Shown here: piece by piece, positions 1 to 64,000 of the stretch | How the letters are laid out: the number at the start of each line of letters is the position of its first letter | Numbering within the stretch: position 1 is the stretch's first letter | NCBI GenBank assembly: GCA_905178155.1 | Contig: CAJINV010000011.1 | Coordinates: 1,822,454 to 1,886,453 of the forward strand | Origin: Amoebophrya sp. A120 | Lineage: Eukaryota > Protista > Dinoflagellata | DNA: 64,000 nt | Reading direction: 5' to 3' | Notes under the pieces: generated by a model | What the model saw: only the letters and a program-made list of their open reading frames with translations | What the model was told of the DNA's origin: nothing | Database searches by the model: none | Program-made: the position numbers and the translations under genes

Positions 1-3000
1 ACTGGCGACCTCTAAATCCTCAACTTCGAACATCATGCGCATCTGCGGGGTCAGACCGATGATCTCACCAGAGACCAGGCACAGCTTCTTGTTGTCGTCC
101 AGGACCTGAAATTATTTGTGAATTATGGGTACTGATTCGTACTGAATTGATCTTTGATGCTCTTTGATTTGATGCACGACGAGACACTCATGATTTGCAT
201 TCCCGCGAGGAGCGCAATGATGTTGTGAGTCTCATCATCTCAACATGCAAACACATAGATACGCAAACCAAAGGAAGTTGTGCTTTGTGTATTCAAAAAA
301 TATAATCCTTCCTAGTACCGTGTTCATCGACTCGATCCACAGTGCATCCACTGGTCCGTTATCCCACAGAAAAAAGCTGGCAGGGCATATTTGTAATGCA
401 AAGATAAATACACAGGAAAATCTGTCATGGGCGGCCTCATAGCATGCTATTTAGGATATCCAATACATTTTTTTTGTCTATTTATTTTTGCATTACAAAT
501 ATGACCTGCCAGTTTTTTTCTGTGTGATATCCGTCGAAGATGATCCAGTGGTGATCCGGACTCTCTGCGTCCCGAACCGCCACTATCAAAAGGAAAAATC
601 CCCCCTCCCCATATCGAAGTGGAAATCTGTGATGCAGGATTTGGATACACAAATCGGATTTGTCTTGCAGTAAGGCATCGCAGCCAGATCCTCGGCCTAG
701 GTCGGGGCGTATAGGTCTAGTTGCTTAGCATTGCAAACGGGTGTCCCCTAGGCGCAACAGCACGCCAAATCGATTCCATAATGGTGCGGAAGCCTTTGCG
801 CTTGTCTTCTTGCAAGACAGACGTGATTTGTGATCTCAAATCAGCAACGCAAATTTTCGGAAACACACCTTTTCGATATGGGGTGGGGGGATTTTTGCAT
901 TCAATAGCCACACGGATCTGCTCACTCCCGATCCCGTCGGTCCACTCATGCGTGAGCTCGTCGAACGCCCCGTAAATTTGCGCCTGCGTGATGGATTTTG
1001 GATTGAGGATGTGCGTTTGCGTCTTCTGGTAAGGCGACTCGTCGTTCCTCTCGGGGGGGCAGAGCACCGTGCAGGCCTTCTGCAACACCCGGTAGTTGCA
1101 GGTCTTACCCCCACCGGTCGGGCCCACCAACATCATACCGTGCCGCACTTGGATCATGTCGAAGAGTTCGAACATCTTCTGGCAGAAATACGGTGTGGGC
1201 TGGAGCTTCGACTCGACCGCGCACTCGTTCAACTTCTCAGCGAGCTGCCCGTAGTCCACTTCAGGTCGGTCGGTGCCCGGGAACAGATCCAGAATGATGT
1301 TCTCGAACAGGGGTAAATCGTCCCTCAAAAATTTCGGCACGTTGACATCCCGTAGGGCCCGGAGAAGGATTTGGAACTCCTCCATGTCCGGGAAGATTCG
1401 CTTCGACCGCCCGGCCGCCTCGATCACCGTCTTCACGGCACGCATGCCGTAATCGTAGTGGTCCTGGGAGGAGAGCTGTTCGGACGCGAGCTTAAAGGTG
1501 GACACCATCTTCTTCGCCATGGCGCGACCACCGGTGAAACCGAAGGCGTAAAACATGATCTCGCCAATCAACGCGTAATCCGGCACCATCATCGCGCAGG
1601 GGCGGAAAAGAGCGGAAAGGTTGTCCGGAAGTTCCGTGCGACCGGCGTAACTGTGAAGTGATTTTAGGTGCGAAAAATCTACAAGCATCTATTCTTGTTA
1701 GAAACCGTTTTGTTCTAAATTTTAGGCCTTATTTTGCAAGAGACAGACCGATTTGCATTTGTGATGAAATCATATTAGGCAAACAGCAACACAGTAAACA
1801 GTTGTTCATCTTACCCTGGGTTCATCGTGATAAACACGTTGAACGTCGGTCGCATCGCGATAAATGAGCCCTCGAAATCCAGTTCCAGCACTTCGCTGTA
1901 ACTGTTCAGCTGCGACTTCCCGCCGAACAGAATCAGCAGCTGCTGCGCGATCACGGACAGCACCTCAATGTAGATCCGGTTGAACTCATCGAAGCAGCAC
2001 CAGGCCCCGCACACGGCCAGCCCCTTGAAGAACTTCCCGACCATGATGTAGTCCATCTCCGGACTGCAGTTGAACACGACGCACTGCTTCGCCAACGCTT
2101 TCGCCAAATCCTTCGTCGACTCCGTCTTCCCCGTCCCGGCCGGCCCGGCGGGGGCGCCACCCAGGTTCAGGGACTGCGCGCCCATCAGCGTCATGTAGCA
2201 CATATCCGTCAACGCGGTGATCACCAACCGAAACGTGTTCCCCAAATACTCGTACCCGTACGGGAAATTTGTCTGCACCATCCGGACCCAGACGTTTTCG
2301 ATCCCCGTGTCGTCCTCCTCCCAGTAGTAGCGTAATTGCGAAATCCACTCGAACGCGTCCTTGCTGTCGACCTTTTCCTCGGTCAATCGCTGTACGACAT
2401 CCTTCGCGTGCACGTCGATGACGACGAGAGCTCCGATACTATGAACTGCAAAAGTATCGTACTCGTATAAATGCATTACAAATTTTCTCAGCATGAGAAA
2501 TGAAATTTGTAATGCTGATTTGCCTTGACAAAGAAATTTGTAATGCAAGACCTGCATTTATACGAGTACGATACTTTTGCACAGCATAGATACAGGTGCG
2601 CTGCAACTTCGTGATCTTCCCTCGGACCAGCATCACCAGGCCCATCAGCTGCTCGCCCAGCTTCTCTATGCATTGCAAAAGTATCGCACTAGTAGAAATT
2701 GCAATACAAATTGGCTCAGCATTACAAATTGAATTTGTAATGCGGATTTGCCTTTAGAAAATGACCTGTAATGCATAAAGGCAGTTAGTACGAGTACGAT
2801 ACTTTTCTTGCCCAGGATATTCTCCCAGTAGCCCGTGACCATGTCGCCCTCAATCGCCTCTTCCACCTCGTTATCAACTGCAAAAATGTCTGGGTCTGGA
2901 AACTTGTGATGCTGGATGGCGTCTCATGATGAGGCCACAAGTGCTGGCTCAGCATGACAAGTTTCTGAGCTTCTAGGTGTTGCCTATTCTGCATGACAAA

Positions 3001-6000
3001 CTGCGTTTTTGCATCACAGAAAAATGATGAAGCTGTTGGGTAACGTGCATGACAGATTTGAGAGTCATGCCAGACAAGCATGACAAACATGCATTCTTCC
3101 AGACCCAGACATTTTTACATTTGATACTCGTCGGTCCAGTGCACCTGCGAACCGTTCAACACGCACTGCCCGGGGTGCTCGAGCACCCACTTGGTCCTTT
3201 CCGTGTCCACATACGTCTCGATACTGGTTTGCATCACCGCGCGAACTGAGTTGCACATTTCCTTTTCTAAATTCCCCATCCACTCCTCCACGTTTCGGTC
3301 CTTCGTTTTCACCTCCTGCGCACACACGATCTTCTCGCCCTCGGAAGAGAAGATCTCCAACACCTGCATCTCCTCCCCGAATGTCACCCGCTTGATGTTC
3401 TCGAACACCTTGCACAGGAATATCCCGTGTAAAAACATTCCCACCCCAGAGCTGCATGCCAAAACAGTTTATCATGCGGAGCCCTATGAGAAGCATTCTC
3501 TCTTCGTGTTTTGAAATTTGTGATGCGAGAATCAGCGTTCTATGATAGATCTGTGATGCTGCTGACCTACCTAAAACAGGACTACACTACAAGGATCGAA
3601 ACTTGTCATGCCAAACAACCAAAGCTGGTTGGTTTGTCTAGCAGGTTTCCCATCTTGACTCTGGTGTGGGGACGTTTTTAATCAGGATAAGGAACGGCTG
3701 CACCCGGGTCGGGTCTTTTGTCTGCGAGAGAATTTCCAGCAATTCGTCGTTGGAGAGGAAGTAAAATCGCGCGAACGCGTCGCGCTTCGTCTGCAGGTAG
3801 TCGTCCAGCCCCTTCTGGACGAATTCTAGGTCGTTGTTCGCGTTCCTCCACTTCTCCAACAGCCCCTCGGTCGATAGAATGTTCAACGCGCCCGGGTTCT
3901 TGTGCACCCGGCCCATCCAGTGCCGCCACAGGTGGTCCACCGCCTTGAACTTTTTCCCCTCGGTGGGTAATTGCTTCATGATATCCGGCGAATCGAAAAT
4001 TGGCTGCAGATACATCCAGGCACGTTGTACCTTCAGCCACATGTCAATGCACTCGGACACGTACAGCAGCTTCACCGCCCACTCCTCGATCTCCTCGATA
4101 AACGGTTTGTTGAACGGGGAAAATTGAATCGCCTGCGTGAGCACATTCTGCTCGTCGAGAATGGCGTTGACCTCCTCCGAGCCCTTGAGGATGTAGGTTT
4201 CCGTGGTCCGGTAGAACTCCTTGCAATCGAACTCGATGGGCTCCCAGTCCGCCTTCATCTTCGCCAACTGCTTTTCGATCTGGAACTCCTTTCCGGACCG
4301 GTCGCCGATGTCGCTGATCTCGGTCACGGTGTTCATCAAACCTAGATCGATGAAGTTCTGCAAGGAGAAATTCTCCATTTCCGGATCTATGGTCACCCCC
4401 ACCAGCTCGCTGATCTGGGTCCAGTGTCGCTCCTTCATACCCTCGTTGCGCATCGCGACAATTAAAGGCACGTACTGTTGGAAATCGGCCAGCTCCTCCT
4501 TGATCTGTTCCGTGATCGCCAAGACCCCCTTGTAATCCTCTCCGCGAGCCGTGAACGCCTTGGTGGCTTTGAACAGCAATTTGATGCCGGTGTTGGTCCG
4601 GTCCTCGCAGTCCTTGGCCTCGATCGCGTCGAACTTGCCGGAAAAGTACGCTTTTTTCTTGTTCTGCCAGTCCGACGCCTGCTTCCACAGGATCGAAAAG
4701 GGTTCCCAGTCGCGCTGCATCACCGTCAGGTTGCCGTAGTCGTGCGGCTCCATATCCAGTGCAGATATGTCTGGGTCTGGAAAGATGCAACTTGTGATGC
4801 CGCCTTTGGATCCTACATAACATCTGTATTGCATCAACAGCAACAGAGGTGCAGTTTTTGCTACGCGGAGAGGGCATCTCTTATGCGGTATGAGCATCAG
4901 AACAAAGCCCTCGCAGAATCTCTGGTGCTAGGGCATGCATCACAGACCTCTGGGGTCTGTCCTCGTGGGTCAATGGTCATGCAAAATCTGCATGACAAAC
5001 TCCTGCATTCTTCCAGACCCAGACATATTTGCAATGCATATTCCACGCCGAAGAGTGACTCCTTCAGGTTGAACAGCTTCGAGGTCTCCTGGTTGGATTT
5101 CAAACGCTCGGAGATGCTCTCGGCAGAGTCGTTGATGGACTGGGAGTCCGACAGGTCGGTGAAGTTGACGAAATTTGCAATGTCCTCTTCCAACTCGTGC
5201 AGCGTGTTGTCGAAGTGGAATTGCTCATCCTGAATCTCGCGGAAGAAGCTCTTCATCGTGTCCGCGTGCTCTTGCTTCACCTGAAAGTAGAAGTTTGTCA
5301 ACATGCGAAGAGTTTTGCAAATGTGCAGTTGCAGGCAGACCTGCTTTGCGAGCACCATGAAGGTAGGTGTATGCAAACATGAGGCTCTTCAGTAGCACCA
5401 GTTTCATTCAACCGCTGCACTACTAGCAGATGTTGAACCTCCTCCTCCTGACAGAAAGACCATAACCAATTGCATAGATATGCATTTCGATTCATTTTCC
5501 TATTGAATTACCTCTGCAATGGTGTCCATGATATCCTTGGTTCCCTTGAAACAGCTCCATTTCAGGTCTGTGGCGTCTTGTGGCACCTTCAGCCTGAAAT
5601 CTTCGACAAGGATGTCGTAAACGTCGAAAACTTTTTTTGCTTCCCCATTATGCATTGCAAAAGTATCGTACGTAGTGTAAAATGTAAATCGCATGGCAAA
5701 TTTTTCAAGCAGGAAAATCAAAATATGTAATGCTGAATTAGCTATAGAAACCAGATCTGTCATGCTGTACTGCGATTAGTACGAGTTGTACGATGCTGTT
5801 GCATTCGATACACTTCGAGCTTTAGCAATTCCCCAGGCACGGTTTCCATGTACTCCTTGATTTCGGCCAGTTCTTCGACGTCCTTTGGCGCTTTCTTCAA
5901 CGAGAGCTTAATCTTCGTGTACTGTGCCATCAGCGTCTCGGCCATCTCACGATACCTGCACGGATTTCATTTGTGCGTACGAGTGAACAAACTCTACTTT

Positions 6001-9000
6001 TGATGGCGCCGAGCACGACGAGATGTTGAAGATTGATGATGTTCACGTACCGACTTCAACTTGTATAAATGCAAAAACAGATTTGAAATGAAAACACAGA
6101 AAAGCAAAGCGCAGCAGACAACTGTTATTACCTTTTATCCAGCAACTTCAGCAGCTCTCCCGCGATGCTGTTGTGCTTTTTCGCGAAGAGATTTCTGGCC
6201 TCCGAGAGCGAGATTTCGTACAAGCCTGCCGTGATGCTTTCTGGCAGGGATTCCATAATGGCGTGTTCCTTCTCCTGCTCCTCGTGTATGTGTTTTGCGA
6301 TGTCCTGCACGGACGCGGGGTTTTCCTCGTCCTGCTTGCTCGCCACAATTTCTGCCACGTCCTGCTGAAGCGGCTCGAGGTACGGAGTGATCAGCTTCCT
6401 GTAATCCTCCAAACGGGCGGCACCGTACCTGGTTTTATTTTGCAGGGTCAGGGATTTTTTTCGAAAAAACTAACAAGGATATGAGTTGTACTACATCATA
6501 CATAATGTGCTGAGCGGCTGTACTAGTCGACATTTCATTCCCCTTCACATTTTTTTTCTAAATCGAGATCAACATGATCGGAAGCAATCCTAAGCTGCAA
6601 TACGGTTGCATCATTTTCTCTAATCTTTTCTTGACCGCGACCACCTTCTCGTCCGACGGGTGCGTGGTCTCGATGTTTTTCGGCGGGTCCGTTTTTCGCA
6701 CGAATTGCGACATCACCAGGGGTTCTGGCTGCGAGATGTCGGCCATCGTGACGAGCGCGGAGTCGATGACCTCCGTGACCATGGTCAAAAAATCCGCCCC
6801 GTTGGCGCTGTACGCCGCCTGGAACGTGTTTTGCTCCTTGTTTTCGTTTATCAAATGCAAAAGTGTCTGGGTCTGGAAGCTTCTGAGACTTGTCATGCAC
6901 GTTTTGCATACGCCATGATGTCTGTGATGCATGCCGTAGCATCACAGATTGTTCGCGGGGTTCTTGATGCCTCTTTCGCATGACAAATCCAAATGCCCTA
7001 TCCGCGTAGCAAAAATTAGAATTACATTCCCTTTGCTACTCATGCAATACAAATTCTTTTGGAATCCAAAGGCAGCATCACAAGTTGCATTCTTCCAGAC
7101 CGAGACACTTTTGCATTTGATATCGTTCACCTTCAGCTCCATCAGGAAAATCCCCGCCACGTCGTCCCTGGAAAGCTATGCAAGGAAAAAACTGTGTAAG
7201 TGTAACTTTGTGTTGCAGAAAATGCAAAACCGTTGCACTCGTCATCCTGGACATGCATCAGAGGTAATTTCCGTGCGTGTTCTCACGTACTAGCTGCGCA
7301 TGACAGGTTTTCTGTGTCATGCAGAGCAAACCTGTGATGCTATTCCCCCAAGAAACTTACACTTACACAGTCTTTTTCCTGGATAAAAGCCCGTTCAGGA
7401 TCATTTCCGGCGTCGGTGTGCGGAAAGCGACTTCCACCTCCTTCAGACTCTTGATCGTGCACTTCGTCGGCGTGTAGTTCACGATCTTCTGCTCGTACGC
7501 CTGAATGCTGGCGCGAACCACCTCGAATATGCTGGTCTCCATGATGAAGCGAATCATGGTGAGCAGCTTCTTGATCTTGCCGTATTTGTACGTCTCAGCG
7601 TTGGTTTCCTTAATGGAATACCTGAAATTGGGAACAAAAACAAATTGCGATCATTTTGCTTGGGACTTCATACATGCACTTGACCTCTTTTAGGCACGAA
7701 ACCGATGTTGAAATCTGCATACTTACACAACGGAAAGCGAAACAAGTAGGTCGCGAGCAAACTCCTATAATACCATCCCTTCTGCACGTCTTCAAAATTG
7801 GTGACCACCACCTTTTTCAAGTCCAGCACCCACTCCTTACACCTGCTCAGCATCGCGTTTATGCTTTGCGTCTGCAGCGTTCGGAACTGGTCGATCCGCG
7901 CGTTGCGCGGGAACTTGGTCTGGAAAATCTTCGTGCCGTAGGATTTCTCCAGCGCGAGACAGGCTTCGCGGATCTGCACCAACGTCGTTACCACTTGTGG
8001 CTTGACGTAGAGCGAGGAGAAGCAGAACTGCGCAAATAGGTTCGTGAAATTGTATGCCGGCACGGGGTGAAGCGCGTAGAACTTCGCGGGCTTCCTAAAT
8101 GCGTTCACCGACGCGTAGCTCGAGTCCACGTCGGGCGCGCCCGTTATGGCCTGCTCCTCCATTTCGGCGAGGGGGGACAACCCCTTCGCCTCGCCGGTGA
8201 CTAGTAGACACAGCCGGTTCAACACGCGACCGTAGTCGAGTTTTACCTCGTTGACCAAACTTTCCACGAAGTGATCCATGCCGTTGCTGCACAGCTCGGC
8301 GCTGGACCGCGCGTTCTTCTTCAGTCTAGCGACTTGGTCCACGTTCAGTGTGGAGATGCCGTCCGTCGGCACGTTGTCCACGTAGAAAAGAAACTTGATG
8401 TGCGAGGCCACGAGCTGTCGCTGGCGGAAGGCGTTGGCGACGCGGTCGGCGTAGGCCACCGGGTCCTCGCCGTCGAAGAAAAAATCTAAGCGGGACAGGA
8501 AGCACGGCGTCTCGTCGTCGTACCACAGTCCGTAGAAGTAATTCGTGTCGTCCCCTTCGTACTGGTAGATCACGCACGCCTCAAACGACCCGTCCGCCTC
8601 GCCGCCGACGCGCAGACCCTTGGCCTTCAGCCCGGTGCGCTTCTTGCTGCCCTTCGGCGGCTTGGGAATCAGCGTCATCCACTCGCGCGGCTTGCGGACG
8701 TCGTACTCCGTGTCGTTATGCACTGCAAAAGCATCGCACTCGTATTGCAATTTATGCACTATCTTTTTCTTACGGTAAATCAGCATTACAAATTCTACTT
8801 GTTGTTGTTTTCTCATACTGAGGAAATTTGTCATTGTCATGCATTTGTACGAGTACGATACTTTTGCAGTGCATAGTCGTCGAAATCCAGCAGGTCAAAA
8901 TCGTTGGAATCCAACTGGGACTCCTTAATGCCCTTGGGGTATGCAGAGAAAAAAATTTTTACTCGGAATTAATATACACGTTCTGTGCCACCTGTTGCTA

Positions 9001-10038
9001 CTGAAAAAGCCGCTGGCGATTGAAGGTCAAACAGGATAAAAATGCAATGGAAAATGCAAAAAATGTGCACACGACACAGAACGTCGAATTTAGCATTTTA
9101 TCTTTCCCCTTCCATACTTTCCTGTCGAGCTTCACTTTCCGGTTCCGCAAGCTGCGGTTGCTTTCCTGCACGAAGTCGGCCATACTTATGCCCCGGTCGC
9201 GGAACAGCTCCTCGGGGTTCAGGCTCGCGAAGTACCGCTTTTGTCGCTCGACCGTCACCTTGCGGGGCTTGGTGCCGGGGGCGTGCGCGTACACCTCGAT
9301 AACCTTCGGCTATGCAATGCAAAAGCATCGTACTCGTACTAATTGGAGCTATAATGCATTGCAAATTTTTTCTTAACGTAGATCCACATTACAAATTCAA
9401 TTCAATTTGTAATGCTGAGCCAATTTGCATTGCAATTTATACTAGTACGATGCTTTTGCATTGCATATCGGCTCGATGGAGCCGATTTCTACTATCTGGG
9501 AATCCGGATACGCCAGATCCAATGCCTTCCCGTCGATTACCGTGTCTGTACCTGAAAGATGACATCATTTTTCACGATGCTAAACCTGAAACGCATCCAT
9601 AACCTAACCATAACCAAAACTACACGTACATCTACGTGTACATGTAGGTGTACATGTTGTGCCGCATTACAAATTCAATCTGCCATCCAAACACATCAAA
9701 CCTTATCCTTGATATTCTGTACTTATCAACTTATCCGCGGAGCTGCGTTCCTGCCTGCCTTCGCCGTTGAGCGCCTTTATCTTGGTTCGCCCGGCGGCCT
9801 GCAGCTGCTCCAAATACGCGTTGCTGCGGCTGCGGCTCTCGTCGGACATGCGAAAGCTGCTGGCGGCCGCGCTGCCGTGCGTCCGGATGGGGCCCTCCCG
9901 CCAGCCCGGGCCCATGCGGCACCCCTCCACGTCCTCCTCATTGTGCTGGCGCAGGACCTCGGAAAAGATGCCCCGCTGCCGCGACTTCGGTTGCGGCTTC
10001 GCCGACGAAGAGGACGCTTTCGACGTGGGACCCTCCAT
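1..10038 (-). CDS. DNAH1: Axonemal inner-arm dynein heavy chain (DNAH1-like); N-terminal tail, linker, AAA1 and most of AAA2; continues past the window's left edge; about 21 exons
   Basis: Spliced translation gives [52 protein letters not shown] and [28 protein letters not shown]. The N-terminal [11 protein letters not shown]...[14 protein letters not shown] resembles DNAH1. GT-AG introns read at 106-318, 1651-1814, 5281-5511, 5956-6131, 6429-6603, 7622-7773, 8933-9117 and 9552-9722, plus the 12 non-canonical introns listed separately. Start codon uncertain. Confidence 0.92.
360..529. mobile_element. Introner (TIR element acting as non-canonical intron) in dynein
   Basis: TAT...ATA ends, ~55-bp inverted repeat, 5-bp direct repeat ACGGA (gene sense). 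Removing the element plus one repeat restores FDGPVDA. Confidence 0.92.
584..906. mobile_element. Introner in dynein
   Basis: TAT...ATA ends, IR core AAAAATCCCCC.CCCCATATCGAA, direct repeat GTGGC. Removal restores EQIRVAVRD. Confidence 0.9.
2440..2588. mobile_element. Introner family A in dynein
   Basis: IR TATG...TGCAAAAGTATCGTACTCGTATAAATGCA, direct repeat GTATC. Removal restores [13 protein letters not shown]. Confidence 0.93.
2667..2819. mobile_element. Introner family A in dynein
   Basis: TAT...ATA ends, IR core AAAAGTATCG.ACT.GTA, direct repeat GAGAA. Removal restores GYWEKLGEQL. Confidence 0.9.
2872..3126. mobile_element. Introner family B in dynein
   Basis: IR TATCAA.TG.AAAAATGTCTGGGTCTGGAA, direct repeat ACGAG. 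Removal restores VHWTDEVEEAI. Confidence 0.93.
3421..3689. mobile_element. Introner family C in dynein
   Basis: IR TATCC....TAAAAAC.T.CCCAC.CCAGAG, direct repeat TTCCT. Removal restores [12 protein letters not shown]. Confidence 0.92.
4753..5040. mobile_element. Introner family B in dynein
   Basis: IR core TGCA.ATATGTCTGGGTCTGGAA, direct repeat TGGAA/TGGAG. Removal restores LFGVEPHDY. Confidence 0.9.
5649..5810. mobile_element. Introner family A in dynein (decayed direct repeat)
   Basis: TAT...ATA ends, IR TGCAA.AG.ATCGTAC. Flanks AAGTG/ATGGG match 3/5, but removing element plus 5 bp keeps the frame. Confidence 0.8.
6849..7122. mobile_element. Introner family B in dynein
   Basis: Near-perfect IR TATCAAATGCAAAAGTGTCT.GGTCTGGAAG, direct repeat AACGA. 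Removal restores LKVNENKEQ. Confidence 0.93.
7177..7385. mobile_element. Introner in dynein
   Basis: IR TAT.C.AGGAAAAA.ACTGTGTAAGTGTAA, direct repeat GCTTT. Removal restores ILNGLSRDD. Confidence 0.9.
8717..8875. mobile_element. Introner family A in dynein
   Basis: IR TATGCACTGCAAAAG.ATCG.ACTCGTA, direct repeat ACGAC. Removal restores LDFDDTEYD. Confidence 0.93.
9311..9467. mobile_element. Introner family A in dynein
   Basis: IR TATGCAATGCAAAAGCATCGTACT.GTA, direct repeat GCCGA. Removal restores SIEPKVIEVY. Confidence 0.93.
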
Positions 10039-11766
10039 CGGTTTCAGGATGTGATGTGCAAGCGGAAGAAGTGCCGGCTGGCTCCTGCTTTCTTCACCTC
10101 TCCGTGGTGCGTCGGTGGCCCTCGTAGTTTCGCAGGTCCTGCTTTATGCTGGCGGAGAGACCCGAGGAAGGAAGATCACGGGCTCCTCCATACGGAGGAC
10201 GACGTCGGTGTTGAGCATCTTTAATTTTTGTCTATCTTCATCACATGCCCTTGTGGCCGATCGGCTGACCCTGCTGACCTCCAGCTACAAAATGGATGAT
10301 GGAAAATTTGCCATACTGCATAAGACATGCAGTGACTTACTTTTAGAACAAGAAGTGGCGCAGCTGGGTGTTACACAGCAGGCTCGTGAAGACGACGCGA
10401 AACAAGAGCCAGCTGTGAGACTTTAATGCAAAGATCCCGGCGTCATCTTTAGCTTTGCCTGCAGTCGGGGCATGCTAGTTGATGCTGCGCTCTATCAATA
10501 CGATTCTCCAAGCGAACAAAAAACGCCCCTTCGACTTTTTGTCTTACGTCGCGCTCTTCTCGTGCTCCTCTCATCTCATCTTTGCTCATTCTCATTCTCA
10601 TTCTCGCTTCTCGAAGTTGTGGTCGAAATATGTAATGTTGCTCCAGGGTCTACCGCGGTGGCAAGGTCACTCGAAAACACTATAAGTAGATGGCCTTTCA
10701 ACGCATTAAGACCACTCTGCAACAGAGGACATGTCTCGAGGTCTAGAGCTCTTCTTCTGCAGGGTGCTCAACGCCTCATACCTAGCGCAATCGCTTCAAC
10801 TTACAGAACCTCCCAACGACGAGCGCAGGCGGTCAAGGCAAGGTGGCGGCGCCATTTGCGGCGGCGGTGCCCAACCTGTATCGATCGAAAGAACGACTCC
10901 GCTGGGCCGCCGGCCCACAGTCTCTCTGTGTCCCCGACCAGAGGGCCGGCGCCTTGGCCGCTCCCCTCCCAAAAACGACAGCGGGCACACCCGCCGGTAG
11001 GGGGAGGCTGGCAATTTATTTGCGCGGCGCGCCGCGCCCCGCCCAACAATAGACTTCACCGCAGACAGTCTGGACGAGGGAGGGCAGAATGAAATACGGG
11101 CGCCCCAACGGGCGCACGCGGCAGCAACTGCGCGGGCCGGGGGTGGCACACGAGGCCGGGCGGGCCGACCGGTATCGTACTGGCGCAATGAATCCGCGCG
11201 GCAGAGGCCGCCGGGGGGGCGGCATAGGGGGGCAAGGCAGGGAGGGCCCGGACGGGGCGGCCTCGCCTGCTGCCTGCCTACTTCCTTGGCCTTGGGCGGG
11301 CGCCATCACTTCCTGCTTCGTATTTATTGCTTTGACTTCGCAGCCAGCAATGGCCGCCGAGGCCGCGTCGCACAGTCCGAAGACAAATCCCGAGATGCCC
11401 GCGCCCCGCGTGATTCTGACCGCGCCGGCATCAGAGACCTCGCACGCCGGTGCGCGAATAGGGCGCCGTCGCAGGTACGCCCTTTCATCCAGCATACCTT
11501 AGCTGCACAAAGGCAAAGTCGTGGCGCTGCCACTACTTTATTTGGTGCCGCGAAACAACAACAGCGGCGCCCTCCTACTCGGAGGTAGCCCGCCGAACGA
11601 CCCTGCTTCCAACGCGTGCGCCGCTTCGTTCACACATCAACACGCCCGGAAAGGGTAGCGCATGGCGCTCTGTGGCACGCCTAGGGTCGTGGAAGCATGA
11701 TGGGGAAGCGAATGCTTTCGACACCGCTCGCGAGCCCGACTGCAAGAAGCCATTTTTGACTTGATC

Positions 11767-12260
11767 AACGAACGAAGATATTTCTACACCTTTTCTCACA
11801 CTCAGTTTTCATTTTCCCCATTACCACCTCTCACGTATCTATTCTCGCCTGGTGTCAGTACTTCGAACATAGATTGAAAAACCGAAAAGAATGAAGATCT
11901 TGGATCTCCTCCTCGTGGTTTTTATTTACCACTGCTGCTTTTTTACCCTGTGGCTGCCTTGTTCGGACAGTGAAATGTTGCATCAGGAGCTTTCGTTTTT
12001 GTACGCAAGACGAAAGAGACGGAAAAACCAGATTTGTAATGCGGAACGCCAAAAGTTGACAAACAGAGATTATTTTTCCACATGAACATAAAAAAGAGCT
12101 TGACTTTTGTGCCCGTTTAGTCGTGTTTCACCAATCTGTCATGGTAAATAAAAGGCGAAATAGAGTGTGGCTTGCTGCTGTGGCGCGTGTGGGCAGCAAT
12201 GCAGATTAAAAATCTGTGATGCTGAAAGAGGAAAAGTTTGTTCTTTTTCCGAGGCCTGAT
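11767..12260. repeat. 3' terminal direct repeat (pseudo-LTR) of the retroelement
   Basis: 494 bp, AACGAACGAAGATA...GAGGCCTGAT. I found only 3 substitutions versus 18390-18883. Confidence 0.95.
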
Positions 12261-12442
12261 TAGAAACGCCATAAATAAGATTCCTTGCTCTTCGAAAAGT
12301 AAAACGACAACCATAAAAGACTTACTATACCACTATTGCCTTGCGTTAACTAAATATCCTGATGGGGTTCAACATGCCGTCGCGTAAGTGCATTACAAAG
12401 GCTTCTATGTAGCATTTTCGGAGTAGCGACGGAGCGAGGAGT

Positions 12443-15400
12443 TTATACCGGTGACGCAGTCTCTGCGTCGCTGCTGTTCTCTTGGTCCTCTGCGTTGATA
12501 CGAAGCGACGCTTCGTAACACAGACGCCCGTACTCAATCCCCCTCCTCATTTTACTCGACAAAAATGACTGTTTTGGAATTTCCGCTTTCGAAGGAAGTG
12601 CCTCCGTAGAAATTCCTTTGTCCGAAATCCAGTATCTAATCCCAATTACGTGTCCCTCCGCGGTTGTATCCGATAGCTTACACCCCCGATAAAACTCCTC
12701 CTTCAATTTCCCCGGCTCGATACCACGCAACAACAAGCGGATGAGGGTGAGGTCGTCGATGTAGCGTTTATGGCACAGGACGCCCCTCCTCCCGTAGCGG
12801 CTGCGTGGGTCTCCGTATGTTGCGGCTATCGTTCCACCCCTCTCCGCATTTATCCCAAACGCGTTGCTCACCTCGACCATCAATGGTGACCCCATCGGCC
12901 CGCCCCCAACCTGTCGCGCGATCAGGCCCATGCAGCGGCAGATAGCAAAAGTAGCGTCAAGCTTGAGACACCGCAAGACGAGATCAATATCGATGTGCCA
13001 GAAGTGTTTGTTGTCCGGCTTGTCCTTCAAGAACTGGATATTCCTCCGCGGTTTGGGTCGTGCGCGTGCTATCAGTGACGTCATTTTGATCTTCCTGTGG
13101 TACAACTTGCCAGCGCGCTGCTTGGGGTTTTCCTGCCTGTGCTCCTCGACCCTTTGGAGGTAGGGCGTGTTCTTTTCTACCGCGACAAACTGCGTCCCGT
13201 ACCCCTTAAGCTGTTGCACTCTTTCGCCGACAATCTGCATCGCGTCAGCAACTGAGCACCTAGTGAAGAAGTCTTTGACGTCAGCAGTCTGTATTGCTAT
13301 TTGCAGTCTTTGTCGCTCCTCTGGTGGGAGGTCACGCCAGAACTTGTTTATCTGCTCAAACTCCGCGATGAGCTCTTGCTGCGTGCTGAAGAGGAAGTTT
13401 TTGTAGTCGACGTCGAGGATCCGCCGGATGACCCTCGCGACTGTGGAGAAATGCCCGCCGTAGATGTGCTTGAAGTAGCTCGTTATCGGTCGGAATGCTA
13501 TTGCCCCGCCCTTCAAGTCTGTGACCTTTAAACTCCTCCCCCTAGTCACCTCGTCAAACAGTCGCTTCTTCAGCATGATCTTCAAGAACGGCCAGCGGTG
13601 GAACTTGCGGAAGCGGATGTTTGTGAGGTCCTTGGTTTTATTCTCCTTTGCAATCGAAAAGAAGCCTCCCTGCACGTCTGTGTCGTACTGCGCTAGACCT
13701 CCCCAGCCTGGAATCAACTCGTAGTCACCCTGAAGGTGGTTGATCATGCAGTGGCTGATTATTCGGTCACAACAGAAGAAGACGCTCCGCGACTTGTCAA
13801 CCTCCCCTGTGTAGCAGTGCGCCGCCAGAAGCTTAGCAACGTCCGTCACGTCGTCCTCCGTGCAGTAGGACTTACGCCTTTCCCAGTCGATCGACTTCGT
13901 TGCTATCTCCTTATCCTCTTTCTCTCCTCCTAGTGGTATGAGGCCTGGCTGTTTGGAGAATTGTTTTCTGGCTCTTCCTACTGCTGTGGCGACTTGTCCT
14001 CGGGTCGGCGCGAATGTAGCAATCCTGGTCCAGTTTACTTCTTTTCCCTGGTGTGTTGCAAGTGTGAAGCCCGACGAAACAGGCTCACAGCAAATATGTC
14101 CGTCGATCGTAGGCAACCACGGATGCCGCTCCTTCAGTTCCTGGCAAGAACAGCGAAGCGGCAGGTCGTTCCTGATCCTGTACGCAGTGTTCCGGTGCCA
14201 ATCCGCCAGCTTCGTGCCGAACATGTCCAAAAACTTCTTTCCCCTGGATTTCTTAATCCGCAGGACACGCACCGGGCCGCACCTCAGCTCTTGGTGTGTA
14301 AGCATGCGCGAAAACATGCGGCGCAGGTTGTTGAGCAGCATCGGCGTGGTCTCTGGGAGGCGGATTGTTGTGACGATGATCTTGGAGCCGCTAACAGTGG
14401 CGTCAAGGTTGGAGCGGAAAATGTAGTACTTGCCAGTAGGGAGGAGGCGTTTTGCGTGGCTGTGCAGCTGTGTAACTTCTCGCGCCGTCTTCGCCCGTAG
14501 GTAGGAGCTGATACTGTTAGACAGTCCAATCCTCTTAGACATGGACAGGATGACCCGCGCTTCTTCATCTACAAAATCCGGCAAGTCCCACTGCGCCATG
14601 GCTTCGAAAGCACGCGCGGGCTCCTTGTCGGATATCTCGAATTGTCGGCAAGGGTGTCCAGAGGTGCGTGTACTCTTGAAAACTTTCCGCCGCGGGTGTG
14701 TGATGATGAACGTCTTCACCACCCCCGCCCTGCTCTTCTCGTGTTCGCGGACAGCAGCCCCCTGGGTGTTGCTTGTCGCATGGAAATACTGGATCAAGAT
14801 GCGCTCCCCCACTGCTAAGTTTGCCTCCTTCTTCACCGGCGCGTGCATGAGTTTCACTACTATCCAGTTCGGCTCGCCGTCTCGGTGGAACAAGCCGACG
14901 AGCTTGTTCTTCCTCCCCTCTTCCGCTGCCGCCATCCAATGTGACTCCACCCGGTCTAGTTTCGCCTTGGTTGTCCTCCCCACGTAAGTTTTCCTCGTTC
15001 CCGGCCGCCATGCAAGATACAACACGTGCGTCTCCCTTTCATCCTCTGCGTTCGTGCTCGCTATCATGCGGCAAATTCGAATTTTTTCCCGTAGCCTGTT
15101 GGTGAAGCGAGTATTACTAAGTTCTAAAATCTGCATCATGAGCTGCTCATCCATTTGAAAAAGCTGTTTTCGGATCTCTTTCAAAAAAGAACGAAAGGGG
15201 GGCCGTTGTGCTGCTTGTTGTTGTCCTCGCCGCTGTGGATCTGCCCAGCTCGGAAATAGTTGATCCCTGCTCCTCGTGTGTCTGCAGTCCACCTTTCCCC
15301 ACCTATCCCTCCGGATTTCAACACAACATCCGCAGTCCTTCGTCTTTTTACAATAGCAGCACTTCTGGTAGTTTTCCATCCTCTTCAGTGTGTAGTTCCC

Positions 15401-15814
15401 AATTCCCGCCTTGATGTTCTGCACCTCGTAAAGCCGTGCAAGAGATGGAGATGTAGTTTGTAGCTGTTCGTTCAAAATTTCCAAAAAATTTAAGATGTCG
15501 CATTTTCCATACCGGAATCTGCACAGTACCCGTGAGTCGTCGTTCATCATTATAAAAGAAGTCGCCCGCTTGTTGTTCGTGAAGAAGTTTCCTGCACTTT
15601 GGCAGGTTGTAGAAGTCGAGATGATAGTGGTCGTTTTTGTATAGTTGTTTTTTACGCCAGTTGTAGCGTATACTGTCAGTCCGCAAGTTGCTCGTAGAAA
15701 ATAAAAAATAAACCCGTTCAAAATCTTTCCTGCATAGAAACTTCTGAATTGATAACCCCCCGCTGACGTGCCCTCAGTAAAGGTTGAACACCGACGAACT
15801 GCTTCCACCACCAC
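12443..15814 (-). CDS. GIY-YIG endonuclease / reverse transcriptase polyprotein (ORF2); first ATG at 15550
   Basis: GIY-YIG-like VLYLAW-x7-YVGRT...R...H...E...N; CSC...DGHIC motif; PLE-type pre-RT 'VDK'; FRPI; ADVKDFFT; GGPMGSPL; RYIDDL. Confidence 0.92.
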   Translation of the reverse strand: MVVEAVRRCSTFTEGTSAGGYQFRSFYAGKILNGFIFYFLRATCGLTVYATTGVKNNYTKTTTIISTSTTCQSAGNFFTNNKRATSFIMMNDDSRVLCRFRYGKCDILNFLEILNEQLQTTSPSLARLYEVQNIKAGIGNYTLKRMENYQKCCYCKKTKDCGCCVEIRRDRWGKVDCRHTRSRDQLFPSWADPQRRGQQQAAQRPPFRSFLKEIRKQLFQMDEQLMMQILELSNTRFTNRLREKIRICRMIASTNAEDERETHVLYLAWRPGTRKTYVGRTTKAKLDRVESHWMAAAEEGRKNKLVGLFHRDGEPNWIVVKLMHAPVKKEANLAVGERILIQYFHATSNTQGAAVREHEKSRAGVVKTFIITHPRRKVFKSTRTSGHPCRQFEISDKEPARAFEAMAQWDLPDFVDEEARVILSMSKRIGLSNSISSYLRAKTAREVTQLHSHAKRLLPTGKYYIFRSNLDATVSGSKIIVTTIRLPETTPMLLNNLRRMFSRMLTHQELRCGPVRVLRIKKSRGKKFLDMFGTKLADWHRNTAYRIRNDLPLRCSCQELKERHPWLPTIDGHICCEPVSSGFTLATHQGKEVNWTRIATFAPTRGQVATAVGRARKQFSKQPGLIPLGGEKEDKEIATKSIDWERRKSYCTEDDVTDVAKLLAAHCYTGEVDKSRSVFFCCDRIISHCMINHLQGDYELIPGWGGLAQYDTDVQGGFFSIAKENKTKDLTNIRFRKFHRWPFLKIMLKKRLFDEVTRGRSLKVTDLKGGAIAFRPITSYFKHIYGGHFSTVARVIRRILDVDYKNFLFSTQQELIAEFEQINKFWRDLPPEERQRLQIAIQTADVKDFFTRCSVADAMQIVGERVQQLKGYGTQFVAVEKNTPYLQRVEEHRQENPKQRAGKLYHRKIKMTSLIARARPKPRRNIQFLKDKPDNKHFWHIDIDLVLRCLKLDATFAICRCMGLIARQVGGGPMGSPLMVEVSNAFGINAERGGTIAATYGDPRSRYGRRGVLCHKRYIDDLTLIRLLLRGIEPGKLKEEFYRGCKLSDTTAEGHVIGIRYWISDKGISTEALPSKAEIPKQSFLSSKMRRGIEYGRLCYEASLRINAEDQENSSDAETASPV

Positions 15815-17459
15815 CTCGTCCCTGGTCCCGCACCAAATTCTTCTCGTGGCGCTGCTTGTCCACCTTCTCCTTCTGTTCGCGAATGAAGTTGATCAGCAGG
15901 ATCACCACCCAGGACGTCGCCATGGAAATACAAAAATCCTTGCCATCCTCATCGACAAACATCTGCTCCGGCACCAGCTTCCCGTTGTAGGACTCGATCA
16001 CGGAATGAAAATACTTCACGTTCGTCACCGGCATGCCCTCGCACTCGTGGAATTCCTTGATGATCATCTCAGTGGTTGCCTGCAAGTTCTCCAACGGCAG
16101 GATCTGTCCGATTATCCAGAAGCCTTGGCACAGGGCGACCCACTCCTCTTTCAGGGTTTCGACAGCGGTGCTGCGCAACTCCAGGACTCCGATGCTAATC
16201 TCCTCCTGTATCTGTTCCGCGTCCTCCTTAAAAATCGTCGCGAGGGTATCCACAGTCGCCGGCCACTGAAATAAGTTGTCAAGCGTGTTCTGCTCCTCCC
16301 GGAAAACCTTTGTGTAGTGTTGCAGACCGCGGAAGGAGATGGGGTTTTGCTTCCCAAACATCTCCGCATACTTCGCCTCGAACATGCTATTCACCTGTGC
16401 CGGCAATAACTCCTCCGCGAAGTTTTCAATTTCTTCAGCCGACTTCTGGCAGTACAACTGGAATTGACTGGGCGGCGTTTTCTCTCCAATGTTGTACCGC
16501 TCCGGGTGTTTGCTGAGTTTCTCCATGTTGTTCTGATTGTTATCACCCTCATCGTCGGACACGTAACCCCTGTTGCGTCGTAGCGGATTGTTGTACTTGT
16601 TATCGGCGAAAGTAGCGCGCCGCATCTTCTCGTGGGTGTCATCACCTCCTTTCCCATTAGAGTTGCGGTCTCTCTTCCCCGATGCTGATCCGAAGAAGCC
16701 GGCCGAGGTGCCGAAGTCCGTGGAAGGAAAGAAGGAGAACTGTTGCCCTTTTCCTGTGGTCTGTGCCTCCTGCAATTTAATTTGTTTCTCCAAGATCTCA
16801 TTTCTCAGCCGCATCTTCTCCAACTCGGTGTCTGTCGCCGCGTCACTGCTCCCTCCACCACTGCTCATCCGGGCGGACTTCTTCCAGTTGACCGGTCTTG
16901 CTGTTCCGCGCCAGTTCACCTGATTGAGCCACTCACTCTCCCCCGGATCACCGTGTTTGTTTTTGACCTCCTCGACCACCATCTGCAGCTGCTGCTTGAA
17001 GATCTCCATCGCCGCGTCGTCCCCACTTTTGTACAGCATGTCCATGAGCGAGGCGGCCTGTGCGATGTCGACGCAGTGCAGCCGGGGCACCGGGATCGGC
17101 ACGTACCTGTTGATCAGGCCTGGTTTTTCTAGTTTGTCCGCTTTTTCAATCTGTTGGTAGCAATCGCGCATGGCAGGAAGGACGCCGAACTTGTACATCG
17201 TCGCGACCGAGACCGAGCGAGCGTCGAAGTCGAAAAAGACCATGCCGTGGCGATACGAGTCGTAGTCACAAGCATCCTTATCATCTACCGGCTGCGCGAA
17301 ACCTCCCTTCGGTTGCTGTTGCTGTCCAAAACCACCAAGGCCGCCGCCAAATCCCTTCCCTCCGGTCAGCATAGCAAGCCCCAGACTTTGCATGGGGTTG
17401 GAAAACATGTTTGCACCGGTGGCCGGAGCCTGAGCAGACGCAACCTGGAAATCCGGCAT
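15774..17459 (-). CDS. Retroelement ORF1, 561 aa, unknown function
   Basis: Long intronless ATG-started ORF inside the terminal repeats. G/F-rich N-terminus and a predicted coiled coil (TELEKMRLRNEILEKQIKLQEAQ). Confidence 0.85.
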   Translation of the reverse strand: MPDFQVASAQAPATGANMFSNPMQSLGLAMLTGGKGFGGGLGGFGQQQQPKGGFAQPVDDKDACDYDSYRHGMVFFDFDARSVSVATMYKFGVLPAMRDCYQQIEKADKLEKPGLINRYVPIPVPRLHCVDIAQAASLMDMLYKSGDDAAMEIFKQQLQMVVEEVKNKHGDPGESEWLNQVNWRGTARPVNWKKSARMSSGGGSSDAATDTELEKMRLRNEILEKQIKLQEAQTTGKGQQFSFFPSTDFGTSAGFFGSASGKRDRNSNGKGGDDTHEKMRRATFADNKYNNPLRRNRGYVSDDEGDNNQNNMEKLSKHPERYNIGEKTPPSQFQLYCQKSAEEIENFAEELLPAQVNSMFEAKYAEMFGKQNPISFRGLQHYTKVFREEQNTLDNLFQWPATVDTLATIFKEDAEQIQEEISIGVLELRSTAVETLKEEWVALCQGFWIIGQILPLENLQATTEMIIKEFHECEGMPVTNVKYFHSVIESYNGKLVPEQMFVDEDGKDFCISMATSWVVILLINFIREQKEKVDKQRHEKNLVRDQGRGGGGSSSSVFNLY

Positions 17460-17466
17460 CTTGTCG

Positions 17467-18450
17467 CTGGTGGTAATGGGGAAAGACGGCTAGTCGCAGA
17501 AGGTGTAATTAAAATACGCAAGAGAATGCTTCTAAAAGAGAGTGCAGCCAGTTACAGACGAAGTAGGTAAAATTATGTTAGACAGCATGTGTGTAAGGCA
17601 CTAGGATATAACAAGAAGTAGAAGAACGGAGTAACAACAACACGCTCTAAGAAGACCACAAACAAAAAGGTAAGAAGCGAACAACTGCGGGCGACTTCAC
17701 GGAAACTCACCCCGAATACATCGGGCAACTTACTTTCAAACGGGACCTTTTTCAATCTTGATCGGCAACGCGCAGATCAAGAGAAAGAAATATCCTGCAG
17801 ATATAGCCGCGCGGAGCATTAAAAAATTACACATCTCTCTAGTTTTATTTTGCAAGTAATCATTTTTAGAGTGGGACCAGGCGAGTTGGAAAAGAAGCAG
17901 CAAAATTGGCAGAATTCCTGCTTTTTCCTTGCCTTGTAAAGCCTAAATGAACCGATATAGGTGGGGACAAGTCGTGTTATATGAGGTAGCAAAGATGCAG
18001 AAAAATGGAGCGCGTCGTCGGTGTTGAGAGAATAAAAATCACCTCGTCCCCCAACACCTCTTTACAGTCCTAAACCCGCCGACCTGAGTACACGCTTTTT
18101 TACCTAAACTGCCATACAAAAGCGTCAGAGTCACCGGATTAGCTCGGCGGAACAAGGACAGCAATACAACACAGGTATCAAAAGCAAAGCACCAGTGGAG
18201 CCACAGGGTATACTCAAGCAGGGTAAGAAACAGATTGGCTATCGTGTGTTTTTGTATCGTGCTCTCCGCCAACTTGGGATGCGTGTACTTGCAGCGTCTT
18301 TTACTTAGTCGTCCTGTGTCTGTTTTTTCTAATAAAAAGGTAAAAAAGTTTACAACATAACCCGGAAAGTCTCCTTATATGCCGTTTTTAACGAACGAAG
18401 ATACTTCTACACCTTTTCTCACACTCAGTTTTCATTTTCCCCATTACCAC
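17467..18450 (-). other. Predicted 984-nt GT-AG intron in the retroelement 5' leader, with complementary ends
   Basis: Minus strand reads AG|GTGGTAATGGGGAAA ... TTTCCCCATTACCACCAG|CGACAAG-ATG(ORF1). Confidence 0.6.
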
Positions 18451-18883
18451 CTCTCATGTATCTATTCTCGCCTGGTGTCAGTACTTCGAACATAGATTGA
18501 AAAACCGAAAAGAATGAAGATCTTGGATCTCCTCCTCGTGGTTTTTATTTACCACTGCTGCTTTTTTACCCTGTGGCTGCCTTGTTCGGACAGTGAAATG
18601 TTGCATCAGGAGCTTTCGTTTTTGTACGCAAGACGAAAGAGACGGAAAAACCAGATTTGTAATGCGGAACGCCAAAAGTTGACAAACAGAGACTATTTTT
18701 CCACATGAACATAAAAAAGAGCTTGACTTTTGTGCCCGTTTAGTCGTGTTTCACCAATCTGTCATGGTAAATAAAAGGCGAAATAGAGTGTGGCTTGCTG
18801 CTGTGGCGCGTGTGGGCAGCAATGCAGATTAAAAATCTGTGATGCTGAAAGAGGAAAAGTTTGTTCTTTTTCCGAGGCCTGAT
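18390..18883. repeat. 5' terminal direct repeat (pseudo-LTR) of the retroelement
   Basis: Second copy of 11767-12260. Confidence 0.95.
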
Positions 18884-21262
18884 CAAGTGTGGTCACCGCT
18901 GTTGGTCTACGAGTACGACTACGATCGAAACAATAAAGAACATAGACACACACATAGCTAGGTGTCGAAGGCGTCTCCCACTGGGTGCATCACCCCCGCT
19001 CGCCTCTCGTCCTTTGTCAAAAGGTACGCAGAAACTCAAAGCCTCTTCAGCCCCGATAAACTCAAGCTCCATGGCCTATTGTTCACTCAAGAAGTTTCTT
19101 GTGGCAGCCATGTGACACAATACACAGAAACAACAACGAGGTCGCGCCGTGGCACAAACAGTCGCTGTACTGCTCGCGCCCCCCTACTCTTTGCTTTCAT
19201 GCTCTCGAGTTTACATTACAATAAAAGGCAACGTCATCGGTAGATCTAGCAAGAATTCCTCGTATCAATTCCACCTTCTGCTTCAGATCTTGCAGCCGGC
19301 CCTCTCATGGTACCTACATCTTTGCTCACATGCGAAAGTGAAACCAAACACACACAAGAACAAGGCCGCTCAGCGTCGCGTTCTGTCCCCGGCAGTCACC
19401 GCATTAAAAAACGGCTTGGTAGTATTCAATGACGCTTTGACATACGAACCGGGTGTGGCGGTTGTGGGCATCAACTTTGCGGTCTGCCAGACAAAGGGGC
19501 CGGCGCCGGCGCCTGGGCGCGGCGCGCCAAAATAAACATCGCGGACAGACACCTGGATAAATTGGCGCGCATGATGTTCCAAGAGAGATGCGACAAAGAC
19601 AGTGGCGCGCCCGCCACAGCGTGCTCCCTCGAGCTGGGCCAAAGGCAACACAAACACAGCGGACTCCAAGATATCCGCCCCGGCCGCGCTCCATGCGGGC
19701 GGGCATTCATGCCGGCACACAAACCGAGCGGCTGCGTCCAGGCGCTCAGGCTTCCCCTCGTCTCCGCCACGAGAGCGCCGCGCTTACAGGCCACCACGGG
19801 CAGCAGGCTGGAATCCGGACAGCTTCGTCATGCAGCAACTCCAGCGCAAACGCGCCCCGCCTCGAGTCCAGCGCTTTCGCCTTAAAAACTGCCGTCGCTG
19901 AGAAAGCAACGCCCCACCCCGTCGACACAAGTAGCAGGCCGGAATCCACCGGGGAGAACTTCACACCGTCGCAGACATCGGCGCGGCCCAGCGCGCGCCA
20001 GTTCGCATAGCGGCCGAAGCCTCATCCGCGACAGGCGCACCGCCCCGCCACGCGGACAAGTCCGCACGGTTCTGATTGGCAGCCGGCTGGACGTGGTTGC
20101 GCGGCGCACCATGTCGATCGTCGCCGTCATCGCCTTGCTGCTCAACATCTTCAGGAGCTAGTATCAACCCGCCCCCCGCGGGCACCGCGGGGGCCGGTAT
20201 CGAAAGAAAAGCACCATTGTGATCAAGGATATTCTGGCTATCACCACCTGAAGGCTGCATGTGTTGAAGCTTTGCTCGAGCATACATGGTGTTACCCAGT
20301 AAACAAAGGGTTGAAAAGAGGAAGGGTCTAATTCGGCAACAAGTACTTCCGCTCCTTCGACATTTTTCCTCTGGACCACTCCCCGACATACAAATATGAT
20401 AAACCACAATGTCAATGTCATGATATGTAATTCCGCACAATTCTGCTTTCTGCCTCAAATCTTGCAGCCGGCTCTCTCATGATACATTTTCGCTCGCATG
20501 CGAAACCAACAACACACGAGAAGTAAAAGACGGCTCAGTAAAAAGAAGCGTTCGAACATGACATCGCAATATGGTAGCCAGTCGTGCATCTTTTTCTCCC
20601 AATTCCTCTACGTCTGTGCTCTTCATAAGTAGGTGCGCGTCGGCACTGCGTCTTTTTCGGTCCAATAAACAAGAAATGCAACTGCCTGTGAGCATTGCCT
20701 CGTCGCGCAGAAGACATGATGACTCATGCTCGTCTTTTGCGTTTCTATCGCGCATCAAATAAGCGAAGCGCTGTTTTCGTGCAGGAGAAGGCGAAAAAAA
20801 AGCTATAAAGCTCTTTCTGTTCGCATATTATCTGCTGAAGTTGTAGTTGTTTCAATCTGAACATCGACCGCCGTTATTCCACCGCATTAAAAAACGGGTT
20901 GGTAGTATTCAGCGACGCTTTGAGCGACGAACCGGGTGTGGCGGTTGTGGGCATCAACTTTGCAGTCCCCCTTCCAGCCCCGCTTAACCCTCCCAAGCTG
21001 GCCGGCTGCCGTACAGGAGTTTGCAATTGCGAAGGAAGGGCTGGCGGCCGCAATTTTTGCTTCCCCGGCAGAGAGGTGCTGCTCCCAGACCGTGCGCCTG
21101 CTCCGCCCGGCAGTTCTGAAGCTAGCAGCTTCACTTGCTTTTGTAGTGACGAAACCTAGTGTGTGATTTTCGTTTGTAAAACAAGAGGACACAGGATGAA
21201 CTACAATTATTCAGAAACGTACTATCGCGATCATCGCTGCTCCTGCGAGCTTCATATGCTGA

Positions 21263-23194
21263 TCATGACACTTGATCGTCGGGAAACATCTTCGCTAGCA
21301 CCACACGACTAGATTTTACTTTTACCTGGTTCGTCAGCATCTGAATGTGCTCCTTCTGTTGTGCTTCTGTGTCCGCGCGCTGAGCCAAGGCATGATCCAG
21401 GTGACCCTTCACATCGGCGGCAAGGGCGTCTATTCGGGCGGCGAAACAGGACTCCACAACTTCCAAGCCGACGTCCATACGCTTCTTCGTCTCTGGCCGG
21501 TCTCGGAAGTACCGCTCGAGAACCTTGCAAAAGGGAGATTTGTTTTCTTTCAACATGCATCTTTTGTTTTTAGGGTGGCACACTCTCATTTTCATGTCAA
21601 TGGCGAGATTCTGCTCCACTTCATGGGAAAAAAATTCAATCTACTGTATTCTGTAGTACGTGATGCGCCTCCACGTCGGATAACGATAATAGCCGCTGGT
21701 AGCAAATCACCATGGCTCGCGTTGGATTGGAACCTTTGTTTGATATTTGTATTTCGATTAAGTATGTTAATACTATATTGTCTTTATGTTTCCTTCTTTT
21801 CTGTTTCACACACGAGCACGCCACGCTCCGGATTATCACAGCAAAGACGTTCTAGTACCCAATGCTGTATCCCGAAATGGTGATCCCGGATTTTGGCTCG
21901 GCGTTTTTGGTCTCCTCTCAGGACTGAAATCGCCCCGAAACACTGGGTGCATGAAGGGCGTCGTTGCTTGTTGCGCCCCGGCCGGCGGCTGCAAATGCGG
22001 CGCTGCAGAAGACATGGCGGCAGACGGCAGACCAGCACCAAAGTTTTGGTTATGCAGCGGAGGTTGGTTGGGCACCATATAAAACCCTGTTTCCCGCGAA
22101 GACGCTGCGGCTCGCTGTGCGGCTGAAGCGCGTGTTGCTGTGCCACCTGGTGGAAGATCTTTGTTTCCGCCGGTGAAACTTCCCGCATTGTTTCCGTTTA
22201 CCGAATCAAAAACCTGGGCCTGAAAAATTCCGCTGGAGGGGGGAGGCTGAAAATTTTGGAAACTGGCGGCTGCGCCCGACGGCAGCCTCTGTCCGCGGGC
22301 GTCGAGGTGGAATTGCGATTGCGATAGTCCCTGCTGCTGGTCCAAAAATATTTGCGCGTACTGTGGCTGAAAGTCCTGCGACGTGTACACGCTCGCCGCA
22401 TCTCCTGGTGGTATCGCATCTCCGCGACTCGCCATGTGCCGCATTAGCGGAGGCCCGCGCGGGTTTATTACCGCATGTTGTTGCCCTTCAGTTACGCCGC
22501 CGGGCGGCTGGACCTGCCCAGAGGACGACATGTCCGCGGCGTGTTGTGCTGGCGCACCCGCAGCGAAATACGCCGGCTGCGGGGGAGCTTGGTCAGCAGC
22601 CGAAACACCGCTTGGCTTCCTGCCACGGAATGACATTCGCTGTGTACTGCTGCTCGAACTACTATCCTGCTCTTGTCGATGCGAAGAGCCAGCTTCATCC
22701 GGCATCTGTGCGTGCGCCCCTCCGGACGGCGGCATGGGAATCGCAGCGCCGGGAACACCTGCGCCAGCGGTCGCATTGAAGGAACCTCCTTGGGGCAGGG
22801 GTATCGCCGTTGAGGCCGCACTGGCAGTGGCGGCCATCGGAGCTGCACTGGCCGACGGTGGCATCGGAATCGCAGATGAGGAGCTTGCGGCGGCAGGCCC
22901 GGAATCAGAAGGTGCCGACGCCGAGGCCGTCGTGGTACCGGCAGCGGTGTTCGCAGGAGCTGTTGGCGGGGGTGGCATCGGAATTGGCGTGGACGATATC
23001 ACGTCTTTCTCCACATCATCCTCATTGTTGTCTCCGCCGGACCCTCCAGACTTCGATCTTCGTGCCGCGCGCTGTCTCCGAGACGCCGACGCGGACACCT
23101 CCTGCTCGCCATCGCTTGTTTCCCAGAGCAAACCGCTCGCGCCGCCCCAGAAGGAACCTCCAGACGCTTGTTCAGGGCTACCTGACCCTGACAT
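21263..23194 (-). CDS. Hypothetical low-complexity (Ala/Ser/Pro/Gln) protein, probably multi-exon and possibly continuing towards ~19.3 kb
   Basis: 452-aa ATG ORF with repeated AIPMPP motifs ending at a G|GTACTA donor-like site. The downstream helical ORF 21263-21619 is a likely exon. Confidence 0.55.
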
Positions 23195-23664
23195 CCTATT
23201 TCCGAAATCTTAGTAGCTACTTACCCGAGCTTCGAACCCTTTCAAAAGGTGGCGGTTCTTCAGGCTATCTATCCCTTATAGTTCTCTAGATGCTGACGTT
23301 TCTTCAATCGCAATCAAGGCCTACCGGAGATTCATTGTGCCTCGATTCTGCAAGCAGCTTTGTAAAATAGAACTTCTCTCTGCTCTCAGTACTTACGCTT
23401 GGGTAATCACGCGACGGAGGATGTAAGTAGGTGATCTCGATATGTAGTCCCATTGAACACCTACCGGAATCGCAAACTGTTGTCGCATTTCTAGCAACAA
23501 AACTGAACGCCGAAGAAATATTGAACCAGAAGTCGCCATGAGCATCGTGCTGCGCGGGTCGCACAAGTACGCTACTTACGCTCGTCGGCGCACACATCAA
23601 CGCAGCACTGTCGCATAGCTGATCCGAAACTGTTCATCGTGGTCAACATTAGTGCAGAAAAAAA

Positions 23665-25405
23665 TCAATTGCAGCCCCACCTTGGTCGTGCGGGTCGCGC
23701 CAAATGTTCCCGGACAAACAGTCCCTTTCTGTTGCGACCGCACACGCGCAGGTTGGTCACCGTATCGCCAACCTGGTAGGCTTCGAATCCCTTGTGCGCT
23801 ATTGCGTTGAGGCCGTTGCAGGAAAAATGCGTCTCCCCCTCGGGGTATGCATTGCAAATGCGTCATGGTCTGGAAGGATTCTGATTTGCATTGCACACGC
23901 GCTCACGGCATGACAAATCACGCGGAGGGTTTTTCTTTTTTTTATGCCTAGTGTGCATGAGAAACAAATACCCTGAAAACCAAAATCGGACATCCTAACC
24001 TTTGCTTGACTGCGCAAGACAGATTTTTGCCTGGAGCAGAATCCCCATCACAAGTAGTTGCAACAAACCTTCCAGAGCCAGACATATTTGCAATGCATAC
24101 AGGTGTCCGGTTTGTAACGAATCCGTCGACATAAACGGTGCGCTCGTCTTCATCAGGTGTTGTCTCATCTAGATTTTGACTCGCCTCGTCAGACGCTTGA
24201 CTGTGATTCTGCAACAGTCCATCGCTCTCCCGTGAGGCCCTTGAGAGGTGAGGATGTACCGCCGTCGCGACTGTCTGTTGACCTTCCGCGCGCGCGGAAG
24301 AGCAGCACCTCTGCCCGTGCTTATCTACGAGGTCTGCCGGCCTTGACGACGCGAACAGCTCCCGATTGAGCTCTGCGTATGGCAAGTAACGCTGCTGGGT
24401 CCGCCGAGCGACGAATTCTCCGGTCGGGTCCCGAAGCATCCGTCGTAAAGCTGCAGCAAGGTGGGGGAGCACCAAACTTCCCTCTGCCGCGTAGTGAAGA
24501 GCGTCTTGCGAGAGCGGTCTGTGCTCCCATACGGAGTTATACAGGTTTTTGTTTTTGGTGTGTAATGTTGGCTTGTCCTGCTGTGCCTGTGGTCGTCCAT
24601 AGCTTTCTTCGTCATCATCATTCACCCCGTCGCCCTGCTCATCGTGTAGCTGGTTCTCTGAAGTAGATGCGGTGAATGCTGCAGCGTAGCTCGATGAGAA
24701 GCTACCATGCAACCGCTGCCCCGCCCGTTCCACCGCGTCCCAGCGGCGCTCTTTGTACAGGCCTGGGAGAAAGATTCTTAACAGCTCCGGCAGAGACGCC
24801 AGGTATTTCGTACTGCCTTTGCGCTCCAAGTGGGCCAGGTGCGCAACTTGGGTGTCGAAGGCGTTTTGCAGTTTGATATCGTAAAGTGCCCGCAAAAACG
24901 CGGCGTCCTCGCGACAATCGTGGAAAATTTTGCGGACGTCTGTGCGCTCTTGGAAAAAAGTTCGCAATGTTGCTCGAGTTGCATCTTCCTCCAGTAAAGG
25001 GCTTGAGAAAGCGCTGCTCTCCGGCGACGACAGAGTTTGCGTTGTCCCTCGTGCCGCTTTTGTCTTTAAGGCTCTTGAAGCACCACTGTTCCTGTTGCAC
25101 TCAAGTAAATCCACGAGAGCGAGTTGCTGCAGCGCCGGCGAGTAAATTTGAAGTAAACTGGGTTTCCCAAAGCGCCCCAAATGTCCCTCAAGATCCACTC
25201 CAACCTCGGTCCGCGACGGAATTTCGCTGACGAAGTTCTGAAGCTGCTCTGGCAGGGTCAGGTACAGAAGGGTGGTTCCCCGTGGTTTACTTCTTGCTGC
25301 TCGAGCAGCGGCAACTGCTGCACCGGTCCAGAGCGACGCAGCGCGCGATGACATATGCGGCTTGACGTCGGCTGATATTTGTTGATGGTGACCGGGGGTG
25401 GTCAC
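23665..25405 (-). CDS. DEDD-type 3'-5' exonuclease-domain protein (EXD/Egalitarian-like) with a short C-terminal beta-rich domain; 2 exons
   Basis: VGVDLEG, SLLQI, KIFHDCREDAAFL, FDTQVA, WEHRPLS...YAAEG. Removing the introner at 23846-24099 extends the frame to TGA at 23665. Confidence 0.82.
23846..24099. mobile_element. Introner family B in exonuclease gene
   Basis: IR TATGCATTGCAAAT..GTC...G.TCTGGAAGG; flanks ACCTG/CCCCG. Confidence 0.87.
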
Positions 25406-25977
25406 GTTCAGTCGTTCTTCATTCTTCTATTTCATCCTGCACAGGGACACGGAGTGGGTAGATGTACACACTTGAAGAAATCGACGCAATGAGGAATGAA
25501 TATATATCATCACAACTAAGGCAGATCTCCAGCTGCGCAAATTTTTGCGCAGAAGCACGCAGACACATGTTCCTTCTGCATTGCGCGCGAAAGCGAGACC
25601 GAAATCTGTTGCGCTTAACTATAAATATGTGCGCCAAACCGCATCCTCGTCTTGCTCGCGCGACGAAAAACGCGTGTCTTGCGCGCGACATCATCTGCAC
25701 CTGCCAGCCAGTTTATGCGCACATCGACATCTTCACTATCACGCTTCATCTATCACTATCATCGTCATCTGTATCGGAACACCACAAGGAGCTGGCACAC
25801 GAGTCCGGATAAATGTGACCAAGGCCGCTGAGCTCCGTAGCAGCACAGCCGGTATTAATGTAGTGCGTGTTGTACCTCAACGTATGAATAAGTACAAGTC
25901 GCTGTCGCTCGTTAGATTTGAAAAATAGAAGAATTTTCTGGAGTCGAGTATTATTTTCGTTTTTCTGTACACAGCAG

Positions 25978-26775
25978 CTATATCTTGCCCATCCGGACAA
26001 GCTGGTCAAACCCCGTAAAGACCAGTCCTCCAGCTAGACTGTATCGGCCCATCTGCGCCCAGCTTCCCGCGGTGCTCTTGTACAGCGCGCCGGAGAAAAG
26101 TCCGGCCACCGGGGCGTTAAACTGGTCGTCTTCGCCTCGTATCCACCCGAGCAACTGATTGCTCACGCAGTAGTACAAAGTCATGATGGCCCCTTGGTTC
26201 GCCACCAGGGCACCTGGAAATCATTTGTGTCGTATGGTTGGAGGTTAAATGGAAAAAGAAAACGTTTTGCGCGACTACGAGATACTTACGGGTCAGAATA
26301 TACCAAACTGATCTTATTCAAAATTTGTTGTCAAAAACGCATCAAGGAGTACGTACCTCTGCTACTGACGCCGTTCATCACGCTGTTGAGAAAGAGTTTT
26401 GGCGTTGCTCCTCCTTTTCTCATGCCCAACAAAGAGCCGTAGAAACCGCCCGTAAGCATTCCGATACCGTAGCACAGGCCTACACTATACGTGATTTTCT
26501 CGCCCCATTGCCTTCCATAGCCTTCGAGATACCTGATAAATATTCAAAATTTGCTTGACCATCATGTAGAAGCGATTGGGGTCGATGTAATAGTGACTTC
26601 TACCGCATCCGTAAGGGTCACATGCTCTTGTCAACGCCAAAGAGCTATCAGGTAAGTACAGGTCGTCCTTCTTGTTTTGCGGTCGCGCTACCGGTGCTCG
26701 CTTCTCCAATAAAATGCTCGGTGATCCTGCCCCACCGGTGGAGAGGTAGTCATCATCTGTGGCGGCGCCGATCAT
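25978..26775 (-). CDS. TIM23: Mitochondrial inner-membrane translocase, Tim17/22/23 family, Tim23-like; 3 exons
   Basis: GT-AG introns 26533-26659 and 26214-26356 give DDLYLEGYGRQWGEKITYSVGLCYG...KLFLNSVMNGVSSRG...RGEDDQFNAPVAGLFSGALYKST. Confidence 0.88.
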
Positions 26776-28079
26776 GTTTATTGTCGTGCCGGACGAAAAT
26801 ACGAGTGCGAGTGGAATCCTTCTTGTGCACCAAAATCACAAGAGCCGCTGCAGCGCAAGATGCCACAGCTCAGTCTGCGACAACAGTCTTCACGATCTTC
26901 GTGAGGACAAAGACATTGTTATATTGATTCGGTATGGGTGCTAATAGTCCTGGGAAGATATTTTTTTGCCTAGTAGGTTTTAAGAGTGGAATCCGGACCT
27001 ACGAGCGCAAGCGCATGTACAAAACGAAACTTACCAAAATTGTTCGTCCTCTATAACTAAGTTTGCTAGGCCGTAAAGCATCTGTTTCAACCTCAAGCAA
27101 CATGAGAAAATGAGAGTGACTGAAAAAACGGCAGCTTCACTAAATCTAAAGTCAAAGCATAAGCAACCTGCCATGATGTCACATAAGAGAAACAATGGAC
27201 GACGCTTTGTTATTCAGCCGAAGGCACATCATCGAAATGATGAGTAACTATAGAGTTTGATGAAAATCATCTGTTTCTGTGCCACAAAACGTGACAATTA
27301 CAACTCCTACCGTACTTAGACTTACACGGCACCGCAAATAAATATTCATCTCGGATTAGACATGATCGTCGATTGGGATCATCTAGATTGATCTTCTTCT
27401 TCATGTCGTCACAACCGTCGCATGTGTTAGCCCCGCATCTTCGGCTTCTTTCCCAGAAGTCTATTACCTAGTACTTTACACTACAGGTGGTATTAGTGAC
27501 GCAAATCGCATGCAACATGCCGCAACTCCATCTTGATCGGGATCTCACTTCGCTGCAACCGCAAATAAAGGAAAAATAGAAAGGCGAAAGCGGCCCTTAC
27601 TGAAAAGAGAGCTATATCTTCATCACACACTAACACTATGTATGAGCAATAAAGGAAAAAATAAAAAATTGAAGTATATCTGAAGTCCTAATAATCATGC
27701 ACATTTCTGTAAAAAAAAATCTGATACATAGGAATCTGACGACCGTACGTAACTGCGTCATGTACAACTACCTACGTGCCCGGCGATCGGTAATACTAGG
27801 CACAAACGCGAAGTAGAAAACAGAAAATCAACCATCCATGACCCATCAAATACCGGAGAGAGGCCGAGAAGAAGAGACTGCCACCACTGCCTGCGCAACT
27901 AGTGAAAAAAAGTGATCCATTTGCGTAGCTGCGGGAGCAAAGGCTCCACTTTCATTGGTACGCCTAGACACTTTATTTAAGACGCGGACAAAGACAAAAC
28001 ACGCGAGCTTGTGCCCCCACTTCCGTGCTGAGAGGTTGCATCTCATGAGGCTGAGGACACTCGTCGAACTCTCCTCAAA

Positions 28080-31000
28080 TTGATTGATTCTCACCTGAGC
28101 AAGTGGCGCCATTTTGTTTCCGAACCACAAACACACGCCTAGGGAGAGGAGCTGCCCTCCCTATCCAAATTATAGGCGCGGGCGGCAATGAAATTATCGG
28201 CAAGCGGCAACAGGGCCAACCAGCCAAAAGGTGGGCATGCAGACTCGATCGCCGGCTGCGCCATGTCGGGTGCGCCGCTTCCTCGCGCACAGGGGCCTGC
28301 CCGACTGCGAGCGCCGACGGAGAAGCTCTGGGCCCTCCGCCTGCGGTAGTACACTGACGCGCGCGCCCTCCGCCTCCCGCGCGTGTGGCATAGCGCAGAA
28401 CACGCGCCAAAGGAAGAAACCAAAGCTCGGGGCCAATAGAATACATCTGGCCGTCAGCAGCCCAAGGAGAAACCCCGGGCATACCAAATGCCGCACGCCC
28501 ACGCGCCGACCGACGATTTGCAGAAGGACGGCCCGCATGCGCCTGCGCGGGCGCCCAGAGAACCCACAGAAGCCATCCACGGCGCGCCCCCCGGTGGGGG
28601 CCTCAACAGTCCCGCAGGCGACTGGAGGCCCCGCAGTCTGTCGGCAAGGCCTGACTTTCGGCAATCTTGCTGCTGCAGTATGCGACTCCGGGCGTCGAGT
28701 CGTGCTTGACTTTCAATCTGCCGGCAGCACACCAGCCACAGGCGATTCACGAGTTGCGCTGGAACCACGCTAACTCGGCGCAGCTCCTTATACGCGGAGC
28801 CTTGTACGCGGCGCACCCACTGCGCCGGGATGCGTGCAGCATGGGGCTCGTCATCTGGCGGACCAACTTGCCTGCCTCCTTCTGAGCTCCTTCAGCTTGC
28901 GCGCATTCGTTGCAGACTTCTCACAAAGAATAAATGCTGACGATTTATATACTCTGGACGAGAACAAGGAGTATTCATTGCCAAACACCAGGACGAGAAC
29001 AAGGCTCAAGGTCTCTCACAAAATCTGAATCAACCAACGCACCTTTGGGTGCGGTCGCTCTCACAAAAGAAAACTCCGATCTCTCATGATGATCATCATC
29101 ATCATCATTTTACTCTCCCTCACAAGTTAAAACCCAAATTCCACTGGGCGCCCGCGGTGGCGTGGCTCTGGACCAAAATGCAGCATCTCTGCTGAGTGCG
29201 GAACCAACGAACAACGCGCATGAGTATAGTAGGACTGGGTTTGGCTTCTACATGAGTTCCTTACTAGCGTGAGCAGGATTGCCAAGGCTTTTCTATTACT
29301 CTTTCGCGAACGAGTGTTTGCCAAGCTCTGTAGCGTCGTACTCCCATACAGAAGTCCAAATCTAAGCAGCAAAGCCAACTGTTGTGCTTGGTATCATTTA
29401 TTTTTGAAATTTCTATTTTTTCGTATGTCTACCTTGTCATGATGCCCACACGATTGGAGCAGCATCCCGCTCAGCATCTCCGGTTGGTTATTGTAGGACG
29501 AAACCAGAGTAATTTCTCGTCACCGTGCAGCCGCGCGACCGTCCCTCAGATTGATTCTCAGCTGAACAAATAACGCCATTTGTATGCTTTCGAAGCACAA
29601 AAAAACACGCGTCTAGGGTGAGGGGCTACTCTCCCAACCCGGCGGGCGCGGGCGGCAATGAAATTACAAGCAAGCGGCAACAGGGCCAGCCAACCGTAGG
29701 GCGGCCAAGCAAACTCGATCGCCGGCTGCGCCATGTCGGGCGCGCCGCTTTCTCGCGCGCAGGGGCGTGCCCGCCTGCGGGCGCCGATAAAGAAGCGCCG
29801 GGCCCTCCACCGGCAGTACACTAACGCGCGCGCCTTCCCGTGCGGGCGGCGGGCATAACGCAGGACACGCCCGCGCCAGAGAAAGAAGCCAAGCCACACC
29901 CGGGGCCACGGCACAAAATACATCTGGCCGCCAGCGGCCTAAGGAAGGAGACGCCCGGGGCATACCAAATGGCGCGCGCCCGCGCGCCGATGAATGTATG
30001 ACTTACAGGCGGACGGCCCGCATGCGCCTGCGCGGGCGCCCAGTTGTCCTCTCCTGGCTATCCTGCCTCGTTCTCCTCGTGCTTGTTGTCCTTGGCGAGG
30101 GTGAGGAGGGAAGCGCTTCGCGTCTCGCTGCTAACCGAACTAACAACATTTCCCGCTGGCTGCGTTCGAGGTTGGCGATGTGTGACATTGCCTGGAGCAT
30201 GAGAGAGACGCAAGAGATCCAAAGACGGCATTGACACGACAGTGAGAATACTTCTATGCACAAAATTAATACGGAAAGATCGCTAGTGCGCCATTACTTC
30301 GCATTCCAGCCTGTGCTTTCACTCCCTTGCTGAGAAATTCCATTTCATGAGCCTGAAGAGGACACTTGTCAAACTCTCTCTCTCCTCAAGTTCTCCGCTG
30401 AGCAGTTTGTTCTCGAACCACACACAAGCAACGTTCAGGGAGAGGAGCTACCATCCCTACCCGGTGGCCGCGGCCGGGCAAGAACAGTGAGGAAAATTAT
30501 AGATACGCACGTCGGCAACCCATAACGATTCGGCCTAGCTAGCCGTGGAGTGGGCAAGGGCGATCGCTGGCTGCGCCATGTCGGGCGCGCCGCTTCCTCG
30601 CGCACAGGGACCTGCCCGTCTGCGACCGACGAGAACAAGCACCGGGCCCCCCGCTGGGCAATACACTCAACCGCGCCGGCGGCATGGCCCAAAGCGCACA
30701 CCAAAAAACAGGTAGGATTGCTACTCGGGGCCAATATCTGGTATACATCAGCCCGCGGCCCACAGGGGGCCCACCAAGCGCAAGGGCGCGCATTTGCGTA
30801 AGAGGACTGCCCACAAGAAGCATTGGCCGAGCGAAGGCCGGGCCGCGCAACCAACCGGGGGCCCGCCGGCCGGCCTCGATATCCGGCGCGGCCTCAAATC
30901 TTGCCAGGGAGCTGCGCGGGCTTCTGCGTTTCGACAAACGTGGCCTGGTCGCCAATCATCTGCCGAAGCAGGGTCCACGTCGCCGGCATGTTCCGGCACT

Positions 31001-31905
31001 CATGGGCCTGATCTACGTCCCGGAGGGTGGTTGGTGCTCATGGCTCGGGATGTCTATCGCCCCCGCTAACGGCGGCGCGCCTTTGCTCGCTGATATCTTT
31101 CCCGCCCTTCCTCTCCGCACACCGCGCTGATTCATTTAGCAGCCTCGCACCCCTCCGCGACGCTAGCGTGCGTGAGGAATGTCAAATTTCTGCCCAAGCC
31201 CAGGGCGCCAACCTGCCAAAGCCAAGGCGCGCCCCTTGGCGGGGGCCTCCGCAGGGCCGCGGCGCGGCCAGGAAGTCTCCCCCTTTGCCAATTCGCCACA
31301 TGGCGGCACTGGCTCCGTCGGCACTGCGCTATCCTGCTCCGGCGCACAGCGGACTCTGCCGCGTCCTCGGCTGCCGAGACATCTTCGCCCTCGTCTTCCT
31401 CCGTAGACCCGTCAGGCGTGCTAGGTGATGGCGACGAAGCCGGCGGCATTTTGTACTTACTACAGAGTATTTGATCTTGATGCGCCCTGTAGTCTATGTC
31501 CTCTAGAACAACTCAAATTCAAATAAAACACCTAATACAATGCTCCTGTGTATGTGTAGTTGCGGGAGAAAGGGCGTCACTTTCATCGGTACGCCTACAC
31601 GCTTTAAGCCGCGGGCAAAACGCGTCAGCCTGTGCTTTCCCTCCCTTGCTGAGAAGTTCCATTTTATGAGCGTGAGGACACTCATCAAACTCTTGCTCTC
31701 CTCAGGTTCTCACCTGAGCAATTTGTTCTCGAACCACACACACGCGCCGTCTAGGAAGAGGAGCTACCATCCCTGCCCGGCGGCGGCGGCCGGGCAAGAG
31801 CAATGTCATTTCACTCAGAGTGAAATTATACGCACGTCGGCAAACCATAACCAATAGGGCTAGCCAACAGCGGAGTGGACAAACGCGATCGCCGGCTGCG
31901 CCATG
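28080..31905. repeat. Four diverged copies of a GC-rich module (~28080-28560, 29549-30042, ~30310-30770, ~31620-31905)
   Basis: Shared core CGATCGC.GGCTGCGCCATG near 28245, 29715, 30561 and 31886, with shared upstream TGAAATTA / GAGGAGCT.CC blocks. Confidence 0.8.
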
Positions 31906-33310
31906 GTGGATCTGGGTCGCCATTTCCCAGCACCCCTGCTGAATGCGGCGCCGGAAGTGGTCCCGAGAAACGTTCCAAAGCCCAGTTGGCGCCCACCCAA
32001 TGGTGGATCTTGGCCACGATTTAGCACCACGGCTGACTGCGCCGCTAGAAGTGGCGCCGTAAATGCAACGAACCCAAAATCCACTTGGCGCTCTTGCTGT
32101 GGTGGATCGGGGCCACGATTTCGCAGCGCCACTGCTGAACGCGGCGCCGGAAGTGGTCGCGAAAAAGCAAGCCACATTCCACTTGGCGCCCACCCGATGG
32201 TGGATCTTGGCCTCGATTTAGCACCACTGCTGACTGCGGCGCCAGAAGTGGGCCCGAAAATGCAAGCCAAATTCCACTTGGCGTCCACCCAATGGTGGCT
32301 CTTGGCCGCGATTGAGCGCCACTGCCGACTGCGGCGCCGGAAGTGGACCCGAAAACGCAACCCAAAATCCACTTGGCGCCCATGCTATGGTGGGTCTTGG
32401 CCTCCACGATTTAGCACCACTGCTGAACGCGGCGCCGGAAGTGGTCGCGAAAAAGCAAGCCAAATTCCACTTGGCGCCTACCCAATGGTGGATCTTGGCC
32501 GCGATTTAGCGCCACTGCTGACTGCGGCGCCAGAAGTGGGCCCGAAAATGCAAGCCAAATTCCACTTGGCGCNNNNNNNNNNNNNNNNNNNNNNNNNNNN
32601 NNNNNNNNNNNNNNNNNNNNNNNNNNNNNNNNNNNNNNNNNNNNNNNNNNNNNNNNNNNNNNNNNNNNNNNNGCAAGCCAAATTCCACTTGGCGCCCACC
32701 CAATGGTGGATCTGAGCCGCGATTTCGCAGCACCACTGCTGACTGCGGCGCCAGAAGTGGGCCCGAAAATGCAACCCAAAATCCACTTGGCGCCCATGCT
32801 ATGGTGGATCTGGGCCACGATTTCGCAGCACCACTGCTGACCGCGCCGCCAGAAATGGTCCCGAAAATGCAAGCCAAACACACTTGGCGCCCACGCTATG
32901 GTGGAATGGTCCACGATTTCCCAGCGTGCGCCCTTGCTGACTGCGGCGCCAGGAGTGGTCTCGAAACTGCAACCCAAAGTCCACTTGGCGCCCATGTTAT
33001 GGTGGATCTAACTGGGCCACGATTTCCAAGCCCCTCCAGAATGCGGCGCCGCAATTAAAACCGAAAAAGCAACGCAAAGCCCACTTGGCGCCCAGCCAAT
33101 GGTGGATCTTGGCCATGATGGATTTAGTGCCACTGCGGACTGCGTCGCCAGAAGTGGTCACGATAACGCAACCCAAAATCCACTTGGCGCCCACCCTATG
33201 TTGGTGGATCTTGGCCAATAAAATGTAGCTGCCCTTTGGACTGTGGTGCCGGAAGTGGCCCCGAAAAAGCAAGACAGATTCCGCTTGGCGCCCACGAAAC
33301 TCCACTTGGC
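31905..33310. repeat. GC-rich tandem satellite, 95-98-bp unit, spanning an assembly gap (N at 32573-32672)
   Basis: CCACTTGGCG recurs at 32081, 32179, 32274, 32369, 32467, 32562 and onward. Confidence 0.93.
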
Positions 33311-34648
33311 GTTCATGGCTTATTGGACCGCCCTGGAGAAGACAGGCACGGAGGATATGAAAGTCCCAAATATGCAACCCAAATTCCGTTTATTTGGCGG
33401 CCCGGACATGCAGAATCTAGTAGGCCACTACTCGTCTGCACCACTGCCGAACGCGGAGCCGGTACAACCAAAACTTCACAGTGGATCTCGCCTCAACGGT
33501 CCAACACGACATGGGGCTGGAGGTCACGAAACCAAGCAGGTGTTCGTGTATTCTGCTTTCCGTTTCTTTCTTTCTTATATATACTAGGCTCAGGCAGTGA
33601 CCTCGTTCATCATCTCGCATTTTCTCTTCTCTCTCTCTCTCTCGTCTCTCCGAAAAGCAATACATAGAGAAGAGTCAACGACAAGAGCACTACATCTTCG
33701 CAGGAGATGATTGATTCATTGATCAAGAACATTCCCTGCTGAAAATGTTTTTGTGAACGAAAACAGTAACAAAGAACTCATGCCTGTTTCCTCATGCCTG
33801 TTTCCTCATCCATAGCTTCTTTCACTTACGTGCCCTGGCAGTGGAATGAGCATATTGATTCATATCAATCCACAGCCACGATTAAACTCATCTAGAAAAA
33901 TTGTCCTCTGGTGCATCTGTTTTTGGTTTTTTGGCGATGACTCGCTTCCAGCACTGACCACAGCGAAGCCACTGTGCTATACCTATACATTTCGACAGTG
34001 AGGCGTGTTCGTGTAGTCCTTGCAAGCTGTCATGTGCTCCTGGCATTGGGATTGGTAATTGTACATAACGAATCCATAAGATATAGAGAGGTGACAAGGT
34101 CAAGGACTGTTGAAATTTGTCGATTGAGTCTGCTCCGCGAGCTCGCTTGGTGCTGTTAGTTCAGGAATCTTGACGTAACCCTCTCGGCAAAGTTGTAAGA
34201 GATAGTCGAAGAAATTTAGATTTTCCCTGCAAAAATCTTCTACTTGGCAAGCAACTCACCGTCCGAAATCGAAGGTGCTCTGTAACTGCTTGCAGGTGCT
34301 TGCCTCTGTTCTACTTCTAGGCACTACTTGTACTTTGCTTTTTAAATTGATTCGAAAAATTCCCCGCTTTTCGCTTTCCTTTTTGATTTTGCTCGTAGTT
34401 CGATGATCATAAAGAAAATAAACAAATGCGCAATATTCTCGTATAGCCGTGTGAAACGTCGCAAAAGATGTAGGTGGAGGGGTCCCATACTTGTCTCTCC
34501 CTTCTACATCAATCTCAATCTTACATAAATTTTATTTTTTGAACGAGAACGCGAGAGATGAAGGTACTCGGTGAAACAACAACTTAATAAATAAATTTCT
34601 TTCAAACCAAACCGTGTCGCACCTTGCGGAAGTTGATGTTGCCATTGT

Positions 34649-35962
34649 TCAGATCTCGTCGACGCACAGGCGGCGGTCAGAAGGGCTGACGGCGAGCAAG
34701 CCGCGCATGTCCCGTGCTAGCTTCTGTACTTCCATGTCCTCTCCCTGCAGAAACCGATCCTGTTCCAGCACATCCTCGCACTCGTTTCCGCCGGGCAACG
34801 TCGACGCTGCCAGCATGTCTTTGATATGCGCAGCATACTTGTGCATCTCCGCCTGGAAGAACTCCGACTCCTTGGCGTCGTCGAAAAAGAAGAGCTCTGC
34901 TTGCCACCAAATTGCCGGCGAATGGTAGCTAAACTCGTGTGGCCGCGAGGCAAACACAAGTGGCAACGTCCGGGCGGGCGGCTCGTACGGCAACGCATAT
35001 GCGACTGGGATGCCCGGTGCGGTGGCAGAGAGCCCCGGGAAATGAATGATCGCCCCTTCCGCTGCGCGATGCGTCTGGTGCATCAGGAAAACTCCTAACA
35101 AAGAGCTACCCAGGTTCCAGATGTCGGATTTTTTCAGGTCGACGACCGCCCCGTCGCTCGCAATCTCCTCCGGCAACCGCAGGAGGCCCTTCAACTGCAC
35201 GGTACTTGCGCACGTGAGGACCGGCCGGGGATCTTCTCCTTTTCTCAGGGGCCGTGAAATATCCAGATGCAGAGAGTCCACCCCGATGGCGCCATGGACG
35301 ACATTTCTCGCGTGGAGGGAGTTCAGGGCACGCTGCATTCCACGAGCAAAGACAAGTGCGTCCGCAGCATCCCATCCCCGAACCTCCTTGACGGAAGGCG
35401 GCCGCGACGCGCCGACCAGGAAACCCGCATGGCCAGAAACGAAGAATGTGGGCTGCAAGTGCAAGCAAGACTCGGTCGTCCTTATCCGTGCGATGTTATC
35501 ACTAAACGATTGCAAGAGCCGGAGTTCGTTCGGATCCACCTCCTCGTTGGGAATGCGCGAGCACAGGTACGCAGCCAGCTCATCTCCCGAGGACTCGTCC
35601 AGACCATCTTTGTCTTTGCGTTTTCCGGCATTCTTCTTCGGAGATTTCGTGCCCTTCACCTCGGCTGCTTTATCGGGCTGGTTTTTCTTCGAGACGACCG
35701 CGGCAGGTCTCGTGGATTTGTCCTTAACTACAGAAGTTTTCACCACTTTGCGAAAGTGAACCACTTCTTGCCACGTTCCTCGCAGAGCCTGCAAAGCAGT
35801 TTGCGGAGCTGTAGTTGTCATCCCATGTCCCGCGGCACTTCCAGACGAGAATGACTTCGCAGATCCGGTGGCGTCAACGTCCAGAAGCATGTCCTCTGCC
35901 GCCTTCGAAGTCGTGTCCGCCTGCCCTGGCAGCGCATCACGAAGTTCAAACGTGATGCTCAA
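34649..35962 (-). CDS. Protein-kinase-fold protein, probably a pseudokinase; likely last exon of a larger gene
   Basis: RALNSLHARNVVHGAI (HRD position altered), SDIWNLG, RGLLAVSPSDR. Confidence 0.6.
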   Translation of the reverse strand: MSITFELRDALPGQADTTSKAAEDMLLDVDATGSAKSFSSGSAAGHGMTTTAPQTALQALRGTWQEVVHFRKVVKTSVVKDKSTRPAAVVSKKNQPDKAAEVKGTKSPKKNAGKRKDKDGLDESSGDELAAYLCSRIPNEEVDPNELRLLQSFSDNIARIRTTESCLHLQPTFFVSGHAGFLVGASRPPSVKEVRGWDAADALVFARGMQRALNSLHARNVVHGAIGVDSLHLDISRPLRKGEDPRPVLTCASTVQLKGLLRLPEEIASDGAVVDLKKSDIWNLGSSLLGVFLMHQTHRAAEGAIIHFPGLSATAPGIPVAYALPYEPPARTLPLVFASRPHEFSYHSPAIWWQAELFFFDDAKESEFFQAEMHKYAAHIKDMLAASTLPGGNECEDVLEQDRFLQGEDMEVQKLARDMRGLLAVSPSDRRLCVDEI

Positions 35963-36457
35963 AACTTTGTCCGGCGTCTCCTCGACACCCGGACCCGCAG
36001 GCGCGCCGGTGTCCGCCGCTTCGTAGCAAACCGCTGCAACTGTTGCCGCGTCTTGTGCGATGGTGCCGTTGTTGTACCCCGCGAAGTGCAGACCAGCTGT
36101 TTATTATATTTGTTGATGGTAGCATCGCATGAATGAGTGCGTGACTTTCCATAAAAACATGAACAATCATCACAGATGCCGTTCTGGCTCACTAGAAAGT
36201 GGTCTCGGAACGGATTCTGGTTCAGCTATTATTCCTCGCAAAAACCTGAGCCTGACATGCAAATTGAAATTGTCATTTACCAAAATTCCTAATGAAAGCT
36301 TCCGTCGTCGAAGCGCAAAGCGACCCGGTGCAGAAGTAGAAGTGTCCTTTCCCCAAGTCTGTCTCAGCTTCGACTATCTTGTGCCGACCCTCCTCAAGGT
36401 TTAGTTTGGATCCGCAGCATGCACAGACTGGTTGGATAGGCGGATCATGGGGAAAAA

Positions 36458-38287
36458 TTACCTTCCTCCAAATATACACAAAAGTCGAAGTCCTCGTGCA
36501 TTTGCATCACATATATGTCTGTCTGTGATACTAACGATTTGTGTCGCCACGAAAACGGAAATGGAAATGTCAATGTTTTCCCCTTGATACGCTGCGGCCA
36601 GAGTTTCGTCTAACTGGAAGTTTCCGCGAAGGCTGATCTGGAGACCTTGAAACACGAAAGTAATCGGCTTTTCGTAGTGACGGCCAAGTTCATGCCCGTA
36701 TTCTTTCTTGAGCTCCTCGATGTCCAGCTTGTCCAACTCAAGTCGCAGGGCCTCGGCTCCCTCGTGTGGAATAGGCGACTTGTGGTCCTTGCCCATGTAC
36801 TTTCGGTTACGCAGGATCCAATCGCGCTTCGAGACGGCCAGTGTGTCGCAAAATCTCCTCTTACCGACGGTACCGACAGCAGTTGCGACGTAGATTGTTA
36901 CTGCGTGGGTTGTACCAGCTTCCGCCGCCTCTTTACCGTGCAGCTTTCGCGTTTCCTTCCGTAGGTACATGATGGCTTGCGTTTCCATCTCCGCAGAGGC
37001 GCCGGGCAGTGCTACCGACTCGCTTGTCGTCACTGCAAACTTCTTCCTATGCATTGCAAACATGTCTGGGTCTACTGGCCAGTTGTAATGCTAAATAAAA
37101 GTGAAAGATAAGAAGCACTGCAATGTTACGCAGCCAAGCATGACAAATTTTCGGGCTGCTCATATTTATGTTGCGTATTCCGCATGACACAGACAAGACA
37201 AGACTTCGCGCTGCGCTTTTGCATTACAGGTCAGAAGACCTTTTTTCTTGCCCATGCGTCACAGAATCTTGAGCCATGATGTCCGACTTGCATGTTGACA
37301 AATCTAAATCTAGAATAATCATCGAGATCAAGACATATTTGCACTTGATACTTCTTCGCGCTCTGCAACACGCCTATTTCGCCAAATTTCCACGTATCAG
37401 AGCTCTGCCACAGTTCATCTTCATCTGCTGGACTATTGTCTTCTGGTTTTTTTGGGCGCTTCCCTATGGGGATGCACAACGCCCCCTCCCCCTCATCTGA
37501 GCCGCCGCAACCGCATGAGGTAGCAATACAAGCAACGGGAGAAATCAGTTCTCCCGTTCGCACGACACATTCCAATGTAAGCACGGATTTTTGTAGTGTC
37601 TCAGATTCCAACATTTGTCATGCAGCTCGTGCATCAACGCAAAAGGATGAGGAGAGTTGGTGTAGTGTTGGACTCACTATTTGGCTAATGAGGGAAGGGG
37701 GAGTAGTTGTACAATCCCATATTCCCGCCGCCCACATGACCAGAGTTTCCGCCGGCACGGCTTGACGCCCCGGCAACTTGTTTGTCGAATCCCGGCACAC
37801 AAGATGAACCTGGCGAAGTTTATTTAACGTTCATGCAGCTTATCTTTTACTTCTATCATTATTTTCTCATTTATCATATCTTTGTTTAGTGCATGGCGCA
37901 CATGAAACAGTGCCAATGCGCATAGAAAACATTGACAGAACCGAGCTCAATACTCGCGGCGCCAGTCCTGGCTTCCTTGTTGTCCTCGTCACCCAAATCC
38001 TCAGTCGCGCTTGCCAAAAAGCCGAATGGCCTCTCGCCCTCGCGGCTGCTCATCTGTTTTGTTAACAAGGTCTGGTGGTCGATCTTGGAAGTCGCGCTTT
38101 TGCTTTTCGATGAACTACTGGTAGCGGCCATATTTCGTGTCTGCGACTTTGAGCAGCTGCTGCTGCTGCTTCCACGGCTCTGCTCCTCTCCGTCACGCGG
38201 TGGGTCCATGTTTGCGAAGTGGAGACGTCTTGTGTAAAAAAGGCAGGTTTCGTTATTTTCACGAGCACGAACAACCTCTTGTGCCAA
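36458..38287 (-). CDS. Hypothetical multi-exon protein (may be the 5' part of the kinase-fold gene)
   Basis: ORFs 37231-37614 and 36458-37063 join in frame across the introner at 37048-37350. Other boundaries are unresolved. Confidence 0.45.
37048..37350. mobile_element. Introner family B
   Basis: TAT...ATA ends, TGCAAA.ATGTCT IR, flanks AGAAG/GGAAG, frame-preserving. Confidence 0.82.
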
Positions 38288-39873
38288 ACGAAAATTGGTT
38301 CATACTGAACTGACCAAACACGAAGATAGAAGGCTACTTCACTGACTTACACTTTCTCCTCGTCCTTGAACTTTTGCAGAAAGAAAAAATAAAAAAAGAT
38401 GTATTGATAGATAGTCAGTTTCTTGGGCCTTCTTTCTTATTTTTGGCCAGGTTTACATTTGCTTCACTCCATCTGCCACAGGAGAAACGCGCGAACTTTG
38501 CGAAAACGAGAAGTGGCATGTGCGCTCAAGCTTTTCATGTCCGACCCCGAAGATATATTATTCGGGTGCAAATCGAGATCTCTCACGAACGACCCCGAAG
38601 ATGGATCATGATAGAGCGAAAAGTCGCGACCCCTTGTTGCGGCTTAATGAGTCTCCACAAAACCCTCCACACGAAAGAACGCAACCTTTTGTCACTTTGT
38701 GTAACGGATTACGAGACGAGCGGGCGAAGGAGCTTCTTCGTGTCTGCACGGCGGCTCGCAAAACTGAACCTTCGCACTAGATGCGTGGAGATTCCATAAA
38801 AACGACTAAGCTACTAATGTGTGTGAACACGCTCCCAAAGGAACACAACAAAAGCATAACCTCCATTTGGAATGATACAGACACATTCACATTCAAACGG
38901 AGAGGATGTCCCTATAACTAAAACTATTATATTCGTGCAGAAGATAATATACAGTTGTAATGGCAGCTCCGTCCCTGATCAACACAAGACTCCAGCACTG
39001 AGAAGTTTTACTAGCACTGACTAGTCTTGTACACTGTAAATTTCTGCCCGATCACAAAAACAAATTTGAGAGTTAATGTACAGGTCTCTACCGACTTGGA
39101 AATGTGAAACACTCCTGCAAGACTTCATGTCTATTGTTCAATTCTAATTTTGTAGCTTGGACTGCCGAAAAAACCTGAATGAGATAATCTGCAGCGAGAG
39201 TGCTACAACGAACTAGCGTCCGCTCCGCGTTTGCCGACTGCTGGTGGGCCGTGAAGCACAAAAATACTTTTGTCTACATGATATAATTCATTTTTTATGT
39301 TGAGGCAGACGCAGAACGCAACAAAAAATACAAATATCTGATTGTAGCGTGCCACTGTTCACAGAGGTGTCATGCAAAAATAGAAGGAAGAGATCCGCAG
39401 ATACTCTAGACTGACACATGAGACGCATGGCGATTCAAGATGAGACGCATGGCTCTCTTGATGAACATTGCTTCTTGCTACTTTGAGATTGGGGCTCAGA
39501 TTTGGTACAATAGTAAGCTTGCGATGACGATGAGGAGACTTCTTTTCTGATGGTGTGTAAAAACCCTTGAAAACTCATTTTGCTGTTAACATTCCCAATA
39601 ATCTCATAACCCTGTAACAATATAACTCCGTAGTGAGTTAATTTCATCTTACAAAATCGGGAGCTGGCTCATGATTGCAAAGTAACTCTAACTACTCCCA
39701 CCTTTACGACTGAGATGCGACAAGGTTCACGTTCACATCACCGAGTAGTAAGAAGATGAAACACAATTCATTTTCTGTTCTTGTAAAACAACCAACAAGC
39801 CCCTAAGCGACACCGACAGATCACAAGCTGCATCCATCATTCGATGCTAGTTAATTCCTGACACGAACAACCC

Positions 39874-41487
39874 TTAGTTAAGGTGGGGATTCTGAAAGTA
39901 ACCGCCGGAGGCTACCTTCGTGTCGCGCGCCGCGGGGAGATTTAGGCGACTCTCTGCCATGAACCCCGTTTGGTGCGATGTCGACTGCTGCGGCTGAATC
40001 CCCATGGAGAACTGCTGCTGCTGCTGCTGCTGCGTCACCACGGCCCACGGATTCCGCAACCTCTGGCCGTTCTGCACCACCGGCAGGTTCAAGTTGAAGT
40101 AATCCCGTGGGTGCGCCTCCAGGAATGTGGTGTGGTGCGTGGAAAGGTAGTTCTCGATAGACTGGCGGTTCGACAACTGGATTTCTCCGCTGAGGCAGAT
40201 TTCCAGTGCCTCAAGCACGTATGCTGCGGACCGCAGAAACGGACTGTCTGGGTTTATGTGTTCGGTGCGGTCGTTGTCGGCCTTGTACTGAAACTGGCAA
40301 TACCGATCGAAGTAGCGCAATATCTGCGCAGACCGCGACCGGGCCTGCAAGTCAATATGTTTTGTGTCAAGAACGGGGAAAGAACAACGAATAAAAAGCT
40401 TACGCTTCCGGTTCATATTCATATTCTTATCATATCTTCAGTTCTTGTTATTTCATATTTCCTTCTAACCTTGGTAATGAAGAAAAGAAGCGTAGTCTGT
40501 ACCACTCCAATCAGCGCACCGCTTTTGATTTGTTTGAAAGCGTCCAAACTGTCTCCCTTCGTGATCTCGGCGATGAACTCCATCACGTTCTCGATCGTGT
40601 GGGAATCGTGGATCATGTCCCGCAAACCCAGTGAAGTGGACTCGAACTTTATGTAGTCGCGCAGCTGAGCGATGGTGGCCTGCAACAGCTCGTTCTTGTC
40701 GCTCCGATCCACATCTTGTTGTTTTATCCACCAGGTAACTAAGCGTCATCGCCACCAAATGTTTGACAAAGATTTAAAGCAAAGAACAGAGCAAGAGACT
40801 CAGATGCACTGACAACTTACTTAAACTTCTTTGTTTGTCCCATCTATGAGAAGACCTCTCTGCTCCTATGAAACATGTGCTTGCACACTTTGCATCTGCG
40901 TCCTGCCATCGAGCGACCATGAAACTTGTATTGGTTTCCTTGGGACGATGATGCGGAGTTTTTTTCTGTCGATACTGACCCCGTGCAACCTGGTAATCAG
41001 CTCGTTCTGGTTTTGCGTCAGCTTATTGCACGTTTCCGCGTTGGCCCGGCCAATGTTCTCCGTCCTTATCACCCAGAGCCACTGCATTACTTCCCGGTCG
41101 AGGGGATCCGGACGCGATGCAATTTCGCTCATCACCTGGACCGATTCATGTACTTGGGCAGTTTCTGACTGGTATTGGTAGATCTCTGTAGCTGCAGGAT
41201 TGCATCTGCATGTTGAGAAGCTACTTCCAAAAACCTCATTTTAAAGCAAAAATGATGAACCTAAATCTCCTAGATCGATATACCAGTTGCACAGCCTGCT
41301 GCGGTCTTGCCGGAGAAATCATGTAGTATCTTCTGAGAAGTTGCTCCATTTCTGCATCGAAGGCCGCACTTCGTTCATTGTATCGCGCACCCGCACTAGG
41401 GGCGAGGATGGGCGGCTGCACGATCTGGTTGTTTTCCTGGGGTCCACCGGCAGGAGCACCAGGACCTCTCAAAAAGAACCGTCTCAT
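39874..41487 (-). CDS. Hypothetical protein(s), probably one multi-exon gene
   Basis: Four adjacent coding-like ORFs (41236-41487, 40866-41135, 40419-40712, 39874-40422). The first two can be joined in frame by GT-AG. Confidence 0.4.
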
Positions 41488-43176
41488 GGGGACAACTCAC
41501 TACGGGTGTCAGCTACTTAAATTGAAAAAGGAAAGTCGTAATATTTGGTTGGTTGGCTGAGTCTGTTGTTGAGGTTCGCTGTCTTTATTCCTTCGCTTCT
41601 TATTTCAATACCAGGCTAATGTTGTACTTTCGCTCCCATTCACAACCAATACCAATCCGGAATCGAAACCAAGTTCGACTTCAAAAAAAATCTTCTTGAT
41701 CCCTAAATTTCTAATCGACTACGACTTTTCATTTTTTTCAGTTACGAGCCACTGAAAAACAAAAAGAAAATCATGAACATATGTGAAGCGTGGCTCCACT
41801 TGCGCAAGAAAATATACACTATTACTGTCTGATATCGATGCATGGCTGCATACGATCCTCTCGTTCGCTCACCCACAAGGTCTTCCAAGTGTTTATGTAC
41901 GTGTTTGTTTCAACATGTACGCGGTACACAAGCTTTCCCGATCGGAAGTGAAATACGATGTGATCGACATTGACGTGGACAGAAGAAATGATGACGACAC
42001 CCAGATGGAATTAGACGTCGTCTACCATAACCCCTTTAACCTTTAAATATGTGACATATTGTATAGTTAAGCAACCACGACCCAGGACTGCCATATGGAG
42101 AACATACGATTTTGCTAGTGCCTGTGGTGGATGTCCGCTTTGATAAAAAAAATCGAATCGCGAATATCAATCTTGAGAACGCAGAGCAAGTGCGAGTGGT
42201 GAGAGAACGACGCTCCGTACCGTCACTACCACTGGAGAAACTTGCGTCTATCATCTTTCTCGCTCGTTGTGAAGAAATACAAAGTACAGAAAGCCCAACA
42301 TGGTGAAAGCGAGGTGGTACAATTTCACACGGCATCCTGCGGAATTTATTGCAGATTTTGCTTCAATAAATATCATCAATCATGGACATACATAAAAGGT
42401 CAGCTGCTATTGAAGAAAGACGCCGTGAAGAGGACATGCTTTTCGCGCCCGTTCATCATTGCGAGACTAGGACGTGGAGGAGTGTTTTCGAGGGTGGTGA
42501 GTAGCGACAAGGCCCGCCAGGCCAAAGAGCTCGGCGGAGCGGTTGCAAAAGCCGAGAGCATATTTTTGACACCCATCTAGATTTGAACTAGGACGTTAGG
42601 CCCGCGGCGCCAGCCGCAGCACGCGGGGGGAAGTAAATGCACAAATGACAAACATCTGCGCATAAAATGGGAAGGAATCATGCAAAGATCAGCACGAGAG
42701 TGCAGCAGCGCCAAAGCGCGCCGGCAGAACGAAGCGCTCTCCCTGTTCCCTCCTTCTCGCAATCGTTGATACGACAGCAACACAGATCCCTTCGTATCAC
42801 AAGACGCATCTGGTCCATTTCGGTTCGCGAAATCAAAACAGCATAGTACTGTTTCACGATTTAGTCTTCTTGAAATAGTGTTTTCGTTGAAGCAAAAAAC
42901 TCCTAGCGAAACAAAAGCATTCATTTTTTGCACCTGAGCCGATGCCTCAATTTATTATGCATCTACAGGTCGCTTTTTGTTTTCCATTTCCGTGCAGAAG
43001 ATGAAATCTCAATTTTTCTGTGGTACAAGAGGCAACCAAAAGTTTCCTTTGAGTTTGGCTATCTTCCGCAAAACTTGTAACTACCAGCGAATCAATCGTA
43101 CAACATGATCGGACTACATTTCCTCCTGGCCATCAACATGAAGATCTTGTTCACCGAGGTGGAGGACCTAGGTGTA

Positions 43177-45064
43177 CTACTGAAGCCGTGCGTCGGAAAC
43201 GTGGAACAGGGCGACTTCTAGATTCATGAAGGCTGCGTCGTTTTTCTCGAATATGCCCAAGACCTGGTCGTCGGAGGGCGTCAGAAACGCGAGCACTTCG
43301 TTGAGACCGTGCATTGGGTATGCCATGCAAATATGTTTGGGTCTCCTCGAAACTTGTCATGCTAGCTGCGTCGCGTATCCTAAGAAGGCCACAAGTCGTG
43401 ATAAGTTGTGATGGCTCAGCATGGGAAGTTTCTGAGCTTCTAGAGTAGCTCCAGTTCGGGTTGCCTATTCTGCATGACAAACACAAACTGCACTTCTGCA
43501 TGACAGAAAAAAAGGGGGCTTTCCTTTTGCGTAACTGGCATCACAGACATGTGACGAGTCTTGCCAGCCGAGCATGACAAACCTTGCATTCTTCCAGACC
43601 CAGACATATTTGCATGGGATACTGGGTTTTTCCCGACAATCTCTTCGATTGACTGGACTGTTGGCAGATGCGGGTTGCGGCCGTTCGGCCCCACAGTCTT
43701 CATGACATCGACCCAGCTAACCAGCAAGATCTCGTCGAGTATGCCCCGCACTAGATCTGGCCGCGGGAATTTTTCGCCGACCCAGTACCGCACTTCGCGT
43801 CGCGTTTCTGAGCGCGCCACGTACACGAATCGTGTGTCGAGAGTATTCATGTCGTCCCCGACCAGTGGAAAGAGAACGCACTGTCCATTGTTAACCCGGA
43901 GTTCCAGAACTTGCGCCCCGCGCTGGTCAGCAGGCATAAGCGGTCGACTCATCGTGAAGTTTAAATCGCCCTGATTGTATTTTTGTTCGCAATTTTGATT
44001 CCCGTTAGGTCATTCTTCTTCTCCGGAGCGTGATACTCAGCATATCACGCACACTTTGAACGATAATAAGTCAAGTAGAAAGTAAAACGTTTCTGGTATA
44101 CGGGAAGCGCGACGTGGTAAAATATTTCTCGACGCCACTCTGTAGCCGCCTTACGCGCCAAAGCTGATTGTACACAGGAGGGCAGGCCATGACCAGTCCC
44201 GAAAGCCGGGGTGGTGCCAAAGCGGCACGGGTGCACCGGTGCCATCGTGTCATTTCGGTGCAAGTACAGCAAGATGCAAGCGGCCATGGCAGCGGCTCCG
44301 AAACCTTCTATCCTTATGACGGAGATGGTCTCCAATCCGACCCTTTTGATTAGGAAGTACAATGTCTGGGAGACAAGGGCGTAGATGCTGTCTTCGCATG
44401 GAATGTCGGTCCACCGCAAGACCTCGCTTCCGTCGGCTGAGGGGTAGTGGTCACCTAAGTTTCATACTAGCATCGTTTCAACGACAGACTCAGATTACCT
44501 GCAGATGCTTTATCTGCAACGAGGAGGAGCTCTAGCATGAGCGCAACATTCTTACTAGTCACAAGCACTGCAGTACGTACCTCTCCTTCTTGTCGCAGGC
44601 ACGACGTGAACCGATCTTACCGCAGCGATTTCCAAATGGCGCACGGGATGCAGAGCACCGGAGTCTATGACTTGTATTGGCATACGCTGCGCGGTTCCCC
44701 ACGGAGTAACAGTGGGCGGATGGCGACTCACGCATGTAGCTGGTGCGGGGAGGGACTCCATCTGATTTTGTACTTGATCATCCGCAACTGCAACAGCAAA
44801 ACTCGTGTGATCGCTGGGAGATGAATCTGGGAAATTCAATATTGGCACCCTTTCCAAATCGCGGCCCTCGACAAATGCCATGACCGCACCGGGAACCGAC
44901 AACTGCGACCTTGATGGCCCGTGGACGCCGCTAAAGTATCCACGACTAGCTCGGAAGGAATTCACGACGCCGCTGAAGTATCCACGGGACACCGCTAAAG
45001 CCTCCCCGCTGTGGCCTAGCTCGGAAGGAATCTCTTCATCCGGCTGATGAGGTTCCCTCCTCAT
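43177..45064 (-). CDS. Unknown-family protein, paralogue 2 (multi-exon)
   Basis: ORFs 44555-45064, 44045-44419 and 43440-43952 join via in-frame GT-AG sites plus the introner at 43319-43621. All three align by eye with the 46660-49274 ORFs. Confidence 0.65.
43319..43621. mobile_element. Introner family B (same subfamily as 2872-3126)
   Basis: TAT...ATA ends, flanks CCCAG/CCCAA. Shares internal blocks GGCCACAAGT, AAGTTTCTGAGCTTCTAG and GTTGCCTATTCTGCATGACAAAC with 2872-3126. Confidence 0.9.
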
Positions 45065-46659
45065 CTTATCGTTTCTATTTCCAAATCCAAATCGCTGGAG
45101 AACCTAATTCTTCTTGCAGCAAGCCAGGATGCGGACTACCTATCGAGGAAAACATCACCGAGATCTGGTAGTACTAGCACTAGCAGTACAAATGTATGAA
45201 CCGCATAAAAGTCAAGATTTTGAGAATTTTGGGACCTAAAATGCAAATGTGGCACGCATGCTTCAACCAGGTCATCTAGTTTGATGTATGGACATAAAAA
45301 CCTCAAACCGATCCTGTTGTCATTTTTGCAGGAGCTATTTTGAGCAATTTTGAATTCAATTCTATTTTACTCGATATTATGAACCGCATAAAAAAAAGTT
45401 CATCTTATCTATGGCACCAGTGATGAACTACAGTGGACACGTTTTGACATTGATGAATGAGAATACGAGGCACGACGCTCACTCCGATTGCGACTCTCTT
45501 TGAGCCAACAGCTCACAGCATCGCTCTACAGGTTGTAGCGTGTTTCACATGTTCCAGGGTGTATCTAAGTGTGAATCTCGGCACTGAAACCTACTGGCCG
45601 ATTGGCAAAAAAAACAGGTAGACAAATGTAAAAAAACATTCCCCAAAAAACGACTTTCTCATGCGACGCTACGATAGTAGTACGATGTACACGATACAGA
45701 AAAAAGCGAAACCGAGTAGCAACGACCGATCAGAAAAAGCAAGATCTTGACCGATGAAGATAGGTGTGAACATCCTGTGAACAACAATCGCCACAGAGCT
45801 GACTCATGTCTCACTCGGAACGACCGAGGGCGAGCCACATTGATACCATCAAATGCGAAAAATGTTCTTCTACAATCAGAAGCTTCGTCCTGTAGAAGAG
45901 GCAGAACCAGAAGACGAGTCTCCCTTTCCTCTTTGTAAAGTTCATATGTTGCCGTAGAAATCCAAATCACGCACAGGCGGTGTTGATTCGATCGTCTCCA
46001 GTTGCAGATTTGGCATCCTGCGAAGGTTTTTCGTTATTGGTTTTGGAGCAGGAAAAGAAGTTCTGAATTTAGAGCATTTCGTTGTAGTTGGAGCCGGGGC
46101 GTGGCATAATTGGTCGTTTAGTAGGGCTTGCAGTTCCGGAGTTCCAGGGATGGCTAGCGCGCAGCGCAGGAGGTATTTTTTCACTACCTCGGCATCTGCC
46201 CGTCGTTTTCTTTTTCTAATTGCTTTTATTTCCATATTACTGCAAGTAGCAAAATCAATACAGCAAAGCTTGAGGCTCTGCTGTAGACTTGAAAATAATG
46301 AACAATAAATGATCCCGGTCCTCACTGCTACTCTTGGGTTTCTGAAGCGATTTGCTTAAGCACGAAGAAAATTCCAAATTACCATTGTATAGATTACCTT
46401 ACTTGAGAAACGCAAATAGTCGTGCCTTGGTAAGTAACGACAACACGCGATGTGCATCTGGTGTATGAGTATGCATTTAGCTTTCCACAAAAATTGATAG
46501 CGACGGCGCATCAACACACACGACATCGCAAAAAAATAAATATCGTACAGGAGTTGCACCAGGGCCACTACACATACATTATACAATCGTAGAAACATTT
46601 ACATTGCCATGTAAAATCAAAATAGAAGCACACAGCAAAAAAAATGTCGAGCTCCATTT

Positions 46660-49274
46660 TTACAGAGCGCCAAATAGCATCCGGGATAGGAACTTACGCA
46701 CGTTTTTTGCGCTTCCCTGTGCGATGACTGCCAGCTTTTCGGCCTCGGAGCCTCCACTTACTATTTCCGACGGTTTTCTTGAGGATGCACTGCTGTTGAG
46801 GATGAGGAAATTTGCCGACGGGGCCGCTCTTTCGTCTACCGGTGTTCCGCCATCATCGCTTGGTGTATCCAAGTGTTGATCCGCCAGCAGACCCAACCTC
46901 CGCAACTGCGTCTCGATGGAGGAGTTCAAATCGAGCTCCGTGACGGAGACGTCCTCCGGCGCGAGCGCTAGCGCGGAGACAAGGTAGGAAGCTTCAAACA
47001 GCGCAGTGGCCAGGCCGGGCGGCAACAACGGTGCGAACAGCGCAACCGCGCGCCTCCCGGGCGAAACAAAGGCGTGCACGCCCGACTTGTCCAGCACCTT
47101 TGCTGCAGTTCCGAAACGCGGGCGCCAAACCCACTTGTCATCCATGCACCGGAGCTGGAGTTGTCTGTACGGGCCGGCTCCGCATAACTGAATAATTTGA
47201 ATTTCGCGTAGTTGTTCGTCTTTATTATGAAGAAAAAAAATCATTTACAGTGCGCAATGAGGTCATCAAGATCAATAGGCAGATGCAAGACCGGCAACAC
47301 TATCCAATTGTAGAAAAGCGAAAGCACGATATCACAACGATGAACCTACTTTAAACACGAAGATTTTCATCTGTCCGAAAAGCCCCGGGGGCAGGCAAGT
47401 TACTGACTTGCGATAATGTGCAGTCTTTCAACCATACTTCCGAGAGTCGTGCGAACGACCATGTACCTGTAGCTCCCATTCTCGCGCAGCTACTCGAGGT
47501 TCTGGATAAACCGGTAGCGGTTTGATGATCCGTAACACGATAGCTAAACTCCGCCCCCGCTCTGGCGGTGCAATACCTTTTTGGAGCTCGGGTATCCTGG
47601 TCGCAACGACTGCCATGGGTTGCTTGCTCCAGTGGCAAAGTAGCATCGCTACCACCAACTGCGACAACTTCTGGTCCCCTTTCACGTGCAGTTCCGTAAA
47701 AGTGTTCGAGTCCAACTGTTTGCCGATCGAAGTCACAAAGAACTGCACAGTGGGCATCAATGCGAGAACGGTGCAATCCAGGTTTTCTTGAGCGACCGTC
47801 CACGTCAGTGTCCGCTCCCAGGCCGCAGCTGCGATTCCGTTTTTGAATGCTATGTGAAAGAAAATGAAGCGACAATAAGTGGCGGTGCTCGTATTGTTAC
47901 ACCGAAGAGTTGTAGTCAAAAGCAATAGCGAGAAGACAATGACAAACTTGTAGTTCCAAACACGTCATCAAACAACATTGTTTCTGAACCACGGATCAGT
48001 TAAGATCACTTTCGGTCGTCCTCGTCAGCTCCAGCGTATGGTATACGTTTAAGCACTTGTGCCCTGCTGCGGCACGAGCACGATCAAGGCAACAAAAACA
48101 AATATCAATCTACATCAGCATGGACATAATGGTGCAACATCGTACCAGATTCCTCCGCGGCATCTGTTCGGTGCTCCACGAGCTGCACGGAAAGGTCTTT
48201 CGAGGCAACTCCATAGGACCGCGCATAGTGGAGGTGAATTTCGGAGGCCAGGGGCTGCGCGGGCACGGACGAGGACACTGAGGACTTTCGGAACAAAAGC
48301 TGCTGTTCTTCCCTGCGGATGACGTAGGTTCCACGAGGGGGCCTCATCCCGTATAGTTTTTTTGCGGTCGGAAGGATTTCTTGCAGCGGAAACGCACCCC
48401 GCGGAAATAGCCGAACAACACTTGGCTCAGCAGATGGACGACGAGGAGCGGTAGTAGGTGGACCCTCCGAAGCTGTCGTGCTCTGATTCGACGTTTTGCT
48501 CCGGGATTGTCGGTTGTGGTGCGTCGTCTCCGCCCTGCCGGGCTGTGCATCTTGCTGGAGGTGTCGGCTCTGACGATCTCGCGCCCGCAGCTGACGACGT
48601 GCATCGACGGTCACCACTCGCGCTTCTCGTTCTCTCCGCAACCTCGTCCGGGCCGGGTCGTCCTCATCATTCCCGGACGCTACTCCTGCATACGCGGTCG
48701 TTCCCCGTTGGGGAGTGGTGGATGAACAGGAAGAGGACCTCGCCGCTATCACATTGGTGTTTTGCACCGGGTGCGAATGGCGATTGGTCGTTGCGGTAAA
48801 ATTTGATGTGCTCGTCTCCCGCTGCGATGAGGACAAAGATACCCGTTGCGACAAGTCGTGCCCGCGTGCCTCAGGTGGAGGTTCTTGCACACTGGAGAAA
48901 GACGACGAAAAAGAATTTCTTGACGCTGCTATCGGACTACGCGGGCGGTCTAGAAGCACAACCTCCTCAGGAGCGGTCTGACCAACACCCGATGATCCCG
49001 TTGGCAAGTCGGCAGTATCGGGAAACTCCAGTATGGGCTCCCTGTAGATGTCCTGGGCCTCGACGAAAGAAATAACGTTACGAACCAGAGACCTCCGCCA
49101 ATCCTCGAACCATAATGGCTCTGCCCGTTTCGGGAAGTACTGCAGGCGGCACGAAGCCGCCTGCAGTACGGAAGCCGGTACCACCACAGTTTCCCCTTCG
49201 TGACGCTCCGCTGCAATCTCGGGCTCGCCGGGCGGGACTGTGCTATGCTGGTCAGCCGTGACGTTACCGCTCAT
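46660..49274 (-). CDS. Unknown-family protein, paralogue 1 (multi-exon)
   Basis: ORFs 48105-49274, 47428-47925 and 46660-47244 are collinear with and similar to paralogue 2. Confidence 0.6.
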
Positions 49275-50095
49275 CTCAATGTCTAGCTCTAGATGCAGAT
49301 GAAATTGAGGCTTTTTTCATCTGAATGATAATTTACACTTACAGACTTGCTTTTGAAAAAATTCATTTTTACCAAAATCCTGTTTTCCCTTTCTCATAAA
49401 AAACCGGCTCATCGAAAACAGATGAAATGCCTTTGCCTACGAAGAAATATAAAAATGAGCAAGAATCTTATTTCAATGGCACGGAATCACCCGACCACAA
49501 AATGATCACCAACGTCATCAACTTGCGATGTACGCATCACACGAGCGCGACGAGATCGGCATCGGTGGACGATGGGTCTACACATTAAATCCTGCTGTCG
49601 TGATCGTCCACCGTGAGTGTGACATTGATGATCGAGATATCTTTCTAAGACACACCATCCGCGGAAGGCATAACAAGACAATAGAATACGTACCCGAAGA
49701 AAGGTCAACCGTGTTTCACGATAAGTACGATCGTCCCCACGAAGATCTCACTCTTCCGTCCAGGACTGCACGTTTGCATCTCTTTGTATCGTATGCTTCT
49801 TTGTATCTCTGTGTATTTCGAATTCGATCTCCCCGACCAAAGCACATTTTGATTTTGTATATACAATTTTGCATTTTTACGTTCACACGAAATCGATCGC
49901 CCTTCCCAAACTTTGCTTCGGAACACGTTTTTGGAACACGTTTTTGAAAAACCTGGTCCGAACGATCCGGAAGAAAGTTTCATGCATAGCAAAGAAAATA
50001 AGCGGAAGTCGGCGTAAACCAAAAGTTACACGTTGCAACCACGACCCAACGTCTGCTCATTCTCAAACTCAATTCTCCAGAATTATACAAGTAAG

Positions 50096-50240
50096 TATAA
50101 CTCCTATTGCTGAGCTGCGCAAGTTAAAATTTTGTGACGGGGAGGAAAATCGTCCACGCCGAAGCTTTTTTGGCATTTTTCAAACCTTCCAAAGCTGTCG
50201 CGATTTGGGAAGTCGCCCAACGCCCAACGCCCAACGGCCA
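50096..50240 (+). repeat. Dispersed repeat terminus (TATAACTCCTATTGCTGAGC...), also at 63823
   Basis: About 145 bp of clear similarity between the two copies, starting sharply at TAT. Confidence 0.85.
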
Positions 50241-50690
50241 TATTTGCTCGAAATATTTCGCAGCTCGAAATATGTTGGAGCTCGAAATATTTTGGAGCTC
50301 GAAATATTTTGAAGCTCGAAATATTTTGGTGCTCGAAATATTTTGGAGCTCGAAATATTTTGCAATATTTCCCAGCCCGAAATATTTCACAGCTCGAAAT
50401 TAATATTTCCCAGCTCGAAACATTTCCCAACTCGAAACATTTCCCAACTCGAAATATTTCCCAGCTCGAAATATTTCCCAGCTCGAAACACTTCCAAACT
50501 CGAAATATTTCCCAGCTCGAAATATTTCCCAGCTCGAAATACTTCCCAGCTCGAAATATTTCCCAGCTCCAAAGATTTCCCAGCTCCAAATATTTCCCAG
50601 CTCCAAATATTTTGCAACTCCAAAATATTTTCCAAAATATTTTGCAACGCAAAATATTTCGCGGGCCCCGTCGAAAATATTTCGCAACAA
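50240..50690. repeat. 17-bp minisatellite GCTCGAAATATTTCCCA containing palindrome GAAATATTTC
   Basis: Directly visible tandem array. Confidence 0.95.
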
Positions 50691-50864
50691 ACTCCTAAAC
50701 AAACTCTTCTCCCCGTTTCACTTCCTTACTAAAATCCCTAAGGAAAAAAAACTCAGTTGGTCGCGCGTCCGAGGAGCGAGAGCAACGCGATCAGGCAGCC
50801 GAAGACAGAAGGCGGCGATCGCATTCCTGCGAACTCTACAGGGATTGCAGCGCATCCTCCTGAG

Positions 50865-51420
50865 AAATCTTTCCCCTGGGTAGCCAGAATTGCTGTGCTA
50901 AACACAACAATTCGGGGAAAACAAGCAAAATGCTCCATCCTTTTACCCGTTCCTTCCCACTACCCCAATACCCCCTCATTATCCTGATACCCTCCCAGTG
51001 CCCTACTGGGAAATCTTTTCCCTGGGTAGCCAGAATTGCTGCGCTAAGCAAAGCAACTCGGGCAAGAAAGTGAATCTTTCCAATCCCTGCCCAATGTCCT
51101 CCAAGTATCCTGAAGATACCCTCCCAACATCCTACAGGAAGCCTTTCCCCTGGGTGGCCAGCTTTGCTGTGTTAAACACAGCAACTCGGGCAAAAAATCC
51201 AATATCCTCCCACTATCCTGATACCCTACCAATATCCTATTGGGAACCCTTTCCCCAGGTAGTCAGAATTGCTATGCTAAACACAGCAACTCGGACAAAA
51301 AATCCAATATCCTCCCACGATCCTGATACCCTCCCAATATCCTCCCGAAAACCCTTTTCCCGGGTAGCCAGAATTACTGTGCTAAACACAGCAACTCTTG
51401 CAAAAAAACCCGAAAAGCCC
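50865..51420. repeat. Five-copy tandem repeat, ~105-145-bp period
   Basis: Core CCCTGGGTAGCCAGAATTGCTGTGCTAAACACAGCAACTCGG near 50873, 51019, 51147, 51253 and 51358. Confidence 0.88.
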
Positions 51421-53206
51421 CAAAATCCCCCCTGGAAATACCCTCGGGCCATCTCCGCCCGGGATTCCGCCTGGATATGCCTTGAGGCGTCTTGCTTCGC
51501 CTGAAATTGCAGCAGCGCCCGCGGTGCAAGTGCCTTCTCAAAGTGTTTCTAGCTGGATTTCCAGATAGAAATGGAGCAGGCCTCTTCAGCTGGAAATCCA
51601 GCTGGAAACACTTTGAACAGGCCAGGTGGGAAATGCATTGAAAAGCAAAAGGCGTCTGCAGCTGCATTTCCAGGTGGAAACGCGCCGCAGATGCCTCTTC
51701 CAAATGTTTCTCCAGCTGGAAATGCATTGAGAAGGCGTCTGCCGCCGTCTGGGGAACACCGCCGGCGGCCAAGCACCAGGCGAGCAGTTGCCCACCACCC
51801 TCCCCCGGCGCCCTCCCTCTGTTCGCGAAGGGAAAATCGCGCCCCAGCGCCAGGCGTGCAGGCGAGCAGCTGCCCACCACCCTTCCCCGGCGCCCTCCCT
51901 CTATTCACGAAGAGACCGGCAGAGGGCGCCACCGTCCGCCGTCTCTGTCTCGGAGGAAGGGTGCGCGCGAGGGAAGCAGGCGGGGGCGAAACAGATTGCA
52001 TGCGAGCGAACGCGGGGGGCGCCGTTGTTGTCCGGGGGTGCTTGGGGAGGGTGGTGGGCCCCTGCGCCTAGAGGGCAATGAATGAATGCCCCGCCCCGGC
52101 TCCCTTCCTCCATCCACGCGCGCGGCAGGGGCCCCAGCGCGCGAGCGCCCGTTCTGCAAGGCTGCGCGCAGAAGAAGGGCGCGGGGGGCACCAAGGCGCA
52201 CAGGGGCGGGGCACGCAGGCAGGCGGCACGAACGGGCCACACCGCAAGCGCGCGGGTGGGGCGTCACGCGCCAGCGCCTCGCATGGCGCGGACTGTTCCC
52301 CTGCTTCCTTCCCCCGTCCACTGGCGCCCGCCCGCTGCCGCGCTTTGCGTTGTTGCTTGGGCCTAAGGCTTGCCGCCACGCAAACGCGCACCCAGTACGA
52401 GCGGGGTCCTCGCGCTCGCACAACAAAAGGGAACCATGGGCGCCATGGCGCTCCTCCTTCGTTCTTTCAGCAAGAAGCGGCGCAGATGCCTGGCCCCGCC
52501 CTGCATCAAAAATTTTCTCCCTTACCCACCCTCTGGCGTTTTTCTTTCCACCCCGTCCACTCGTTCACCCTCCCACTGCGCGACATAAGTTGCGGCCTTG
52601 TAGTAGGTACTTAGCGGCCTTAGGTTGTTGAGGGAGCCTATGGCATTTTTTCAGCACAAGGTTTGTTGTTCGTAGGCCACACAGCACAGTGGCGGCTCCG
52701 AACTCGTACTATTTTTGCAATTCAGATTTGATGTCTGCGTGCGGCAACACAGACTCACACCAAAGAATAGCCACGGACCGGCGGACGCACTCTTTTCATG
52801 GTATTGGTATAGACAGTTGATTTCGTTTTCGCTATCGACATTTGCGTAAACAGTATTGATTCGTAGCAGGACACCAGGAGGAACAAGAACAACTCGTCAT
52901 CAAACAGGATTGTACACATTCTATAGTACATCAACATTGGAGACGACGCCTGAGGACATCGTACTTATCATCATCTTCACCGACAGCCCCGGTGCATGTC
53001 GAGACAGCGGCCACACTTCTGAAGTCGTCCAACCATGATCTTCATAATTTGCAGCACTTCTAAATGTCGACAGGACGCTGTGCTCGCCTCTCGTGCCTAG
53101 TACCTTCGGCGTAGACACTGCTGCTGGAAAGAAGCATCTCCGTCTTCAGCATGACAGCATTTTTCAAACAGTGGCTTTCAACCAGCTGCACTTGCGCCCG
53201 CCGGCT

Positions 53207-54955
53207 CTATTTTCGTGACGCCAGGTACACTCTGAAAAGCTTCAACGCATCACACCTGCACATCGGACACGCCGGTCTTGTTGTAGAGAAGACTTGTTGG
53301 GTGCACATGTGGCACAGCGGCCCGTGCCCGCATGGCTGCACTGCTAAGAACGGGGGAGGGATTTTCTCGTAGCACACCATGCATTCGGGTTCGAGCTCAG
53401 CACTAGCCTTCTCCACGGAACCACAGCCAGCAGGTGGGACGTTGCATCAAGTGGAAAGATGTCTGCGTCTAGAAACCTGTCACGCTGAATTGCGCATGAT
53501 TGCAATTGCAGCTACACATGACAAGCTTCAGGACCGCTTTCTTTTAGTCTTAGTTTCTGATGCCTAACTTGCATATACGATGAATTGCGTTTTTGCATAT
53601 TAAGGGAAGCTGCCCGACGTGATTCGCTGCTCCTGCGTTTTTTCAGGAATGGAATCAATGCAAGACACGCATTAACATTTTACAAGTTCCACCTTTCCAG
53701 ACCCAGACAGATTTGCAGTCGATACGTTGACTTGAACGCCCATTCGCGCACAGAGATCCACGCAGCGGTCCGCGAACGTGGGAAACTCGGTAAGCCCTCG
53801 GGCTTGGTCACGCAATGCGTCTGCGAGGCGGATGTCCATCATGTCCTTCTGCCGACGGCGGGCGCAGCGACCAATGCAGTCCGCGATTGCAGTGCGGCCC
53901 AGTTGGCGGGCAGTCACCTCGGGCTGACCGAGCAAGAACATATTCGCAACTTGCTCCGCGTGGATAACTTCCTTTTCGCGCGACTCGACAGTGTGGCTCT
54001 CGAGATTGGCCTCGTAGCAGGAGAGTAGGTCTTCCACAATGCCAGCGCTGGCTTCCGCGTCCCTGGTTATGACTGCAGCCGAGAGTGCGGTTTCGCCCAC
54101 CGCATTCGTCTCGTGGAACTGAATCTCCTTGTCTCGTGGCCGTGGATTTATTAAATTGCCCGAATCACTCCAGCGGCACACCGTTCCGGAAGTGAGGCTC
54201 TTCACTGTTGCCGCTGCGCGCGGGAGTCCGCAGGACGCCGCGTACGGCACCAGCGTATGAACCGGCTCGCTGCTTATCGTGTTCAACAGTATCTTTACCA
54301 CATCGCGCCGCTCACTGAACACGGCGGCAATAAGCGGCGTGAAACGTTCGGGCCCGTCCTTCGCGTTCAGGTCAATTAAGTGCCGATAAGTTCTTGCGTC
54401 AACATCTTCCCCACGTGGGCTGCTGGTGCTGGGCGAGAGTGGTTGTAGGTCAGCCGCCATTAAGCGCCGATAAGTTCTTGCGTCAACATCTTCCCCACGT
54501 GGGCGGCTGGGCGAGAGTGGTTGTAGGTAAGCCGCCTGCTCAGACAGTATTTGCTCGTAGTGCTCTCGCTGATTCCGTTCGCTTTCGAAGACAACTGGAT
54601 CGATGTCCAACACCTGGATTAAACGCAGGTAGTCATTTCCCATCATGGAGGTAGACTCATCTTCCCAGTACTTCGCTCGGCATAGACGGTACAAGTCGTC
54701 TTGCGCAAGTTGGACATCCATCTCGGATCTCACACACCAAACATCATCGTGTTCGTGCCGCTGTAGAATGTGCAACCGGAGACATTCTCGCGCGTCAATG
54801 CCGAACTTTGCTTCTGGCCGAAAGCATCGATTGCAGTCAAGGCAGCCTGCCTCGATTGCAGTGTGGGGTGGAAGCCCCTTCGCGTTGTCACACGTCGACG
54901 TTTCTGCAGGAGGGAGTCTCCGCATGCCCTTGCCCTTGGACTGCTTCTGCCCCAT
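53207..54955 (-). CDS. Putative E3 ligase: MG start, C2H2-like finger, ankyrin-like repeats, C-terminal C3HC4 RING (paralogue A); 2 exons
   Basis: MGQKQSK; CLDCNRCF...HILQRH; TPLIAAV...VVKILL; GETALSAAV; CMVC...PCGHGPLCHMC...CPMCR. Exons join across 53445-53724. Confidence 0.85.
53445..53724. mobile_element. Introner family B (one end CAT instead of TAT)
   Basis: Perfect direct repeat CAACG and TGTCTG.GTCT.GAA IR. Removal fuses the ankyrin ORF to the RING ORF. Confidence 0.88.
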
Positions 54956-56024
54956 CTTACAGCTCAAATTTGGAAAAAAACCTAATACTGTAAGTATGTT
55001 CTTCCCAACGGTGATGTTGCAGCCTTTTCTGCATTTCCTCTGCGCATGTGCTCACCCCACAAAACGAACGAAGATATCGAGGACAGCACTTCAAATGCGA
55101 TGCACGTACCGGCGCCAACTTCTCTCTTTTTTTCTCGTGCTTCTCTACCATGATAATCGCTCGGAAAACCCAGTAGCAGGCGTTTTGCTAGTACACAAAC
55201 AATTTCGGAGAATAGGCTCGATATCCCACTCGATTTTTTTTCTTGCAGCGATTGGGTACTTTGATTCATACATGAAAGCGACACTCGACACACTCGTCCA
55301 GGACTGTGAACATTTTCGCCAAAGCGGTTCACAATCGGTCACGACCACAGACTTCTCTGTACAACAACAAGACTCTTAATGCCTGAGAAGCACATGGACA
55401 TGAGCATGACACGAGATTGCGACCTGCCTTGCATTACAGGTAGAACTGCACTTCTATTTAGTTACAGTCGGTCGCATAGAGCAATTTGGGAAGAGGACCT
55501 AGAAGTGTAGTTAGCGAGGATTTGGATTATAGACAGAATACTAGCACACACTGAAATGGCTGTGCAAGATTTGATTTTCTATTCTGCGGAAACTCCACCT
55601 GGTGACGCAGTAGATGGTTTTTTTTTTCCCTCTTCACCCCGCACAATCGATGCACGGCGCCATGGCGACTATGTTGCTGTTGCCTCGCAAAGGCAGACTT
55701 CTCGGAAAAGTTCCGCGATTGGGTTTTGTTGCTCTTCTCCGGCAAAGAACAAGGTAACAGGCGTTCTAGGCGTGACCGGGGCGGAGCACGTCCGGCCGGT
55801 CGGACAAATTGTCGTGACAGTTCAGAACTAGGTGAGTCGGTGGCGTAATCTTGTCGCAGGTCTTGTAGCAGTGCGAGTTGCAGTACCTGTAGCCGCAGCC
55901 GCTCAATACTTGTTACCAGCAATTGTCAGTATTTTTGCCTTCCCACTGCTACAGGTGGAAAAGATGAAGAGCAACATGTTCTCGGGTACAAATGCCGCAC
56001 CAAGTCGTGCTGTACCGAACCACT

Positions 56025-58168
56025 TTATTCTTGGTCCCGCATGTACACTTTCAAAAACCCGGTGATGTTACCTCTACAGACCGGACACCGTTTCTGGAAG
56101 TCATCGATCATGAAGTAGTCGATCATCAAGTAGTCGGCGCAACTCTCGCAGAATGGCGCGTGTCCGCACGGATTGACTGCGAAAATCGGAGGACGACATG
56201 GTTCGTAACACACGTGGCACTCGGGCTCGCTTTTTGCGCGCTGCAGCTCCACTTGGACCCCAATTTGCGCACAGAGATCCACGCAACGGCCCGCAACCGA
56301 AGAAATATCGGACTCCATTCCGGCTTGGGGGTCGCCCAAACTGCCTCCCACGCGACTGTCCCTCTGCCGCCGGCGGATGAAGTGAGCCACGTAGGCTGCT
56401 ATCGCATTCCGGCCGAGCATGCGGACGGTCTCTGCTGGATTGTCGCCCAATAACATCTTAGCAACCTGCTCCACGTGGATCGCTTCTTCCTCGGGCGCCT
56501 CAGCAGTACGTGCGTCGAGATTGGCCTCGTAACACTCGAGATATGGATTGCAAATATATCTGGGTCTGGAAATTTGTAATGCTTGTGCGAAGCCAAACTG
56601 GCTGTCGAGTTTGTTTGTATAATGCATCTTGCGCAAGAGCAAGATGACCTTCGCTTGTTTGTACTTATCGCAAGAACGCGATTTCTCTCTCGGAATACGC
56701 ACATTCACGGAGCAAACAAACTTTGTTATGCTTGCCTGCGAAGTGTGGGTATGCTGTTGCATTGGCCTTGGCGATCATCCGAGATTTAGCATTACAACTT
56801 CCCAGATCCGGACATCTTTGCAGTGGATACGAGCAGGTCCTTCACGATGTCACCACTAGAGTCCGAATCTGTGTTTCGTACAGCAGCCGAGAGTGCGGTT
56901 TCGCCCGTCCCACTCGTCTCGTCGAACTGAATCTCTTTGTCGTGCGGTCTGTGTCCACGACTTGTTAATTTGCCCGACTCATGCCATCTACGCAGCGTTC
57001 CTGAAGTGAGGTTTTTCACTGCTGCCGCTGCGTGCGGGAGTCCGCAGGATGTGGCGTAAGCCAGCATTGTGTGGACCGGCTCGCTCTTGATGGTGTTGAG
57101 GAGCAACTGCACCACTTCACGCCGCCCGCTGAGCACGGCTGCAACAAGCGGCGTCACTTGCTTGGGCCCGTGTTTGGCATTCAGGTTTACAATTTTTCGC
57201 AACCCCCAGGGCTTTTCGCCGGGTCCTAGGGGACGCACAAAAAACTTTTCAGCAGAAAATTCTTTCCTGCGTTTCTCCATGAGCGAATTTCGTCTCTCTG
57301 CCAACATCAGGCAAATCGAATTCGCCGAAGGCGGGTTGCTGGTGTTGCTGTTGCTGGAGCGATTAATGTCCTGGAGCGAACCGCTGGGTGGGTCACGCAC
57401 GCCTTCTCCGGAACGTGTTTGTTTGAAGAGTTTGTTCCACGGACGGACTGGAGCGAGCGCCTCACTGTCAAGCTGGGCTAGATGAGCGGAGCTGGAGTGC
57501 GCGCTCGATGAATGGCGGATACGGAAACGCAGGTCTTCCGCTTGCTCAGAAAGTATTTGTTTGTAATGCTGGCGGCGATTTTGCTCGTTTTCGAAGACGA
57601 CCGGATCCAAATCGAGGAGCTCGATCAGGCGCAGGTAATCGGTTCCAGAGGACTCGACTGTTCCGTCACCCGCACACAGCTCATACAATTCTCGTTCGAG
57701 TTGTCGTTCTGCGGAAACTCCAACGTAGTTTTCCATGCATTTGAAGACGCGACTCCAGCTAATGCCGCGCTCCGAGTTGTCGCTTTCAGAGTCGGTTACG
57801 AGAGCGCTGCTGCTGCGGGTGGGCGGGGCGAAGGTGCAGGAGCCGGCGGCTCGTCCTCTCGTCGGACGAGTGTAGCCCGGGAATAGGCCCAAGGGCGGTG
57901 GCTTCTTACCGTCAGAGGTGATGTCATGCCGTTGCAGCATGTGCAATTCGAGGCATTTACGCGCGTCGACGCGAAAGAACGCTTCGGGCCGAAAGCACCG
58001 GCTGCACTGCGGACAAGTAGCCTGATCCGACTCGTACGCGACTGGCCGGTAGCACTGCATCCCGGGTCGACGCCTTAATAGTCCTCCGCCCGCGGGTGCA
58101 CTGGAGGCGTCCGTCGGCGACGGTTCCGGAGGCTGCCTGCGAAGCCCCTTCGACTGCCTTTGCCCCAT
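56025..58168 (-). CDS. Putative E3 ligase, ZnF-ankyrin-RING paralogue B; 2 exons
   Basis: MGQRQSK; CPQCSRCF...HMLQRH; TPLVAAV; GETALSAAV; CHVC...PCGHAPFCESC...CPVCR. Extensive identity to paralogue A. Confidence 0.87.
56542..56829. mobile_element. Introner family B
   Basis: TAT...ATA ends, flanks GCTCG/TCTCG. Removal restores KDLLECYEANL (paralogue A: EDLLSCYEANL). Confidence 0.92.
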
Positions 58169-59354
58169 ATTGAAACACAAAAATCGCTTGCCTTTATGTT
58201 TATTCTACCGACAAAATTATTATTTTACAGTTGTTCGTTAGTGCTCGCAATTGGCAATTTTTTTTTTTTCAGCAACTGCAACGAAAAATAACAAATACAA
58301 AAACTGTACGACGAGAGACACGAATTAAGGTGGGGTTTTTATTCGGTCGACTTATCTAGTAATCGGGATTCCAAAAAAAACCTGTCCTTGCGTATTCATT
58401 CATGATGTGCTCGAAATCAAATTGGAAATCGGAAATAAATTTACGCATTTTTTCAACTCTCGATGTCGGCGAGCGAAACGAAAAGGACAACGACATGATG
58501 TTCGATAAGTGTCAAGATTTGGGGAAATTGCACTCAAGCAAAAAAACACACAGACACGAAAACATGGCACGAGTGCCACGACCAATTTTACCTAGTTTGA
58601 ATGAATGGATGAGAAAGAACCGACCGAACTTTGAATTTTGCAGCCTTTTTTGTTTTTGTTTTGGGTGGATTTCAATTTCGCGGTAAAATGAAGGTTAAAC
58701 TCAACAAAAAACAATAAACAGACCGTAGATTGTCGGTGTACGCGAAGCTTGTGGCAACACAAAAAGCAGCACCTGCTTTTCAGTGTCGTTGCTGCGTGGT
58801 GCGATCCCTCTCAGAAGCAAAAGTCAAATTCTGCCCTCGCTCTATAAAATGTATGTCATGAAGCACGAGCGAAATGTGGTGCGCCCCGGCTGCAGCAACT
58901 ATCTTGTTTTTCTTTGTCGTTCCCCCCATCGAACGACGCGACTAGCACGTTTTCCGCTAAATGTGCAGACACAACGAGGGCAACTCGAACTCTCGAACAA
59001 CAAAAAGTAGGGCCGACCCCCACGATTGATCATTCCATCGATCGAATGAAGCGACTACTCACAGAAACAGCGTAAAGAAAGTAGAGATGGATTGAAATCC
59101 GTTATGTGAAGTTCTATTTCATGAAAACAACTTTCGTCTTGGTGCAACGGCACGACAACGACGATTATTTTTTTACGCCGCGTTCATGAAAGACCAAAAT
59201 AAAAATTATTCAATTCGTCTTGCAGGGGATTGTATCTAATCACAAGTTGTCGTACTTCTACTTGCACATCCACATGTACATGATGCATATGTTTACAAAA
59301 TCTAATTAAATTTTCGCGTGAAATCTGAAATCTGAAGTGCCTTTATCAAGCACT

Positions 59355-62300
59355 TCAACAATCACCAAGCAGCCGATCCCGTATCCCTTGCACGGTGGCT
59401 CGGTACTCCGGCACGGCTGACGGCTATCGACTGCAAATATGTCATCTGGGTCGTCTGGAATTGGTAGATCGGGAGAGTTTATTTCTGATGTCAGGCAAAT
59501 TGTACAATGACCCGGAATGGTGGTCTCGGTGATGCATGCTCTAGCATTAGCATTAGCATTAGCATTACAGGATTTGGATTTGCGAAGATCTTGCATGAGG
59601 ATAAATGCTTTCTCCGGACAGCAAATATTTATCAGAGCGCCCAGGACCAAAGAGCATATTTGCAATGCATAACAGCATGTCCCCTGCTATAGTCCCGGTT
59701 TCAAAATCCACGTCGTGGCGCCCTTTTAGCGTTTCTACGTCTATTTGCAGCAGGTTCCCTAGCGACCGGAAGGCCGCTTCCTCCGTCCGCGGTGCTGCGC
59801 TTGTTCGTTTGTCCTCTGCCCCCTCGAGAAAATGCGTAAACCAGGAATCCACATTCTCCTCCTGCGCAGCGTGCTGTGTGGGGGTCCCGAAAAGCGGGCT
59901 TTCCTCTTCCGTGTGCATCACGTAGGCGGAACGGTCGAGGAGGTAGATCCGCTATCCTGTGTAAATAAAGCGCCCCCGCGACCCCAAAGCCAGCACGATG
60001 TGATAATTCTATATCTGCTAGGTAAGTCCACAAGTTTATTTGCGATTGGCGCATGACGGATTGATGAGATGCAGATTTTCAGATTTGCATGACAAAACTC
60101 TGGGGTCGTGGGGGGCGTTTTTACTTCTCTGGATCATATCCGCAAAATGCACATCCCCACCGCAAAGCTGTCCGTTTGTCGTGGGTAATAGTGCGCCCTG
60201 AGCACAAGTTCCGGAGCACAGTACGTGGCGCGCCCGCACCCTGCGTCCTGCGAACACGAGAAGAGCCGGTCTTGAGGCAGTGTCGTTGTAGTAGTATGCC
60301 CCCCTTGGTCTTCTACTTCCTGGTGCTCCTCCTGACCCTCAGAACTACTACAAGGAGAAAAATTATTTTCGTCGTCCGCAGGGTTCGTGTCGCAGAACCC
60401 TAGCCGCCCCTCCGCCCCCTCCGGTCGTTCGGCTCTGGAAGATGAACCGCTGCTGCATTCCGAAGATGTTGCGGCAACACAGGGAAGCTGAGTCCTCGTC
60501 GGAAATAAATTGCTCTCGTCACGACAAGAACTTGTGGCAGCTGCCAGGTCGTGATTGCAGCGGCAATTTAATAAGACCGCAGGCGAGTTCTCTACCAATG
60601 AGCTGAAGTTATATGGTGGCGCGGGAGCGGGCTGGAGTTCGAAGCAGCCCGGAGTCATTTTCTGCTGCAAAAATGCGTCCTCGGCTGGTTCTCGTGGCGG
60701 AGCTCCCGTGGCCGAGGCGGCCTGGAGTTGTCCTGTCAAGCCGACACAATTATCGTCCTGCTTTTCCGGTGCTGGTCCTCGCGCTTTTTGGCAGCATTTG
60801 CGTATCCAGTGCAACAGCGAAGATGCTGCGGCGTGCGCCGCGGTGGTACCACTACCAGCACAGCGCAGAAATTGTAAGCAGCTCTTGCTTCTTGACGGTG
60901 TTCTAGACTTGATGTTCTCACGCGCCCACGCGTGCGCCGCTGCAGTTGTACTAGAGGTCGAATTGTGCAGCATGTTGTGGTCCATGTCCAGCACACCGAA
61001 TTCTTCGCTGCTGCTTGACGCGTCTACTTCACGAGGCCGTGCGGGATGTAGTAGTTCTTGGGACGTGTAGTTGTAGACAGTTTGATTGGAACCAACTGCC
61101 TGCTCGTCTCTGCCTGCTGCTTCTTGCTCGTACTCTTTTTTTCCTCGTCCAGTTGTTGTAGCAATTTTTTCACGCATCAGGAACGATGGCTCAGTAGAAC
61201 CAAGTTGATACTTATTTGTCTCCGTGTGTTTAGCGGAAGTACTAGCTGAGCGGCCTTGTTTACGTTCGACATTCTCCATTGCCGGGTCGTCCTCTTGGTG
61301 CCCTAGTACAACTTCTTGCGCACCAGCACTTCTGCCAGGTCGCAAGGGCGTCGGCTTGCCCTGTCGGACAGCCACCCTCCTTTGCCGCTTTAACGGCCGT
61401 TCCAGTGAGGAAGTGAAAGAGGGCGTCGTCGAAAGCAGCGTCTGCCCCGGCGTCGCGGTGCTTGTTTTTGAATGATGCTTTCCGTAGTTATTTTTACCCG
61501 CTGCTGCAGTTTCCGCACGACCTAGAGAAGCACGAAAGCGTTCCAAAAATGCAGCAGGAGCTGCGGGCTTTTCACGGCTTTCCCGCGGCCCCAGCTCTAC
61601 TTCCATCTTGGTCTGCTCGGTCTTGGGTTCCTCGCGTAGCGCGCAAGCTCGCCCGAAATCCGCGATGCGCACGTCGTCGTTCAGCAGCAGCACGTTCTCC
61701 AAGCTCAGGTCGCGATGCCCGACTCCCCGGTCATGCAGATACGCCACGCCGCGGCAAAGTTGCCTCACCCACTGTCGACGCAGAAACGCCCGCACGTGGT
61801 GTGGGGTGCTGGTTGGTGAAGTTGTTGTATATGCCTCGTCATGACAACTTCTTCCGTCATCTGGTGCACCACCCCTACAACTCGCTTTAATATTCGCGTC
61901 CTTCCTGTCTTCGCAGAACCACTGACGCAGACGGCTGTGCAGATCCTCCTGGCACAGCTCGGTGACGACGTAGACCGAGCGGGGACAGGTGTTCGTGCAA
62001 AAGCAGGCCAGCATCTTCAGAACAAAATTGTTGTTCCTGCCAGCTTCATCCTCCGTGCTGTCCTCCGTCGTGTAGTCACTCTCACTACCCTCCTCTTCGC
62101 TGGCCGTGGCGGTGGTCCTCGTGTAATGTGCACGAATTGTAGGCGGTGCCGCTTTATTCATTTTCCTCGTATTCTTGATGCGCGATGAACGAAGTCCGGC
62201 GCCACGATTTTTACCACCGCCTCTTCTACTTAAGCGTAGCAAAGCGTTTACCTCGTTTTCCGCTGAGTCTGCTGGCGCTGCTGGGACGCCGCTTCTGCTG

Positions 62301-63505
62301 GGGCGTGTCACCCCTGATATCGCGAACGTGCCACCTACTCGTTCCCGCGAAGAAATGATTGCTCCACTCCCGTTTTTCGGCGCCACGTAACACTTACCGA
62401 CGACCAGAAACGGCAGAAGAGAAGATGAGTCCAGCTCTTCACCATGTTGAACTCCCTCGCCATGCACATGCTCCGATACTAGTGGAGCAGATTTTTTCCG
62501 AAGATTTGCTAGTTCCCAGACCGCCACCGTGGTGCCCGACGCCTCGTCAAGCGCGATGGGCCAGAGAGACTTCTTTGGTCGCGGAGAGGTGCAGGCTGGT
62601 GAAGGTATTTGTGTTTCATCGCAGACAAATAACTCGTTCTCGGAAAAATTATCGCTCGCAAATTCATCGTCCGTTCCTTCTGCGCAGGCGCACAAAAACG
62701 AAGAAGCGCCAGGGGCGTGCGTCGGGGTCGCCGCGCTAGAAGGAGAAGGACTTGTTTTATTCCGCCCATGACGAGCTTGTCGCAGCATCGTCGGGGTCTC
62801 GGTTTCTTCTCTAGTTAATCTTGAAGACGAGGACCTGGGTCGTTGTACTCGTCCTACTTCTTGTGGACAAGTGGTTCTTTCGTCTTTCAAGAGTTTTGAG
62901 GCCTTCGGTAAGCGGTCGAGGAATTCGCGTCCTTTCTCACCGTCCGGAAACAGGACACGGCAAACCTCATCTTTCGCGGGAATCCGGAGGCTCCGGTCCT
63001 CCGTGGTACTGTTTTTCCGGGCCCGCACGCCGGGGAGCGACAGCTCCGGTTTCGACGCCCCCGCCGGAGACATCATGCTCACGCAGGTGCTCGTGCGACT
63101 CACGCTGACCATGGGGCCCCCCGCCCTGGCGTTGTAGTTCTGGTCCTCTGGCTCGAGTCTGCTGCCGCCTTTGGACAAGGGTGGAAAGTCTTTTAAGGCT
63201 TTCGACGTCCTACTGGTGGCGGGAATAGTATCAATGCGTGCTGTAACCGGAGAGTCTGGAGCTTCGTCAAATTCCTCAGCAGGAGATAACTCATCTGCAA
63301 ATCTGCCGGTGCCGGACTCCATTTCCGTCTCGTCCGTACTTTGTTCCAGAACGCCGAAAAGTTCACTTGAGGGCCGCCACCAAACTGCCCCCCTCTTCTC
63401 CTCAACCAGAAGGGAGAGAAAAAGCTGCACAGTCGTGTGTTTCATGGTACGAAAAATGGATGCAAGACGAGAACATGGAGGGAAAAGCGATGCACGGTAT
63501 AACAA
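59355..63505 (-). CDS. Ser/Thr protein kinase with very large low-complexity inserts; at least 3 exons; start uncertain
   Basis: YVVTELC, GVAYLH...HRDLSLENVLL, IADFG, CGRATYCAPE, DSFAVG. The frame continues through introners 59953-60138 and 59425-59671. Confidence 0.85.
59425..59671. mobile_element. Introner family B (degenerate)
   Basis: TAT...ATA ends, TGCAAATATG IR, flanks GCTGT/GCCGT. Confidence 0.8.
59953..60138. mobile_element. Introner family C
   Basis: Perfect direct repeat GCGGA and IR TAAA..CGCCCCC.CGACCCCA.AG. Removal restores MCILRIYLLDR. Confidence 0.9.
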
Positions 63506-63822
63506 CGTAAATTTGAATGTCTACCAATAGTGACAGCTGCACAAAAATCGAAATTTCTACCTGCACGATCCAACTGCTAGTATTAGTTGATGCACCAAAG
63601 CAATATGTTTCTGTTCTTTGATCTGTTTGTTTCGCCGGACACAAGGGCATGAGCAGCATGAGTAAAGATTCAACTTTCTATCTTGATAGATGAAACAAGT
63701 ACGCTGCCTGAAGATCCTGGTGATGCCGCCTTGTTCGATGAAATCGGCGCTACTTCTTCGCACGGAGACCCCGGTGGAATAGAGAGAAAAATGCTTCTAG
63801 TTCTACCTGCAGCTTCTTTCGC

Positions 63823-64000
63823 TATAACTCCTATTGCTGAGCAGGGGCAGTTAAAATTTTGCAACAGGGAGGAAAATCGCCCACGCCGAAAAGTTTTTCA
63901 CACTTTTCAAACTTTCTAAAGCTGTCGCGATTTGCGAAATCGCCCACCGCCCAACGGCCAACGGCAACCGGCCAAATCGCAAACGGCCAACGGCCAAATC
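63823..64000 (+). repeat. Second copy of the TATAACTCCTATTGCTGAGC terminus, running off the window into (A)ACGGCCA repeats
   Basis: Aligns with 50096-50240. Confidence 0.85.

Follow-up and report, generated by a model that had tools for sequence, protein, structure and literature searches.

A probable Penelope-like retrotransposon of the N-terminal-endonuclease type, with a separate ORF1, in the syndinian alveolate Amoebophrya

Organization of the locus

The window analysed here is a 64,000-nucleotide stretch of Amoebophrya sp. A120 contig CAJINV010000011.1 (assembly GCA_905178155.1), in which two long ORFs on the minus strand are enclosed by direct repeats. The features are listed below in window positions, from the 5' to the 3' end of the element.

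18390-18883, minus strand: 5' pseudo-LTR (pLTR), a partial copy of the element's final 494 bp in tandem upstream of it, by alignment to 11767-12260
17460-18389, minus strand: leader, 930 nt, from the 5' pLTR to the ORF1 ATG, by sequence inspection
17467-18450, minus strand: candidate GT..AG leader intron, with a perfect 16-nt inverted repeat at its bounds
17459-15774, minus strand: ORF1, 561 aa, by ORF translation
15551-15773, minus strand: ORF1-ORF2 spacer, 223 nt, with the ORF2 frame open across it but non-coding in look
12443-15550, minus strand: ORF2, 1035 aa plus stop, by translation and AF2 model m364408ed6807
15323-15361, minus strand: Cys cluster CCYC-x5-CGCC, residues 64-76, by translation
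14759-15031, minus strand: GIY-YIG endonuclease domain, residues 174-264, by structural match to I-TevI
14096-14158, minus strand: CxC...DGH motif (C467-x-C469 ... D483-G-H485), by translation and alignment
13793-13798, minus strand: DK motif (D585 K586, then S), by translation and alignment
12506-13633, minus strand: reverse transcriptase (RT) core, residues ~640-1015, by motifs, profile and model
13259-13282, minus strand: RT motif A, DVKDFF, by translation
12881-12904, minus strand: RT motif B, GGPMGSP, by translation
12752-12763, minus strand: RT motif C, YIDD, by translation
12261-12442, minus strand: 3' untranslated stretch, 182 nt, from the ORF2 stop to the 3' repeat, by ORF and repeat boundaries
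11767-12260, minus strand: 3' pLTR, the 3' terminal 494 bp, ending at the 3' terminus common to all four copies
11762-11766, repeated at 18880-18884, no strand: flanking TGATC, a 5-bp target-site duplication (TSD) or microhomology

An earlier note, made from the sequence alone, had described 494-bp direct repeats with about three differences, a leader of about 0.9 kb, a 561-aa ORF1 and an ORF2 of more than 1000 aa free of disabling stops, and each of these features was recovered. The two repeats are 3 substitutions apart (0.6%), neither ORF contains an internal stop, and the length of ORF2 is counted from its first ATG. The repeats are not a chance occurrence, since the same repeat and body recur in a second full-length copy and in two truncated ones. 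Without the upstream pLTR, the element measures 6.6 kb; its 3' end reads ...CTTCGTTCGTT and lacks poly(A). The upstream repeat terminates in TGAT followed by C, forming a TGATC(AA) direct repeat with the opposite flank, which can be extended to 7 bp (TGATCAA) if overlapped with the element ends. To judge from its reading frames, the element is apparently coding-competent.

The absence of a hammerhead ribozyme, also noted earlier, was borne out: an Rfam search of both strands of 11000-19600 returned neither a hammerhead nor any other credible family at E<=10. The accompanying premise that Naiad/Chlamys elements usually carry one is reversed in Craig et al. 2021 (PMC8557442), according to which most of these Penelope-like elements (PLEs) lack it, and the absence is therefore typical.

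The candidate leader intron spans 984 nt, starting 61 nt within the 5' pLTR and ending 7 nt upstream of the ORF1 ATG. The 16-nt arms that bound it (18436-18451 and 17469-17484) pair perfectly, and this 16-mer is restricted genome-wide to copies of the element, with both arms retained in the second full-length copy. The leader holds 9 of the 45 substitutions separating the two full-length copies. A similar layout is found in the 5'-UTR introns of Chlamys-3_cRei and Penelope (PMC8557442). The pLTR would probably contain the promoter as well as the splice donor of the predicted GT-AG intron, whose removal would place the 5' end of the transcript beside the ORF1 ATG.

ORF2 joins a GIY-YIG endonuclease to a telomerase-like RT

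The frame of ORF2 is open from 15814 (1123 codons), with its first ATG at 15550 and its stop at 12443-12445. This single protein carries, in order, a Cys4 knuckle, a GIY-YIG endonuclease, a KR-rich linker, CxC/DGH, DK and a TERT-like RT with a thumb and a long A-B insertion; coordinates checked on the translation agree with the motif order read earlier (Cys cluster, GIY-YIG, CxC...DGH, DK, RT with YIDD). Taken alone, ORF2 has no Pfam or PDB sequence match and is too divergent for Pfam RVT_1 and GIY-YIG, so the identity of its domains depends on the predicted structure (pLDDT 81.7, pTM 0.68) and on a profile built from its relatives.

An exhaustive profile search collected 84 relatives, nearly all the long ones having the order Cys, GIY, CxC, DK, RT. 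The closest relatives outside this genome are proteins of Amoebophrya AT5.2 and A25. Across the family, a CxxC-x5/6-CxC pattern lies N-terminal to the endonuclease, and about 18 of the 21 relatives that align in this region retain it. The catalytic domain of I-TevI (1ln0_A) superimposes in VIA on residues 174-264 of the model (Z 8.4, rmsd 2.3 Å, 85 of 92 residues), and Pfam GIY-YIG matches 3 of 42 family members (best E 4.4e-6). Conserved residues of the domain are Y, YVG, R200, H204, E249 and N261, and the catalytic Y, Y, R, H, E and N are kept across 28 relatives; the domain is cysteine-free, and the CCHH motif is thus absent. The CxC...DGH motif, a zf-CDGSH-like signature of Naiad/Chlamys PLEs (PMC8557442), is kept in 30 aligned relatives. 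RT motifs A and B are separated by 126 aa, an IFD-like insertion; this spacing is 105-126 aa in relatives with an N-terminal endonuclease and 60-68 aa in canonical-order matches.

By fold, the RT is closest to telomerase. The top 16 Foldseek matches of the ORF2 model are all TERT (about E 1e-6), and in VIA residues 433-1035 score Z 17.5, 16.8, 14.7 and 13.4 against TERTs and at most 11.3 against non-TERT RTs (DGR, DRT2, LINE-1, R2). By sequence, the family profile (A3) retrieves from the PDB a DRT2 RT (E 2.5e-9), group II/retron RTs and TERT (0.018). It also reaches, weakly, a canonical-order PLE (P0077) that lies above both Pfam thresholds, and the ESM Atlas neighbours carry GIY-YIG, RVT_1, HTH_animal and DUF8422. 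The earlier reading of a Penelope-like retroelement with GIY-YIG placed N-terminal to the RT is upheld by these matches.

A LINE-like non-LTR retrotransposon encoding ORF1 and ORF2 and using a GIY-YIG nuclease would also be expected to show two ORFs, 5' truncation, variable TSDs and a coiled-coil-like helix in ORF1. However, the RTs of LINE-1 and R2 score only Z 10.3-10.6 compared with 13.4-17.5 for TERTs, the element has neither an APE nor an RLE nuclease, its 3' end lacks a poly(A) or microsatellite tail, and CxC and DK are signatures of PLEs, of which the pLTR is likewise a trait. We consider a LINE origin very unlikely.

ORF1 consistently travels with ORF2

ORF1 begins with a Gly/Gln-rich N-terminus, followed by a conserved domain (residues ~36-242) that terminates in a helix of about 27 residues (208-234), a basic, probably disordered middle and a helical C-terminal half. 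Its 561-aa sequence lacks a zinc knuckle (zf-CCHC), and no matches were found in Pfam, PDB sequences, the ESM Atlas or a search of 5.8 billion proteins. Of the two structure predictions proposed earlier, that of ORF2 was confident, whereas the AF2 model of ORF1 (pLDDT 29) was unusable.

Both full-length copies carry ORF1 beside ORF2, as does a second family of the same genome (family B), whose ORF2 is 35% identical; residues 36-242 match the upstream ORF of family B with 24% identity (E 7e-8). The genome contains no stand-alone ORF1 homologue. ORF1 therefore accompanies ORF2 consistently in two families of the Amoebophrya genome, and the one-off capture that the earlier note had considered is refuted. 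ORF1 may be an RNA-binding or chaperone partner, as suggested by its helical character, short coiled-coil-like helix and basic disordered middle; this role, our most tentative proposal, is modelled on the ORF1 proteins of LINEs and Athena/Coprina PLEs.

The ORF2 frame is +1 relative to ORF1. In family B, the spacer is 189 nt and both ORFs share one frame. Because the recoding geometry is not conserved between families, we infer separate initiation of ORF2, probably at its own conserved Met-Met start beyond a spacer of about 200 nt.

Genomic copies and insertion mechanism

Four copies were found in the genome: the window element, a second full-length copy (C2) and two 5'-truncated copies of 600 bp (C43) and 95 bp (C4), whose TSDs measure 10-11 and 25 bp, respectively. 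All four share one identical 3' terminus, and C43 extends past the repeat boundary into the 182-nt 3' stretch. Three raw RNA-seq runs under the same species label contributed no reads, and contigs of a fourth run cover only the C43 repeat. The two full-length copies are 99.35% identical at the nucleotide level (0.65% difference), and their 45 substitutions include 27 non-synonymous and 5 synonymous changes, a pattern that, from the sequences, is read as neutral drift since insertion. Together with the intact ORFs and the 0.6% divergence of the pLTRs, this close identity makes recent activity plausible.

That the locus is instead a segmentally duplicated host gene pair, such as a domesticated RT, might be suggested by the presence of only two full-length copies and by the intactness of both ORFs. 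Nevertheless, the two full-length copies sit in unrelated flanks, two further sites hold truncated copies with TSDs, and the differences between copies are mostly non-synonymous, all of which make this explanation extremely improbable.

Near-identical direct repeats around two ORFs in a gag-pol-like layout also recall a true LTR retrotransposon or a DIRS-like element, with the 494-bp repeats as real LTRs. Against this, neither Pfam nor fold comparison detected an integrase, protease, RNase H or tyrosine recombinase, the RT is nearest to TERT by fold, the repeats lack TG...CA ends, truncated copies with TSDs of differing length cross the repeat or end within it, and the genome contains no solo 494-bp LTR. 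There is hardly any probability left for such an element. Instead, the combination of 5' truncation, an exact shared 3' end and variable TSDs points to target-primed reverse transcription and identifies the flanking repeats as pseudo-LTRs.

In the mechanism that we propose, the predicted GIY-YIG domain would nick the target, and the liberated 3'-OH would then prime a reverse transcript that starts at the 3' end of the element's RNA (...CGUUCGUU). Where synthesis stopped early, 5' truncations would result; a template jump to a second RNA copy would yield the upstream pLTR, and a staggered second nick the duplications of variable length. C2 also appears to bear the same 494-bp upstream repeat, its 5' flank reading N. 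An identical upstream repeat in two independent copies is not obviously expected from random template jumps.

Overall, the minus strand of this locus very probably harbours a full-length PLE with an N-terminal endonuclease, assignable to Naiad/Chlamys sensu lato.

Comparison with known Penelope-like elements and TERT

In structure, ORF2 residues 433-1035 match TERT best, also in the region before the RT fingers and in the A-B insertion, but TERT is nuclease-free, single-copy and without flanking repeats or TSDs, and in sequence the two are only marginally similar (profile E 0.018). Athena and Coprina share the two-ORF organization and an ORF1 with a predicted coiled coil and disordered regions, and Coprina-1_Alen has direct repeats of about 420 bp (PMC13159263); unlike the Amoebophrya element, with its GIY-YIG domain and internal insertions, they are endonuclease-less and telomeric.

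Naiad elements of invertebrates resemble it in the N-terminal GIY-YIG, the Cys-rich motif before the endonuclease, CxC, the KR-rich linker, the pLTRs and the lack of a hammerhead. However, they have CCHH inside the GIY-YIG core, a CX2-5CxxC linker and a DKA motif, and they are single-ORF elements with bodies of 3.4-4.4 kb, (TA)n targets and metazoan hosts (PMC8557442).

The likeness to Chlamys is more extensive. Both have the order endonuclease, CxC, DK, RT, an endonuclease without CCHH but with R, H, E and N all present, a variable third residue after DK, a long A-B insertion, pLTRs, 5' truncation and no canonical hammerhead, and 6.6 kb fits the 3.3-8.2 kb range of Chlamys (PMC8557442). The 5'-UTR intron of Chlamys-3_cRei crosses the pLTR/body boundary, as does the candidate intron here. 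A separate ORF1 beside an endonuclease, put forward earlier as an unusual combination, has a precedent in Chlamys-2_cBra of Chara braunii, an N-terminal-endonuclease PLE with an upstream ORF, although that ORF is gag-like with zf-CCHC and the element carries a canonical 3' hammerhead (PMC8557442). Chlamys is known to be structurally diverse, and its hosts comprise green algae, spike mosses and a slime mould (PMC8557442) as well as Ectocarpus, a TSAR member (PMC12477816). The element could accordingly be an ordinary Chlamys member with a kept or acquired accessory upstream ORF rather than a separate PLE lineage, a reading that falls just short of probable. Set against it are the 561-aa ORF1 without zf-CCHC and an ORF2 beyond Pfam RVT_1 and GIY-YIG detection. 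The published description also sets it apart, as Chlamys is defined as lacking an upstream Cys linker (PMC8557442), whereas the CxxC-x5/6-CxC knuckle is kept in this family and its relatives. Further differences from Chlamys are the alveolate host and the four insertion sites, none of which is a (CA)n or (C)n microsatellite. The N-terminal-endonuclease type itself has been known since its description in 2021, and the Amoebophrya element would be its first record in an alveolate.

Organization of the element

Encoded on the minus strand, the element consists of two open reading frames preceded by a leader and enclosed by direct repeats. A second full-length copy on contig C2 and truncated copies on contigs C43 and C4 make up, together with the window element, family A; a paralogous family on contig C7 is referred to as family B.

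Features of the element (window coordinates, all on the minus strand)
11767–12260 and 18390–18883: direct repeats of 494 bp with 3 differences (pairwise alignment)
18389–17460: leader, 930 nt, between the 5' repeat and ORF1
18450–17467: candidate GT...AG leader intron, bounded by a 16-nt inverted repeat
17459–15774: ORF1, 561 aa
Between ORF1 and ORF2: spacer, 223 nt
15550 (first ATG) to the stop at 12443–12445: ORF2, 1035 aa, in a frame open from 15814
Between ORF2 and the 3' repeat: 3' sequence, 182 nt

The Amoebophrya sp. A120 genome was reported as 115.5 Mb with 51.2% GC and with inverted-repeat introners (Farhat et al. 2021, PMC7789003); the assembly used here holds 115,520,608 bases, and the window has a GC content of about 51%. 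The arms of the inverted repeat in the leader, a perfect 16-nt match, lie at 18436–18451 and 17469–17484, and the candidate GT...AG interval starts 61 nt within the 5' repeat and ends 7 nt short of the ORF1 ATG. This layout is similar to that of the inverted-repeat introns of Amoebophrya. The 16-mer is confined, genome-wide, to copies of the element, and an origin of the inverted repeat from an inserted host introner was therefore rejected; both arms are kept in the C2 copy. Just beyond the 5' flank of the element, direct repeats of 88 nt (92% identity) and 48 nt (85% identity), 1.2–1.5 kb apart, occur at 19266–19484 and 20438–20967; they may represent copies of introners or have arisen by local duplication.

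The ORF2 reverse transcriptase and endonuclease

ORF2 alone had no match in Pfam (E≤1 and E≤10), in PDB sequences (phmmer) or in a word-indexed protein search; the last also gave no match with ORF1 or with A3, a 42-sequence ORF2 alignment, and these three blanks probably reflect a limit of the word prefilter. A three-sequence profile likewise found nothing among PDB sequences. The ORF2 profile, built by aligning ORF2 with the same-genome paralogues on C7 (L004, 35% identity) and C11 (L003, 48% identity), recovered 84 matches among 1.84 billion representative proteins, including 33 with E below 1e-10. Named external relatives were limited to proteins of Amoebophrya AT5.2 and A25. Among metagenome contigs, the A2 alignment matched a single short one (2.7 kb). 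The A3 profile matched DRT2 in the PDB (E 2.5e-9), followed by retron and group II reverse transcriptases (RTs), with telomerase reverse transcriptase (TERT) at 0.018.

The AlphaFold model of ORF2, built from the A3 alignment, has a mean pLDDT of 81.7 and a pTM of 0.68, and its best 16 Foldseek matches in the PDB are all telomerase RTs. In VIA, which is independent of Foldseek, residues 433–1035 aligned with TERTs at Z-scores of 17.5, 16.8, 14.7 and 13.4, whereas no RT of another class scored above 11.3, the best being those of DGR, DRT2, LINE-1 and R2. These TERT alignments begin at model residues 433–437, and that with Tribolium TERT starts from chain residue 1. Pfam RVT_1 matched three family members at the homologous position. 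Fold and sequence together thus point to an RT of the Penelope-like element (PLE)/TERT type. RT motifs A and B are separated by 126 aa in ORF2 and by 105–126 aa in its relatives, compared with 60–68 aa in three weak matches that look canonical in domain order, and the model places additional helices at 767–867, between the two motifs. The predicted insertion occupies the position of the IFD known from Naiad/Chlamys and TERT, and appears to be IFD-like.

A GIY-YIG endonuclease is predicted N-terminal to the RT within the same ORF. VIA placed the I-TevI GIY-YIG catalytic domain on model residues 174–264 (Z 8.4, rmsd 2.3 Å, 85 of 92 residues), Pfam GIY-YIG matched three family members at the homologous position, and the Tyr, Tyr, Arg, His, Glu and Asn residues of the domain are kept across 28 relatives. 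The ORF2 profile also picks up P0077, one of the three weak matches of canonical order, which exceeds the Pfam thresholds for RVT_1 and then for a C-terminal GIY-YIG. Residues 174–264 hold no cysteine, neither between nor after the GIY and YIG motifs, and none is conserved among relatives, so the endonuclease has no CCHH motif.

The earlier note had listed a Cys cluster, GIY-YIG, CxC...DGH, DK and RT motifs, and a coordinate check of the translated sequence located all of them in that order. Upstream of the endonuclease, a CxxC-x5/6-CxC cluster is conserved in the window element, family B and most relatives. Between endonuclease and RT lies the CxC (zf-CDGSH-like) motif, C467-x-C469...D483-G-H485, kept in 30 aligned relatives, and upstream of the RT core the DK motif (residues 585–586), which reads VDKS in the window and is kept as (V/I)DK in 34 relatives; both motifs are diagnostics of PLEs with an N-terminal endonuclease (EN) (Craig et al. 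2021, PMC8557442). On the model, the CxC/DK region (residues 433–640; window 13631–14252) may correspond in structure to the RNA-binding domain of telomerase.

Copies, insertion sites and age

Four insertions of family A were detected in the genome: two full-length, one of 600 bp and one of 95 bp. The full-length copies are 99.35% identical (45 substitutions, no indels) in unrelated flanks, and all four share the 3' terminus ...CTTCGTTCGTT (element orientation). Flanking duplications vary, with a perfect 25-bp duplication around the 95-bp C4 copy, one of 10–11 bp around the 600-bp C43 copy, and TGATC(AA), overlapping the element ends, around the window copy. The C43 copy continues 106 bp beyond the apparent LTR boundary, into the body, so no functional terminus lies at that boundary. 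A common 3' end, truncation at the 5' end and target-site duplications (TSDs) of variable length are characteristic of target-primed reverse transcription, which makes the upstream 494-bp repeat a pseudo-LTR (pLTR), as in other PLEs. An LTR retrotransposon or DIRS element could also present terminal repeats, but Pfam and fold searches revealed no integrase, tyrosine recombinase or RNase H, and the variable TSDs and 5'-truncated copies argue against both.

The same 494-bp upstream repeat is apparently present in both full-length copies, the C2 flank being N. Runs of N lie at or next to the C2 pLTR (L014, C2:1568677 onward) and both family-B repeats on C7 (L023:780-832 and 6813-6912). They are probably assembly gaps arising from PLE tandem structures, and mask the true repeat boundaries.

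At the inferred first nick, AAGTG follows in two of the three resolvable insertions (TGATC^AAGTG in the window, 11762–11766 / 18884–18889; GCCGC^AAGTG in the C4 copy, L017, C4:7121797-7121941), while the C43 copy (L021) reads CAGAT^AAAGA; with n=3, there may be a target preference for AAGTG. The reconstructed empty site of the window copy, ACTTGATCAAGT, is a 12-bp palindrome.

Divergence amounts to 0.6% between the pLTRs and 0.65% between the two full-length copies, with 27 non-synonymous and 5 synonymous differences, as predicted by neutral decay after insertion. Fairly recent activity is thus plausible from sequence divergence. Three raw RNA-seq runs under the same species label yielded 0 reads and are no test of expression; in the contigs of a fourth run, only the C43 repeat and its flanks were covered.

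Weaker matches to the PLE profile, mostly to the C-terminal RT part, were found elsewhere in the genome at C6:1373112-1374907, C1:2067445-2068116, C3:1644423-1644944, C1:10111708-10112247, C13:787380-788015 and C8:2151124-2151396. These six loci probably derive from other PLE lineages by truncation or decay. A 918-aa ORF on the minus strand of C22 (795872–798625; L037:532-3285), with a weak RT-palm match to the PLE profile (E 1.9e-5) and no Pfam match, may encode the TERT of the host or else a different divergent RT.

ORF1 and its association with ORF2

Searches of Pfam, PDB sequences, the word-indexed protein set and the ESM Atlas found no homologue of ORF1 outside the element. Within the genome, ORF1 occurs solely beside ORF2, in both full-length copies of family A and upstream of the family-B ORF2, where the order is repeat, ORF1-like gene (701 aa), 189-nt spacer, ORF2 (1004 aa) and repeat. 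Residues 36–242 of ORF1 are 24% identical to this family-B upstream ORF (E 7e-8). The earlier note had asked whether ORF1 always travels with ORF2, and in the full-length family-A copies and in family B it does. Judged by this distribution, ORF1 is a conserved component of the element and not a one-off capture. The related copy on C11 (48% identity) has lost its 5' part, the truncation falling within ORF2, and is therefore uninformative on ORF1. Its 836-aa remnant is still open, and the host genes immediately upstream (L019:6452-7156 and 7588-8640; C11:3016451-3018639) encode a leucine-rich-repeat protein and an EAP30/Vps22-like protein.

ORF1 lacks a zinc knuckle and is predicted to be helical, with a helix of about 27 residues (208–234) whose position is kept in family B; a structure prediction from three sequences was unusable (pLDDT 29). 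Translation of ORF2 as a fusion with ORF1 by frameshifting or readthrough was rejected as a conserved mechanism, given that family A has ORF2 in the +1 frame relative to ORF1, while in family B the two share a frame. The differing frames, together with the Met-Met start of ORF2 in both families, suggest separate initiation rather than recoding.

Implications

Full-text literature searches returned no report of a Penelope-like element in Amoebophrya, dinoflagellates or alveolates, and no record of an endonuclease-bearing one in alveolates. In 2025, three Chlamys families were described in Ectocarpus; until then, according to the same paper, PLEs were unknown across the TSAR supergroup (PMC12477816). 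Given that neither ORF has a Pfam match, such elements would be overlooked in Amoebophrya annotation or filed as unclassified repeats.

Telomerase has its closest relatives in the PLEs, whose transposition mechanism remains, to our knowledge, unsolved. Intact and low-copy, with a cleanly defined 3' end, distinct TSDs and a confident 1035-aa model, the element lends itself to studies of how a GIY-YIG nuclease at the N-terminus and a TERT-like RT cooperate. The conserved ORF1, moreover, shows that an endonuclease-positive PLE can stably include a second protein.

Comparison with other Penelope-like elements

In a quick IQ-TREE RT tree of 47 relatives, which contains no named references, has weak deep nodes and long branches and is silent on named clades, the only well-supported groups were the window element with C11b and family B (99) and a separate A25/AT5.2 clade. 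This separation suggests at least two deep PLE lineages in Amoebophrya. We consider it possible, if rather improbable, that the Amoebophrya families and their marine metagenome and transcriptome relatives with a Cys4 knuckle, a CCHH-less GIY-YIG, CxC, DK and RT form a deep PLE clade apart from Naiad and Chlamys, whose ancestral traits would include an ORF1 of its own and a leader intron that runs from the pLTR to ORF1 and bears host-style terminal inverted repeats. If so, it would be the first alveolate PLE group and an extra PLE superfamily.

Athena and Coprina, the EN-minus PLEs, have no endonuclease and are telomeric, whereas the element carries a GIY-YIG and its four insertions all lie in the interior of large contigs. 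Instead, the element shows every clade-level diagnostic tested for the N-terminal EN+ PLEs (Naiad/Chlamys sensu lato). A pLTR from partial tandem insertion, frequent 5' truncation and variable TSDs mark that clade, and the element has its 494-bp repeats and two truncated copies with TSDs of 10–11 and 25 bp. N-terminal-EN PLEs were described in 2021 and most of them lack hammerheads (Craig et al., PMC8557442), contrary to the premise of the earlier note that Naiad and Chlamys usually carry them; canonical hammerheads are typically absent from the clade, with exceptions, and neither a hammerhead nor any other credible Rfam family was found in the element (E≤10, both strands, 11000–19600).

The element fits neither the Naiad nor the Chlamys definition cleanly. 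Naiad has a CX2-5CxxC linker upstream of the endonuclease, and the Cys4 cluster of the element occupies the same position with a different spacing (CxxC-x5-CxC); Naiad elements also bear two Cys of CCHH inside the GIY-YIG core, which the element lacks, and a DKA motif in place of its DKS. Like the element, Chlamys is without CCHH in the endonuclease, but it is defined by the absence of a Cys-rich linker or Zn-finger upstream of GIY-YIG, where the element has its Cys4 knuckle. The combination of this knuckle with a CCHH-less nuclease thus blurs the Naiad/Chlamys diagnostic. Chlamys-2_cBra carries an upstream ORF as well, but that ORF is gag-like (PMC8557442), whereas ORF1 is not. In Chlamys-3_cRei and Penelope, finally, the 5'-UTR intron crosses the boundary between pLTR and body, and the candidate leader intron of the element is laid out alike.
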